A stretch of DNA of 37,470 bases from a virus (Duplodnaviria; Caudoviricetes). The notes below the pieces were generated by a model. It worked only from the letters and a program-made list of their open reading frames with translations. It searched no databases and was not told the DNA's origin. A program made the position numbers and the translations under genes. Of the stretch, positions 1-37,470 are shown one piece after another (the first letter of the stretch is position 1; every line of letters begins with the position of its first letter). The DNA lies in the IMG/VR virus record IMGVR_UViG_3300048853_000030, positions 1 through 37,470 of that record, one strand, 5' to 3'.

Positions 1-176
1 AGAACCGTGGTCCAGGAGACATCGGTAATGACGACGCCCGCTCCGAGGAACACCAGCACGTTCTGAATGAAGGTCTTGACGGTGCGGTCGGCGAGGTCGA
101 GCCAGAAAGCGCGTTGGCTGATCGAGGCGGTCTCGAGGGTCGCTGTTACGTTGAGGTTGGAGTTGGCAGATGCCAT
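1..176 (-). CDS. Holin, r1t-like (partial, runs off the left edge)
   Basis: Own translation MASANSNLNVTATLETASISQRAFWLDLADRTVKTFIQNVLVFLGAGVVITDVSWTTV; FW-x-D-x-x-x-R-x-x-KTF-x-Q pattern plus hydrophobic helix; RBS AAAAGGA; directly downstream of endolysin. Confidence 0.85.
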   Translation of the reverse strand, partial: MASANSNLNVTATLETASISQRAFWLDLADRTVKTFIQNVLVFLGAGVVITDVSWTTV

Positions 177-195
177 GATCAAATCCTTTTGTTGG

Positions 196-1230
196 TTACT
201 GCTTGGGTGCTTCGGGATCGTTGAGGAACTCGGTGACCATCGACGGGTGGAAGTAGGCTTCGCCCTTCTCGAACTGCTGGACTCGCCCACCGTCGAAGAA
301 CTGTTCGCTGCCGAGTGGCCAGCCGAGTCGGCCGTTCTCCCAGCCCTCTTTGGCCCAGCGTTCGAGGATCGCGCCGTTGACGACTGCGCCCGGGGTGCCG
401 ATCTTGCGATACAGAACGGCTCGCTGGAATGCCTGGATGGTGCCGACGCCGTTGACCGTGGCGTGCCGGCGCGTGGGGTAGCCAGCAGGGCCTTTCTCCC
501 AGCCCTGCTTGGCCCAGACCTCGAAGATGTCTCGCGGAATCGCGATGGCCCGCATGCCTGTTGGTTCGTTCTGGTTGACCCGAGGGCTCCAGTAGACGTA
601 GCCGTTCTCGAACTCGGCCATCCGGCCCTCGCCGTCGGGCAGCTTGACCTCGCCCTGCGTCTTGCGGGCGCCGATCCACGCCTTGGCCCGCTTGGCTTCC
701 TCGTCGATCTCGTTGGGAGGCGGCGTGGACGGGGCGTCGCTGCCGAGCACGGCGTCGAGGTACCAGAAGTCATGGAATAGCGGGTCATTCCACGCGCGCG
801 CACCCTCGTAGTAGAAGACGCCTGCGCCCTGGGATTCCCAGTCGACACCGCGGGCGGACTGTTTGATCGGGCCGCCAGGGACATCCATGGTCATCAGCGT
901 GCAAGCGGTGTGGGAGTACACCCCGCCGCCGCCGTGTTGCAGGCCCACGCGCATGACCGAGTTGATCGGCGGGTTCTTGCCGCGTCGGAACCCCAAGTCG
1001 TACACGATCTTGTAGTCCAGGCGGAATGACTCGGTGGAGCCGTAGCGGTTGCCCGGCCAGTCGGTGCGACCCATCCACCAGGCGCCCGTCTGGAGCACGA
1101 GCCCGGAGCAGTCAGTCGATTGTCGAGGATTGTTGGTGAACGCCTCGCCGTAGCCGTAGTACAGGCCGTCACGGGCGCGGCACATCGCGTCGACTTCGCG
1201 GGCCTTCTGCGGAGTGATGATCTTGGTCAT
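196..1230 (-). CDS. Endolysin (lysin A): N-terminal NlpC/P60-like cysteine peptidase plus C-terminal LGFP repeats
   Basis: TDCSGLV and HTAC catalytic motifs; WAKQGWEKGPAGYP and WAKEGWENGRLGWP LGFP-type repeats; adjacent to holin. Confidence 0.88.
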   Translation of the reverse strand: MTKIITPQKAREVDAMCRARDGLYYGYGEAFTNNPRQSTDCSGLVLQTGAWWMGRTDWPGNRYGSTESFRLDYKIVYDLGFRRGKNPPINSVMRVGLQHGGGGVYSHTACTLMTMDVPGGPIKQSARGVDWESQGAGVFYYEGARAWNDPLFHDFWYLDAVLGSDAPSTPPPNEIDEEAKRAKAWIGARKTQGEVKLPDGEGRMAEFENGYVYWSPRVNQNEPTGMRAIAIPRDIFEVWAKQGWEKGPAGYPTRRHATVNGVGTIQAFQRAVLYRKIGTPGAVVNGAILERWAKEGWENGRLGWPLGSEQFFDGGRVQQFEKGEAYFHPSMVTEFLNDPEAPKQ

Positions 1231-1323
1231 TACGTTCCCCTCCCGAGGATTTGAGGTCGTGACGGTTCTGCCACTGGCAGAGAAGGGCGAGCAGCTCGAA
1301 TGGCAGCTCGTACAGGCGGTTCA

Positions 1324-2901
1324 TCAGACGCTGTTTGCGACGCCGTTGAGTCGGGCGCCGCTGAGTTGAGCGGAGGCCACGAGCCGGGACCAGCCGCCTT
1401 TGAGGCGTTTGTCGTTGCCGAGAGTGGGCTGCTCGCGCTTTCGTTCGCCCGGCTTGTCAGTCACCGTGACCGAGGAGACGTACTGCTCAACGAAGTTGCC
1501 GCGGTCCCACAGGTGGATGATGTCGCCGTGCTTGTACCGGCGGGCGCTGCCGTTGTCTTCGCCGAACTCGTTGCCACGCCCAGGGACTCCGGACATTGCG
1601 TTGATCATGATTGACTGCTCGCCGCCCTTGGCTTTGAGCTCGGCCTTGCCGGTGGCGTAGCTGTCGAGGGACCAGGCTGCGGTGTTGTCGGCGAACTTCT
1701 CGGGTAGCGCATCGTCTTTGCCGATCTCGTCCTCGAGGTCGGCGTCCCAGAACACCTGGTAGGCGAAGAAGATGTCGTCGAACAGGTCGCCGACCACCAC
1801 GCCCAGGCCGAGGCCTGGCGCGATGAGGTTGAGCAGCAGCGAGATCGCGAGGTTGGCGCCGATCTCGATGACGTCGTTGAGGATGGCTGGCGACTTGCCG
1901 CCGACGATGGCTCGAGTAGCGCGTGAGTGTGTGCCTTTGGAGCTGTAGTCGCGGATCTGCGAGTCGGCGTCGGTGCGGAACTGCACCTTGCGGTTGTCGC
2001 GCTTCTCGTAGGTGTCGAAGACGAACCCGGCGCGGTTCATCTGGTTGGTCCATGTGCCGTTGCTGATCGAGGCCAGCTTGCTCAGGTTGAGGAAGTCGTC
2101 GTCGAGCGTGTTGATGATCGACTGCAGGTCCGAGAGGGTGTCGGTGTTGAAGACGGTGGGAGAAGGTCCGCGCCCGTCCCACAGGTCGACCTTGATGCCC
2201 CAGTCCAGACGGTCTACGTCCTGGCGGAAGAGTTCGTCGAGCTGAGTGAACCGTGCCTGCGAGAACATGATTGGCTCGATGACGTCGGAGAGGAAGTCGA
2301 AGATGTCGTCGAGCGAATCGAAATCCTTGACCTTGAGGTTCGACCATGCTGACGGCTGGTGCATCGGCAGTGCTGAATAGAACGGGATGCCGAGCCGCGT
2401 GGCCACCTTCGACACATACGATTTCATCACCCGATCGGGCGAGCCGATCTCGACGTCCTGCTTGCCGGTCAGCCCCACCTGGATCTCCGGGGGGAACAGG
2501 TTGTTGACCCAGGCGTACATCGACTGCAGCCAGATCTTGTTGCACTCGGCGTAGTAGACCTTGCGCTCACGCCCGGGGGTGCCGGAGAACTCCACATCGA
2601 CGATGCGGCCTGTCCACGGGATACCGTTGTAACCCATCTCGCCGTCTGGGCCCCGGCCAAGTCGGAGGTGGAAGCACTTCTTCCTCACGGTGGACGGGGT
2701 GATGATGTCGGTGATGGGGTTGTCCCACTTCAGCTCGAACGCGATCTTGCCGGGCTCGAGACCGTGGGTCCACGTGGTGCCTGCATCGAGATACGAACCT
2801 GCCGGCCGCCAGTCGATGACCGGGTTGTTGCGCAGGCCGACGTCGAAGTTGAAGGCCGGCGGTTCGTCGGTGTTCGGATCTGCGTAGCCTGCTGAGATCA
2901 C
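1324..2901 (-). CDS. Minor tail protein (baseplate hub/Tal-like, ReqiPepy6 gp37-like)
   Basis: 525 aa directly after Dit; PPEIQ, IVGGKSP and DDIFFAYQ motifs typical of actinophage minor tail proteins. Confidence 0.8.
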   Translation of the reverse strand: MISAGYADPNTDEPPAFNFDVGLRNNPVIDWRPAGSYLDAGTTWTHGLEPGKIAFELKWDNPITDIITPSTVRKKCFHLRLGRGPDGEMGYNGIPWTGRIVDVEFSGTPGRERKVYYAECNKIWLQSMYAWVNNLFPPEIQVGLTGKQDVEIGSPDRVMKSYVSKVATRLGIPFYSALPMHQPSAWSNLKVKDFDSLDDIFDFLSDVIEPIMFSQARFTQLDELFRQDVDRLDWGIKVDLWDGRGPSPTVFNTDTLSDLQSIINTLDDDFLNLSKLASISNGTWTNQMNRAGFVFDTYEKRDNRKVQFRTDADSQIRDYSSKGTHSRATRAIVGGKSPAILNDVIEIGANLAISLLLNLIAPGLGLGVVVGDLFDDIFFAYQVFWDADLEDEIGKDDALPEKFADNTAAWSLDSYATGKAELKAKGGEQSIMINAMSGVPGRGNEFGEDNGSARRYKHGDIIHLWDRGNFVEQYVSSVTVTDKPGERKREQPTLGNDKRLKGGWSRLVASAQLSGARLNGVANSV

Positions 2902-3716
2902 AGCGCTGACCAGAACAGTTGGGGGACAGTGACGGTCAGCTTGGTTGCGCTGGTCGTCCCGGTTCCGGTGATGGAGAGCGGGATCTCTTCGGTGTCGGCG
3001 GGCGCCTTGACGTGCCAGCGTTCACCAATCCATGACCGGTCCACTCCGGCCTGGTCCCATATTGCCCAGCGATCCGGGTCCGTCTCGATGTCGAGCCATT
3101 GTCCGGCAGTCAGTGACGGTAGCGGGATCAGTTCACCGTCGATCCCGATCTTCGGGTTGGTGATGGGTCCGTCGAGTCTGTAGTGCACCCAGGTATCGAC
3201 GTCACCGTCGTTGCGGACCTTCGCTGCACCGAATTCTGCCGCGGTGAACGTGAACTCGTACGGGTCGGTGCGCCACCATGTTTCGTCTGAGCGCCACTCC
3301 ACTTCGTCGTAGGCCCGGCCGACGGCATGCATCTTCACGTACTCGGGGGCGTTCTTGAACGCGACGAGCCGCACCTCTTGGAAGCGTGCGGTTTCGGCGA
3401 CCTCGAATCGCATCAGCTTGCCGCCGGAGCGACGTGCGCCGCCGATGCCGTTCCCCCGGCGCCATGCGGCGAGAAGGTTCCGCGCGTCGGGACCGCCTGT
3501 GCCGCCGTCGATGCGGATTCCGGCGGTGATGCTGCCCGGCTTGTACTTGATCGCCGAGTTCGTCACGCCCGCCTGGTTGACGCCATCGAGGTCATCGAAC
3601 TCGAACGCCGGCCCACCGAGGTTGATGTAGTGCAACCGGAACGGCCCACCCTGGTTGAACTCGATGTTCTTGCCGAACACGTCGGTGAGCACGCAGGTCA
3701 ACGGCAGCGTCATCAC
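2898..3716 (-). CDS. Distal tail protein (Dit) / minor tail protein
   Basis: 272 aa directly after tape measure; NDGDVDTWVHYRLDGP and LDIETDP motifs. Confidence 0.8.
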   Translation of the reverse strand: MMTLPLTCVLTDVFGKNIEFNQGGPFRLHYINLGGPAFEFDDLDGVNQAGVTNSAIKYKPGSITAGIRIDGGTGGPDARNLLAAWRRGNGIGGARRSGGKLMRFEVAETARFQEVRLVAFKNAPEYVKMHAVGRAYDEVEWRSDETWWRTDPYEFTFTAAEFGAAKVRNDGDVDTWVHYRLDGPITNPKIGIDGELIPLPSLTAGQWLDIETDPDRWAIWDQAGVDRSWIGERWHVKAPADTEEIPLSITGTGTTSATKLTVTVPQLFWSAL

Positions 3717-6700
3717 AGGCCTGCCGCCGAGAGCGTCGGAGTCAACCCGTCCATCACGCCCGAGTCGATAGTCGCCTTGATCTTCTTGTTCTCGCGCGTA
3801 GCCTGCAGGATCGCGATCAGCACCTCTTTCAGCTCGTCGGCACTGGCACCCAGCGCCTGGGAGATTCCGTCGATGGAGTTGGCCGATGTGTCGACCGTGG
3901 GGGCCAGATCACCGAGCGATACCTGCCCGCTGTTCGCCATGTTGACGTACGGAGGAGTGACTGCTGACGCGACCGCGAATCCGCCGCCCGCAACGAGTGC
4001 GGCCCAGTCGTAGAAGTTCTTCGGCTTCAGCGCATCCGACGTGTCCTCGGCGTATCCGGCGAACCCGCCGGCGGCGTACGAGTCCATCATTCCCAGGTGG
4101 CGCCCCGTCTCGAGCCATAGCGCTTTCGACCGCGGTGACCCGTTGAGCGGAATGTAGGACTCCGGCCCAGCCTCGCCTGCCTGGGTGAGCCAGATGCGTT
4201 CGCGATTGAGTACCTGCGCGGACCCCGGCGCCCGGTCTTCGATCGCGCCACGCGCGTACGCAGAGATAGCGAGAGGCCCGATGTTGCCGAGCTTCTCGGG
4301 TCCCGTCGTGGACTCCGACTCGGCTCCCGGTGTCGCAGGTGATGATGAAGACGTTGAGGTCGTGGTTGTCGTCAACTGTGATGGCCAGTTCGTCACGAAG
4401 ACAGGCTCGCCCGAACCGCTCGTCGCGCTGCCGGTCTGCGTCGTGGTGGATCGCGTCATCGATGCTGCGATCTCGGCGTCGGCCTCAGCCTCCTTCGCCG
4501 CATAATTCGAGCCGTCCGCGGTCCCGGAACGTTGAACGGCCTGGGCCAGTTGCGCTTCGGTCATTCCCTCGGCGCCTTCGACCTTGTTAGCAGCGTCGTA
4601 GTAGGCGTTTGCTGCGTAGGCCGGATCCATGCGCTGCTCGACAGTGCCCCACTCCGGACGCTGCTGCAGGATGCCCGCGTTGTCGCCGTCCGTGCCGTGA
4701 TCGAGGTTCTCGCCACCGGTCTCAGCCAGCGTGGCCATGACGGCAGACTTGATCTCCTTGTCGGACTCGCCGCGACGCTTACCCTCGGCGATGACGGTGT
4801 CGATGTTCTTCTGCTTGGCGGTACGCGTATCCGGCGCGCCGATTTGCCCGGCCGCGCCCGGGTCGCCCTGCAGTGGCATCCATGCCGTGCTGCCCGACAG
4901 GCTTCGCGAACCATCCGGCCCGTCGTACTGGCCGTCACCGCGCGCGCCGCCCATCTCGATGTTGACGTCGCCGCCGACCGGATCGATGATCGTGCCGGCC
5001 GTGTGCTCCGGATTCCACGTCACCTCGTACGCCGGAACACCAGTGGGTGCGGAGCCCGGCTGCAGGCCATGGCCGGCGGTGTAACTGTCGAAGTTGGCCG
5101 TACCCGCGCGTGCACCGGTGCCCGGTGAAGCGTTCAGGCCATCGGCGTAGTTCATTGCGATCGACTGGCCGCCAGAGCAGTCAGTCATCCAGCCGTTGCC
5201 CCAGTCGCCATAGCTGTAGGGGGCGCCCTCGATGCCGCGCATGTAGTCCTTGAGCTGACCAACTGACGCGACAGGACCACCGGTCGCCCGGGGCACACCC
5301 AGCTCCAACGTGCCGTCGTTGATAGCGGCCATGACCCTCGGGCCATACTTCTCGGCCGAGGAAGTCTTGATGACCCACTCGCCGTCAGAGGTTGGGGTGA
5401 GGATCTTGTCGCCAGTCGGACCGCCCGGGCCGCGCACCGGTCCACCTGCCGCACGCCGAGCACCCAACGGCACATCCTCCGCCGTTCCATACTGGGCATT
5501 CGTCGGGATGTTGTTGACGAAGATCGTTTTGGTCTCAGTCTTGAGAAGCTCCGCCATCTTCCGGCGCGCCTCTTCGTCATTCAGATTGATGACCACGGAG
5601 CCGTCAGGCAACGTCGTGGTGGTGACGCCGAGCTGCTTGAGCCGCTCGATGTTCTGTGGACTCGTGTCGTCGATCTTGATGAACCCACCCGGCAGCGACG
5701 TGGTCTGGATCCCCAAGTCCGACAACTTCTTCATGTTCTCGGCGGTTGTATCCGTGATCACCAAGCGACCATCAGGAAGAGTCGTGTACTTGATCTTCAG
5801 CTCGTCGAGGCGGCGGCGGGTCTCCTCGGTGTTGTCGATAACGCGGACCTTGCCTTCAGGCAGATTCGATGCCTTGATGCCCACCGTGTTCAGGTCAGCG
5901 ATCGCCTTCTGGACAGTCTGGGTGTCGAGCTTCAACACCTTCTCGTCCGGGACGAGTCCGTAAGCGTCGGCCAGCTTGTTGGCCAGGTCGACGTTCATCC
6001 CGCCCGCCACAGCCGCGTCGACAAATGCCTGACGCTGCCGGACTAGCGCTTGCCGAGTCGTGTCCAGTGCCTGGGGAAGGTCCTGCCCGGAGGCCAGAGC
6101 CGCCTCGTACGTGGCCACAGCCATCTGGTTGAACGCCTCGGTCTGCGACTGCACCGTGTTCTGAAGCGCGGAGCCCTTCTCCGTGGTGACGTCGATATGA
6201 CCGTTCAGCCCGACCGTCGCCGCGCCACCATCTTCCAAGGCCTTGGCGAAGTCCCTCATGTTGTCCGACCACGACTGCAACGCTTCTTCTTGCGTCAGCT
6301 TGTCGTTATCGAGACCATCGAGAGCCTTCGCCAGCTTGTCGACCTTTGACGCTGCGCCATCGGTGGATTCGCCGAATTCGATCATTGCCTCGGACATCGG
6401 ACCGACAGCCTGCGTCGTGTTGTCGAACGACTTCACAATGTCGCCGTTCGCCTCACCCAACTGCTGCGCGCGCGTCTTCGCCTGCTCAACCTGCGAGTTC
6501 GTCGACCCCAGAGCGTTGCCGGTCTTCAGTGCGGCTTGGCCGGCGGCGTCGAGCTTGCCACCGAGCTCGCTCCAGTCGTTCGACGACGTCTTGATGTTCC
6601 CGGCGATGAGCTTCTGCTCGACCTCGTCCTGCGCCTTCTTGTTGCCGCGCAACGCCGACGAGTACAACTCGACCGAGACGCCAGCCTTTTCGTAGGCCTC

Positions 6701-8947
6701 ACCGTGCGCCCGCCACAGATCACTCGACGCAACAGAGGCATTGACCTGCTTGTCGAGCGCCGCGTTGACCTTCTCGATCGAGTCGGCCTGACCGGTCGCA
6801 GCATCAGTGAACTGATCAATCGAGATGCCCCATTGCTTGTTGGCATCAACGGCTTTCAGGATGCCGTCCGATTGCAGCTTCGAGGAGATCTGTTCACGGC
6901 CCTGCTGCGTGAGCTTGCCGGTGTTGACGTCGATGGCCTGCGACAGTTCCTCGACGGCAGCCTTCTGCTCCGCAGTCTTCTGTTTCGCGGCAGCTGAGTT
7001 GCGGCTCCACAGGGAGAGCAGGCCGATCGCGCCCATGATGGCGATGCCGAACGGCCCACCGAGGGCGCCGGTCAACCCGCCAATGGCGCCACGGGCGCCG
7101 ACTGCGGCGGCCGAGATGGTCCCCTGCGTGCGGGCGAAGTTGTTGGCCTGGCTACTCGCGCGCAGGTACGAGGCACCCATCGCTGCGATCGTCGCGTTGT
7201 TGCGGCCCAGCACCGCCACTGACGCAGACAGCCGGTTCATGGATCCGCCGGCGACCGTTGCGGCTCGCTGCATGTTCGTGATCGACGTCCCGTAACCGCG
7301 CATCACACCGGCAGCATTCGAGGCGTAATTGCGAGCCGAGTTGATCTGGTTGCCGAATGCGGCCATCGCGATGCGCCCCGCGATGAGCAGGGTGATCACC
7401 GTCTGCATCGGGCCGGGGATTGAAGCGAACCCGGACGCCAACGCCGCCACCGGCGCCACGATGAATCCGAGGCTCGAGGCCATGCCGTCCGCGGTGCCGA
7501 TGATGCTCGCGCCGCTATTCGCGAGCGAGGTCAACGGCCCTTCGATCATGCTGTACGTGGTGAGGGCTACACCCTCGATGCTGTTCTGGACGCGCTCCCA
7601 CGCACCCGGCAGCCCTTGGGTTTTCGCAGCTGCGATTTGTGCGGCGGTGCCCTGCTTGTTGATCGCGGCAGCCATCTTGTCGTACGCGGCAGTGCCGCCA
7701 CCGGCAGCGACCATCGCCGTACGCATCGCGTCGGAGCCGAACAGGATGTTCGTTGCGGCCTGGAACTGCTCGTCCGACATGCGAGTCGAGGCCTGCGAAA
7801 GCTGGTCCCACAGCGAACGCATGCCGACGAACTGTCCCTGCGCGTCGTACACGGTGAGGCCGAGGTCTTTGATCGCCTGCTGCGCTGGCGCGCCCTGGTC
7901 GGTCAGCGACTGAAGTGACGTTTTGAGTAGCGTGCCAGCGTCCGAACCGGTGATACCGGCGTTGGCGAACAGGCCGATCATCGTGGCGGTGTCGGCCATG
8001 CTGACACCGAACCCGGCGGCTACCGTGCCAGCCTGCTGCAAAGCCGCTGCGACATCGGTGATCTCAGCCGACGAGGCGTTCGAGGCATTCGAGAGGATGT
8101 CGGCGGCTTCGCTGGCGAACGTGGCGTTCTGACCGAACGCCTGCAGTGCCTGCGACTGAATCGTCGCCGCGTCGCCGGCCTCGATCTGGGCTGCGGCTGC
8201 GAGCTGCAAGGTGCCCTTCGCGGCATCCATTGACTGTTGGACTGAGAATCCACCCTTGGCGAGTTCGGTCATCGCCGCCGCGGCGTTGTTCGCCGAGGTG
8301 CCAGGCAGTGTGATGTCACCGCCGAGCGCCTTGGCTGCGGCAGATACATCCTTCATCTGAGCCGACGTCGCGCCCGACACGGCCTGCATCGTGTTCAGGC
8401 TTGTGGTGAAGTCCATGCCGACAGTGAGGATCTTCGACATGGCGGCGCCAGCACCGATGGCACCGGCCGCCATCGCGGCGAGTTTTCCAGCGGTGGTGTC
8501 CGACGAGTCACCCATGTTGGTGATCGACTCGGACGCACCATCAGAAGACTCTGCGGCCTGGTTGTTGGCCTCGGCGAGCCCGGCGGCCGCCTCCTGCGTT
8601 GCGATCGACGCGGTCGTCAGCCGCGCACGCGCCTGAGCGAGACGCAGTTCAGCGTCCGCCGCCTTGTTGGCGTTCCCCGCATTCTGCGCGGCTTGGAGTT
8701 GGCGCTCTGCCTTCTCGGCCCGCGCCGCTGCTGCCGCCTGATTGGCCCGGGCCTGAGCAACTTTCGCCGCGTACCGATCGACCTCAGACACCGACCCACG
8801 CATGGCCGACGCGATCGCCTGCTCAGACTGCCGAGTCTGCTGACCCAGCTGCTGCATCGACGAACCCGCACGGCGAACACCAGAAGCGAACCCGGTGTCA
8901 TCGAGCCCCAGCTGTGCGGTGATGCGACCAACGATCAGACCAGCCAC
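3713..8947 (-). CDS. Tape measure protein with C-terminal peptidoglycan-hydrolase domains
   Basis: 1744 aa, Ala/Gly-rich; TP901-type core (ELAKGG, GITGSDAGTLLK); follows tail assembly chaperones. Confidence 0.95.
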   Translation of the reverse strand: MAGLIVGRITAQLGLDDTGFASGVRRAGSSMQQLGQQTRQSEQAIASAMRGSVSEVDRYAAKVAQARANQAAAAARAEKAERQLQAAQNAGNANKAADAELRLAQARARLTTASIATQEAAAGLAEANNQAAESSDGASESITNMGDSSDTTAGKLAAMAAGAIGAGAAMSKILTVGMDFTTSLNTMQAVSGATSAQMKDVSAAAKALGGDITLPGTSANNAAAAMTELAKGGFSVQQSMDAAKGTLQLAAAAQIEAGDAATIQSQALQAFGQNATFASEAADILSNASNASSAEITDVAAALQQAGTVAAGFGVSMADTATMIGLFANAGITGSDAGTLLKTSLQSLTDQGAPAQQAIKDLGLTVYDAQGQFVGMRSLWDQLSQASTRMSDEQFQAATNILFGSDAMRTAMVAAGGGTAAYDKMAAAINKQGTAAQIAAAKTQGLPGAWERVQNSIEGVALTTYSMIEGPLTSLANSGASIIGTADGMASSLGFIVAPVAALASGFASIPGPMQTVITLLIAGRIAMAAFGNQINSARNYASNAAGVMRGYGTSITNMQRAATVAGGSMNRLSASVAVLGRNNATIAAMGASYLRASSQANNFARTQGTISAAAVGARGAIGGLTGALGGPFGIAIMGAIGLLSLWSRNSAAAKQKTAEQKAAVEELSQAIDVNTGKLTQQGREQISSKLQSDGILKAVDANKQWGISIDQFTDAATGQADSIEKVNAALDKQVNASVASSDLWRAHGEAYEKAGVSVELYSSALRGNKKAQDEVEQKLIAGNIKTSSNDWSELGGKLDAAGQAALKTGNALGSTNSQVEQAKTRAQQLGEANGDIVKSFDNTTQAVGPMSEAMIEFGESTDGAASKVDKLAKALDGLDNDKLTQEEALQSWSDNMRDFAKALEDGGAATVGLNGHIDVTTEKGSALQNTVQSQTEAFNQMAVATYEAALASGQDLPQALDTTRQALVRQRQAFVDAAVAGGMNVDLANKLADAYGLVPDEKVLKLDTQTVQKAIADLNTVGIKASNLPEGKVRVIDNTEETRRRLDELKIKYTTLPDGRLVITDTTAENMKKLSDLGIQTTSLPGGFIKIDDTSPQNIERLKQLGVTTTTLPDGSVVINLNDEEARRKMAELLKTETKTIFVNNIPTNAQYGTAEDVPLGARRAAGGPVRGPGGPTGDKILTPTSDGEWVIKTSSAEKYGPRVMAAINDGTLELGVPRATGGPVASVGQLKDYMRGIEGAPYSYGDWGNGWMTDCSGGQSIAMNYADGLNASPGTGARAGTANFDSYTAGHGLQPGSAPTGVPAYEVTWNPEHTAGTIIDPVGGDVNIEMGGARGDGQYDGPDGSRSLSGSTAWMPLQGDPGAAGQIGAPDTRTAKQKNIDTVIAEGKRRGESDKEIKSAVMATLAETGGENLDHGTDGDNAGILQQRPEWGTVEQRMDPAYAANAYYDAANKVEGAEGMTEAQLAQAVQRSGTADGSNYAAKEAEADAEIAASMTRSTTTQTGSATSGSGEPVFVTNWPSQLTTTTTSTSSSSPATPGAESESTTGPEKLGNIGPLAISAYARGAIEDRAPGSAQVLNRERIWLTQAGEAGPESYIPLNGSPRSKALWLETGRHLGMMDSYAAGGFAGYAEDTSDALKPKNFYDWAALVAGGGFAVASAVTPPYVNMANSGQVSLGDLAPTVDTSANSIDGISQALGASADELKEVLIAILQATRENKKIKATIDSGVMDGLTPTLSAAGL

Positions 8948-9421
8948 TTACCGCCTCCTATCCTGGGGTCGGACCGCAGAACCCAGCCGTGAGGTGGGGC
9001 GGTCAATGAGGTCGCGAATGCGAAGGGCGAGCCATCGCCATGTCCGGTCGTGGAGCACGCCGGATTCGACGTCGATGCCGAAGAACTCGTGCAGATCGAG
9101 CTCGACGGCGATCCATCGCTCGAGGATGTCCACCCATGTGATGAGCGGCTTGTCCGTTGGAATCGCCGGTTTGCCACCGTATTTCGGGGCGAGCTCTTGC
9201 GGGAAGTAGTGGTCGCGGGTGCCGGTCAGCGGGTTGTAGTCGGTGCCGCCGGGGTCGTCTTCGCCGTACGCGCCCGGCCGCGGGTCGTAGAAGCCGCCGT
9301 ACTTGCACGGGACGAGGACTTCCGCGTCGCCTTCTTCGCTGCCGTCTTCTTGGTCGGCGCCTTTGCTGCCGCCCGCTTCTGCGCCCTGTTCGCCCCCATT
9401 GATGGGGGCACCGGGTTTCCC
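8948..9421 (-). CDS. Tail assembly chaperone, -1 frameshift extension (gpGT-like C-terminal part)
   Basis: The -1 frame is open from the slippery heptamer at 9415-9421 to TAA at 8948 and ends ...WIAVELDLHEFFGIDVESGVLHDRTWRWLALRIRDL... Confidence 0.85.
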   Translation of the reverse strand, partial: GKPGAPINGGEQGAEAGGSKGADQEDGSEEGDAEVLVPCKYGGFYDPRPGAYGEDDPGGTDYNPLTGTRDHYFPQELAPKYGGKPAIPTDKPLITWVDILERWIAVELDLHEFFGIDVESGVLHDRTWRWLALRIRDLIDRPTSRLGSAVRPQDRRR

Positions 9422-9867
9422 GACGCGACCGCCTTGGCCGCGATACCGCGTTCGTTCCAGAACTTCTCAGCCTCAGCAAGGCCCTGAGCGGTCTTCACCA
9501 GCGCGGTGATTCCGGCGTGGATAATTTCGTCCATCGACAGGCCGTCGGCCGACATCTCGTCGTACAGGCCGCCAGCCCACCGGCCCATCGCGACAGTCCG
9601 GGTCACGGAGTTGCCGTCGTCGTCGATGGCCTGCAGGCCAGTCTCGGGGTCGAAGACGGGTAGTTCCTCGTCCTCGACCACCCATGTCGCCCCGAGCAGT
9701 TTCAATGCCTCTCGGGTCTCGGTGTTTCCGTCGAGCCCGTTCGCTGCGACGAGCTGCATCAGTCGCAAGCCGTCGGCGGCTGGCGCCTCGGGGATGTGAT
9801 ACTCCTTGCCGCGGATCGGTAGCGTCAGTCCCGGTGTGAAGAACTCGGATAGATCTTGGAACCCCAT
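9226..9867 (-). CDS. Tail assembly chaperone (gpG-like)
   Basis: Between major tail and tape measure; RBS AGGAGG; contains G GGA AAC slippery site. Confidence 0.85.
   Translation of the reverse strand: MGFQDLSEFFTPGLTLPIRGKEYHIPEAPAADGLRLMQLVAANGLDGNTETREALKLLGATWVVEDEELPVFDPETGLQAIDDDGNSVTRTVAMGRWAGGLYDEMSADGLSMDEIIHAGITALVKTAQGLAEAEKFWNERGIAAKAVASGNPVPPSMGANRAQKRAAAKAPTKKTAAKKATRKSSSRASTAASTTRGRARTAKTTPAAPTTTR
9415..9421 (-). promoter_or_regulatory. Programmed -1 ribosomal frameshift site G GGA AAC
   Basis: X XXY YYZ heptamer in correct phase (TCG GGA AAC = S-G-N); the -1 frame is open to 8948. Confidence 0.85.
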
Positions 9868-9894
9868 GATTCGCCTCCTGAAGTGGGGTGTGTG

Positions 9895-9922
9895 CCCCGG
9901 TTGCGGCCTCCTGCAACCGGGG
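9895..9922 (-). terminator. GC-rich hairpin after the major tail gene (terminator, attenuator or mRNA stabiliser)
   Basis: CCCCGGTTGC-N8-GCAACCGGGG perfect 10-bp stem; no U tract. Confidence 0.5.
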
Positions 9923-9928
9923 GTCTAG

Positions 9929-10666
9929 CTATGCGGCAGCGAAGGTGACGGTGCCGCCGGTGCCGGTTGCCGAGGTGGTGGTGGGGATCGGCGCGAGGGT
10001 GATCGAGAAGTCCGGTGCGGCACCGGTGACGGTCGCCAGATCGACGGTCGACAGAGCTTCGAGAGCGGTCTTGATCGCAGCAGCGTTCGAGCTGACCGGA
10101 ATGGACGAGGTCGCCTGGCCATCCACGGTCAGAACCGATGCAGTTGTTCCGAAGCCGTAGTGCAGGGCCAGGTTCGCGCCGGGCTTGGTGATCGACTTGG
10201 GCTTGCCGCGACCGGTCAGGTTGCCCGAGAACTTCTGCAGTTCGTTCGGCTTGCCGCCCTTGAGGGAGGCCTTGACTGCGGCGTGCAACTCGAACGCCTC
10301 GTCGAGTTCGTCTGTCCGCCAGTAGCGCAGGTGCACGTGGGCATCCGAGCCGGTCTCTTGCGAGGCGGCGACGAGGAACTGCATACCGGGGTCGGCGGTG
10401 AAGGTCGAGCCCTCGTCGACGCCCTTGACCAGGCCCTCGAAGTCGATGGAGAAGGCGTTGCCGGCGACGGCCTGCGACTCCCACCCGTCGGAGGTGATGT
10501 CGGAGTCGTCTTCGAGTTTGGGGTCGAACTTCGGCTCGAAGTTGGTCAGGCCGTTGACGAAAACCCAGATGGGTGCGACCGCTGTGCCGATGTTGACCTG
10601 CACCCCATACCGGCCGGCTGGGATGACTGCGAGGCCCGAACCATCGGGCGGGGTGAGTGTAGGCAT
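9929..10666 (-). CDS. Major tail (tube) protein
   Basis: 245 aa; DITSDGWESQ motif; after tail terminator; Thr/Ala-rich C-terminal extension. Confidence 0.88.
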   Translation of the reverse strand: MPTLTPPDGSGLAVIPAGRYGVQVNIGTAVAPIWVFVNGLTNFEPKFDPKLEDDSDITSDGWESQAVAGNAFSIDFEGLVKGVDEGSTFTADPGMQFLVAASQETGSDAHVHLRYWRTDELDEAFELHAAVKASLKGGKPNELQKFSGNLTGRGKPKSITKPGANLALHYGFGTTASVLTVDGQATSSIPVSSNAAAIKTALEALSTVDLATVTGAAPDFSITLAPIPTTTSATGTGGTVTFAAA

Positions 10667-10669
10667 TTT

Positions 10670-11116
10670 CTATTCTCCTGGGTTGAGCTGGATGTCGTAT
10701 GAATCCGCTTGAATCCACCGATCGCTGTCGTCTCGATCGGGTTTGTTCGTGATGGTGCGCAGCATCCAAATCGGATGAACGCCACCCGGCCACGGACCGG
10801 GAGTCAGGGTGTGCAACTTCCGAAATCCGTTCTCAGACATGTTCATCACGTCGAGCGGGTCGGTTGAGTCCGATCGCCACGCCAGTTGCACGCGCAGCAA
10901 GGGGGTTGTTGCGACAGTGAAGATGTTCGGGTTGGTGCCGTAGTGGAAGATCCCGACCGCCCGGATCGGGGACTGGGGGAAGTCGCCAATAACAGCGGCC
11001 GGAAGCTCTGGGTCCGACGGGTAGGGGACGGTCGGGTCGGATTCGTAGATCGCGACGTCGAGGTCCGCCATGTGCTGGGCCAGCGACTGCAGCACGTCGG
11101 AGACTCGGATGGTCAT
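10670..11116 (-). CDS. Tail terminator / minor capsid-3-like protein
   Basis: 148 aa upstream of major tail; DRDDSDRW...DSYDI C-terminal motif. Confidence 0.7.
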   Translation of the reverse strand: MTIRVSDVLQSLAQHMADLDVAIYESDPTVPYPSDPELPAAVIGDFPQSPIRAVGIFHYGTNPNIFTVATTPLLRVQLAWRSDSTDPLDVMNMSENGFRKLHTLTPGPWPGGVHPIWMLRTITNKPDRDDSDRWIQADSYDIQLNPGE

Positions 11117-11451
11117 CCGCCGAGCGCCTCACCGATCGATGTCGACAGCACGTCGAGCGCGGCGTCAGCCTTGTTGGTCAGGGCATTCTCGAGGAACTTC
11201 GGCTTGTCACCCTGCGGGTGCTGGTACCAGGTGTTCTCGTGTTGCTTGCGGGCGTACTCGCTGTCGTATCCAATGCCGACCTCGGTACCGTCCACGACCA
11301 CAGATCCGGTGCTGTCGAGGTCGCCGGCCAGGGTGGGGGAGTCGAGGTTCGATTCGGTGAGGATCAGATCTCCGGCCGCCTGGAGGCCTTCCGCGATACC
11401 CGCCTCAAGGGCCGCGAGTAGTTCGTCGCTGCGATCCTCGACGTCAGCCAT
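11113..11451 (-). CDS. HK97 gp10-like neck/tail completion protein
   Basis: P-x-x-x-G-x-L-x-x-T, YARKQHE and KFLE motifs. Confidence 0.75.
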   Translation of the reverse strand: MADVEDRSDELLAALEAGIAEGLQAAGDLILTESNLDSPTLAGDLDSTGSVVVDGTEVGIGYDSEYARKQHENTWYQHPQGDKPKFLENALTNKADAALDVLSTSIGEALGG

Positions 11452-11454
11452 GAA

Positions 11455-11739
11455 TCAGCCGATCTCCGGTTCAGGCTTCTCCATGTCCTCCGGCGCAACC
11501 TTCTCGCCGATCTCGAAGTCGCGCTTCGGCTTACCCTTTGGGTTCGCCAGTTCCGTCATGGCCGAGGCGGACCCTTCGGCAGAATCGTCGTCGGCGACGT
11601 GCCAGCCTCGCGCGGCGAGGATTGCCAGCTTCGAGGCCGAAAGGTCTTCGACCTCGGCGACTCCCGACTTGAACTCGAACCGCGTGGTGGCGGCGACGAC
11701 CGATCCGGTGAACGTCGGGTTCTTGTGGTGCACGCGCAT
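11455..11739 (-). CDS. Hypothetical protein in the head-tail module
   Basis: 94 aa with RBS AAGGAG; follows a structured intergenic gap. Confidence 0.7.
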   Translation of the reverse strand: MRVHHKNPTFTGSVVAATTRFEFKSGVAEVEDLSASKLAILAARGWHVADDDSAEGSASAMTELANPKGKPKRDFEIGEKVAPEDMEKPEPEIG

Positions 11740-11845
11740 GACAACTCCTTGGAGGGAAAGAGAGTGGTGGGCCAGCTGACCCCAGGCGGGAGGCCCACCG
11801 CAGCGGGGGCGCGGCGGTCACCGGGGGTCAGCTGACGTGTGGGGG

Positions 11846-12151
11846 TTAGACGTGGACCGTGATGAGTTCGGTGCGACGTCGGCCCGCATTGTCGTGGCGG
11901 GCGATCACCTGGCGCTTGACGCCGTCAGGCAACGTCACCTCGTCGCCCAGCGCGGGCGCGAGGATGGGCTGAAAGTAGATGGTCGCGCTGGACACGACCT
12001 CTTTGCCTTGCTGGTCGCGGACCAGTTTGACCTGCATTTCGACTCGGGCCGGAACGTCCGGCACGGGTTCGCCGTAGACCTTGCCGCGGTTTCCGTCTCC
12101 GCGATACGGACGGAATGACAGGCGGTGCGGTAGCCGGGACAGCGGGATCAT
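11846..12151 (-). CDS. Head-to-tail stopper (head closure)
   Basis: Start re-called at the TGATG overlap (MIPLSRLPH..., 101 aa); VRDQQGKEVVSS motif. Confidence 0.75.
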   Translation of the reverse strand: MIPLSRLPHRLSFRPYRGDGNRGKVYGEPVPDVPARVEMQVKLVRDQQGKEVVSSATIYFQPILAPALGDEVTLPDGVKRQVIARHDNAGRRRTELITVHV

Positions 12152-12546
12152 CAGTAGTCGTTGTCCTGGAAGTGGTACTGCGGCAGAGCTTTCGTGCGGA
12201 TGCCGAGTAGCGACCAATGCCAGTCGGTGAACTCGAGTGTGCCGCCCGGGTTGACCAAGCTGCCGCCTTCTTCCCAGTCGCCGACGACGGTCTTGAACGA
12301 TTTGAAGTTCAGCATCCCGCGGTCTTCGGCGTCGAGGACTTCCTTAACCACCGCGATCGAGATGGTCCTGGCGCCGGGGTGGCTCTCGTCGATCTCGGTC
12401 CCGAACGCTTCGCGCCAACGGTCCCGGATTCGTGTGGCTGCCGCGGCGAGGAGTTGGTCGGCCCACACCGCTTCGGTGTCAGAGAGGGGACGCCACGCTG
12501 ACGCGAGTTCTTCCTTCGTCGCGAACGCCCCCTCTCCGGCACTCAC
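12151..12546 (-). CDS. Head-to-tail adaptor
   Basis: Start re-called at the GTGA overlap; FATKEELASAWRPLS...LLAAAATRIR and NPGGTLEFT motifs. Confidence 0.8.
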   Translation of the reverse strand: MSAGEGAFATKEELASAWRPLSDTEAVWADQLLAAAATRIRDRWREAFGTEIDESHPGARTISIAVVKEVLDAEDRGMLNFKSFKTVVGDWEEGGSLVNPGGTLEFTDWHWSLLGIRTKALPQYHFQDNDY

Positions 12547-12929
12547 GAGAACAGTTCGATGAGTTGCTGCTTGGTCGCCTGTTCGGCGTCCTCGCGATTG
12601 AGACCGGCCTTGCCCTCGGACTTCTCGAACAGTGCCACCGCGTAGTCCTCCCACGCCTTGGCGGTCCCGGCCTTCTTCGGCAGTTCAAGACCGAACGAGT
12701 CGACGTCGCCACTCGGCGGGTTCTGCGGCTCGAGGTCGGGGGCCTCGGAGTCTGCCGATGTATCAACGGGAGCGATCGCGCCAGCCTTGGTCAGGCGGGC
12801 CACCTCGCTGTCGTCGAGACCGGTGAGAACTGCGCCTCGGCGATGCTTGATCACCTTGATGGGGCGGCCCTTCTCGTTGCGCTCCAGGACCTCGTCGAAC
12901 CGCGTTGCGGTCAGGATGTAGTCGGTCAT
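12543..12929 (-). CDS. Hypothetical virion-module protein
   Basis: Start at the ATGA overlap with the capsid stop (MTDYILTATRF..., 128 aa); C-terminal PKKAGTAKAWEDYA...TKQQLIE helical motif. Confidence 0.75.
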   Translation of the reverse strand: MTDYILTATRFDEVLERNEKGRPIKVIKHRRGAVLTGLDDSEVARLTKAGAIAPVDTSADSEAPDLEPQNPPSGDVDSFGLELPKKAGTAKAWEDYAVALFEKSEGKAGLNREDAEQATKQQLIELFS

Positions 12930-13867
12930 GGGGTCACCAGCCCTGTCAGCCAGAGGCCCGCCTTCGGCTGGTCGAGGCCGATGCTGCGTTCCTGGGTGGC
13001 ATCCGAACGCCACGTCTCGCGGGGTCCGCCGTTGGGGCCGTTGCCCTCCGGGTAGAGCTCGGTGAACTGCAGCGGCCGTGCGTCGCCGTAGAAGCCGATG
13101 GTCCCGCGCTCGAGGACGAGTGCCTTGTCGATCGGGAAGGCCCGCGACTGAATGACGCTGAGCCCGTAGATCTGACCGGGCAGGGCGCCGGTGTAGGCGA
13201 TGTTCTGATCGGCGATGTTGCCCTGGTAGACCTTCAGGATCTCATCGTTGTCCATCAGAGTCGCGAGCAGGCCGGGATGCAAGACGATCGTGTTCGGCTC
13301 GAAACCATAGTGCTCGTCGACCGACCCGCCGTCGGCCTCCGACGGTGCGGCGGTGCTGATCTCTTCGATCGCCTTGACGATGTCGGTGCGGGGATTTCCG
13401 CCGTTGTCCCAGGCCGTACCGGCAGGCATGGTCGGGACGGCGGGCGACTGCAGCACGAGACGTGCTGCACGGTCGTTGGCGCGGATGAAGGTGTTCTTCA
13501 GCGCGGTGATCTGGCGGTTCACCTCACCGACCTGGTTCTTGCGGATCATGTCGTAGGTGACACGAATGCCCTTGCCGCGCTTGTTGCCGAACGCGATCTT
13601 GGGGATTCCGCGAGCAGCGGCGCTGATCGGGATCTCGTCGAACTCAGCGAGGTCGTCGATGTCGTCGACCAGGAAAGACGAGTCGCCTTCGTGGTAGGCG
13701 AAAATGCCGGTCGGGTTCGCGCCGGCGTTGCGGAACAGGCCCTCGGCGATGAACTGGTTGACCAAGAGCTCTTTGAGCTTCGTGGGTATGAACAGTGGGT
13801 TGGCGACGAAGTCGGAAACCGTGATCGCGCCTCCGTCGTTCACACTCACTACGGTGCGTTGTGGCAT
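12926..13867 (-). CDS. Major capsid protein
   Basis: 313 aa after decoration protein; AEFDEIP motif and DQPKAGLWLTGL C-terminus typical of actinophage HK97-fold capsids. Confidence 0.9.
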   Translation of the reverse strand: MPQRTVVSVNDGGAITVSDFVANPLFIPTKLKELLVNQFIAEGLFRNAGANPTGIFAYHEGDSSFLVDDIDDLAEFDEIPISAAARGIPKIAFGNKRGKGIRVTYDMIRKNQVGEVNRQITALKNTFIRANDRAARLVLQSPAVPTMPAGTAWDNGGNPRTDIVKAIEEISTAAPSEADGGSVDEHYGFEPNTIVLHPGLLATLMDNDEILKVYQGNIADQNIAYTGALPGQIYGLSVIQSRAFPIDKALVLERGTIGFYGDARPLQFTELYPEGNGPNGGPRETWRSDATQERSIGLDQPKAGLWLTGLVTP

Positions 13868-13895
13868 GGGTCAAAACTCCTTGTGTGAGTGGATC

Positions 13896-14336
13896 TCAGG
13901 CGATCCGGATCAGGCCGACGGCGTTCGCCGCGACTCCAGCGGGTTCGGTGCAGATACCGACGATGGTGCGGGCGTCGGGTGTCGCGCCGGCGGGCGCCAC
14001 CTTGCCGTTCGCGGTGGCGACCAGCTTGTCGCCGAACGCCGCGGCGCCGGAGTACGTCACCTTCACCTCGGTGCCGGCGTAAGCAACCGAGACCCGTGTG
14101 GGGATCTGGATCGCATTGACGACTGGGCGGCCGATCGAATCGGTCGTCACCCCGCCTTGTGCGGTGTCGGGGCTCTGGCCGTCGGTGATTGCGACGCCGA
14201 GAACCTTGAGGCTGCCTGCGGCGGCAACTCCGATGCGTCCTGCGGCGCGCGCCTCGACGAGCTGCCCACCGAGAATGACCTCGGTGGGCGTGAATGCCTT
14301 TGGCCCGCCCTGGGTTACCTGTACTGCTCCGGCCAT
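13896..14336 (-). CDS. Capsid decoration/cement protein (DUF2190-like)
   Basis: Ala/Gly-rich 146 aa between protease and capsid; FGDKLVATANGKV motif. Confidence 0.7.
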   Translation of the reverse strand: MAGAVQVTQGGPKAFTPTEVILGGQLVEARAAGRIGVAAAGSLKVLGVAITDGQSPDTAQGGVTTDSIGRPVVNAIQIPTRVSVAYAGTEVKVTYSGAAAFGDKLVATANGKVAPAGATPDARTIVGICTEPAGVAANAVGLIRIA

Positions 14337-14337
14337 G

Positions 14338-15699
14338 TCAGAAGCTCCAGTTCTTGTATGCGGCGTTCGTCTCGACGCCGTCGTCGGTAGGTTCGGTGGC
14401 GTGGCCCATCTCGGCCATCGGGATGAGGCCCTTCTCCAGGGAGTTCAGGGTCTCGGTGGCACCTTGGCGGTCAGCCTTCAACGAGGCGAGCCAGTGCTTT
14501 TTGCGAGCCGGCGGGATCTTGCCGTCATTGATCGCGGCGGAAACGAGTGCTTCGTCGGCGTCGGCGATCTGTTGGGCGCGGGCCTGCTGACCTTCTGCGG
14601 CTGCAGCAACGGTCTGTTCCCACTGGGCGCGGTCGACGGTAACGACCTCGGTGCGCGTGCTGGCTGCCTGTAGCTCAGCAGCCGGGGTATCGGTGCTGGT
14701 CGTGTCACCGGCAGGTGCGTCGGTGTCGGTGGCGCCGGTCGTGTCGCCCGTGAGCGCATCGATGGCGGCGAGGGTGGTCTCGTCATCTGCATCGGCCGGG
14801 ATGCCGAGGCGCTGCGCGAGGCCTTCTTTCAGGGTGGGCATGGCGCCCTCCTTCTCTTTGGCCTCCGCCTCGGCGGCGGAGGGGGGCTTGGTGCCGGGCC
14901 GGGCCTCAGCGCGGGATGCGAACGCCACCATGGGCTTTTCGGCCTTCGCGCGAGCGGCGACGTACTCGACCTTTACGACCTGGCCGTCACCGAACTCGAC
15001 GTCACCCTCACCGCTGACGGTGTACGGGATACGTTCGATCGAGTCGTCGGCGTCGTTCTGGACGATGAGCTCAGGTGGGTCGACGTACATTTCGCGGATC
15101 CACAGATGCCAATCAGTGCCGGGCCCGTTGTAGTAGGCCTTGCGCACCTGGTCGACGGACGTGGATGCCAGTTCGGCTTTCGCCATGAGGGTCTCCTCTG
15201 TCTGGGGCGCCTTCGCGAAGAGGTCGTAAAGGCTTTCGAGCGTTCCGATTCCGGGCCGCACTACGCCCAGGAGCGCGACGGCGTGGACCACGAAGGGGTG
15301 GGTGTGGCCGAGCTGGCAGACGTAGTTGTGCTCAAACTCGCCGGAGAGGTTGGGGTAGGCCGACGCGATGACCGATCGACCTTCGTCGTCCTGCTCGGCG
15401 AGCCATGCGGGGATGCCGACGTAGTCACCGATCAGGGTCTGACCGTTGTCATCGAGCCGCATGTTGTCGACCAGCCCGATCGACGGGTCACCCTCGCCAG
15501 GCTCACCGGTGTGGCCAAACTTGAGGCACGGCCGGCGAACTGCCGGGCACGAGTCAACTGCGGCGACGGCCGCTGCCAGGTCTTCGGCGCTCGGATGCCA
15601 GTCGGTGGCGTTGCTGATGTTCCAGTAGCCGACCGACGCGATCTCGACGCCCTTGACGGTTGCCAGGACCGGCGTGTTCTGGACCTGCGGGGCGGTCAA
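14338..15699 (-). CDS. Capsid maturation protease/scaffold (Mu gpI-like)
   Basis: LKFGH, AYPNLSGE and VALLGVVRPG motifs; C-terminal AINDGKIPPARKKHW scaffold. Confidence 0.8.
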   Translation of the reverse strand: MTAPQVQNTPVLATVKGVEIASVGYWNISNATDWHPSAEDLAAAVAAVDSCPAVRRPCLKFGHTGEPGEGDPSIGLVDNMRLDDNGQTLIGDYVGIPAWLAEQDDEGRSVIASAYPNLSGEFEHNYVCQLGHTHPFVVHAVALLGVVRPGIGTLESLYDLFAKAPQTEETLMAKAELASTSVDQVRKAYYNGPGTDWHLWIREMYVDPPELIVQNDADDSIERIPYTVSGEGDVEFGDGQVVKVEYVAARAKAEKPMVAFASRAEARPGTKPPSAAEAEAKEKEGAMPTLKEGLAQRLGIPADADDETTLAAIDALTGDTTGATDTDAPAGDTTSTDTPAAELQAASTRTEVVTVDRAQWEQTVAAAAEGQQARAQQIADADEALVSAAINDGKIPPARKKHWLASLKADRQGATETLNSLEKGLIPMAEMGHATEPTDDGVETNAAYKNWSF

Positions 15700-17036
15700 A
15701 ACAGCGTCCCTTGTCTCCGCGTCGCAGGCGTCATCCTGATGCCCACCTGTGCCGGCTCGATCGGCTTGTCCGACGAAGGCTCCGGGTCGTCCGCAGCCTT
15801 CTTGAAGGGGTAGCCAAGCTGTTGGCGGACCGTCTGCTCGAGGTAAATGTCGGGGGATAGGAGCCCAGCGTCGACGAGCATCTTTAGCCCAGCCGCAGTC
15901 GTCTCCTGACGAGAGCCGATCTCGTCAAACACGATCCGCGGCGCGTTCACGTCAGGCCCAAAATTGAGGTCGACGAGATCCTCGACGATGTGAGCCGTGC
16001 CGATGTTGGCAATTGCCTCACCGACAGACTGGGTCGACTGCGTGAACGTGGACTCTTGGACGGTGGCGAGTGCATGGCTTCCGCCCCTGCTGTCCAGGTT
16101 CAGGAAGTGCGCCAGCCCGGCGAGGGCGATCTGTTTGTCGTGGTACTCGATTGCGGCGCGAATGTCCGGCAGGTTGCCCTGCACGCCTTTCAGCTCGAGC
16201 GTCTGCCCATTGGCCAGGCCGACGCCGGAGTTCATGCCGGCGCGGGTGCTCGACGCCAGCTTCTGCATCTCCCTGACCTCTTCGGGATCATCGGGGTTTG
16301 CAGCGGTGCCGACGGCCAAGCCGATGGCATTGCGGCGAGCGCCGGCCGCCTCGATGCGCATCAACTCGTCCTTCAGGAGCCAGTGCTTGTAGGACGGCCG
16401 GAGTAGCGACTTACCAACCCACTGCCCGGGTTCCATGTCGCGCGCATAAACGACCAGGCGGTTGATCGGGATCGACAGCGGCTTCGGTCCGTAGACGACC
16501 TTGGCCGTCGAGGCTGGTGCCATCTGCTCGATCGAGATCAGCCCACCGTCGAGGGCGACATTCCACTTCGAGATTGTGCGCTGCGGCCGCGGGGCCAGCT
16601 TGCGGATCCACAGACGGCCGTCGTCACCCAAGTAGTAGACCTGCTCAAACACGGCGTGGCCGTAAGGCAGCATCGAGAGTGCCTGGGGCAGATGACTTGC
16701 CCACGTGAACCGACCGCGAGACCGAGGGAGGGAGGCGCTCGGGTCTTGGCCCTGGATGGGCAGCGCGAGGTTGTTGGCCACGAACTCGACCACCTCGTCG
16801 GGTGCTCCATTCGGGGCCACCCGCCACGGCGTGCGCTGGATCGGCAAGCCAATGGCCTGCAAGACGCTCGATACACGGCCGTCTTCGCGCTCCATCCGCG
16901 CAAACACCTTCACGCTGGCGGGCCACTGTAGTTCCGGGACCTGTTCGAAGGGGTCCCACTGCGCCCAGCCGTCCGAGACGGTGCCTGTGACGTAGCCGGT
17001 CTCGTAGGTCGGAGATGCGGTCTTCGTTTCAGCCAT
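15696..17036 (-). CDS. Portal protein (DUF935/Mu gp29-like)
   Basis: GHAVFEQVY, GKSLLRPSYKHW and GGSHALA motifs; follows TerL. Confidence 0.88.
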   Translation of the reverse strand: MAETKTASPTYETGYVTGTVSDGWAQWDPFEQVPELQWPASVKVFARMEREDGRVSSVLQAIGLPIQRTPWRVAPNGAPDEVVEFVANNLALPIQGQDPSASLPRSRGRFTWASHLPQALSMLPYGHAVFEQVYYLGDDGRLWIRKLAPRPQRTISKWNVALDGGLISIEQMAPASTAKVVYGPKPLSIPINRLVVYARDMEPGQWVGKSLLRPSYKHWLLKDELMRIEAAGARRNAIGLAVGTAANPDDPEEVREMQKLASSTRAGMNSGVGLANGQTLELKGVQGNLPDIRAAIEYHDKQIALAGLAHFLNLDSRGGSHALATVQESTFTQSTQSVGEAIANIGTAHIVEDLVDLNFGPDVNAPRIVFDEIGSRQETTAAGLKMLVDAGLLSPDIYLEQTVRQQLGYPFKKAADDPEPSSDKPIEPAQVGIRMTPATRRQGTLF

Positions 17037-17054
17037 CAGGCACCTCCCATCGGA

Positions 17055-18563
17055 CTAGAACGCAGCCTCGAAAACGTCGAAGCTGTCGGTTGAATCGGGC
17101 TCCGAGGACTCGGAGAATGCGGGTGATGCGACTGGGCCTTGCTTCGGGCCGATCCCGAACGTCAGTAGCCCCCAACGGGCCAGGCTCATGGTGGTCAGCG
17201 GGACTGCTTCGGGGCCAACCTTCTTGTCCCAGGCGAAGTCGCCTTGCGGCATGTACCGCTTCTCAGCCGTCCGGAGCGCGTCGACAATGCACTCTTGGCC
17301 GGTGTGCGACAGCTGCTCGGCTTCCGCATCGTCCTCGAATCCCAGGCAGGCCGAAGCCATCTGGGGCGCGTTGGTGATCTCTGGCTCGATGCCCTGGTTG
17401 ATCAGCAACTGCTGCAGGACATTCGCACCAGACTTGCGGTCGATGACGAGGACGATCGGGTCCCATGCGGCCACCACTTGGACGATCATCGCGACCATCG
17501 CGTCGAGGGTGGCTCGGCCGAAGTACCCGATCTCGACATGCGTTCGACCTTCGGTCGTTGCTTGCGCCGAGCCGAGCGCCCAGGTCGACCCGTCGAGCGA
17601 CCGGTCCACAGCCAGTGCGATGGATCCCGTGAGCTTGGGCTCCAGATTGACCAGGTCGCCGAATCTGTCGAGGTCGAACACCACCTCGTCGGCGGCCTCT
17701 TCCACCCAGATGCCCAAGCCCTCGCGCAGAAACGATTCCGGACTGAGCTTGCGTTTCAGCCGGAGCATCGACTCACGCGGTGTGCGATGCGGAAACGACG
17801 GGTTCGCCGCTTTCCAGGTCTCAGGAGAGTCTGGATTCACCCCGGGCTCGACGCCGAACTCGATCCACACACCGTCGGTGAGAGCTCCCGCCCACGCCGC
17901 GGTCCGCATCCGCGTGAACGCCTCGGATGGATCGTCAGGCTTCGGCGGGGTACCGATGTAGAACGCCAGGCCGAACTTCGACGTGTTCATCGTCGCCGTC
18001 ATCGCGTCAACCGCGTTCTCGGACATGATCTGCGCTTCGTCAGCGACGATGATGTCGACGCCCGGGATGCCGCGACCGAAACCCCGCTCACGCGCGCCGA
18101 ACAAGATTCGCGACCCGTTGCGGAACCGAATCTCCTCGGTGCCCGATCCGGTGAACGTCTGCTCGATGTACGGCGCCACTCGCAACCGCTCAGCGAACGC
18201 CAGCATCGACAGGAAAGTCTCGCCGTGCGTCCGTGCGTGATGCGCCGACCAGACCGTCAATGTGCCAGGACGATTGATGCTGAGTCCGAAGATCAGCCCC
18301 GTCATCCAGTGCGTCTTGCCCGCCTGCCGACAGATCGACATACCGACACCGTCGATCGTCGCCGCCATCGTCCCGTCAGCGCGCTTTGCGAGCGCGAGAC
18401 GGCCGGCCTGGTTCTGCCACAGGTCGAAGGTGAGACCGAGTTTCGTCCGGCAGGTGTGTTCCACCGCCGGCCACATCGTCGACACGATCCCCGTGGGCGC
18501 GGCGACCTTTCGGGCTACCTCAGAGAGCTTCGGCGTCCCAGGCTTCGTCTTCGACGACGACAC
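17055..18563 (-). CDS. terL: Terminase large subunit
   Basis: Walker A RQAGKT, Walker B IIVADEAQ, GTPP coupling motif, ANPS, nuclease AVD. Confidence 0.93.
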   Translation of the reverse strand: MSSSKTKPGTPKLSEVARKVAAPTGIVSTMWPAVEHTCRTKLGLTFDLWQNQAGRLALAKRADGTMAATIDGVGMSICRQAGKTHWMTGLIFGLSINRPGTLTVWSAHHARTHGETFLSMLAFAERLRVAPYIEQTFTGSGTEEIRFRNGSRILFGARERGFGRGIPGVDIIVADEAQIMSENAVDAMTATMNTSKFGLAFYIGTPPKPDDPSEAFTRMRTAAWAGALTDGVWIEFGVEPGVNPDSPETWKAANPSFPHRTPRESMLRLKRKLSPESFLREGLGIWVEEAADEVVFDLDRFGDLVNLEPKLTGSIALAVDRSLDGSTWALGSAQATTEGRTHVEIGYFGRATLDAMVAMIVQVVAAWDPIVLVIDRKSGANVLQQLLINQGIEPEITNAPQMASACLGFEDDAEAEQLSHTGQECIVDALRTAEKRYMPQGDFAWDKKVGPEAVPLTTMSLARWGLLTFGIGPKQGPVASPAFSESSEPDSTDSFDVFEAAF

Positions 18564-18831
18564 CCTCGGCGTCCTCCTCGGCCGCCTGAGCCTGCTTCGC
18601 CTCCAGCGCCTGGATCTCTTTCGAGATCATCGCCAACTGTCGATGCAGCGCAGCCTTCGCAGGTCCACGCTCGTCGGGAAGCGAGGTCACGATCTCCCGG
18701 CGCTGAGCACGAAGAATCTCCAGGTAGTCGCCCTTTTCAACCGCCTGGGACAACGTCAACGGCACGGGGGGAGGCGGCGGAGGGGCCTCGTCAGGGGCCA
18801 CACCGCGGAGGTGGGAGCGGTTCGTTGCCAC
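18520..18831 (-). CDS. terS: Terminase small subunit
   Basis: 103 aa overlapping the TerL start; ALHRQLAMISKEIQAL coiled motif and acidic tail. Confidence 0.8.
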   Translation of the reverse strand: MATNRSHLRGVAPDEAPPPPPPVPLTLSQAVEKGDYLEILRAQRREIVTSLPDERGPAKAALHRQLAMISKEIQALEAKQAQAAEEDAEGVVVEDEAWDAEAL

Positions 18832-18839
18832 GGCGCCCC

Positions 18840-18938
18840 CCTTCGGAAACGAAAAAAATGCGATAGATAGATCAGCTGACTGCCCCGTAGGGAGTCAGGC
18901 CCCCCACCCCCTCGGATATTTTTCGGGGGTGGGGTGGG
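18840..18938. promoter_or_regulatory. Candidate packaging-initiation (cos-like) region
   Basis: Non-coding gap between HNH and terS with inverted repeats CCCCACCCCC/GGGGGTGGGG (18902-18934) and CTGACT/AGTCAG (18876-18898) plus A/T tracts. Confidence 0.55.
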
Positions 18939-19304
18939 TCAGACGGTGGACCACGGCCAGTTCATGGCTGTGTGCCCCACCAGGCGGCCCGCAGGCGTCT
19001 TGGTGGGGGTGGTTGGGCTATCGCCGGTGATGGCTGGTCGTAGGTGGTCTCGGCTGCCGTCGCCGCGCTGTTTGTTGCAGCGGCCGTGGAGGAGTCGGTC
19101 GGCTTTGGTGCCGCCTGTGGCGCGTGTGTGGGTGTGGTCGGCTGCGAGTACCTCGCCGTCCCAATTGCGTTCGGCCTCGAGGTACATCGGCCGGTTGCAC
19201 CACCAGCACGGTGTGCCGTCAACGTGCCCTCGCTTGAGTCTGGCTGCCTGGCGTTGGTGGTCGTAGCCAAGACCCTTCTGGGTTGTGGTCTTGGTGCTGG
19301 CCAT
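18939..19304 (-). CDS. HNH endonuclease (packaging-associated)
   Basis: CWWC...ADH...LLHGRCN; immediately upstream of terS. Confidence 0.88.
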   Translation of the reverse strand: MASTKTTTQKGLGYDHQRQAARLKRGHVDGTPCWWCNRPMYLEAERNWDGEVLAADHTHTRATGGTKADRLLHGRCNKQRGDGSRDHLRPAITGDSPTTPTKTPAGRLVGHTAMNWPWSTV

Positions 19305-19639
19305 CAGCCCGTGATGGTGCTCGGATCGACACCACGCGATCGCAGGGCTCGAGCCACCTGGCCGTTGGGGTCTGGCTGCCAGTGTTCCCCCATCACGCGG
19401 GTGAAGTGTGTCCGTGCTTCGTCGATGGTGGTCTCCATCACCGCGGTGTTGCCAACGCGGTTGAGCCGCTGCACCTTTTCGATCCGGGGGAGGACGTGGC
19501 GTCGGAGTGCGGCGATCTGGCTGGCGTCAGCTGACCCCTCACCAACGGCAGCGCTGATGCCCGCGATGAGCAGGCCCCACTGGTGTTGTGGGTCGGCAGC
19601 GGGGATGGTCACCCGCGTCGTCCTGGTCTGGCTGTCCAT
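19304..19639 (-). CDS. Hypothetical protein
   Basis: 111 aa; TGATG overlap with the HNH start. Confidence 0.65.
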   Translation of the reverse strand: MDSQTRTTRVTIPAADPQHQWGLLIAGISAAVGEGSADASQIAALRRHVLPRIEKVQRLNRVGNTAVMETTIDEARTHFTRVMGEHWQPDPNGQVARALRSRGVDPSTITG

Positions 19640-19878
19640 CGGTCGAGTTCACCCTCAGTGATACGCATCCCGATGTCCTCGGCCAGTGCGTCGAACACCT
19701 CGGTGGGTGTGCCGGTCGCGGCTGCGATGGCGTCGAGCACGAGCTGTGGTTCGTTGTCTGGGACCGGTACGGGTTCGAACCCGACCGCGGTGGTGTCGTT
19801 GGTCCAGAGCACGCCGGCTGCTGGTGTGCGGACGTTGGTCCACCGGCCGGGGCCGGTTCGGTCGGCCCGGTCAGGCAT
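19609..19878 (-). CDS. Hypothetical protein
   Basis: Start re-called at MPDRADRTG (89 aa), overlapping the upstream stop. Confidence 0.6.
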   Translation of the reverse strand: MPDRADRTGPGRWTNVRTPAAGVLWTNDTTAVGFEPVPVPDNEPQLVLDAIAAATGTPTEVFDALAEDIGMRITEGELDRWTARPGRRG

Positions 19879-20101
19879 GTGCGCCAACCGCTGTCGCGGT
19901 GTAGACGGCGGGATCGATGGTCTCGTCAAGCTGCCGGTAGATGGCGGTGAGGTCGACACCGAGTGCACTGCCGATCACACCGAGGGCAGTTTCGGTCGCC
20001 TCGCGCACCAGCCGGGGCGCGATGGTTACTGGCCACAGGCTGGCGACCACGTCACCGCAGTCGCCCAGGGGTTCGAGGACTGCACTCACGTCGACCTCCA
20101 T
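19871..20101 (-). CDS. Hypothetical protein
   Basis: 76 aa from ATG 20101; first ORF after the structured leader; weak RBS. Confidence 0.5.
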   Translation of the reverse strand: MEVDVSAVLEPLGDCGDVVASLWPVTIAPRLVREATETALGVIGSALGVDLTAIYRQLDETIDPAVYTATAVGAHA

Positions 20102-20104
20102 CGA

Positions 20105-20308
20105 AGTAGGTTGGCCCGCCCGCACTCTGGGGTGCCGATGCTCGGGGGAAGCGGCGGGCCAAGTCCTGCACCGCAGCGCGCAGCAACACCCTCGCCAGAG
20201 GGTGGGTCATGGGGTGCGCTTGTCCGTCGAAAGGCAAGAAAGCCCGGGGGTGACGCGCTGCGGTGAAGATGACAATGGCCGCTCGCTGGTGAACCCAGGG
20301 CGGCCGAC
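20105..20308 (-). ncRNA. Putative structured late-operon leader RNA
   Basis: Three consecutive stem domains: 20277-20305, 20169-20265 (12-bp CACCGCAGCGCG stem) and 20111-20162 (10-bp TTGGCCCGCC stem). Confidence 0.5.
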
Positions 20309-20314
20309 AGCGAT

Positions 20315-20320
20315 AGCGTA
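20315..20320 (-). promoter_or_regulatory. Putative late promoter -10 element (TACGCT), no canonical -35
   Basis: TANNNT hexamer just downstream of the late regulator gene and just upstream of the first leader stem. Confidence 0.4.
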
Positions 20321-20350
20321 CCCCAGACCCCTGACGTAAGACCAGATCTG

Positions 20351-21028
20351 TCAAGCACGGTTGCGTTGGGCGTGTCTCTTGTGCGCGTCGAGCACGTCAC
20401 CGAGCCGATAGAACCTCGTGCCGGTGTCCGGGTCCTCGGAGACATGAGTGAGACCTGCTTGCTTGCATAAGGTTCGCATTCGCCTGGCGTTCAATCCCTT
20501 CCCAACCTTGTCGAGTTTGTGGGCCAGCTTCTCGACGGTGGCGACGGTGACGATCTGCCGGTTCGCTTCTTGCACCATGGCTTCGTCAATGGTGTATTCG
20601 CGTTCGGTCGTGTTCATGGATCGCGCGCATCGGTCGACGATGCGGCACAGCCTCTTGAAGATCTCAGCGCCGTCTTCCATGACTGCGATGGCGATGCGGT
20701 AACGAATGAGCCACTTGGCCAACGCGCTTGGGTATGCGCTGCCTTGGTAGCTCAGCCCGCGTACTTCGCAGATGTGGCGCACGGCGGTGGTCAGCTCGTT
20801 CTGCAGTTCGTCGAGGAGTACCTCGACGTGGAGGCCGTACGGTTCGCGCGGCCCGGGCTGGGGCCGGCGGATACCGAGACCGTTGTCGCTGGTGCGGGAT
20901 TGCCCGTCGGTGAGGGCGATGGCCATCCTGCGTTCGAGGTCGGTGACCTCGTCGAGCTTCGCTTTGAGGTAGTCGAGCTCGGCCCGGGTGACGGTGAGAT
21001 CGTCGGCGTTCGACTGCTGCTGGGTCAC
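20351..21028 (-). CDS. Putative late transcriptional regulator with C-terminal HTH
   Basis: 225 aa from the GTGA overlap; last early gene before packaging genes; C-terminal GTRFYRLGDVLDAH winged-HTH-like motif. Confidence 0.6.
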   Translation of the reverse strand: MTQQQSNADDLTVTRAELDYLKAKLDEVTDLERRMAIALTDGQSRTSDNGLGIRRPQPGPREPYGLHVEVLLDELQNELTTAVRHICEVRGLSYQGSAYPSALAKWLIRYRIAIAVMEDGAEIFKRLCRIVDRCARSMNTTEREYTIDEAMVQEANRQIVTVATVEKLAHKLDKVGKGLNARRMRTLCKQAGLTHVSEDPDTGTRFYRLGDVLDAHKRHAQRNRA

Positions 21029-21393
21029 TGCGTCACTTCGATTTCCAGCCACAGTTGGCCTTTCCCGGTGGTCGACTTCGGATGGATTACTGGCATCAAC
21101 TTGGTCATCTGAGCGGGGACGTCGTCGCCGACAACCCCTGCGTCACAGATGCCGTCGCATAGCGCCTTGAGGGTGGGCACCGGGTTCTCGGCATCTCGGC
21201 GTCCGTTACGCGCTGGTGCCCAGTGCAGGCTCACCGTGACGTGATCGCAGTTGCGCGGCACCTGGTGCAGTACGGCGAGCAGCCTTGCAGTGTTGCGGAC
21301 TTCGCGGACGACGCTTGCCTTCTTGGCCCAGTGCAGTCGCTGATTCTCAGAGAGCGGCGGCTTCTCATATGGCAGCGGGATGATGATCGTCAT
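21025..21393 (-). CDS. rusA: RusA-like Holliday junction resolvase
   Basis: PPLSEN, RRDAEN, KALCDG and DD catalytic motifs; ATG at 21393 in an ATGA overlap. Confidence 0.85.
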   Translation of the reverse strand: MTIIIPLPYEKPPLSENQRLHWAKKASVVREVRNTARLLAVLHQVPRNCDHVTVSLHWAPARNGRRDAENPVPTLKALCDGICDAGVVGDDVPAQMTKLMPVIHPKSTTGKGQLWLEIEVTQ

Positions 21394-21705
21394 AGCGAGA
21401 TCACCGCCAGGATGATGTCGCCGAGCTGCCGGAGTTGCTTGCCGCAGCCACCGCATTGGTGTCCGTGTCGGCAGGCCGTGGAGAGAATGGCGTTCGATCG
21501 ACTGCCGGAGCGTTTCGAAGCACTCGCCACACAGCAGCGCGCCGACGTTGTCACAGGCGTACAGGTCGTTGTCGCGCTGTGCGTGATAGCGGATGCGAAG
21601 GGTGGCCGCCGGCCGGCCCGCGGTGTGGCAGACGCACTCGCACTGCGGCCCTTCGTCGAGGGGCGCTACGTCGAGTGGGGCGACTTCATGGGTGGGGATG
21701 CTCAT
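21390..21705 (-). pseudogene. Cys-rich Zn-finger protein with apparent +1 frameshift near 21495
   Basis: Frame 0 gives CECVCH...CGEC; the +1 frame continues NAILSTACRHGHQCGGCGKQLRQLGDIILAVISL* and stops in an ATGA overlap with rusA. Confidence 0.6.
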
Positions 21706-21707
21706 TC

Positions 21708-22037
21708 TTAGATCCTCTTGCTCTCAGCGAGTTTGGCGATGTCGGCCATGGCCTTGCGACGGACCTCGTCGCTGGCGATCGGCTTGTTGAGTGCGAGTAC
21801 TTCGGCGGCCGGTGCGGGCTGGCGCATCGCGGCCCGGACCATCGTGGTGACGTGCCCGGGCATGAGCCAGGCGGTGGAATTGGTGAAGTGGGTGTGCACG
21901 GCTTCGAGTGCGGCGGCTTTGGTCCAGCGGCCTCGCTGTGCGGTTTCGTACCAGGCTGCGATGGCGGTCTGGCCGATGTCGCGGTTGTCGTAAGACTGGA
22001 TGACCTGGAGCAGTTCGATGATGTCGTCGCGGTTCAC
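21708..22037 (-). CDS. Replicative helicase loader/inhibitor (G39P-like)
   Basis: 109 aa directly after the initiator; YDNR...AAW...EAVHTHF...WLMPGHV pattern. Confidence 0.65.
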   Translation of the reverse strand: MNRDDIIELLQVIQSYDNRDIGQTAIAAWYETAQRGRWTKAAALEAVHTHFTNSTAWLMPGHVTTMVRAAMRQPAPAAEVLALNKPIASDEVRRKAMADIAKLAESKRI

Positions 22038-22924
22038 TGGACGCCTCCATTGATCGCTCGCAGGTTGGTGGTGGGTATGGGGTCGATGCCGAGTTGCCGG
22101 AGGGCGACGGGGTCGGGGTTGTCTTTCATGAGTTCGAGTTCGACGAATTGGCGCTCAGACTTCGTGAGAGCTCGTTTGGGGGCGGCTCGGGGGTCTTGAG
22201 CCTTGAGGAGCCCGCTGACGAGCGAGGGAAGGATTCCGGGGCCAACGTCGGTGCGTGTCATCCACTCGTGGAGTGCCTGTTCGACGATCTGGGGTTCGGT
22301 ACCTCCAACGAGGAGCTCGCTGGCCTTGATGCGGAGTGCGGTCTTGACGGCTGCGGGCTGGTTGCGGGGGATGATGTCGCGGACCATGCGGGCGGCGTCG
22401 GGCTTGATGGCGGGACCGGTGGGGCGTTCGTTCTGCGGCTCGCCGGCGGTCGCGTTACTTAGGTGAGATGCCTCAGGTAGGTGACCAGTAGTTCTCTTTT
22501 CTTCTTCTACTTCTTCTTGGCTTGGGTTTCGCTTGATCCCATCGCTAAGCGGACGCTTGAGCTTCTGACCGGCGTTCACAGCCCGCACCTGGCCGCCTCT
22601 TTTGCCTGCTGCCCTGGCCTTTTCGATGGCTTCGGCTTGCTCGGCGGCCGACGTTTGGTGCTTCAAATAGTCGTGCAAAATGAACTCTTTTTTCACGACA
22701 TCGTGAGTGCAGAATCCGTGCAGAATCAGTTCATTTCGCACGCGATACGGAACGATTTTGTTGAAGGTCCGGGCGTCCACGACACCGTCTGTCTTGAAGT
22801 CAGCGCAGTGTGACCACAGATCCAGGAGCGCCCAGCGAGCCGACATCGGCATCGCAAGCACCTTCGGATTCCGCACAAAGTCGGTGGTGACTTTGATGAA
22901 CGGACGGGGGTCCTTCTCGGACAC
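22034..22924 (-). CDS. RepA-like replication initiator
   Basis: Start re-called at GTG 22924; FIKVTTDFVRNPKV, WSHCADFKTDG and LHDYLKHQ motifs; central EEVEEEKR linker. Confidence 0.8.
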   Translation of the reverse strand: MSEKDPRPFIKVTTDFVRNPKVLAMPMSARWALLDLWSHCADFKTDGVVDARTFNKIVPYRVRNELILHGFCTHDVVKKEFILHDYLKHQTSAAEQAEAIEKARAAGKRGGQVRAVNAGQKLKRPLSDGIKRNPSQEEVEEEKRTTGHLPEASHLSNATAGEPQNERPTGPAIKPDAARMVRDIIPRNQPAAVKTALRIKASELLVGGTEPQIVEQALHEWMTRTDVGPGILPSLVSGLLKAQDPRAAPKRALTKSERQFVELELMKDNPDPVALRQLGIDPIPTTNLRAINGGVQ

Positions 22925-22926
22925 GA

Positions 22927-23223
22927 TCAGGTACCAGTCCTCTCGTTTGAGAACCGCGCCATGGCGTTCGGTCCCGGCTGCGATTGCCAGCCAGCGGCAT
23001 CGAGGAGGCAGGCGCGGCACTTGTCGCTGCCTGCGCCGTCGCTCTCCCAGCCCTCGGGCACGAGGCGGGCCCGGGCTGTCGCGAGCGCCTCACCTAGATC
23101 GGCCGCGCTGATGTTCGTCTGCTCGACGTGGCGGCCGCACGCGCCGACGCACGAGATTGTGATGTCGAAGGTGTCTACCCACGCACCGGTCGAGTCTCTG
23201 TTCTGGAACGCGAGGTAGGTCAT
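22927..23223 (-). CDS. Hypothetical protein (CxxxC/CxxC)
   Basis: 98 aa; ATGA overlap with the upstream gene. Confidence 0.65.
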   Translation of the reverse strand: MTYLAFQNRDSTGAWVDTFDITISCVGACGRHVEQTNISAADLGEALATARARLVPEGWESDGAGSDKCRACLLDAAGWQSQPGPNAMARFSNERTGT

Positions 23224-23549
23224 GTTGCACCGCCGTTCGCGAGTTCAAGCAGAACGTCGGCGTGGCACGGCTGGTCAAGGGGGCACCAGCACGCGAGGTC
23301 GCGGCCGCGCAGCTGCTCGGTGATCTTCGGTAAGTCAGGCGAGAACGCCGCTCGGTAGAACGCGACGGCCATCTCGGATGTCAGTTCGAACTCGCGGCAG
23401 TAGGCGGTGCCATCTGGCTGATCCGCCTCGGTCATCAGTCGAGTGCCGACGCGCCACGGGTTGCCCCAAGTGGACCCACGGCCCACATAAACAGCGCGCT
23501 CTGGCATCCGCCAGCCTTTGGTGCGCTTCCGTTGGATTCGTTGAGGCAT
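23220..23549 (-). CDS. DUF4326 family protein
   Basis: MPQRIQRKRTKGWRMP, VYVGRGSTWGNPW and LRGRDLACWCPLDQPCHADVL motifs. Confidence 0.88.
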   Translation of the reverse strand: MPQRIQRKRTKGWRMPERAVYVGRGSTWGNPWRVGTRLMTEADQPDGTAYCREFELTSEMAVAFYRAAFSPDLPKITEQLRGRDLACWCPLDQPCHADVLLELANGGAT

Positions 23550-24088
23550 CAGATCCGTCCCTCTCGACGCATCCGAGCGCGCCAGTTGTCCGGCCAAATC
23601 AGAAGGCAGCAACCGAACGGCGGCCGCTCGTTCGGGCCAACAGACGTACTGCCTGCCTTGATGAACCGCATTCGACCTGGCAGGAATCGGACCCGGAACT
23701 CTGGGTCTCGATCGCGGTATGGCTCGACGTGTTCCTGCCACCACTTCTGCTCGCATCGATTGGCGGGCAACAGCATTACGATGCCGTGGGTGCCTTCGCG
23801 TTCAGCCCATGCCTTCTGTACCCACGCGCCGATGTTGGAGTATGGCGGGTTGCACCAGACTCGTTCGCCTGCCCATGACTGTGCCAGGCCATCGTCGTCG
23901 ATCGAGAAGAACCGCTCGCATTTGGTGTTGACGGCAGACGCAGCGACATCGAGTGTGAAGGGTCCGAACTCGGCGTCGATCTTCGCGAACTCGGCAGGAT
24001 CGGTACCTCGGTCGTCGACCGCATCCTTCGCGCCCCGCTTGCCGGTCTGCTGGGGGTGGTTCTGGGCCTTGAATCCGACGATGCTCAT
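23549..24088 (-). CDS. Phage DNA N6-adenine methyltransferase (Dam family)
   Basis: FTLDVAAS, DGLAQSW, VWCNPPYS and GRMRF motifs. Confidence 0.9.
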   Translation of the reverse strand: MSIVGFKAQNHPQQTGKRGAKDAVDDRGTDPAEFAKIDAEFGPFTLDVAASAVNTKCERFFSIDDDGLAQSWAGERVWCNPPYSNIGAWVQKAWAEREGTHGIVMLLPANRCEQKWWQEHVEPYRDRDPEFRVRFLPGRMRFIKAGSTSVGPNERPPFGCCLLIWPDNWRARMRREGRI

Positions 24089-24594
24089 GCGACATCACCG
24101 CTGTCGTAGACCTCTCCCGCGGTGACCCAGTCCTCGCGGTACACCGCGGTAGTGGGGATGCCGAGCGACCGCCACAACGCGATGACGCTGGGCCGGTCGT
24201 CGATCGCGGCGACGATGTCGAAGTTGTAGTAATCCGGGCTCGTGAGGAGCGCGTGGATGTCCCGCTTTACTTCGGTGTCGGGTCGAGTGTCGTCGTCGCC
24301 TCGCATGAACGGGCCGTAGAAGTCGTTGTGGGGCAGATACTTCATTAGCCACTCTTGCGTGGAGACGTCGTGCCGGTACATCCGGCCTGTGACGATGACG
24401 AGCGTGTGGCCGGCGGCTCGCTGATCCTCGCACCAGTCGAGCACCCAGTCGGTGGGTGGGCATTGCGCGGCAGCCTGGTGGAATGCGTCGAAGTTCTTCG
24501 TGACACCGGGGGTGGTGATGTGGTGCAGCGCGGACGAGACGTCGCACAAGGTGCCGTCCACGTCCACGATGACGGCCGTCTTTGGTGTCGTCAT
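24085..24594 (-). CDS. HAD-family phosphatase (PNKP/PseT phosphatase domain-like)
   Basis: DVDGT, VTGR, MR...RPDTEVK and IDDRPSV motifs. Confidence 0.85.
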   Translation of the reverse strand: MTTPKTAVIVDVDGTLCDVSSALHHITTPGVTKNFDAFHQAAAQCPPTDWVLDWCEDQRAAGHTLVIVTGRMYRHDVSTQEWLMKYLPHNDFYGPFMRGDDDTRPDTEVKRDIHALLTSPDYYNFDIVAAIDDRPSVIALWRSLGIPTTAVYREDWVTAGEVYDSGDVA

Positions 24595-26402
24595 GCTGCC
24601 ACCGGCTCACTGTGGAGTGCGGCCCGGAGCCGTCGCCCGATCCACTCGCCAACCTGGGGTGAGACGGCGTTACCGAAGCCGTCGACCTGATTGCGAGCGC
24701 TACCCCAGACGATGAAGGTGCCTTGTTCGCCGGCGAAGTCAACGTCGAACCCACAACCGCGGCCGACTTCGTGGGCGGCCATCATCCGGAAGTAGCAGTC
24801 CTCGAGCGCGAGTTCGGACAGGGACCGCTGCCATTCGGCCGCAAGCAGCGCGGTGGTGTCGCGGGAGGTGAGTGTCCCGAACGGGTCCGCGAGTGGATGC
24901 GGTGCGGTCTCGGTCCCGGAGGACCCGTTCTGCTTGTACCAACCGGAGAACAGAAGGCCATGGCCAGCGCCGTCCGCGACGACGGTCTTCAGTGGTTGGT
25001 CCACACCTGACACCCGGCGGTCGCTGCCCTGACGGAACTGCACTGTGCCGGCGGCCGTGAGCAGTCCGGGTATCTGGTCGGCGGTGACGGTGGGCATTGC
25101 TTCGGCGTGGGTGGTGGGGACGGTGTTCTGCCGAAACGGCAGCACACCAGATGACAGCAGGCCGAGCGTCTCTGACCCACCTTGCGTGGGCAGCGACTCG
25201 TCGACACCTCGCGGTGCGCCTTGGAAGTTGTTGACGGCGAGCAGGATCGCTTTCTCGTGGGTGCTGGTGACCGTGTCCATCGGTTGGGTGAGGTGTTTCC
25301 CGTCGCCGTTGTGTCGGTGGGCGACGAGCACGGAGCCGGTTGACAACAGTGCTGTCTCTTGTTGGCTGGTCTGGGTGGCCAGCGGCTGCCACGGATGACG
25401 CTCTGAGCCCCGGGTGGCCTTCGCGGGTAGAAGCACAGCGGGGAACTCGGCGAACCTCTGCCGGCATCGTTCGGCCCGGGCCATGGTGGCGGCGGCGAGC
25501 GGCTTCTTGCGGTCCCCGATCCGGGTACCGAGGTCAGATAGGTCGAGCGCTGCGAGCGAGGGCGTCTGCGGTGGAACCACTTCGGCTCGGCACCGAGGGC
25601 ACCTGTAGTTGTACTGCTTCCCGTACCGAACGGACCCGGTAGGTGGCACACCCGTCTTCCACGACCACACGGCCTCCACCGTCTGGTCGCAGGAGCTGCA
25701 CCACGACGGCGGCCGGTGATCCAGGTCTGGCGCCGGGACGTTGCGGTCCCAGAACACGATGTACAGCCGGTCGCGGGACTGGGGGACACCGAAGAACATC
25801 GAGTTCAGGTACAGCACCTTGTGCCGGTAGCCAAGCTTGTCGAACTCGTTGAGCCACCACCGGTAGGTCGAGCCGTCCCCGACCTTCGCGCGCCCGGGTA
25901 TGGCCGGGCCCCACGACGTGAGCTCGGTGGTGCACTCGACAAGGATCATTCGTGGATGATGTTGCGCCGCATAGTGCAGAACACAGTTTGCGGTGGCCCG
26001 GTCGCGCTCGGATCGGGTGACGCGTTCGTCGAAGTCGGGGTCGTCGAGGTCGAATAGCGACACCCCCTGTTGGTACGCCTTCTGTGTGTTGGCCTGCGAG
26101 TGGTTGACGCAGGAGACGCCGGCGACGAGGAGGTCGCCGGGTGGCAGGTCGCGGGCGGAGTGGTAGTCCGTTGAGGTGGGGTCGACGAGGTCGGCGATCC
26201 AGTGCTCGGCGGTGGGGTGGTTCGCTTCGTGGACTTCGACTTTGTAGCGGTTGTGGTTGGCGGCCATGATCGTTGTGAACCCGGCGCGTTCGATGCCTCG
26301 AGTGAGTCCACCGAATCCGGAGAACAGATCGACGGCGACGAGATCGTCGTGCGCGAACTTTCGCTCACGAACAGCGGGCCTGTGTTCTGCAGTCTGCGTC
26401 AT
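24591..26402 (-). CDS. DNA cytosine-5 methyltransferase
   Basis: DLFSGFGG (motif I), GVSC (IV), VEC (VI), PQSRDRLY (VIII), GNAVSP (X); start re-called at MTQTAEH. Confidence 0.88.
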   Translation of the reverse strand: MTQTAEHRPAVRERKFAHDDLVAVDLFSGFGGLTRGIERAGFTTIMAANHNRYKVEVHEANHPTAEHWIADLVDPTSTDYHSARDLPPGDLLVAGVSCVNHSQANTQKAYQQGVSLFDLDDPDFDERVTRSERDRATANCVLHYAAQHHPRMILVECTTELTSWGPAIPGRAKVGDGSTYRWWLNEFDKLGYRHKVLYLNSMFFGVPQSRDRLYIVFWDRNVPAPDLDHRPPSWCSSCDQTVEAVWSWKTGVPPTGSVRYGKQYNYRCPRCRAEVVPPQTPSLAALDLSDLGTRIGDRKKPLAAATMARAERCRQRFAEFPAVLLPAKATRGSERHPWQPLATQTSQQETALLSTGSVLVAHRHNGDGKHLTQPMDTVTSTHEKAILLAVNNFQGAPRGVDESLPTQGGSETLGLLSSGVLPFRQNTVPTTHAEAMPTVTADQIPGLLTAAGTVQFRQGSDRRVSGVDQPLKTVVADGAGHGLLFSGWYKQNGSSGTETAPHPLADPFGTLTSRDTTALLAAEWQRSLSELALEDCYFRMMAAHEVGRGCGFDVDFAGEQGTFIVWGSARNQVDGFGNAVSPQVGEWIGRRLRAALHSEPVAA

Positions 26403-26527
26403 GATGGGTCCTCCCACACCACGCCGCACCCGCAGATGACAGCAGGTGGATGGGCACCGTTCTGCCGGGGGATTTGCCAGTGGCGCAACGCCCAGCGATG
26501 CCAGCACATCTGGAGGTAGGCGATCAT
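26399..26527 (-). CDS. Small hypothetical protein (42 aa)
   Basis: Own translation MIAYLQMCWHRWALRHWQIPRQNGAHPPAVICGCGVVWEDPS; TGATG and ATGA overlaps on both sides. Confidence 0.6.
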   Translation of the reverse strand: MIAYLQMCWHRWALRHWQIPRQNGAHPPAVICGCGVVWEDPS

Positions 26528-26682
26528 CACAACTCCTCGATCTCATGTGTGATGCCGGTCGGCGCGACGCCGATCTCTTTCTCTACGGCAGACTCGACCG
26601 GCCAGACGAGGTCAGTGGCGAGCGAGTCGGGATCCCAATCGGAATCCATCGGGATGCGGACGTGCAGAACAAGATCAGGCAT
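26527..26682 (-). CDS. Small acidic hypothetical protein (51 aa)
   Basis: MPDLVLHVRIP...; RBS GAAAGGA. Confidence 0.65.
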   Translation of the reverse strand: MPDLVLHVRIPMDSDWDPDSLATDLVWPVESAVEKEIGVAPTGITHEIEEL

Positions 26683-26684
26683 TG

Positions 26685-26861
26685 TTATTCCTTTCCGGCG
26701 CAGGCGATATGTAGCTCTCGGCCGCGCACGCGCTGGACTTCGGTGATGCCAACTACCCAGGGCTCGCCGCATGCGTCGCAGGTGCCGGGGTGTCGGGCGG
26801 TGGATGGTGGTCGGCTGTGGCGGTGGGGGCGGAACTCGGCCGGGTCGGAGGGTTGCTTCAC
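26685..26861 (-). CDS. Small Zn-finger protein (58 aa)
   Basis: Own translation ...ARHPGTCDACGEPW...LHIAC; GTGA overlap. Confidence 0.6.
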   Translation of the reverse strand: MKQPSDPAEFRPHRHSRPPSTARHPGTCDACGEPWVVGITEVQRVRGRELHIACAGKE

Positions 26862-26995
26862 GAGTGGTCACCTGAGAGCGTGGTGCGGGTAAACACACCG
26901 TCAGTCGGCAGGTCATCGCGGTCGAGATCGAATGCCGCGCAGGGGCATCCCTCGCCATCCCACATCGGGCAAAGCTCCTGATCGCAAGCGCTCAT
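26858..26995 (-). CDS. Small Cys-rich protein (45 aa)
   Basis: Own translation MSACDQELCPMWDGEGCPCAAFDLDRDD...; ATGA overlap. Confidence 0.6.
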   Translation of the reverse strand: MSACDQELCPMWDGEGCPCAAFDLDRDDLPTDGVFTRTTLSGDHS

Positions 26996-27102
26996 CCCTC
27001 GTCCTCCATCCCCATGGCCACCCCGAGGCTGACCGCGATCGCACCGAGGGCGATGGCTGCGAGGCCGGCGCGGATGAACAGGGCGTAGTGGCGGGTGGTC
27101 AT
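26992..27102 (-). CDS. Small membrane protein (36 aa)
   Basis: MTTRHYALFIRAGLAAIALGAIAVSLGVAMGMEDEG; RBS GGAGGAG; ATGA overlaps. Confidence 0.6.
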   Translation of the reverse strand: MTTRHYALFIRAGLAAIALGAIAVSLGVAMGMEDEG

Positions 27103-27493
27103 AGCTCCTCCAACTGCTCGCGGAGTTGCCTACGCGCTTCCGCGTGGCCTTGCCATCGCCAGTAGTCGGCGTCGGCGTCGGTCGAGTTCCTCAGCGCGGT
27201 GACGCACTCGTCGCGCTCGCTTATGAACTTGTCGACCTTCTCCATCGTGGCGAGCAGGTCACGCACCAAGTCGGGTGCCGCAGCGATGAACTCGGCGCGG
27301 GGCTGCCGTAGCTCCTCGTCTGTCCCGTCGTTGGCGCTGACCATGGCGACGGACTCGTCGTCCTCGATGATGTGCCAGTGATCACCGCCAGCAACGCCCG
27401 TTGTGAGGGGATTCCATTGCGGGCTGCCGATCGCTGTGAGTAGCCGTTGCGCCTGCGCCTTGAGGTCGTCGTGGCGGGTGGTCATAGGTCCTC
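27088..27493. repeat. 23-bp direct repeat at two successive gene junctions (27088-27110 and 27471-27493)
   Basis: GTGGCGGGTGGTCATAG(C/G)TCCTC, 22/23 identical. Confidence 0.85.
27099..27485 (-). CDS. Hypothetical protein (Ead/Ea22-like AEFIAAAP motif)
   Basis: 128 aa; ATGA overlaps. Confidence 0.7.
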   Translation of the reverse strand: MTTRHDDLKAQAQRLLTAIGSPQWNPLTTGVAGGDHWHIIEDDESVAMVSANDGTDEELRQPRAEFIAAAPDLVRDLLATMEKVDKFISERDECVTALRNSTDADADYWRWQGHAEARRQLREQLEEL

Positions 27494-27733
27494 ACTCGGG
27501 TAGATGAGCCGGGCCGTGTCACAGGGCCACACATTGTCGTTCTGGCAGTGGAGGCAGACGTCCTCGTAGTGCCCACTCCACCCGTTGCGCTTGGATACTT
27601 TTCGGTGCAAGTCGCGGATTGGCGCCAGAGCCTCTCGGGCGACATTGAGGTCACGTTCTCCCGGTTGAAAGACGGGGCCTCCGTAGCGTTTGCAGATCGC
27701 CCGCTGTGCCGCTTCAACGGCTGGGTCGCTCAT
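27482..27733 (-). CDS. Hypothetical phage protein (H...CxxC...WPC)
   Basis: MSDPAVEAAQRA...AREALAPIRDLH...CLHC...WPCDTARL; start re-called at the ATGA overlap. Confidence 0.75.
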   Translation of the reverse strand: MSDPAVEAAQRAICKRYGGPVFQPGERDLNVAREALAPIRDLHRKVSKRNGWSGHYEDVCLHCQNDNVWPCDTARLIYPSEDL

Positions 27734-27879
27734 GCCGCCTCCGCTCGCCTGTTCCGACGACGGTCCGCGACGGCTGCAGCGACAGCGTCTTTGCATGCCT
27801 GGCACGCCTGCTCGCCGTTCCGCAGGTGCCTCCTGTAGCGCGCCTCGGTGCCGTGGCCTTTGGGATGCCTCGTCCTCAT
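27730..27879 (-). CDS. Small basic Zn-binding protein (49 aa)
   Basis: HGTEARYRRH...CQAC motif; ATGA overlaps. Confidence 0.7.
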   Translation of the reverse strand: MRTRHPKGHGTEARYRRHLRNGEQACQACKDAVAAAVADRRRNRRAEAA

Positions 27880-28337
27880 GCGGACCTCGCTTCGCCGTCG
27901 ACGAGCTGGTCGGTCCATGCGAGTAGCTCCTGCGCCGAGTAGTCGTCGACGGGGACCATCGCAGCGAGGGTGACCACGAGCGTCTTCAGCTGGTTCGAGG
28001 TGATCGTGCCGAGCTCTGACCAGACGACGCGGGGGTCGTCCTCGCGGACATGGTTGGCCATCGCGACCGCGGCGGGGACCGCGCCTTCGAGGAGCCGGCG
28101 GCGCTCGGCCTTGCTCGGTGCATCCACGGGGCCGTCGACGGCCAGTGCCGGATCGAAGTCCTTGGCGCGCAACCGGCACACGGTGCGCTCGCTGACGCGG
28201 AGTACCCCGCTGATCTCGTCCGCTGAGTAGCCGCGCTCCGTCAACCGGCGAACCGCGACGATTCGTTCCGGGTGAGTGAGCTTCACGTGCTCGCCCCGCA
28301 GCGCGCGCTGGACCGCTACTTCGTCGTAGCTCATCAC
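27876..28337 (-). CDS. HTH DNA-binding protein
   Basis: GYSADEISGVLRVSERTVCR sigma-70 region 4-like HTH. Confidence 0.75.
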   Translation of the reverse strand: MMSYDEVAVQRALRGEHVKLTHPERIVAVRRLTERGYSADEISGVLRVSERTVCRLRAKDFDPALAVDGPVDAPSKAERRRLLEGAVPAAVAMANHVREDDPRVVWSELGTITSNQLKTLVVTLAAMVPVDDYSAQELLAWTDQLVDGEARSA

Positions 28338-28558
28338 ATCCCCGCTTTCCGCAGTCCCATAAGCCGTTGCGCCTCATGGAACTCGCGCGATGCGCGTTCT
28401 GGTCCCAGGAGATCGACAACCTCGTTGATCGCGGCATTGTTTTTGACGAGCGCAGCGAGGTGATCCTCGATCGCGAGTAGGGCGTGCACCTGCGCGGCGG
28501 CGGTGATGTTCTGCTTGAGCAATTCCTCGGCGCGTTGCCTGTGGTCTGCGGCGCTCAT
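28334..28558 (-). CDS. Hypothetical protein (74 aa)
   Basis: DHRQRAEELL...AQVHALLAI motif; start re-called at the ATGA overlap. Confidence 0.7.
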   Translation of the reverse strand: MSAADHRQRAEELLKQNITAAAQVHALLAIEDHLAALVKNNAAINEVVDLLGPERASREFHEAQRLMGLRKAGM

Positions 28559-28680
28559 TGGGTGCCACCCATCCCATGGAACTGTGCTGTGGAGTTGGTG
28601 ATCGCGTCCCTGACGAGAAGGCCAACAAGGGTCCACCACGCGACGGCGGCGGGTATGAAGACTGCGGTTGCGGTGCTCAT
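28555..28680 (-). CDS. Small membrane protein (41 aa)
   Basis: Own translation MSTATAVFIPAAVAWWTLVGLLVRDAIT...; fills the gap with ATGA overlaps. Confidence 0.55.
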   Translation of the reverse strand: MSTATAVFIPAAVAWWTLVGLLVRDAITNSTAQFHGMGGTQ

Positions 28681-28865
28681 GACGCCACCTGCTTGCGCTT
28701 GGTTGGGGTCAGCTGCGCCCAGAGTCGAGCACGTTCACGCTTGGCGCCGACTCCTTTGCCGAGGCGGCGATCGAGCACTGCCAGCTGGTCGGATGCGCTG
28801 CGCTCGAACCGGTTCGCGTCACGCTCGAATGCTGCGTCGCTCCGGTCTTCACTGCGCCCGCTCAC
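28677..28865 (-). CDS. Small basic hypothetical protein (62 aa)
   Basis: GTGA overlap with recT; LDRRLGKGVGAKRERARL. Confidence 0.65.
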   Translation of the reverse strand: MSGRSEDRSDAAFERDANRFERSASDQLAVLDRRLGKGVGAKRERARLWAQLTPTKRKQVAS

Positions 28866-29962
28866 TTGGTGACCTCGCCTTCCAGCTCGGTGACCAACGC
28901 GGCGATGGCATCTTTGAGGACGTTCGGTCCCTCGTTGTCGATCTGCTCGAGGGCGGTGATCATCTTGTCGGCCTCGTCGGCGGTCATCGGAGTCTCGGTG
29001 AAGTCGGCCCGGTCGAGGAACTTCTCGGTGACCAGGCGCCTCTTGTCCTTGGCCGACTTGGGCAGACCGCCGGCAACGAACAGGACGTTGAGTCGGTTGT
29101 TCTGGGCGGTGGTCGGCTTCGCGGCGGCGGGCTCAAACGTCTGGTCCTCGTTCTGGGCCGCGGGCGGCTCGCTCCGTTCGGGCTCGGCGGTCGGCTCCGG
29201 CTCTGCGACCGGCTCGGGCTCCGCTGGTGTGGCGGCCGCCGACGGTGCGCCGATGCCTAGTCGCGCGCGGAGTTCATCGGCGTTGACTGTCCGGCTGGCG
29301 GTCTCGTTGCGCACCGAGCGCGGTGCATCGCCGAGGTCGTCGCCTTCGAGATCCTCGTAGCTGTAGGCGATACCGAGGAGCACGTCCGGCGCGATGTGCC
29401 GGCACACCTCGGCGGCCGCCTTGGCGTACAGCATGGCCCTCGGGTCCTTGAGGTACTTCTCGTTTCCGATGAGCTTGCCGTTGGCGTTCGTCTTGAACTT
29501 GCCTGTCCGCTCGTCGATCTCCGGGATGTAGCCAGCCTGTTTCGCCCGCTCGATGGTCCACGTCGAGGTCTCCTCGGTGCCGTCGGGCGCCTGCCCCCAC
29601 ACCGTGACCGTCTCGTCGGTGCTCTCGAGTGTCCGAACCTTGTAACCGTGCCTCTTGATGAGCGCGACCATGGTCCTGGCGTACAGCGACGGCATGCCGT
29701 GAACAGGGAAGATGTTCTGCAGCGACTGGATCGGGTTGAGGCCGAGCTCGGCGCCGTACAAGATCGCGGCCGTCCCGTCCTGAGGTTTGCCGCGGTAGAT
29801 GGCCGGCACAAGCGCAGTGCTGCACATCGCGTCGGCCAGCTTGAACGCGGTGTCCATAGCCTCGGCGTGCTCGCGGAGCTGAGTGATCGCCGTCGACTGC
29901 ATCGGCCGGGCGGGTGGGAAGACGGTGAGTTCGTCGTTGTGCTGGGTGAGTTCGACAGTCAT
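28862..29962 (-). CDS. RecT-like ssDNA annealing protein
   Basis: YRGKPQDGTAAILYGAELGLNPIQSL and PRAMLYAKA motifs; downstream of RecE. Confidence 0.85.
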   Translation of the reverse strand: MTVELTQHNDELTVFPPARPMQSTAITQLREHAEAMDTAFKLADAMCSTALVPAIYRGKPQDGTAAILYGAELGLNPIQSLQNIFPVHGMPSLYARTMVALIKRHGYKVRTLESTDETVTVWGQAPDGTEETSTWTIERAKQAGYIPEIDERTGKFKTNANGKLIGNEKYLKDPRAMLYAKAAAEVCRHIAPDVLLGIAYSYEDLEGDDLGDAPRSVRNETASRTVNADELRARLGIGAPSAAATPAEPEPVAEPEPTAEPERSEPPAAQNEDQTFEPAAAKPTTAQNNRLNVLFVAGGLPKSAKDKRRLVTEKFLDRADFTETPMTADEADKMITALEQIDNEGPNVLKDAIAALVTELEGEVTK

Positions 29963-30813
29963 GCTGCTTGCCTTTCAAGGTTTGCGAGGGTGGTTTCGGT
30001 TGTGCGGGAGTACCAGTCGGGCCACGGTGGGGTGTGCACGACTGGTTCGTATCCGGGCCAGGTATCGGACTCGACGCACCGGGCGTAGAGATCGATCGCG
30101 GCGCGGTTGAGGCGGCGCCCTTCGGCGACGGCCTCGGCGGGCAGCTGGACCACCGAAGGCAGGTACGGCGCGGCCTTCTCCTGGCAGAAGAAATAGAACT
30201 GTGCGTCGACACCGAGCTCGGCTGCGCCGTCGAGATAGAACGGCTCCTGGCAGTGGTAGCCGTAATCCTTTGCGCTCTTGATGAACTGGGCGGGGTCAGC
30301 GCTCTTGGTGGTCTTGTAGTCCACGAACAGCGGATGGTCGCCGCCGGTGTTCCAGTCCGGCCGACACCGCAATCGCACACCGGTGACCGGGTCGTTCCAG
30401 TACCAGGACTGCTCGGCTACCCCGCTGGCAAAGAGGATCTCGCCGAGCGGATGGGTGAGCGCCGCCTCCGCCATCACCTTCGCGACCTCGTACATCGCGG
30501 TGAGGATCGGCACCTTGCCTGCGGCCCGCGCTGCCGCGGCGTCGGCCTTCGCGTCCTTCGTGCGCCAGTCCTTGTAGTCGAGCACCTCGATCGCTGAACC
30601 CTCACCGAGCACGAGGGCGTGCGCGACGTGGCCGAAGTCCCAGTCCTTCTTGTACTCCACCGCGCCGTAACGGAACTTGGCCGGGCCGCCGGGCTCGAGC
30701 AACGCTCGGGCGCCCGAGGACGACAGGGAGTTTCGGTCTGCGTGGTAGGTCAGGTCCGAGATGCCGTCGTAAATGCCGGGTTCGGTGGGCGGCGAGGCAA
30801 TTGTCTCGGTCAT
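29959..30813 (-). CDS. RecE-like (exonuclease VIII, PD-(D/E)XK) exonuclease
   Basis: YHAD...LSSSG, RCRPD, VDYKT, YHCQ...Y and WPGY motifs. Confidence 0.9.
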   Translation of the reverse strand: MTETIASPPTEPGIYDGISDLTYHADRNSLSSSGARALLEPGGPAKFRYGAVEYKKDWDFGHVAHALVLGEGSAIEVLDYKDWRTKDAKADAAAARAAGKVPILTAMYEVAKVMAEAALTHPLGEILFASGVAEQSWYWNDPVTGVRLRCRPDWNTGGDHPLFVDYKTTKSADPAQFIKSAKDYGYHCQEPFYLDGAAELGVDAQFYFFCQEKAAPYLPSVVQLPAEAVAEGRRLNRAAIDLYARCVESDTWPGYEPVVHTPPWPDWYSRTTETTLANLERQAA

Positions 30814-31355
30814 TTCATCACCGCGTCCCAGATCGCACGCGCGCTGAGTGCATCACCCATCGCGGTGTGGGCGCCGGCCTTGTCGCCGCTGGGCAGCCCG
30901 AGAGCGTCGAGGCAGTTCTGCAGGCCGCCGATCTCACGGCCGAGGTGGCCCACGGTGATCGACTCCACGCACCGCAGCCGGTGATACCAGGGCGGCGGCA
31001 CGACCGGGCTGATGTTGCGACGCAACAGCCTAGCGATCAGGCCCGTGTCGAAACTAGGTATCGCGCCGACAATCTGGGGTGCCAGGTTTCCGGGCCCCGG
31101 GGCAAGGAACGTGGCGATCTTGCGGGCGGCGTCGTACTGCCGCAGCGCCTGGCCAGCATCGAACCGGGTCGCATGGTCGGCCTGAAACTCGGGAGGCAGA
31201 CCCTCCACCTTGCGAGCGTCGTGAAAGATCTGGATCAGCATCCGATCCTCCGCGCCTTCGGGTGTCCGGCGGATCGCGGCGAACTCCCAGATGTCTGAGT
31301 CATCCTCGATGCCCGTGGATTCAACGTCGAGGAATACGAGGTCGCGTTCGCTCAT
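30810..31355 (-). CDS. DnaQ-like DEDDh 3'-5' exonuclease
   Basis: FLDVESTG, SFD and HTAMGDA motifs; start re-called at MSERDL. Confidence 0.88.
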   Translation of the reverse strand: MSERDLVFLDVESTGIEDDSDIWEFAAIRRTPEGAEDRMLIQIFHDARKVEGLPPEFQADHATRFDAGQALRQYDAARKIATFLAPGPGNLAPQIVGAIPSFDTGLIARLLRRNISPVVPPPWYHRLRCVESITVGHLGREIGGLQNCLDALGLPSGDKAGAHTAMGDALSARAIWDAVMK

Positions 31356-31705
31356 TCTGCGCACCTCCTGCACAGCAGCTGGTGATCGGCGGTCCGGACG
31401 ATCTGCTCGCCCTTGGCGATGTAGCCGTCGCACCGATCGCACAGGCCGGCGTGCTGAATGTTGAACCGGCAGAGGATCGCGACCGCGCCGTCGCGCTCCT
31501 CTGGGGTGATGTGGCCGTCTGCGACGAGGGCCTCGACGAGGTTCGTCTTGGCAGCGTCTTCCGTTGCAGCGTCCTCGATTCGACCGTTGTGGACGGTCAT
31601 GTGGGGGAAGTCGGCCGGGGTGAACGCAAGGCCGCTGAGGATGAGCGTGCCGAACGTGGCCACCGTTAAGGAGCCGAGTAGGTAATAGAGCGCGAAGTCG
31701 GGCAT
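31352..31705 (-). CDS. Hypothetical protein with N-terminal TM helix and C-terminal CxxC...CxxC
   Basis: 117 aa; RBS GAAAGG. Confidence 0.65.
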   Translation of the reverse strand: MPDFALYYLLGSLTVATFGTLILSGLAFTPADFPHMTVHNGRIEDAATEDAAKTNLVEALVADGHITPEERDGAVAILCRFNIQHAGLCDRCDGYIAKGEQIVRTADHQLLCRRCAE

Positions 31706-31736
31706 GGGGTGCCTTTCGGAAGAGGTTGGGAGAGGT

Positions 31737-31997
31737 TCAGGCGGACTTGCGTTTGATGGTTCGAGATCTGGGGGAGAGGCCGGACGGCCGCGGGGGATCG
31801 GGGTCGCGAGTCTTCGTGGCCATTAGGTCGAGTGCTTGCTGGACCTGGGCGGGAGTGACCCGCCAGATGTGGCCGACCTTGGTGCCCGGCCAGGTGCGAG
31901 ATGCCAAGCGACGCTTGTACATATCGACGCTGCACGGGATCAAGGCGGCGGCGTCCTCGACCGACATCGTCAGTGGGCGGGTGTCGAGTTCGGTCAT
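31737..31997 (-). CDS. Excisionase-like HTH DNA-binding protein
   Basis: MSVEDAAALI...GTKVGHIWRV MerR/Xis-type wHTH; early operon position. Confidence 0.7.
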   Translation of the reverse strand: MTELDTRPLTMSVEDAAALIPCSVDMYKRRLASRTWPGTKVGHIWRVTPAQVQQALDLMATKTRDPDPPRPSGLSPRSRTIKRKSA

Positions 31998-32782
31998 GCC
32001 GCACGCTGGTTAACGCGTCGGTGGATCAACTCAACACCACGGGGGAGGACCTGCAGGGTGTAGTGAGTGCACGAACCCCACTGATGCTCAACGACTTTCT
32101 CGCGAGTCTGGAAGTGGTGCGCGTACTGGGCGTAGAAGTCGTACATCACTGCGCCACAAGGGGCGTGTTTGACGAAGATCAACTTTTCCTCGAGCAACCA
32201 GCGCCGAAGATCCTTCTCTTTCCAGTCGAGGACCTTCGCGACCTCGCGAACCAGACGAGCGCCACCCTGCGACAGGAGGTAGTCATCGGCGAGATCAGCC
32301 TTCGGTGCGAGCTCGGCGACCTGAGCCTCCGCCCGGTCGGCCCGTTCAGCCTCGTCGGCTGCAGCACGGAGTGCCTCTGCGTAAGTGCGGGGGAGTGCCG
32401 GCGTCGCGGCGGCAACCTCAGCCTCGCGGGTCTTGATGACGAAGTACGTTTGCGCCGCTGCGATCTCCGGTTTGCGGGGGTCGCCGTTCAGGGCGACGAG
32501 ATAGCACGCGTAGCGCGAGAGGTGAAAGTCTTCGGCTGCAGGTCCGCTAGCTGCAACTTTGCGGGCGCCCGCAAAGTTGCGGATGGAGTCCGATCCGGAA
32601 TTGTGGCAAGCGACCCGAGCTCGCTCGATCGCGTTGGCGAAGTCGCGCCACACGGTGTATCCGAGCATCGACATCAGGTCGCGCGCCGACCAGTACTCGC
32701 GGCCCTCGGGGGTGACGTGCCTGATCGCATCGAACGGTGAGACCTCGCCGACCTCCGCGGGGGCGTTACGCTGATCGTGCAT
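31994..32782 (-). CDS. Antirepressor (Bro-N/DinD-like N-terminus plus ANT/KilAC C-terminus)
   Basis: EYWSARDL, LSRYACYLVALNGDPRK...AQTYF, LPRTYAEALR and APKADLAD motifs. Confidence 0.9.
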   Translation of the reverse strand: MHDQRNAPAEVGEVSPFDAIRHVTPEGREYWSARDLMSMLGYTVWRDFANAIERARVACHNSGSDSIRNFAGARKVAASGPAAEDFHLSRYACYLVALNGDPRKPEIAAAQTYFVIKTREAEVAAATPALPRTYAEALRAAADEAERADRAEAQVAELAPKADLADDYLLSQGGARLVREVAKVLDWKEKDLRRWLLEEKLIFVKHAPCGAVMYDFYAQYAHHFQTREKVVEHQWGSCTHYTLQVLPRGVELIHRRVNQRAA

Positions 32783-32805
32783 GGGAGATATGTCCTCTCT
32801 TGTTG

Positions 32806-32840
32806 GCCGCCCGGTGTTCGCGCACCGTGGCGGCTTTCTT
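32806..32840 (+). terminator. Intrinsic terminator-like hairpin oriented antisense to the early operon
   Basis: GCCGCCCGGTG-ttcgcg-CACCG(T)GGCGGC followed by TTTCTT on the + strand. Confidence 0.55.
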
Positions 32841-33139
32841 TATGCCGCTTTCGCCTTCTTGCGGGCGTCAGGTGTGGTCAAAGTCGGGGACTTTCTGTCC
32901 ACGAAAAGAGTCCCAGGTAGGACGCGGAGTGCCTCCTCGATGAGGTCGCCGATCTGGCGGGTGCACGTTCTGCGTTCGCCAGTGACAAGTAGGTGGATGA
33001 ACTGGCGGGAGCAGCCGCAGTATCGGGCGAGCCGCGCCTGGGTGAAGTCCGCGTTCTCCATGTAACGAACGAGGAGGTCGGGGTCTCGTACTTGCATCCA
33101 CATTCCCTTCGAACGTTTGCGTCTCGTGCTCGCCTTCAT
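32840..33139 (-). CDS. Cro-like XRE HTH regulator
   Basis: FTQARLARYCGCSRQFIHLL HTH; first gene of the leftward operon; RBS GGAGG. Confidence 0.85.
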   Translation of the reverse strand: MKASTRRKRSKGMWMQVRDPDLLVRYMENADFTQARLARYCGCSRQFIHLLVTGERRTCTRQIGDLIEEALRVLPGTLFVDRKSPTLTTPDARKKAKAA

Positions 33140-33183
33140 GAGTCTGCCTCCCGGCTTGTTAGTTGTCAACGGCTTGCGCCACA

Positions 33184-33213
33184 ACTGTATTCTGGCGGTT
33201 GACAGAATGTCAA
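33184..33213 (-). promoter_or_regulatory. SigA-type early lytic promoter TTGACA-N18-TACAGT
   Basis: -35 at 33208-33213 and -10 at 33184-33189 on the minus strand, upstream of cro. Confidence 0.75.
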
Positions 33214-33214
33214 C
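33198..33214. promoter_or_regulatory. Operator palindrome GTTGACA-GAA-TGTCAAC
   Basis: Perfect 7-3-7 inverted repeat over the -35; further GTTGACA half-sites near 33164, 33278 and 33313. Confidence 0.7.
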
Positions 33215-33372
33215 GACTTACAGCCCTGTAATTCAGCACGTCGCAGGTCATATCGGGTAGGCCGGGAATGCTCGCTGGTTGACACCAAACCGCTAGAGTG
33301 TGTCCTCAACCAGTTGACATATCGGAACTGGTGCGAGTGACATCAACGACTACCCGCCGGAGACTTCCTCTC

Positions 33373-33945
33373 ATGCACGCATTCGGACGCTTTATCCAGA
33401 CAGAGCTCGATGCTCGTGGCTGGCGACAGGCCGAACTCGTGCGTAAGTCAGGACTCCAGCGGCAGCATCTCTCGAAGCTGCTCAACGACCGGCGTGACTA
33501 CCTCGGGCAAATGCCCGACGAACACACGCTCACACGCATCGCGGCCGGCTTCGAAATTCCCGTCGCCACCGTCCGTGCGGCCGCAGCCCGGGCCCTCGTC
33601 GGATACGAGGACTCGGGGGAGTCTCTGACTTTCGAACTCGCAGACGTCTCAACGGACGCGCTGCTGAATGAGATTCGGAGACGGATAGATGCCAACACGT
33701 CTGCTGCCCCACAGACTCCGCCGAAACCGGGAACACCGGGCGAAGAGAGTGAAGACCAGGAGGGCAAGGTCTACGCCTTTACTCCACCGGATCAAGACGG
33801 CAACCTTGACGACCCTGAACCCGACTACTCGCTGCCCGGCGTGGCCTACACACCCAAGCTGGGGGAGAAGGGGTCGAAAGAAGCGCGCGATCAGGATGAG
33901 CTCGCTGAGCGGCCCGATCCCGACGGGCCTGATGAGGGTTCATGA
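33373..33945 (+). CDS. Immunity repressor (XRE HTH, ImmR-like, no S24 peptidase domain)
   Basis: WRQAELVRKSGLQRQHLSKLL HTH; divergent from cro; acidic Pro-rich tail; start could be 33298. Confidence 0.85.
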   Translation: MHAFGRFIQTELDARGWRQAELVRKSGLQRQHLSKLLNDRRDYLGQMPDEHTLTRIAAGFEIPVATVRAAAARALVGYEDSGESLTFELADVSTDALLNEIRRRIDANTSAAPQTPPKPGTPGEESEDQEGKVYAFTPPDQDGNLDDPEPDYSLPGVAYTPKLGEKGSKEARDQDELAERPDPDGPDEGS

Positions 33946-33999
33946 TCTGCCACAATCGGCAGTGAGAGAACAGAGCGATGCCGAAAGGGGGTGAATGAG

Positions 34000-34617
34000 A
34001 TGGCATATCCAATTGACTTGACGATCGTCCTGTCGGGCGCGACGAAGGCTCAGTTAGCAACTTGGCGGCGACCGCCCAATCCAGTGCTCGAGCCGGAGGT
34101 CGCGTCAAGACCACGCATCCTCTATTCGTTTCGCGACATCCTCGCGTTGCGGACGATCGTGAAGTTGAGACGCGATGTTTCTCTCCAGAAAGTGCGGCGC
34201 GCGTTCGACTCGCTGAGAACCGATTTGGAACTTACCGATCACCCGTCGGCGTATCGACTGGTTGCGCATGGTTCCTCTATTGCCCTCGTTCACGACGACG
34301 GCGCGACCGACCTGGTAAAAAAGCCTGGTCACGAGTTGCTGGTGACGATGGACGACGTCATCGCCGAGTTCGAGAACTTCCGTGGTGACCGAGTCGTCAA
34401 CCTCTTGCATCCACGTCCTGGCGTTGAAGTGAAGCCCGGCCGGCTAAGTGGATGGCCCACCGTCCGGAACACTCGAGTCGGCTACGACACCGTCGCCGAC
34501 CTCGTCGCTGGGGGTGTGGCGCCCACAGAGGTGAGCGACTACTACCCGACAGTCGCCGCCGAATATGTCGCCGACGCCGTGGACTTCGCGGAAGAAGTCA
34601 GCAGGGCCGCATCTTGA
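34000..34617 (+). CDS. MerR-HTH plus DUF433 antitoxin (VapB45-like)
   Basis: LYSFRDILALR, VSLQKVRRA and PGRLSGWPTVRNTRV...DAVDF motifs; start may be GTG 33991. Confidence 0.85.
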   Translation: MAYPIDLTIVLSGATKAQLATWRRPPNPVLEPEVASRPRILYSFRDILALRTIVKLRRDVSLQKVRRAFDSLRTDLELTDHPSAYRLVAHGSSIALVHDDGATDLVKKPGHELLVTMDDVIAEFENFRGDRVVNLLHPRPGVEVKPGRLSGWPTVRNTRVGYDTVADLVAGGVAPTEVSDYYPTVAAEYVADAVDFAEEVSRAAS

Positions 34618-35048
34618 GAGTGTTTCTCGACGAATCAGTCAACATGAAGGCGATCCCGCCCGTGCGGGCCATGTTCCCTGAACACGAATATTTTGCATCG
34701 GGCGTCGACGCGCCACCAGGCCTTGACGATACGGACCTTTACCCGTTGGTCGCGGATCTCGGCTGCCAGATCTACATCTGCGGCGACATACGACAGCTAG
34801 ACACACGTGTGCATGAGGTGATTGCGTGCGGCAAGGCAGGCCTGCACTGGGTCGGTGTCCAAAAGGTGCCCGCGCGGGGCCGCGGGACTGCCACTGCCGA
34901 CGCCTCCCGGATGATCGGCGGACTGCTCCACGTCTTCAACGACGTCGCTGCGGAACCGGATGACCCGAAGTATTACCACCTCGGCGCTGGTCCGATAGAT
35001 CTGGCGGCCGCATGTGAGCAGCGCGGCCTGATAAGTGAAATCACCTAG
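34614..35048 (+). CDS. PIN-domain toxin (VapC45-like)
   Basis: TTG start overlapping the antitoxin stop (TTGA); RVFLDES, GLDD and ICGD acidic PIN motifs; 144 aa. Confidence 0.8.
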   Translation: MRVFLDESVNMKAIPPVRAMFPEHEYFASGVDAPPGLDDTDLYPLVADLGCQIYICGDIRQLDTRVHEVIACGKAGLHWVGVQKVPARGRGTATADASRMIGGLLHVFNDVAAEPDDPKYYHLGAGPIDLAAACEQRGLISEIT

Positions 35049-35074
35049 ATGTAATTCGTTGTCGCGCAACGGCT

Positions 35075-35096
35075 TGTCGGTGGTTACCGATAGAAC
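35075..35096 (+). promoter_or_regulatory. PafBC/RecA-NDp-like DNA-damage promoter (TGTCGG-N10-TAGAAC), leaderless start at 35103
   Basis: Matches TGTCGG-N10-TA-N3-T except the last base; ATG 6 nt after the -10; no SD. Confidence 0.6.
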
Positions 35097-35102
35097 GTCG
35101 GC

Positions 35103-35567
35103 ATGGATACGAAGCTCATGCCAAGCCGCCACCGGTGGCACCCTTGGCGCACCTTGCGAGAGCAGTACCCGCACGTGCGGGTGGTGACAACGCGGCACCT
35201 ACTGGCAGGCCGTCACGGCCACCACGACGGCCGTTATATCTGGATCTGCGCTGGCCTGACGCAGGTGCAGCGTCGTTGCGCGTTGACGCACGAGCTTATC
35301 CACGTCGAGCGCGGCATCTTCCCGGCGGACGCCGCAGAAGAAGCACTCGTCGAACGCCTCACCGCGCTGCGAATGATCACCTTCGAAGAACTCCTATCTG
35401 CCTTCCGTTGGGATCGCCACCCCGACCCGGCCGAGATGGCGGAGGAACTGTGGGTGACAGTCGACGTTCTCGACACCCGTATCCGCCACCTGGACCCGAT
35501 TGAGGTCGCCGAACTCGAGCACCACCTCGGTGGCGACTGGAGCTACGTACGAGGAGCAGCATCATGA
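35103..35567 (+). CDS. ImmA/IrrE family metallo-endopeptidase
   Basis: WHPWR N-terminus, QRRCALTHELIH (HExxH), EE and AEELWV motifs. Confidence 0.88.
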   Translation: MDTKLMPSRHRWHPWRTLREQYPHVRVVTTRHLLAGRHGHHDGRYIWICAGLTQVQRRCALTHELIHVERGIFPADAAEEALVERLTALRMITFEELLSAFRWDRHPDPAEMAEELWVTVDVLDTRIRHLDPIEVAELEHHLGGDWSYVRGAAS

Positions 35568-35872
35568 CTGATCTCGACTGTGCGATTCTCGACTTCGAGT
35601 CTCAGTGGTGGCGGGCGCGCGGCAACAAGGAAGCAGCGATCCGCGAGCAGTTCGGTTGGTCGCCGGTTCGGTACGCGCAAAAGCTGAACCAGATCCTGGA
35701 TAATTCGGATGCGCTCGCTCACAACCCGCACGTTGTGAACCGGCTGCGACGAATTCGGTCGCAGCGGAACCATGCCCGCAAGGACCGAGAGGGTCTCTTA
35801 CATGAAGCGTCAGCTGATCGCAGCCTTGGGCCTGACCGCGGTGATGCTCGGAGGATGCACCGGGGCGGATGA
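35564..35872 (+). CDS. DUF3263 family protein
   Basis: AILDFESQWW...KEAAIREQFGWSPVRYAQKLN...P..VNRLRR; ATGA overlap with immA. Confidence 0.85.
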   Translation: MTDLDCAILDFESQWWRARGNKEAAIREQFGWSPVRYAQKLNQILDNSDALAHNPHVVNRLRRIRSQRNHARKDREGLLHEASADRSLGPDRGDARRMHRGG

Positions 35873-36131
35873 ATCGTCGCCGACCACGGTGCCTACATCG
35901 ATCGACCCGGGGCAAGCCGAAGCTGTTTCGTCGTGTCGTAACGCGGTTGACGCCGGCGGTGAGATGCAGGAGGACTGGCGATTCAGCCGAACCAATACCA
36001 CCGAAGGACTGGTCGTCGGAACGTACGTGCCACGCGGATCCGCTTCTGCACCGAAGGGCTACCAATGCCACGTCAACTTCTACGGGGGCACGGACTTGGT
36101 GCAGCTAACTCGTGTCGTCGATTGGGGATGA
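35802..36131 (+). CDS. Lipoprotein
   Basis: MKRQLIAALGLTAVMLGGC signal peptide II with lipobox; 109 aa. Confidence 0.75.
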   Translation: MKRQLIAALGLTAVMLGGCTGADESSPTTVPTSIDPGQAEAVSSCRNAVDAGGEMQEDWRFSRTNTTEGLVVGTYVPRGSASAPKGYQCHVNFYGGTDLVQLTRVVDWG

Positions 36132-36252
36132 GCGTTTCCTCCTGTTGCCTCAGGCAACACGCCCGGTGGGTTTCCCCAGGTCGCCCAATATTCTGCGACG
36201 CTCGCCCGTAGTGCATTCGTGCAGGTCAACCGGCATTTTCCCAGGTGACACA

Positions 36253-36278
36253 AGGGGTTCGAGTCCCCTTAGCTCCAC
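36253..36278 (+). other. att core (prophage boundary): 3' end of tRNA-Ala
   Basis: AGGGGTTCGAGTCCCCTTAGCTCCAC is a T-arm plus acceptor 3' strand matching actinobacterial tRNA-Ala; no 5' tRNA half upstream. Confidence 0.85.
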
Positions 36279-36293
36279 CGTTGATGCAAGATG

Positions 36294-36342
36294 ATCCACC
36301 TGTCCACGACATACGTCGTCGGCAGGTGGATTGTTCGTTTGT
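36294..36342 (+). terminator. Intrinsic terminator, probably the original tRNA gene terminator
   Basis: ATCCACCTG/CAGGTGGAT stem with inner ACGAC/GTCGT, followed by TGTTCGTTTGT. Confidence 0.65.
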
Positions 36343-36425
36343 GGGCCGTGCGAAGCCCGCCGGTAACAACTTTGCGATCATGAACGAGGAATCAAAGAAG
36401 ACGTTCGTGAAAGGACCCCGCTGCT

Positions 36426-36827
36426 GTGAACCTGCCGAAGAGATCTGGGCAACCGGGTCGGGTGTTCCTCATCGCGGCGGCGATACTGCTCGTCGTGGCT
36501 GCGGCGTTCGCGTTCTGGCCGGTCGACAACTCGCAGGGCACGGGCTGCGGGAGCTGGGCACTCAAAGACGACTCGTCGGCGGTGGCGAAGGACGCCGAGT
36601 TCAACCTGGGCGACACCACGAAGGACCTGACCCGAGCGCTGGCCGATCGGTATCTCGGCGACAACTCCGCCAACAGTCTCGGGCTCGGCGACAACACCAG
36701 CCAAGTGCAGGCATGCGAGTCCGCGCGCGGAGACCAGACCAGCGAGGTCGTGATCTTCGGATTGGCCGGAGCGGCTGCACTCGTGGTGGGCTTGATACGC
36801 AGGTATCAGCCGACGCGGGCCACCTGA
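36426..36827 (+). CDS. Membrane protein with two TM segments (host side)
   Basis: Hydrophobic N- and C-terminal helices flanking a CGS...C loop. Confidence 0.7.
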   Translation: MNLPKRSGQPGRVFLIAAAILLVVAAAFAFWPVDNSQGTGCGSWALKDDSSAVAKDAEFNLGDTTKDLTRALADRYLGDNSANSLGLGDNTSQVQACESARGDQTSEVVIFGLAGAAALVVGLIRRYQPTRAT

Positions 36828-36925
36828 CACGAGCGGACGGTTCGCGCCCGAAAGTCGGAGGTTTGTGACTTCGCCCAAAGGAACATCGTGCCCGGTCATA
36901 CTGGGCCGATGAGCGATCTGGGGCG

Positions 36926-37470
36926 ATGACCGGCCTCTCCGACGCCAAGGCGGCCATGGCGCGCGACGATTGGACCGCCGCGCTGGCTCTGCTCGCCCAC
37001 GAGACTTCCTCCGAGGCCGATGAGGCCCGCGCAATGGCGCACTACGGGAACGGCGAGTTCGAAGTTGCTGTCGGCGTGTGGGAGTCGTTGTACGAGCGTC
37101 GACGCGATGCAGGCGAGCATGCGGGTGCGGGCTGGGCTGCAGGACATGTGGCACTTCATCTTCTGGTGGACACAGGCTTGATGGCACCGGTTCGCGGCTG
37201 GGTCGCGCGAGCCGAACGCGAGCTCGCGGGGCTCGGTGAGGTGCCGGCTCACGCGTTGCTCGCGATGGTGAAAACGTACGAACGTTTCATGTGCGGTGAC
37301 CCGGACGGAGCGCGTCGACAAGCTCAGCGATCAATGGAACTCGGTGCACAGCTGGATGTCTCGCCTGCCGTACTCCTCGGCCAGGTGGCGACCGCACGTC
37401 TGCTCATCGCTGACGGCGAGGTGGAACCGGGCCTCGCCATTCTCGACGATGCTGCACTGCAGCTCATGTC
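36926..37470 (+). CDS. Host TPR-like transcriptional regulator, probably LuxR-type (partial)
   Basis: Own translation MTGLSDAKAAMARDDW...DTGLMAPVRGWVARAER...GLAILDDAALQLM, open to the window edge; the HTH itself is not visible. Confidence 0.6.
   Translation, partial: MTGLSDAKAAMARDDWTAALALLAHETSSEADEARAMAHYGNGEFEVAVGVWESLYERRRDAGEHAGAGWAAGHVALHLLVDTGLMAPVRGWVARAERELAGLGEVPAHALLAMVKTYERFMCGDPDGARRQAQRSMELGAQLDVSPAVLLGQVATARLLIADGEVEPGLAILDDAALQLM

Follow-up and report, generated by a model that had tools for sequence, protein, structure and literature searches.

The window, that is the whole 37,470-nt stretch of caudoviricete DNA analysed here, includes a divergent immunity region. The immunity repressor (33373..33945, + strand) has an Xre-type HTH domain and an acidic tail (D/E makes up 27% of the last 30 residues versus 14% elsewhere); the Pfam search agrees with the original prediction that it carries no S24 autoprotease. 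On the opposite strand, a Cro-like HTH gene (32840..33139, -; Pfam HTH_31/HTH_26, PHROG transcription regulators) is the first gene of the lytic operon, and a BRO-N/KilAC antirepressor gene follows it (31994-32782). A predicted lytic promoter, TTGACA-N18-TACAGT (33184..33213, -), is the sole site of the sigma-70 type found between 32700 and 36500, a weak indication by itself since 0.8 are expected by chance. Five GTTGACA/TGTCAAC half-sites (at 33164, 33198, 33208, 33278 and 33313, spanning 33164..33319), detected by a repeat search, are candidate repressor operators.

Downstream on the + strand lies immA (35103..35567), which encodes an ImmA/IrrE-like zinc metallopeptidase with a predicted leaderless start. 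The HExxH signature is present as THELIH, PHROG 87 (metallo-protease) matches with E 6e-18, and H63, E64, H67 and the downstream E80 are invariant (40/40). The Pfam M78 match is weak (E 0.011, 16 bits versus a cut-off of 22), and no match came from NCBIfam or from comparing an ImmA profile with the sequences in the PDB. The structure model is confident (pLDDT 92) and its top Foldseek matches include IrrE/PprI (3dte, 8sln), at probability 1.0 and E ~0.01-0.02, which is above 0.001. With 154 aa against 240-248 aa for the IrrE/PprI chains, ImmA probably does without their GAF domain. It is likely to be an antirepressor protease acting on a repressor without a protease domain of its own. This arrangement recurs: among 154 related immA loci, grouped in 52 ImmA clusters at 70% identity, S24 was found in none of 49 candidate repressors and HTH_31 in 22 of the 49. 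The repressor profile was too narrow (10 matches), so candidates were chosen by position; none was chosen for L048, L093 and L147.

The ATGA at 35564 joins immA to a DUF3263 gene (35564..35872, +; Pfam E 4e-30), which thus overlaps the immA stop codon. Its product is NapA-like, with clear homology to the solved DNA-bound NapA (Rv0430; PDB 9n2n, E 2e-16); the identification is based on this sequence match, fold searches giving only middling Z-scores. Unlike NapA it is phage-borne, is ~50% identical to host copies and scores 81 bits against the NCBIfam NapA equivalog NF053843 (cut-off 160), so that it is treated as a homologue and not filed as NapA.

Between the repressor and immA is a two-gene cassette (33991-35048) missing from the original prediction. 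The first gene encodes a MerR-like HTH and DUF433 protein (33991..34617, +; Pfam) and the second its partner (34614..35048, +), which from its context is likely to be a PIN-type toxin. The partner has no family match in Pfam, PHROG or NCBIfam searches; it weakly matches the corresponding partner in locus L128, and the DUF433 partner in L159 is a PIN_10 protein. As a profile search finds the DUF433 gene in just 2 of 52 representative loci, the cassette appears to be accessory cargo outside the core switch. A small predicted lipoprotein (35802..36131, +), with a signal-peptide/lipobox-like N-terminus in translation and no family match in the same three collections, is also regarded as accessory.

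A PafBC-type promoter element at the immA start

The 22 nt at 35075..35096 (+) resemble a PafBC-type promoter: a -26 element TGTCGG (35075-35080), the spacer TGGTTACCGA and a -10 element TAGAAC (35091-35096), followed by GTCGGC and the immA ATG at 35103. On re-reading, the element lies exactly where it had been placed, 6 nt before an ATG without a Shine-Dalgarno (SD) sequence. The available text of PMC8635444 describes the PafBC motif as tGTCgg-N10-tA-N3-T and gives the distance of the -26 element to the start. The GTC-containing -26 element, the 10-nt spacer and the TA of the -10 element are all present here and, if the immA ATG is +1, TGTCGG occupies -28 to -23, which fits the range of -23 to -28. 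A scan for LexA boxes that tolerated 2 mismatches found none beyond position 24817, hence none in the switch, in line with the original prediction, or in the immA region.

Taken by itself, the window has no more copies of the motif than chance predicts (6 at one mismatch versus 6.1 expected; one TGTCGG-N10-TA versus 0.43 expected); the weight of the motif rests on position and conservation. With a matrix score of 13.2 the site falls short of every one of the 14 host training sites (range 15.3-29.2), and it ranks second in the window after an intragenic site. The motif, at up to one mismatch, stands 6-8 nt before the immA start in 36/52 clusters (117/154 loci); it is perfect in 23 clusters and found in 41 at up to 2 mismatches. 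Only 5 of 525 other ORFs carry it, and shuffled sequences gave a mean of 0.06 and a maximum of 2. All motif-bearing clusters have their predicted transcription start on the ATG of immA. Conservation among homologues, proposed beforehand as a check, is thus evident, at a fixed distance from the start. Moreover, a motif-first search of high-GC viral sequences with a McdR-type box (see below), 17-19 nt and TGTC returned 26 matches, 11 of which have TGTCRG; all 11 also show TA-N3-T, for which the query did not ask, and are followed after 7-8 nt by a leaderless immA, some of the contigs being shared with an earlier contig set. A chance match, tenable for the window alone, is ruled out for the ImmA family by the cluster, control and motif-first counts.

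The distribution of LexA boxes is complementary: none occurs in the 41 motif-bearing clusters and 6 of the 11 motif-less ones have one (7 of 11 counting L124). On the ImmA tree the two signals have been exchanged 4 times, 3 of these changes being forced by well-supported branches, which implies selection on how immA transcription is controlled. Four clusters have neither signal, yet PafBC-like genes are present in those of their hosts that were checked. PafC-type hits in Actinomyces, Schaalia and Arthrobacter hosts rule out the notion that motif-less loci simply reside in hosts without PafBC. An SD sequence is absent at all 36 motif-bearing starts and present at 1 of 11 others, so its lack is not specific to PafBC-type promoters.

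The final T of the -10 hexamer is replaced by C (-7) in the window, as the original prediction had pointed out. T is found in 35 of 41 aligned sites of the family, and L002 has A. The missing T lowers the case for a PafBC promoter in the window copy, not in the ImmA family. Could the wiring be real family-wide and the window copy weakened or dead? The T count and the matrix score below all training sites speak for this. However, C is common to the closest relatives L081 and L001, which marks it as a lineage trait and no fresh mutation; relatives with 94% and 69% ImmA identity share this C while the spacer varies, so that the -26 element, the TA and their spacing were retained. Single -10 deviations are, besides, common in the family and would fit tuning for low leak. 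A weakened or dead window copy seems very improbable.

The Williamsia muralis genome G001, which holds an ImmA 93% identical to that of the window, encodes pafA-pafB-pafC. The PafBC motif occurs in it 53 times, versus 10 for a reversed control, and copies precede recA, ssb, uvrC, UvrD helicase and DUF222 genes. The window element resembles the PafBC regulon promoters in motif and, if the immA ATG is +1, in the published -26 distance. It differs from them in its prophage setting, where the gene behind it belongs to the lysis-lysogeny decision, in a -10 element that ends in C and in being paired at fixed spacing with a McdR-type box.

McdR/ResR-type palindromes and the DUF3263 gene

Two palindromes of the form AATnACA-N4-TGTnATT, the site that PMC9040748 gives for the host cell-cycle regulator McdR/ResR, were absent from the original prediction. 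The first (ACTTACAGCCCTGTAATT, 33216..33233) is in the cro-repressor switch and abuts the -35 element of the lytic promoter; the second (AATCACCTAGATGTAATT, 35039..35056) is 18 nt 5' of the PafBC element. Each has one mismatch, and 0.22 would be expected in the window at 2 mismatches. A box 17-20 nt upstream of the PafBC motif is found in 22/41 clusters, and a box in the cro-repressor switch in 15 of the 42 clusters with a Cro match and in phage Sbash, which has a perfect McdR-type box and a perfect PafBC motif. Elsewhere there are just 5 matches in 521 kb, 3-4 of them directly 5' of repressors. The sites share with the McdR/ResR (Rv1830) regulon the palindrome AATnACAnnnnTGTnATT with its 4-nt spacer, and host DUF3263 genes also carry it. 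Published sites, in contrast, overlap the start and repress; the box before immA has its centre ~55 nt 5' of where transcription is predicted to begin, and the other box lies in the phage switch. If the boxes act as supposed, they would be the first tie between the essential regulator McdR and a phage life-cycle decision.

DUF3263 had been put forward as an unexplained partner of ImmA. The overlap of the two genes in the window stands; an obligate partnership does not, as 28/52 clusters have no downstream match (some contigs are short). In some loci, e.g. L081, other ORFs sit between the two genes. A search for longer forms, a weak test in which 7992 proteins were scored, found a single one, and this carried no DUF3263 label. 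The association with the box at immA is closer: both are present in 21 of the 52 clusters, the box alone in 5, DUF3263 alone in 3 and neither in 23, as raw cluster counts that ignore shared ancestry.

This association, the box upstream of chromosomal DUF3263 genes in 8/10 hosts and the homology to DNA-binding NapA would also suit autoregulation, with the phage DUF3263, not host McdR, binding the palindrome. We consider this somewhat unlikely. A box is kept in 7 of the 28 clusters without a DUF3263 match, and the host genome has 12 McdR-type sites, several at cell-cycle-like loci. According to the available part of PMC9040748, EMSA shows direct binding of McdR to the motif, and one of the bound sites belongs to the M. 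smegmatis gene named there as the Rv0430 homologue. As for McdR in the hosts, a conserved MerR gene follows FHA-MerR-bifunctional nuclease genes in 4 of the 5 host loci shown; by synteny it may be the Rv1830 (McdR) orthologue.

Possible routes from DNA damage to induction

The original reading of a PafBC-wired anti-repressor protease is strengthened by motif conservation, by mutual exclusion with LexA and by the presence of the same motif in the regulon of a relative's host. With a probability of roughly 0.7, the window holds a prophage induction module in which host PafBC switches on a leaderless immA and ImmA cuts the repressor. In this virus, as in many other dormant viruses of actinobacteria with the same arrangement, the damage alarm of the host would probably bring about induction with no need of classical SOS signalling. 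Damage yields ssDNA, by which PafBC is activated, as published for the host. PafBC-adapted SigA polymerase would then start at the immA ATG, with which the promoter geometry coincides. As immA has no SD sequence, this message with its 5'-terminal ATG would be the main template for the protease, and read-through RNA of the lysogen would yield little of it. Cleavage of the repressor by ImmA, by analogy with phi105/ICEBs1, would free the cro promoter. The palindromes could then serve a second host regulator, likely McdR/ResR, that acts on both of them and tunes the threshold to the cell-division state; the co-expressed NapA-like protein may belong to this McdR circuit and not to the protease.

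A full dual-input switch, widespread among actinobacterial prophages, can be proposed tentatively, with odds somewhat against it: PafBC would supply the sole translatable immA message, McdR would act on both sites, a NapA-like gene captured from the McdR regulon would modulate this McdR brake, induction would be independent of RecA, and PafBC control would have been exchanged for LexA control several times.

Transcript data bear on this. Reads from three raw RNA runs, all from a single study with unspecified conditions, were mapped to L018 and show neither an accumulation of 5' ends nor a jump in depth at position 6020, where transcription is predicted to begin; run X24 did not cover the region. 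The immA RNA arises upstream, from starts near 5892 and read-through, and its depth is low (2-10, 16-28 and 35-128 versus 281-1330 in three upstream-gene bins). Read-through into immA in the lysogen implies that PafBC is probably not the sole source of immA RNA. In the uninduced Sbash lysogen, genes 40-43, which include an IrrE-like gene, are expressed, according to the available text of PMC6426596. These data, the fold likeness of the ImmA model to ssDNA-bound PprI and the fact that the related proteases CapP and PprI are, in the available accounts, switched on by ssDNA after translation, suit a different mechanism, in which ImmA is always made at a low level from read-through or upstream starts and is activated post-translationally by ssDNA or RecA, like CapP, PprI or the ImmA of phi105, the PafBC promoter being real and merely a booster. 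We judge this unlikely: no motif-bearing start has an SD sequence, the repeated exchange with LexA boxes implies selected transcriptional control, and the short ImmA probably lacks the GAF domain of IrrE/PprI.

The proposed PafBC-driven module has partial precedents. Like ImmR/ImmA of phi105 and ICEBs1, it joins an Xre repressor without S24 to a separate HExxH metallopeptidase, and the path from damage to repressor cleavage known there would operate here. Those elements rely on RecA or RapI to activate ImmA, whereas immA of the window has a promoter signature of its own for a host activator, a start predicted to be leaderless, and cargo that varies between it and the repressor. As in phi11 (GP07) and GIL01, a host damage regulator would govern a phage antirepressor gene. 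Tum of phage 186 and the Gifsy antirepressors are further examples under LexA control, a solution that 7/52 clusters of the ImmA family itself have adopted. The antirepressor of the window differs in being a predicted protease, and control by an activator that reprograms SigA, instead of derepression, would make induction independent of RecA. CapP/CapH and PprI(IrrE)/DdrO have a related peptidase fold and damage-triggered repressor cleavage; they sense ssDNA at the protein level, and in the window sensing would have moved to a host transcription factor.

Our literature search found no report of a PafBC-immA link and, in the texts searched, no tested answer to how actinobacterial temperate phages with repressors lacking an autoprotease sense damage. 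Lysogens of Sbash or Che9c in M. smegmatis, for which pafBC, recA and uncleavable-lexA strains have been published, lend themselves to a test of the model. Induction should not need RecA and should be strong with gyrase inhibitors, selective PafBC inducers according to the available text of PMC8682763. Relatives of ImmA occur in 290 phage records, M. abscessus prophages included (for 4 named records the promoter sequence itself was inspected), and the model thus bears on the waking of prophages by antibiotics in clinical strains.

Finally, the promoter might mainly serve the genes behind immA (DUF3263, integrase) and ready the prophage for excision, with ImmA incidental. A ~1.2-kb gene in the same direction follows immA in Sbash (annotated integrase) and Che9c, and three serine integrases in immA loci have a leaderless PafBC-type promoter of their own. 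The predicted start lies, however, on the immA ATG itself, 14 of the 36 motif-bearing clusters have no DUF3263 match, the window has no integrase behind immA, and the integrases of BritBrat and prophiGD22-1 are on the opposite strand. We regard this role as extremely improbable.

The likely right attachment site of the window (36252..36280, +) corresponds to the 3' end of a tRNA-Ala gene without its 5' half. Rfam gave nothing at this core beyond a sub-threshold tmRNA match. The tRNA-Ala reading comes from the copies of the core in the W. muralis genome: two whole tRNA-Ala genes and one lone copy beside the immA of a related prophage.

Conservation of the predicted immA promoter

The window (37.5 kb, 64% GC) is part of a temperate siphovirus-like prophage whose closest ImmA relatives are found in Williamsia, with 93% identity in W. 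muralis. At its right end a Cro-like gene heads the leftward lytic genes, and the rightward genes are, in order, the repressor (33373-33945), a DUF433 gene with its partner, immA (35103-35567), the DUF3263 gene (35564-35872) and a small lipoprotein gene, followed by a tRNA-Ala 3' fragment which is likely the attachment site. The slot between repressor and immA (33991-35048 and its equivalent in related loci) is a hot spot for cargo, including DUF433-PIN, HicA, DUF6932, DUF3037, a D12 methyltransferase and unknown pairs. These are likely lysogen-expressed toxin-antitoxin or defence genes.

The original prediction placed a PafBC-type promoter, TGTCGG-N10-TAGAAC, at 35075-35096, 6 nt before the immA ATG, and all its coordinates for this region proved exact on re-reading of the sequence. 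The motif agrees, except in its last base, with the PafBC consensus tGTCgg(N10)tA(N3)T and, with the immA ATG as +1, TGTCGG occupies the published position, -28 to -23 (PMC8635444). The C at -7 is common to the clade, and the site falls on the weak side of the scores of a matrix trained on host PafBC sites. The switch and immA region is free of LexA boxes, as had been claimed. A single LexA-like match with 1 mismatch (10524-10539) lies within the major tail gene, adjoining the top-scoring matrix site at 10498, and is probably due to chance. The PafBC-type match is itself not above chance in the window alone, and the whole case for the motif therefore depends on its relatives.

Related loci were collected with a profile from 40 aligned ImmA proteins, the motif playing no part in their choice; the best 80 of 113 confirmed viral loci and the best 80 of 81 genomic loci were fetched. 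Seven with an unaligned N-terminus or low score (L044, L086, L138, L146, L155, L157 and L160) were left out, and the 154 loci kept, including the window, form 52 clusters at 70% identity. The conservation among homologues on which the prediction had been made to hang is present: 36 of the 52 clusters carry the motif with at most one mismatch, 6-8 nt before an in-frame start (23 perfect; 41 when two mismatches are allowed). Applied with equal freedom of start choice to other ORFs of these loci, the test matched 5 of 525, a rate that is somewhat low because this control set, chosen by codon bias, includes spurious ORFs. Among shuffled sequences the mean number with the motif was 0.06 and the highest 2. 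Of the five control matches, three are serine integrases on the minus strand, converging on the immA operon, each with its own leaderless PafBC-type promoter (L001:6687-8075, L093:1992-3401, L108:3499-4893); to judge from these promoters, excision genes too may be damage-induced. In some clades (Gordonia-type L004, L007, L012, L016 and L038, and the L054-L071 group) the -26 element and spacing are kept and one -10 base is lost (TC-N3-T or CA-N3-T), and this loss across whole clades suggests a deliberate weakening of the immA promoter.

No LexA box lies within 90 nt in any of the 41 motif-bearing clusters; one does in 6 of the 11 motif-less clusters (7 counting L124). On the tree the LexA label requires four changes, three of them forced by well-supported branches, and the LexA-box loci form a single group in no bootstrap tree, the bootstrap being short of full convergence. 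Since two different host damage regulators alternate at one position, this exchange is the strongest sign that damage-controlled immA transcription is what selection keeps.

The W. muralis genome carries pafA-pafB-pafC and 53 exact copies of the motif, versus 10 for the reversed pattern; of the 30 sites fetched, several are found ahead of recA, ssb, uvrC, a UvrD helicase gene, a glutaredoxin-like gene and DUF222 genes. On sequence grounds, the association of PafBC motif and immA is a real, conserved regulatory design. The mechanism proposed for it, in which PafBC would activate immA and ImmA would cleave the repressor, is predicted with a probability of about 0.7.

An McdR-type box and DUF3263

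In 22 of the 41 clusters, TGTC is preceded at 17-20 nt by a palindrome, AATnACA-N4-TGTnATT. It is identical to the motif bound by McdR (Rv1830, ResR) in DIP-seq and EMSA (PMC9040748), for which mismatch tolerance has been noted (PMC10336103). The window has exactly two such boxes, at immA (35039-35056) and in the cro-repressor switch (33216-33233). A Cro match is present in 42 clusters, and 15 of these carry the switch copy. Beyond these copies, only 5 matches occur in 521 kb of loci; a repressor start follows at 76-99 nt in three cases and probably also in a fourth. Phage Sbash has both boxes, and Che9c, prophiGD22-1 and BritBrat have the pair of box and PafBC-type motif at immA. A motif-first scan of viral contigs for the box, 17-19 nt and TGTC (38 of 64 parts covered, 120 loci) gave at least 122 matches, 96 of them in low-GC DNA without immA; all 11 high-GC TGTCRG matches have a leaderless immA and TA-N3-T, which is absent from the search pattern.

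Perfect boxes also occur away from immA in other high-GC phages (L248, L273, L274, L288, L331): one example separates a DUF7341-like late regulator region from terminase genes, and another precedes a secreted-protein gene (roles from translations). In many mycobacterial and Gordonia loci (e.g. L359:1756-1764), though not in the window, a CCTGGTCA/GCAGGTCA-like word recurs downstream of the box, ahead of the -26 element.

Among the 52 clusters, kinship ignored, 21 have both immA box and DUF3263, 5 the box only, 3 DUF3263 only and 23 neither. The box also lies upstream of chromosomal DUF3263 genes in 8 of 10 hosts. In our reading, phage DUF3263 is a gene acquired from the McdR regulon. These chromosomal boxes (L227-L230, L196-L198, L200) span Mycobacteriales and Micrococcales, and in four hosts a TAGAT(T/G) -10-like word precedes them by about 9-12 nt. 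DUF3263 is homologous to NapA, whose structure is solved on AT-rich DNA. As candidate binder of the phage boxes, McdR is considerably more probable than DUF3263.

The W. muralis genome has 12 box sites at no more than one mismatch, versus none for a control pattern, at loci that, judged by sequence rather than by a family search, resemble oriC, parS/rsmG, fbiA-whiB2 and ripA. These boxes (L210-L221) adjoin DnaA-box-like and parS-like sequences and precede putative cell-wall and division genes. Their placement suggests a cell-cycle regulon wider than that published.

Repressors, related switches and lysogen RNA

None of 49 candidate repressors matches the S24 domain, and their tails are acidic. 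The acidic tail, common to very diverse repressors in our alignment (window 33850-33942), often ends in GEESQD- or PxGPExGA-like words, found by a loose pattern in 20 of the 49, and is a candidate region for docking or cleavage by ImmA. The parts resemble those of the ImmR-ImmA switches of phi105 and ICEBs1, and the logic resembles that of LexA-controlled antirepressors (PMC13492144). Unlike in either, the input here would be an activator, PafBC. A 2025 paper reportedly treats, according to its title, the ImmA-ImmR ancestry of PprI-DdrO. In the literature searched, which included parts of PMC12392091 and PMC9030533, few subscription papers and no supplements, no prophage was reported to be controlled by PafBC or McdR; the supplementary target tables for PafBC, likewise those for McdR, might list prophage genes.

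Against the proposed mechanism, the Sbash lysogen expresses genes 40-43, an IrrE-like gene among them (PMC6426596). Raw reads from three runs of one study, made under unspecified conditions, were mapped on L018, a locus 99% identical to prophiGD22-1 across 4.5 kb. In all three runs immA RNA was low and arrived from upstream, and no transcript start was seen at the predicted immA site in these libraries, which resolve a start at 5004. The pattern fits an immA promoter that is off without damage. Because the immA RNA of L018 comes from upstream, PafBC is probably not its sole source. None of 36 motif-bearing immA starts has an SD, which suggests that read-through RNA would be poorly translated. 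Control at the protein level is also known: CapP is activated by ssDNA (bioRxiv 2022.04.27.489752), as is PprI according to the title of its structure, and the ImmA described here may also need ssDNA activation. Upstream of immA in L018 lies a small HTH gene convergent to it (L018:5498-5818, minus strand). Its RNA is abundant in two runs and scarce in the run richest in immA RNA, a hint of transcriptional interference.
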